Notes under the pieces: model-generated | Told to the model about the DNA's origin: nothing | What the model saw: only the letters and a program-made list of their open reading frames with translations | Database searches by the model: none | Shown: positions 1 through 6,355 of the stretch, one piece after another | Layout: every line of letters begins with the position of its first letter | How positions within the stretch are numbered: the first letter of the stretch is position 1 | DNA from: Allobaculum fili | GTDB taxonomy: Bacteria > Bacillota_I > Bacilli_A > Erysipelotrichales > Erysipelotrichaceae | Assembly: GCF_020969955.1 (NCBI RefSeq) | Contig: NZ_JAHDSX010000075.1 | Coordinates: 1-6,355, forward strand | Length of the DNA stretch: 6,355 bases | Direction: 5' to 3' | Translations under genes and position numbers: made by a program

Positions 1-655
1 GCCTGGATTCGCTCTCGCCGATCCAGATGCCAAGGATATCTTTGCAGCCTTCCGTGTCATAGCCAAGAACCACATATACAGCCTGTTCTTTGGCACCATG
101 ATCGGTTTTCACTGATACGTAAAGGCAATCGACGAATACGAAAGGATAGCACTTCTTCAGGGGACGATGACGCCACTCATCAACAACCGGATAGACACGA
201 TCAGTGATGTTTGAAATCGTATCCGCAGAGACCGGGAAGCCATAGATATCCTGAATGATGTCGGAGATGTCGCGCTGTGACATACCCTGCCCATACATAC
301 GCAGGATCTTGTCCTCGATATCGGAAATATCCCGGCTGCCTTTAGGAACAGCCTGCGGTTCGAATGTACCAAGGCGATCACGAGGGATACGCAGATCCAG
401 TTCGCCCTGAGAAGACCTTACCGTCTTCTCAGAATAGCCATTGTGGCGATTCTCTGTCGATTTAGGATCATGCGATCCGCTGGTATAACCGAGATGCGCA
501 TCAAGTTCTCCCTGGAGCATCTGTTCAAGGACAGGGCCAAAGATTTCCTTGATGAGGTCTGCGGCTTCTTTAAACGTCTTAGGTTTGTATTCCTTAACGA
601 TGGTTGAAGCAATCTGTTCCTGAATGGTTGGTGCAGCTTTAGCTTTACGTGGCAT
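1..655 (-). CDS. IS256-family (Mutator-like, Transposase_mut) DDE transposase, N-terminal ~218 codons; ORF continues beyond the left edge of the window
   Basis: ATG at 655-653 (minus) is preceded by AAGGAG (668-663) with a 7-nt spacer. My translation is open to position 2: MPRKAKAAPTIQEQIASTIVKEYKPKTFKEAADLIKEIFGPVLEQMLQGELDAHLGYTSGSHDPKSTENRHNGYSEKTVRSSQGELDLRIPRDRLGTFEPQAVPKGSRDISDIEDKILRMYGQGMSQRDISDIIQDIYGFPVSADTISNITDRVYPVVDEWRHRPLKKCYPFVFVDCLYVSVK... The blocks E..L..HLGY, NGY..K.v....G.l.l.IPRDR.G.FEP, MY..GMS.RDI and W..RPL...YP.vFvD are the conserved N-terminal signature of IS256-family transposases. The ORF is missing from the supplied track because it has no stop inside the window. 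Confidence 0.9.
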   Translation of the reverse strand, partial: MPRKAKAAPTIQEQIASTIVKEYKPKTFKEAADLIKEIFGPVLEQMLQGELDAHLGYTSGSHDPKSTENRHNGYSEKTVRSSQGELDLRIPRDRLGTFEPQAVPKGSRDISDIEDKILRMYGQGMSQRDISDIIQDIYGFPVSADTISNITDRVYPVVDEWRHRPLKKCYPFVFVDCLYVSVKTDHGAKEQAVYVVLGYDTEGCKDILGIWIGESESR

Positions 656-717
656 AAGTGGTCTCCTTGTAAAAATTTGTCAGGCTCAAGCTGGTTGTAT
701 CAGTCTGATGTCTTGAT

Positions 718-746
718 GGAATTTACACAAAAGACCTTACACTCTC
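718..746 (-). repeat. Putative terminal inverted repeat of the IS256-family element
   Basis: See above: the GA...TGTGTAAA spacing matches the IS256 terminus from memory. The partner IR is outside the window, so inverted-repeat status cannot be verified here. Confidence 0.5.
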
Positions 747-994
747 ATTTTGCACTTGGTATTGTTACCGGATCTAACAGCGATTACATATCTAGTGAAA
801 AAAGTAATACAAAAGAGACCGTTCTAAAGGGCAGTGATATATTCAAATTCAGATTTGTTGGTGGAAGGAACTTCATCAGATTTGATCCTGATAATTTTTA
901 ACAGGCTGCTCCGACTCGCTTTTACAGAGTCAAGGAAAAGTTAATTTATCGGTTCATATGTGCTGCGCCTGTATTCGCTTATGATGATCAGCAA
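747..994 (+). pseudogene. Remnant of the TaqI-like C-terminal target-recognition domain of an N6-adenine DNA methyltransferase / type IIG-BREX-like enzyme; 5'-truncated by the IS, in-frame TAA at 899-901, 3' end replaced
   Basis: The frame-2 translation from 747 reads FALGIVTGSNSDYISSEKSNTKETVLKGSDIFKFRFVGGRNFIRFDPDNF*QAAPTRFYRVKEKLIYRFICAAPVFAYDDQQ. It matches the by-eye pattern of Eco57I/TaqI_C-type modules: G-I-x-T-G-x-N, then KG-x-DI-x-(R/K)-(Y/F), then W-I-x-Y-D-type strand, then pKI(l/v)yRxI....fAyDD. There is no start codon of its own. The first 23 codons of track ORF 677-901 are IS leader sequence. Confidence 0.55.
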
Positions 995-1141
995 GCTAGG
1001 TATGCTCATTGGCAATACAGCCAGTTATGGGAAGAACGCGCATCTAATAAAGACAAGGAACCAGAGAAGTGGGAGCAATTATGCGTAGCCGACCGGGAAT
1101 CCAATCGAAACCAGGCTCTTCATCGTGAGAGGAAAGAGAAA

Positions 1142-1522
1142 ATGGTTCAGTATTTAATCAACTGCTATGGCAACGATGCTTATCAAAGCTTATTCCATGG
1201 GAAAGATCCTCTGTTTGTGATGTCCGAAGACCACGAACCGCAATACAGCAACGTACATCGTTTTGTAACAAGACTCCATGACCTGGATTGTGCTCCTGTC
1301 CTGGAATTAGCAAAAATAGAGCATCGGCACTGGAGTGCTTACTATATCGCCAAAGGATGGAAATATCTGCCTTTGAAAGAAATCAAACAGCTCCAGCAGC
1401 AGTCTGATGGATATACGAACAAAGTGATCCGGGAAGTGGCGCCTGCTCACGTCGATCTGGTTAATTTTGAACGTCTTTGCCAGGATGATTATGAGAGTAT
1501 CAAATATGACCTGTCTTATTGA
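1142..1522 (+). CDS. RyR-like repeat protein fragment (C-terminal regulatory region of a larger protein; 126-aa ORF from the first available ATG)
   Basis: The reading frame is open from 902 and similarity begins at about 995: ARYAHWQYSQLWEER...KWEQLCVADRESNRNQALHRERKEKM. This resembles the aIHe.Y...W..L.e....SNR.QA.HI..KL block. LAKIEHRHWSAYYIAKGWKY...APAHVDLVNFERLCQDDYESIKYD resembles the bacterial RyR-domain consensus LA..eHe.W.a.....GW.yG....k.hP.LvpyeeL.e..k.kD. The ATG at 1142 has a GAGAGGAAAGAG purine-rich stretch upstream. There is no in-frame ATG between 902 and 1141, so the ancestral N-terminal domain is missing. Confidence 0.45.
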   Translation: MVQYLINCYGNDAYQSLFHGKDPLFVMSEDHEPQYSNVHRFVTRLHDLDCAPVLELAKIEHRHWSAYYIAKGWKYLPLKEIKQLQQQSDGYTNKVIREVAPAHVDLVNFERLCQDDYESIKYDLSY

Positions 1523-1574
1523 TTCGAGACATTAAAGACTGAGAAAGAGAGTTAGCAGGGGAAAGGAAACAGTT

Positions 1575-3683
1575 ATGAGTTCTAGTGACAAAGAGTACGA
1601 CAAATCGAAAACAGTCTCTGCTTTGGAAACAACAGTGAACAGCAATGATGAAGAACGGCTTTCAGATAAATATCGTGTATTCCTCTGTTACCGGGGTGAA
1701 ACTTCTGGAAATAGTGAAGGAAAGAAATTTGCCGAAAAGCTCCATGATTTTCTAACGCATACTGCTTTTGCCAAAGACAGTCTTGGTGAAATCTACTTAT
1801 CAGAAAGAGAAGACCGCAGCGGAAACTTCAAAAGCAGCCTGTCAATAATAATGAAATCGGTCGAGTATTTCATTATTCCATTTACGCCAAATTTCTTTGA
1901 CGGTTTTCCACAGGACTCATCGGACGAGCAGACTATCGATAAAAGCATTACTTATCACGAACTCCTTCAGGCTTTCAATAATCCGAACCTTTCGTTTATC
2001 AATGTCTGCATTGGCGAATCAAGAAACGATCTGATCGACAAGGATCTGCTGGTAAGTCTGTATGGAAGCGAAAATGCGGAACGGATAACTACTGTCAAAA
2101 TGCTCAATTATACGCCGGAAAACAGCCAGGAAATTTTTGAACAGATTTATAACCGTATCCGCATCGGCAACGAAAGCATCGCCGACAAAATCCATGAACA
2201 CAAACCGAATGTTTATCTTGATGCAAAAGAAGAACTGGAGTCAGACCAGTTTCCGCTGTACGCAAGACTGTATAATGTTCGCTCTTTGACACTGCTAAAC
2301 TTTGCTTCCAGCTCGTTTATTTCAGGAGCCAGCATTGCGAAAAGCTATGAACAGACAGACCAGATGAAAATCTGGTTTAACCGCCATCTGATTGAAGGAA
2401 AGATTACCGTCAATATTATTCTTACCGACCCGCATTCGCACGCTGCTATGGATGCTGCACTATATAAAATGAATCCAGAGAATCTGACCATTAACAAGGA
2501 TCAGATCATTCTATCCAACCTCAACAAGCTGTTTGCGTTCATGCGTAAACACCCAGAAGCAGATCTCCATGTATACCTGACTCCTGTCGCACTGCCATAT
2601 GGAATTATGCTGGCGGAATTCAACAGTGCAGACAAGTATAATAACTACATGAAAATCGACCTGTATGCAGCGGATATCGAACGTGATGGCAAGCGGCCAT
2701 CCTTCTTTCTCCTGCAAAAAGACGAAGAAACGAAAGCGATGTTTAAGTTTTTTAAAGACAATGTTCTGCGTTTGAAAACCAGTGATTCCAGACCATTTTA
2801 TGGTCATCCTGAAATTGACTGGATGGAAACCCAAAATTCAAAGATTGTTCATCGAGGAATTGCCAAAGAACATCTAAAGCCCCATACTTTGCAGGCTTTC
2901 CGGCACTGTATCAATAAAGAGCATCCTGTCGAAGTCGATTTGTTTACATTGAGCGATGGTACGATTGTAGTAGGACGTTTAGATGAAGATTTTGCGCAGG
3001 AGATATGCAAAGATCCAAACAAGCTAAAGAATACTTCGCTTGGGGACCTAAGAATTTACAACCGTACCCGTCCCGAAGAAACTGTTCTGACGCTCGATGA
3101 ATTTCTAAAGCTGATCAGCGGCAGAATTCCGATTTTAATCGAAATAAAGACTATAAACAATTCTTTATCAAATGCGGGGAAAGCTCATGAAGTTCCGTAC
3201 AGCCATGGAGCAGAACGAGAAGGAGAACTATCTGCCGCCTGCAAAGCGCAGGTTTCAAAAATCATCGAGACCATTCATCAGTATTCTGTAAATTACCAGC
3301 ACATCTTTACAATCAATACAGGAAGAACCGGTTCACCAATAGCGATCCATTCTTCGGATGTTCGAATTGTAAATATGGTGAATGAACGCGACTGCCTTAT
3401 TCCGTCAGGGATTATTGTCAGCGAATTCGAAGAGAAATATGGCTTCAACGCGTCAGATCAGCGAATCGACTGTCATCAATTAGAACGGATTGAAGAGCTG
3501 CAGCCGGATTTTGTAAGTTATGACCTCGACTTTCTGCATGAGGGAAATGTTGAGAAAATCAAAACGATGCTGCACATTCCTGTCATTTCCTGGACTGCTA
3601 AAAGCAAGGATCAAATTCTTCAATCTTTTGATTACGGCTGCACCAATACAATCTGCGAAAATCTGGAAGATATGGAAAATTAA
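1575..3683 (+). CDS. 702-aa TIR-like / unassigned middle module / GDPD-type (glycerophosphodiester phosphodiesterase fold) fusion protein
   Basis: The longest ORF in the window. ATG 1575 is preceded by GAAAGGAAA (AAGGA at 1563-1567, 7-nt spacer), and a terminator lies 26 nt after the stop.
- aa 33-~198 (nt 1671-2168): YRVFLCYRGE...FAEKLHDFL...IYLSE...FKSSLSIIMKSVEYFIIPFTPNFF...SITYHELLQAF...LSFINVCIG. This is the TIR pattern (F-L/I-S/C-Y-R-G-E-D strand A; I..AI..S...I.v.S.nY; w..EL helix with candidate catalytic E129, nt 1959-1961).
- aa ~215-420 (nt 2217-2834): unassigned.
- aa 423-700 (nt 2841-3674): KIVHRGIAKEHLKPHTLQAF...PVEVDLFTLSDGTIVV...TLDEFLKLISGRIPILIEIKT...IPVISWTAKSKDQILQSFDYGCTNTICEN. 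This is the GDPD pattern (HRG, E-x-D, l.iEiK, v.vWTvn....G.dgi.Td). Confidence 0.85.
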   Translation: MSSSDKEYDKSKTVSALETTVNSNDEERLSDKYRVFLCYRGETSGNSEGKKFAEKLHDFLTHTAFAKDSLGEIYLSEREDRSGNFKSSLSIIMKSVEYFIIPFTPNFFDGFPQDSSDEQTIDKSITYHELLQAFNNPNLSFINVCIGESRNDLIDKDLLVSLYGSENAERITTVKMLNYTPENSQEIFEQIYNRIRIGNESIADKIHEHKPNVYLDAKEELESDQFPLYARLYNVRSLTLLNFASSSFISGASIAKSYEQTDQMKIWFNRHLIEGKITVNIILTDPHSHAAMDAALYKMNPENLTINKDQIILSNLNKLFAFMRKHPEADLHVYLTPVALPYGIMLAEFNSADKYNNYMKIDLYAADIERDGKRPSFFLLQKDEETKAMFKFFKDNVLRLKTSDSRPFYGHPEIDWMETQNSKIVHRGIAKEHLKPHTLQAFRHCINKEHPVEVDLFTLSDGTIVVGRLDEDFAQEICKDPNKLKNTSLGDLRIYNRTRPEETVLTLDEFLKLISGRIPILIEIKTINNSLSNAGKAHEVPYSHGAEREGELSAACKAQVSKIIETIHQYSVNYQHIFTINTGRTGSPIAIHSSDVRIVNMVNERDCLIPSGIIVSEFEEKYGFNASDQRIDCHQLERIEELQPDFVSYDLDFLHEGNVEKIKTMLHIPVISWTAKSKDQILQSFDYGCTNTICENLEDMEN

Positions 3684-3708
3684 TACAAAATCAATCAAAT
3701 ACTCATAA

Positions 3709-3746
3709 CTCCTGCGAGAATCATAAAACTCGTCAGGAGCTTTTTT
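3709..3746 (+). terminator. Rho-independent terminator after the TIR-GDPD ORF
   Basis: CTCCTGCGAG (3709-3718) pairs with CTCGTCAGGAG (3729-3739), with one bulged T. The loop is 10 nt and TTTTTT follows at 3741-3746. It lies between convergent coding regions. Confidence 0.7.
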
Positions 3747-3747
3747 A

Positions 3748-3999
3748 TCAAATGCGCCGTAAAACCCCTGCCTTCAGGCAGAAAGCGTCAAACAGAACCC
3801 CATCCTGGAAGTCAGATTCTGGACGAACGGACTTCATACCAAGAGCGGTCTTCAGCTTGTACTCACACAAGGTGTGAGCGGCAGTACCTTCCTTGGCTGC
3901 AAGACCGGAAGTATCCGGATAGAGTTCTTCAAGTCTTGCCGATGGCGTACAATGAAGCCAACGATGGGATGTGGATGGAGAGAGGATGCTGTGACTCAT
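3748..3999 (-). pseudogene. 3'-truncated DUF2800-type PD-(D/E)XK (Cas4/RecB-like) phage/ICE nuclease gene; only about the first 60 residues look authentic
   Basis: MSHSILSPSTSHRWLHCTPSARLEELYPDTSGLAAKEGTAAHTLCEYKLKTALGM... is the characteristic N-terminus of DUF2800 proteins (ILS.S.SHRWL.C.PSARL...aA.eGT.aH.LcE.kL). As I recall, these are normally several hundred residues long. Here the ORF stops after 83 aa, directly against the terminator of the opposing gene. ATG 3999 overlaps the stop of the upstream gene (ATGA). Confidence 0.7.
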
Positions 4000-4273
4000 T
4001 TCAATCCCTCCGCATCATTGACAAGAGCCTGGTAGTGAGCAGGATCAATTTTGGAAAGTTTGCTAGCGCCATACTTTTCAAGAAGCTGCTGGATCTGCGC
4101 TGTAAAACCGGCTCTGGATTTTTCAGCGAGAATTGCACGGACTTCTTCAAGCGTAAGTCTTGGCTGTTCAGGCTTTTTTCGGGCTTTGCTTATCCAGATG
4201 AGACTTTTGGAGCAGAGAGTCCATCAGCCATCCGGTTGAGAACGATGAGAAGTTCTTTTTGGAATTCATCCAT
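3996..4273 (-). pseudogene. Small phage/ICE-module protein located upstream of DUF2800, disrupted by a frameshift (or sequencing indel)
   Basis: ATG 4273-4271 has AAGAGG upstream. Frame A gives MDEFQKELLIVLNRMADGLSAPKVSSG and then TAA (4192-4190). A second frame gives ...SKARKKPEQPRLTLEEVRAILAEKSRAGFTAQIQQLLEKYGASKLSKIDPAHYQALVNDAEGLK, stopping at 3998-3996. It has no start codon of its own but carries the conserved part (TLEEVRA.LAEKSRAG....). The frame change must lie between 4223 and 4193, and a T4 run at 4205-4208 is inside that interval. Confidence 0.6.
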
Positions 4274-4326
4274 GGTGATTACCTCTTTCACTAGGTAGCC
4301 ATGGAAATGGATGGAGTGTGACAGGG

Positions 4327-4371
4327 AAAATAAAAAAAGTGGCCAAAAACCGAAAAACGGTTCATGACCAC
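4327..4371 (-). terminator. Rho-independent terminator on the minus strand with no intact gene upstream of it
   Basis: The minus strand reads GTGGTCAtgAACCGtttttCGGTTttTGGCCAC followed by TTTTTTTATTTT. The outer stem is 7 bp (one G-U) and the inner stem 5 bp, followed by a strong U-tract. There is no U-tract on the plus-strand side. Confidence 0.45.
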
Positions 4372-4610
4372 AAAGCCTTACCTAAGAATTTCATTTAAAT
4401 AATTTTGCACTGCAATGGAATCATATCCTGCTTTCTTCGGTCGATTAACTCTGACCTGATTACAATCTCACAACTCGGATAAAAGTTTTCAAGACATACA
4501 AAATACAATTAAATACCATCGACCTAAATCAAACGTCTATATTATACGTGTAGTAAGATTACTCATCTAGTAAGGAAGAGAATGCTTAACCCACTATCGG
4601 AGGTTCAACA

Positions 4611-4679
4611 ATGAGGTGCATGAAATTACTGATAGCACGCCTTACGCTCAAATTTTCACACTGCTATTTACCAACATGA
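4611..4679 (+). CDS. Speculative 22-codon mini-ORF (leader peptide candidate): MRCMKLLIARLTLKFSHCYLPT
   Basis: GGAGG at 4599-4603, a 7-nt spacer, ATG 4611 and TGA 4677-4679. It lies in the otherwise ORF-free leader upstream of the peptidase cassette and contains the left arm of the 11-bp inverted repeat. There is no homology support. Confidence 0.25.
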   Translation: MRCMKLLIARLTLKFSHCYLPT

Positions 4680-4713
4680 ATCTAGACAGAGAGATTGGCT
4701 GCTGAGCGTAAGG
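4640..4713. repeat. Perfect 11-bp inverted repeat with 52-nt spacer in the 5' leader of the peptidase cassette
   Basis: CCTTACGCTCA (4640-4650) and TGAGCGTAAGG (4703-4713) are exact reverse complements. The right arm ends 25 nt before the AAGGA Shine-Dalgarno (4739-4743) of ORF 4752. Confidence 0.6.
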
Positions 4714-4751
4714 AATAAAACAAAGCCTGATTTTCGTAAAGGAAAACATTT

Positions 4752-4958
4752 ATGAGATCAAAAATTAAGAAGTTACTAGCGAATATCGCTATTTCACTCT
4801 CGATTTTCGTATCTTCTATACCTGTAATCGCTGTAAAGGGATTAGCGTTTGATATTCCCATTCCAGCCAATGCTTTTCTCGAGGAATCTAATACGCTACA
4901 ACAGTTTAGAGCCTCACTTGAAGTGGATTTGTTGTTTGAAAAAAACTATGCCGCTTAA
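4752..4958 (+). CDS. 68-aa ORF encoding a Sec-type signal peptide plus short linker; probably the detached 5' part of the peptidase gene
   Basis: AAGGA at 4739-4743 with an 8-nt spacer, then ATG 4752. The sequence has a classic signal-peptide layout: MRSKIKK (basic n-region), LLANIAISLSIFVSSIPVIAV (hydrophobic core), then KGLAFDIPIPANAF. The ORF ends at TAA 4956-4958, just after an A7 tract (4939-4945). Confidence 0.6.
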   Translation: MRSKIKKLLANIAISLSIFVSSIPVIAVKGLAFDIPIPANAFLEESNTLQQFRASLEVDLLFEKNYAA

Positions 4959-5772
4959 TGACTCAGATCAGAATCCCAGATATTATTATATTCCTTTTGC
5001 TCAGGGAGGATATTTAATCTATGATCTGACAGACGACTTGATCTGTGAGTTTAGCCTGTCAAAAGAAAATGAGTATTCATTCTCGAATAATGATTATATC
5101 TATTCTGGGCCGCTATCCTTGTTTGAAATCACTGAAGATGGTTTTATTGATGTTAAATCGAACGAGGTTTTCACAGATACAGATAACTTCATTATGAGGG
5201 TTAAATCTATTGAGACGAGAGAATTAGAGTCTAAACAATCTATCCGATCTGATAAGTCTGTTAGACGTATCATGAATGCTTATAACACAATTTCTGGTAC
5301 CGTTCCAAGCTATAGTTATAATCCTGATGGCAGATGCGGAGCGGTGGCAGCAGCGATGCTGGTGCGGTGGTATGACATTTATAGGAATGGCCGGTACGTC
5401 CCAAGTAGTTTAGAAAGTAGTGATGGGGTTTCTCTCATTAATCATCTTTGGAACAAAATGAAAAACTCAAGTTATGCGGGTGCTTATTCTGGAACTGTAT
5501 CTACTGAGATGATGAACTTTATAGGATCTCAAGGGTTAAGCCATTCCGGTGGATTGGACGGATATACTGACGAATATGTTATTGGTCGTGTGGATTCTTA
5601 TGGAACTCCCTATATTCTAAATCTGTTTAACCACCCTACCTATTCCAACCATTTTGTAACTGGTTATGGATATCGTTCGAATTCCACTGGATTCTACACC
5701 ATAGTAAATGATGGTTGGGGGAACAGGAAAATGGAGGTCAACTCGAATTATGCGACGACAATTATCTGGTAA
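4948..5772 (+). CDS. Papain-fold (clan CA) cysteine peptidase with N-terminal Spi/C10-type prodomain-like region (C10/C47/C39-like; family uncertain)
   Basis: Candidate catalytic Cys lies in NPDGRCGAVAAAMLVRWY (TGC 5335-5337), compare tGCvAtAmAqimkY. Candidate catalytic His lies in SNHFVTGYGYRSNSTGFYTIVNDGWGN (CAT 5650-5652), compare gHafv.dGY....g...vN.GWgG. The N-terminal RYYYIPFAQGGYLIYDLTDDLICEFSLSKENEY resembles the propeptide/inhibitor motif y.v.nf..gGfvivsaDd...i.gys..g.f. Track ORF 4849-5772 is the same frame. ATG 4948 is the first start consistent with the homologous part but has no SD (see the A7 finding). Confidence 0.7.
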   Translation: MPLNDSDQNPRYYYIPFAQGGYLIYDLTDDLICEFSLSKENEYSFSNNDYIYSGPLSLFEITEDGFIDVKSNEVFTDTDNFIMRVKSIETRELESKQSIRSDKSVRRIMNAYNTISGTVPSYSYNPDGRCGAVAAAMLVRWYDIYRNGRYVPSSLESSDGVSLINHLWNKMKNSSYAGAYSGTVSTEMMNFIGSQGLSHSGGLDGYTDEYVIGRVDSYGTPYILNLFNHPTYSNHFVTGYGYRSNSTGFYTIVNDGWGNRKMEVNSNYATTIIW

Positions 5773-6115
5773 TGATAGAAGTTTAATTTTTCAGCTATTA
5801 GCCGTCATAGGGTTATGCATTCTGACAATACTCGGTGTGCAGTATATAGGTGATCACGGGAGATCAGCTGGCTACTATCTAACGGGAAATGTAATATCAG
5901 CAGGAGAGAAGAATTTCTGTATAACTGTTATTCCAGATGAATCAAATGTTGAGCTTCCACTTTCAAAAAATGTCTATTGTTTTGAACTGAAAGATTTTAT
6001 ATCAAATAGCTATATCCCCAAAATTGGGGATGCAGTGCGAATCACGTGCAGTCATGATATGACTGTTTTGATTGATATTTATGATATGGATGTTATAGAT
6101 GATCTTCCTGATTAA
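5750..6115 (+). CDS. 121-aa small protein with N-terminal membrane anchor / uncleaved signal and a beta-rich C-terminal domain; function unknown (candidate peptidase partner)
   Basis: ATG 5750 is preceded by GGAGG (5733-5737) and overlaps the peptidase 3' end by 23 nt. The sequence is MRRQLSGNDR (basic) + SLIFQLLAVIGLCILTILGV (TM) + ~85 aa. The track start at 5708 lacks any SD and adds a non-hydrophobic MMVGGTGKWRSTRI extension inside the peptidase gene. Confidence 0.6.
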   Translation: MRRQLSGNDRSLIFQLLAVIGLCILTILGVQYIGDHGRSAGYYLTGNVISAGEKNFCITVIPDESNVELPLSKNVYCFELKDFISNSYIPKIGDAVRITCSHDMTVLIDIYDMDVIDDLPD

Positions 6116-6160
6116 ACTAGATGTTAAACAATATTAACTATAAATATAAAACGCGATTTC

Positions 6161-6205
6161 AAGCTAGCAGTTCTCTATTTCAATATAGGTTCTGTTAGCT
6201 TTTTG
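6161..6205 (+). terminator. Rho-independent terminator after the peptidase cassette
   Basis: AAGCTAGCAG (6161-6170) pairs with CTGTTAGCTT (6192-6201), giving 10 bp including one G-U. An inner CTAT/ATAG pairing sits in the loop, followed by TTT at 6202-6204. Confidence 0.55.
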
Positions 6206-6355
6206 AATTATCAACTTCTGACTTGTCGCTATAAACTGTACCCCAGAAAGTGGACAATTTTTTTAGAGTCAACCTATTCCAAGGACACCCGATTAGCAGC
6301 GACCCCAACTACTGGACGATCGTTTTGATCTGTTCCCTAATTGCGGACACTTTCT

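Follow-up and report, generated by a model that had tools for sequence, protein, structure and literature searches.

A TIR-like domain joined to a PLD-like domain and a divergent GDPD barrel: a candidate immune enzyme of an undescribed family in Allobaculum fili

What kind of protein places a TIR-like domain ahead of a GDPD-type phosphodiesterase barrel in a single chain, and could it serve in immunity? The question is raised by one gene in the window, i.e., the whole 6,355-nt stretch of Allobaculum fili DNA analyzed here, which a preliminary description had proposed as a candidate single-gene defence or abortive-infection system. The features on which the argument rests are as follows, all on the forward strand.

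902–1141, +, in-frame remnant of a partner gene, lying before the 126-aa ORF and with a stop codon (899–901) as its boundary; tblastn alignment from 950
1142–1522, +, 126-aa ORF, with the Shine-Dalgarno-like GAGAGGAAAGAG ahead of it, encoding a complete RyR/R12-like domain (EHRHW...GW...AHVDLV...KYD)
1557–1567, +, Shine-Dalgarno-like AGGGGAAAGGA, read directly from the sequence, with the ATG 7 nt downstream
1575–3683, +, intact TIR / MID / GDPD ORF with an ATG start, 702 aa
1665–2174, +, TIR-like domain, aa 31–200, with the beta-A motif RVFLCYRG and a putative catalytic Glu129
2205–2789, +, central domain (MID) with a PLD-like fold, aa 211–405, from family alignments and Foldseek
2835–3674, +, divergent GDPD TIM barrel, aa 421–700, from Pfam, family profile, Foldseek and active-site census
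3709–3746, +, intrinsic terminator: 10-bp stem with a single bulge, loop of 10 nt, U6 tail

An intact gene with a TIR-like and a GDPD-like end

The intact ORF, its ribosome-binding site and its terminator were all borne out. Protein P0001 is 99% identical to the encoded protein over 702 aa, and alignments with homologues at 29–65% identity span its whole length, so the ORF is real. The terminator (dG −14.2 kcal/mol, z = −3.0, with equal folding in 0 of 200 shuffles) had been overlooked by a simple scan because of its 10-nt loop. A pseudogene reading, raised by the split copy of this gene in Allobaculum sp. Allo2, was dropped: ten indels in homopolymer length are all that separates the two assemblies, and the version in the window agrees with all homologues. 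The protein contains neither a signal peptide nor a transmembrane segment, and its N-terminus is hydrophilic and disordered. A phmmer search of the protein against PDB sequences yielded nothing useful.

The call of an N-terminal TIR domain held for the fold and the candidate catalytic residue, but not for profile matches. A Pfam search of the window protein yielded zero TIR matches at a threshold as loose as E ≤ 10, no PADLOC model matched, and only one of the 15 family members hit TIR_2 (E 0.0027). In the AF2 model, however, residues 33–195 form five beta-alpha units in a (beta-alpha)5 topology, and Foldseek aligned residues 31–200 best with the TIR domain of SARM1 (E 1e-3, probability 1.0, target TM 0.72–0.73, rmsd 3.9 Å), with further matches to the TIRs of L7, RUN1, RPP1 and IL-18Rbeta. 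The top PDB sequence match of the N-terminal profile is the TIR domain of C. elegans TIR-1, a remote one (E = 0.067, about 16% identity), in which RIFLSYR lies opposite DVFISYR (an FxSYR beta-A motif) and E129 opposite the Glu of WVHKE, the surrounding helices reading ..Y.E-I..A- and WVHKE-I..A-, respectively. E129 is kept in 14 of 14 members, and we take it to be the equivalent of the catalytic Glu of SARM1, E642. An alternative assignment of this domain as a second PLD lobe, prompted by long alignments to vaccinia F13, was rejected because the rmsd there is 21 Å, because the topology is a five-stranded (beta-alpha)5 one, and because TIRs match at 3.9 Å. Residues 31–200 are thus best modeled as a TIR fold, nearer the SARM1 type than the CAP12 type, in which Glu129 is invariant. 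Unlike SARM1 and TIR-1, the protein is bacterial, lacks ARM and SAM domains, and carries an unrelated regulatory module.

At the other end, the GDPD assignment proved sound. Although the window protein itself scores below threshold in Pfam (PF03009, 19.7 bits, cut-off 23.6), 11 of the 15 members match (best E 2.5e-9), the family profile matches PDB GDPDs at E = 1.9e-6, and the C-terminal barrel of the AF2 model, a GDPD TIM barrel, aligns with GDPDs in Foldseek (E about 1e-11, target TM 0.7–0.8). An active-site census of 57 MID-GDPD proteins found H426 and E523 in all 57, and E453, D455, R468, and K525 in 56 each. As in GlpQ/UgpQ, the barrel thus combines a His-Arg motif (H426 with the conserved R427), E-x-D and E-x-K ligands, and a C-terminal WT.K strand. 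It differs from these enzymes in that the second general acid/base His (HD motif) aligns to Arg468, within a VVGR motif, in 56/57 proteins, leaving the full catalytic set incomplete; it also has PHT instead of PENT, additional conserved histidines (H437 and H592, the latter extra relative to GlpQ/UgpQ), and a ~30-residue low-confidence insert at 528–549, and it always follows MID and never lies in a glp/ugp operon. The earlier GDPD signature therefore stood for the barrel and metal site and not for the canonical second catalytic His: this is a structural GDPD member with an altered active site, in which the metal and phosphate site is intact. That the active site hardly varies is as much an argument for catalysis as it is for binding.

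A central domain with interchangeable partners

The roughly 200 aa between the two ends, which the preliminary description could not assign, are in fact a conserved, family-defining domain, and the alignments place the best-conserved part of the protein there. Conserved residues include K360, D362, Y364, R374, and S376. Foldseek matched this domain, MID, to vaccinia F13 (E 3.6e-6), PLD 7e0m, TrmB, FAM83, and PPK, all with low TM scores (0.3–0.5), from an AF2 model of moderate confidence (pLDDT about 75–79, input of 13–15 sequences). The HxK(x)4D(x)6GSxN motif is not found in MID, K360 and D362 being two residues apart and RPSF standing in place of GSxN, while the position of the HKD His, 358, is H7/Y6/N1 across the family and Tyr in the window protein. 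PDB sequences searched with the MID profile showed no link to PLDs. MID therefore appears to be a new domain of PLD-like fold, seen in a moderate-confidence model and without sequence-level support. The nearest parallels are TrmB and non-catalytic PLD folds such as FAM83, which likewise do not conserve the HKD His; as in this comparison group, a PLD-like alpha/beta domain leads straight into a barrel, and some MID proteins are attached to a DNA-binding domain. The likeness is one of fold only (Foldseek E about 3e-3, target TM 0.39–0.52), sequence likeness being absent, and, in contrast to TrmB, the barrel is either a cupin or a TIM barrel of GDPD type, and TIRs, not HTHs, are the usual output.

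An exhaustive HMMER search recovered ~293 MID representatives among 1.84 billion proteins. The full-length architecture is far rarer and sporadically distributed, with 15 clusters in 5.8 billion proteins and only two further full-length loci in a metagenome scan. Our module census covered 171 MID proteins. A C-terminal barrel always accompanies MID, either as a fused GDPD or as a fused or adjacent cupin of ~140 aa, the latter being present for every MID protein that lacks GDPD. What varies is the N-terminus, which may be one of several TIR types, DUF4062, 2TM-SAVED, or a wHTH/HTH DNA-binding domain; Pfam assigned TIR_2, CAP12-TIR, Trans_reg_C, HTH, and SAVED to outlier MID proteins. DUF4062 has been shown experimentally to be a TIR-like NADase (10.64898/2026.05.01.722283), and four or five kinds of TIR-type NADase domain are joined to MID overall. 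For instance, P0092 matches PF10137 at 1.5e-25, TIRs of relatives match the PADLOC models of CBASS and Pycsar effectors (Effector TIR, PycTIR), and P0077, the only relative carrying SAVED, joins a membrane anchor and SAVED to MID-GDPD. Profile comparisons (hhalign) of the window-type N-terminus with the TIR_2, CAP12, DUF4062, and NDT-like N-termini of relatives gave E 0.05–0.4, and since these profiles are too shallow and badly grouped, we do not claim sequence homology between the TIR types.

The co-occurrence of TIR and GDPD in one protein is real, and Pfam confirms it at the family level in P0041 (TIR_2 at 1.4e-12 and GDPD at 1e-9). As for conservation of the three-domain architecture, MID with a C-terminal barrel is constant, whereas the N-terminal partner is swappable and the barrel may be GDPD or cupin. 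What defines the family is accordingly MID together with its barrel, and not TIR plus GDPD as such. The expectation that no described TIR system carries a GDPD barrel also held: the window protein matched zero families of PADLOC-DB v2.0.0 at E ≤ 10, MID went unmatched in PADLOC for all relatives tested, NCBIfam lacks the TIR and GDPD combination, and our literature search found nothing joining TIR and GDPD with phage defence. Scanned directly with Pfam, NCBIfam, and PADLOC, the window protein showed nothing beyond the sub-threshold GDPD match, and neither Pfam nor PADLOC detected SAVED, STING, or CNB in it.

Genomic neighbourhoods and an upstream RyR/R12-like partner

Across unrelated neighbourhoods, the TIR-MID-GDPD gene is a sporadic singleton. 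The window itself is an IS- and indel-scarred region in which no recognised defence neighbour was found. A complete Kiwa system adjoins P0077, restriction-modification systems lie close to L013 and L021, and L001 sits inside a mobile island; about half of the homologue loci, however, are ordinary housekeeping neighbourhoods (Rex/aconitase, the rplL operon, sugar-phosphate isomerase-like genes, RACo), and a few adjoin surface-polysaccharide, sialic-acid, or cytidylyltransferase genes. No metabolic-type operon partner is conserved among loci. The defence-island context first proposed thus holds only in part. A viral fold search (BFVD) gave no significant match, hence no evidence of phage origin.

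The preliminary description had also held that the window contains no partner. It was right that no ThsA-type effector (SIR2-SLOG, Macro-TM) is present, either here or at any of the 13 loci, but not quite right overall, because an RyR-like remnant lies directly upstream. The 126-aa ORF corresponds to the C-terminal end of a ~800-aa partner gene of other loci, whose N-terminal ~600 aa are absent from the window. A tblastn comparison of the window with the 800-aa protein of L005 gave E 2e-9, the stop-to-stop ORF 902–1519 matches the RYRbig HMM, and the 126-aa ORF matches the partner HMM at 5.9e-46, a score that is partly by construction because this ORF is one of the four sequences used to build it. 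While Pfam gave zero matches for the ORF at E ≤ 0.1, hhalign related the RyR-like partners to canonical neighbours at E 3.3e-4, the four-sequence RyR profile recovered a PF02026 protein at E 9e-6, and the motif EHRRW...G(W/Y)...K.HP.LV is common to the partners and the Pfam RyR protein P0173, in alignment; the window ORF reads EHRHW..GW..AHVDLV..KYD.

RyR/R12-domain proteins stand directly upstream of the TIR gene in 5 of 13 independent loci and are missing from the other 8, so that the gene does not always stand alone. Where present, the partners are fused to membrane or nuclease modules: that of L001 (993 aa) ends in a CARF_PDDEXK-type nuclease, and those of L018 and L005 have TM helices. 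In L001 and L018, the large partner is additionally separated from the TIR gene by genes for small stand-alone RyR proteins, which suggests signal buffering at these loci. RyR domains have been found to bind 2′/3′cADPR via H-x2-W...H residues (PMC13232231; 10.64898/2026.06.04.730250), and RyR proteins can either bind cADPR signals or cleave them (PMC13232231). Like phage RyDEP and RyR Tad (PF02026), the upstream neighbours, the window ORF among them, carry the H-x2-W ... H ... (Y)D ligand-contact motif, and L005 also has their W-to-H spacing of 22 residues. They differ from these phage proteins in being host-encoded and mostly C-terminal in ~800–1000-aa TM/nuclease proteins, and their co-orientation with the TIR gene suggests a receptor or regulator role, not counter-defence.

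Candidate functions of the TIR-MID-GDPD protein

The reading that we favor, tentatively and at somewhat under even chances, is that the gene encodes a cytoplasmic, trigger-gated TIR immune enzyme of an undescribed family in gut Bacillota. Here, MID and the barrel would form the constant sensing or regulatory unit, by analogy with TrmB, in which a PLD-like subdomain and a beta-barrel bind a small ligand. Binding of a phosphate-containing cue by this unit would switch on the TIR, which is predicted to cleave or cyclise NAD+. At loci with an RyR partner, the product would probably be a cADPR-type signal, with the RyR domain as its reader, in a Thoeris-like logic; at partnerless loci, the TIR would probably act alone, depleting NAD+ and causing abortive infection. 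Since the partner in the window is a 126-aa fragment, the local system would be TIR-only or partly decayed. Among the mechanisms proposed earlier, the one that accords best with the domain swapping has the GDPD as part of a TIR-controlling sensor. Several points count against the TIR-immune reading: 8 of the 13 loci have no RyR partner and the one in the window is truncated; the protein escapes curated TIR profiles, its best sequence link to a solved TIR being the remote one to TIR-1; the PLD-like fold comes from a moderate-confidence model; the near-invariant GDPD site would suit catalysis as well; the MID-GDPD of P0077 could be an effector; and about half of the loci have housekeeping surroundings.

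Known systems resemble this arrangement in part. CBASS and Pycsar TIR effectors (Cap12 TIR-STING, TIR-SAVED, PycTIR) also place a C-terminal regulatory module after the TIR, and sister MID proteins carry exactly that TIR type (PF10137; PADLOC Effector TIR, PycTIR). In contrast to those systems, no cyclase, CD-NTase or pyrimidine, appeared in the gene tables of the loci examined, a candidate upstream of L027 (325 aa) having no PADLOC or PDB match, and the sensor position is occupied by MID and GDPD/cupin instead of STING, SAVED, or CNB. The lack of a cyclase beside CAP12-type TIR-MID proteins itself argues that MID and the barrel stand in the sensor's place. With Thoeris, the family shares a TIR protein with a conserved putative catalytic Glu and, at 5/13 loci, the pairing of the TIR gene with a cADPR-binding-type domain on a membrane or nuclease module, an order of sensor-TIR, signal, and receptor-effector. 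Unlike Thoeris, it has no SLOG, Macro, or SIR2 ThsA-type partner and no match to a PADLOC Thoeris model, its TIR protein bears a large PLD-like and GDPD extension, and its putative receptor is an RyR/R12 domain, so far known only in phage counter-defence proteins, that is missing from most loci.

The swapping pattern also bears on whether the barrel might itself be the killing component. In this alternative, the GDPD with MID would be a phosphodiesterase, cytoplasmic or close to the membrane, that upon activation attacks phospholipid head groups or lipid-linked glycerol-phosphate polymers, as the preliminary description had suggested in part, and the TIR would be a signal generator, an oligomerisation scaffold, or a second effector. 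We regard this as possible but rather unlikely. The metal and phosphate site scarcely varies, the superfamily and the top structural matches both include lysophospholipase D enzymes as well as wall-teichoic-acid hydrolases of phages, and P0077 reads naturally as anchor-sensor-effector; as that protein already has its own sensor in SAVED, its MID-GDPD could be an effector. Yet the second catalytic His is Arg in nearly all members, sister families have a ~140-aa cupin, an unlikely killer, where the GDPD stands here, the partners that vary at the N-terminus are already known effectors or outputs (TIR NADases, 2TM, HTH), and the window protein lacks a signal peptide and a TM segment and starts with a hydrophilic, disordered stretch. 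A further proposal, raised in part by the preliminary description, that the GDPD or cupin processes a signal, converting or destroying a phosphodiester nucleotide made by the TIR or bound by SAVED, and thereby maturing the signal read by RyR or acting as an off-switch, seems improbable to us. With an extra Arg468 and the conserved His437 and His592, the active site is remodelled in a way that would fit a substrate more anionic and closer to a nucleotide, MID-GDPD is joined to a SAVED-containing effector in P0077, and the stand-alone RyR proteins of L001 and L018 would be in keeping with buffered signaling. Against this, we know of no GDPD with ADPR-type or cyclic oligonucleotide substrates, fusions to DNA-binding domains go unexplained, and an equivalent reaction would be required of the cupin.

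There is similarly only a small chance that the protein is a non-immune accessory regulator or metabolic enzyme, e.g., one tying the turnover of glycerophosphodiesters or envelope polymers to transcription or NAD status, with an incidental likeness to defence. The housekeeping setting of about half of the loci, the polysaccharide, sialic-acid, or cytidylyltransferase genes abutting some, and the DNA-binding domains of some members, reminiscent of one-component regulators, speak for this view, but the absence of a conserved metabolic operon partner, the sporadic rarity of the architecture, the CBASS-/Pycsar-type TIR, DUF4062, and 2TM-SAVED effector domains of relatives, the Kiwa, restriction-modification, or mobile elements beside several loci, and the nuclease or TM modules of the RyR partners all point away from it.

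Returning to the trigger-gated TIR enzyme, a bolder form would unite the TIR-MID-GDPD protein and the upstream RyR proteins in a new Thoeris-like signaling immune system, with a PLD-like and barrel sensor, a TIR cyclase, and RyR/R12 receptors on membrane or PD-(D/E)xK nuclease effectors; this we consider speculative and on balance doubtful. TIR enzymes are an immune currency common to bacteria, plants, and animals, for which the switching mechanism and the readers of the product are known in few systems. The family described here adds an uncatalogued regulatory module, in which a PLD-like domain is coupled to a barrel (GDPD or cupin) and which occurs with at least five kinds of effector or output domain, and a GDPD subfamily whose systematically remodelled active site points to a searchable ligand or substrate. 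Binding of 2′/3′cADPR by RyR/R12 domains of phage counter-defence proteins was shown in two preprints of 2026 (PMC13232231; 10.64898/2026.06.04.730250), and the loci analyzed here provide a first genomic hint of host-encoded RyR/R12 domains acting downstream of a TIR. If true, a bacterial RyR domain would for the first time have a cellular immune role, cADPR-to-RyR signaling would have a prokaryotic precedent, TIR signaling would gain a new class of receptor, and the long-debated connection between cADPR and RyR would become testable in a simple bacterial system.

The intact gene and its three domains

The gene under study is an uninterrupted 702-aa ORF, preceded by the SD-like AGGGGAAAGGA, which ends 7 nt 5' of the ATG, and followed by a stem-loop that escaped a consensus terminator scan owing to its 10-nt loop.

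1575-3683, + strand: 702-aa ORF with an ATG start, read from the window sequence
3709-3746, + strand: stem-loop with a 10-nt loop and a U6 tail (-14.2 kcal/mol, z = -3.0, 0 of 200 shuffles as stable)

The window is 99.84% identical to a locus of Allobaculum sp. Allo2 (L017; CP078088.1; Erysipelotrichaceae). Over the 6355 bp, all differences are ten 1-bp length changes, with no substitution; each falls in a 5-7-base homopolymer of A, T or G, of which Allo2 invariably has the shorter version. They probably reflect long-read homopolymer error in one of the two assemblies, and they influence which genes get called intact; two of the ten disrupt the gene in Allo2. The window ORF is real and intact, since this version gives end-to-end alignments with every homologue and also with P0001, a 702-aa protein 99% identical to it. 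The intact ORF with SD and terminator of the preliminary description is thereby confirmed.

At the N-terminus, the curated profiles of Pfam and PADLOC returned no TIR match to the window protein. Residues 31-200 were modelled by AF2 as five beta-alpha units that match the TIR domain of SARM1 (target TM 0.72-0.73, rmsd 3.9 A) as well as several plant and animal TIRs. With a profile of the N-terminal part only, the top match among PDB sequences was the TIR-1 TIR of C. elegans (E = 0.067), with RIFLSYR aligned on DVFISYR and E129, conserved in 14 of 14 family members, on the Glu of WVHKE. The earlier reading of a TIR motif from sequence was essentially right. The C-terminal GDPD signature holds as well: the window protein itself falls below the Pfam threshold (19.7 vs 23.6 bits), but 11 of 15 family members match, the family profile reaches E = 1.9e-6 against solved GDPDs, and the AF2 model (mean pLDDT 78.6) superposes on GlpQ/UgpQ-type barrels (E about 1e-11, target TM 0.7-0.8).

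The roughly 200 residues in between, previously left unassigned, form the most conserved stretch of the protein in the family alignment and can now be assigned by fold model to a conserved PLD-like domain, MID. Its modelled topology (beta-alpha-beta-alpha-beta-beta-beta-beta-alpha) matches PLD-superfamily folds, including vaccinia F13 (E 3.6e-6), phospholipase D, the TrmB sugar-binding domain, FAM83 and PPK. A MID profile search found no sequence-level link to the PLD superfamily, and MID is thus predicted to be PLD-like at the level of fold only. The position of the HKD His varies across the family (H7/Y6/N1; Tyr358 in the window protein), while K360, D362, Y364, R374 and S376 are conserved. 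This PLD-like plus barrel arrangement may recall the ligand-binding domain of TrmB.

Domain exchange around MID

The full TIR-MID-GDPD architecture was represented by 15 clusters in 5.8 billion proteins, and an exhaustive HMMER search with the MID profile recovered 293 representatives among 1.84 billion proteins. A census of 171 MID proteins comprised about 41 TIR-MID-GDPD proteins, about 18 MID-GDPD proteins with other N-termini, 18 CAP12-type TIR-MID proteins (cupin fused in 4), 4 DUF4062-MID proteins, 2 bearing another TIR-like or NDT-like N-terminus, 4 MID-cupin proteins and 18 with a helical N-domain. DUF4062 has been shown by experiment to be a TIR-like NADase (10.64898/2026.05.01.722283).

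Outlier MID-GDPD proteins, assigned with Pfam and PADLOC
P0041: TIR_2 (1.4e-12), MID, GDPD (1e-9)
P0092: CBASS-effector-type TIR (Pfam 1.5e-25, PADLOC 8e-28), MID, GDPD
P0085: Trans_reg_C, TIR, MID, GDPD
P0093: weak HTH, MID, GDPD
P0077: complete 2TM-SAVED effector, MID, GDPD

The N-terminal partner of MID is thus interchangeable among known output or effector domains. In a context scan, a cupin was fused to, or encoded directly downstream of, every GDPD-less MID protein, so that a C-terminal barrel accompanies MID in every case. The TIR-MID-GDPD architecture, proposed earlier as a TIR and a GDPD in one protein, is real, P0041 carrying both by Pfam, and uncatalogued: PADLOC and NCBIfam hold no matching entry, and a literature search for TIR with GDPD, or with a cupin of the MID-family type, found nothing.

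Two sister arrangements were also observed. At loci L008-L016, L024 and L026, a protein with a TIR-type domain and MID is always fused to or followed by a cupin of ~140 aa whose HxH...E/D metal motif is intact (e.g., L013 6227-7345 and 7342-7773; L008 6266-7810). No cyclase lies near these genes, and PADLOC contains neither MID nor this cupin; this arrangement has the appearance of a two-gene TIR module not described before. In the other arrangement, a helical N-terminal domain of ~200 aa, unmatched in Pfam and PADLOC, precedes MID and then a cupin gene (L010 7386-8648, L011 7404-8627, about 18 database proteins), in high-GC Oscillospiraceae and Flavonifractor.

A RyR-like partner and variable surroundings

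The preliminary description, which reported no ThsA-like, SIR2, Macro or SLOG partner in the window, missed a partner of which one end survives just upstream of the TIR gene, in a 126-aa ORF. An SD-like GAGAGGAAAGAG precedes this ORF, and its region matches the C-terminus of the 800-aa protein preceding the homologue at L005 (tblastn E 2e-9). The alignment begins at window position 950, and a stop codon lies at 899-901; the window retains the C-terminal end of a ~800-aa partner gene, the first ~600 codons being absent. The remnant may still yield a small protein of the cADPR-binding type.

1142-1522 (extended remnant 902-1522), + strand: 126-aa ORF with a complete RyR/R12-like domain and an H-x2-W...H...YD ligand motif

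Large partners, all immediately upstream of and co-oriented with the homologue
L018: 783 aa, 3 predicted TM helices
L005: 800 aa, 2 TM helices
L022: related large protein
L001: 993 aa, C-terminal CARF_PDDEXK-type nuclease domain (PADLOC 2.9e-10)

L001 and L018 each encode, in addition, a small protein that Pfam recognises as canonical RyR (96 and 108 aa; E 3e-33), its gene separating that of the large partner from the TIR gene. Three counts argue that the C-terminal domain common to the large partners is RyR-like: it aligns with these canonical neighbours (hhalign E 3.3e-4), its profile finds a PF02026 protein (E 9e-6 in 5.8 billion sequences), and both share the motif EHRRWNAYMRT.GY...K.HPCLV near-verbatim. 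[quoted passage not shown] These residues and their spacing recur in the partner domains. A RyR neighbour occurs in 5 of 13 independent full-length loci, spread over three branches of the family tree; L003, 69% identical to L001, lacks one.

The proposed defence-island context is borne out at some loci only. P0077 adjoins a complete Kiwa system, R-M genes lie close to L013 and L021, and L001 belongs to a mobile island that also encodes a VirD4/HerA-like ATPase, kinases and a resolvase; however, at L003, L006, L007, L019 and L028 the gene is a lone insertion in ordinary chromosomal surroundings, polysaccharide or cytidylyltransferase genes are the neighbours at a few loci, and no recognised defence system was found next to the window gene. 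The window region itself is scarred, with IS66 genes upstream in Allo2 and IS3-type genes beyond a downstream DUF2800 fragment. Overall, the gene is a sporadic, rare singleton in gut Bacillota, a distribution typical, though not proof, of accessory conflict genes.

3748-3999, - strand: 83-aa ORF, DUF2800 fragment (Pfam E 3.9e-21, first 60 of 368 profile positions only), a 3'-truncated piece of a phage- or ICE-type PD-(D/E)xK gene
4752-4958, 4849-5772 and 5708-6115, + strand: overlapping ORFs in successive frames

Within the latter region, a 307-aa ORF is Peptidase_C39_2-like (Pfam E 0.0029), and one A fewer in the A7 run at 4939, as in Allo2, joins a signal-peptide ORF to it. This secreted peptidase-like gene thus appears frameshifted in the window, which could be assembly error or slipped-strand variation.

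Elsewhere, the stretches that precede the TIR-MID-GDPD gene in L001 (52-9374) and L004 (1-9959) each encode several large proteins that lack annotation, together with Transglut_core proteins homologous between the two loci (31% identity over 115 aa), and may be part of a larger conserved island; at L001 there are also a Pkinase, a PP2C and a VirD4/HerA-like ATPase, the last matching PADLOC mad8 and HerA weakly. At L027, an unannotated 325-aa gene (3070-4047) with no PADLOC or PDB sequence match lies just after Kiwa KwaB/KwaA and 55 bp upstream of a 2TM-SAVED-MID-GDPD gene, and is a candidate for the missing signal synthase. At L007, a 132-aa cytidylyltransferase-like gene (9954-10352; PF01467, TagD-like size) 28 bp 3' of a full-length family member is the only hint tying the family to glycerol-phosphate polymer metabolism.

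Candidate functions

Where one module stays constant while the effectors joined to it are exchanged, that module usually has a sensing or regulatory task, and we infer such a role for MID and its barrel because they show this pattern. Our preferred reading, held tentatively, is a trigger-gated TIR enzyme in which the MID and GDPD tail would act as the sensing or regulatory unit gating the TIR. The enzyme would either act alone, depleting NAD+, or work with RyR-domain effectors in a Thoeris-like system, a logic suggested by the gene neighbourhood, in which the TIR gene lies beside genes for proteins that combine a domain of the cADPR-binding type with a membrane or nuclease module.

Among 57 MID-GDPD representatives, the metal/phosphate site is conserved (H426 57/57, E453 56/57, D455 56/57, E523 57/57, K525 56/57) and R427 is kept in 50, with Lys in 5 more; Arg468 occupies the position of the canonical second catalytic His in 56 of 57 (VVGR vs VVMHD), and positions 437 (46/57) and 592 (51/57) have each gained a conserved His. 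This conservation pattern points to a pocket that is strongly selected yet remodelled, and which could serve either to bind a ligand that contains phosphate or to turn over a new substrate. Of the rival readings, a GDPD effector aimed at lipids or the envelope seems less likely than the sensing unit, and a GDPD enzyme that processes the signal improbable. There is likewise only a small chance of a non-immune regulatory enzyme. On the favoured reading of a trigger-gated TIR enzyme, the system would bring to TIR-based immunity one new domain family, MID, and a potentially important RyR link.
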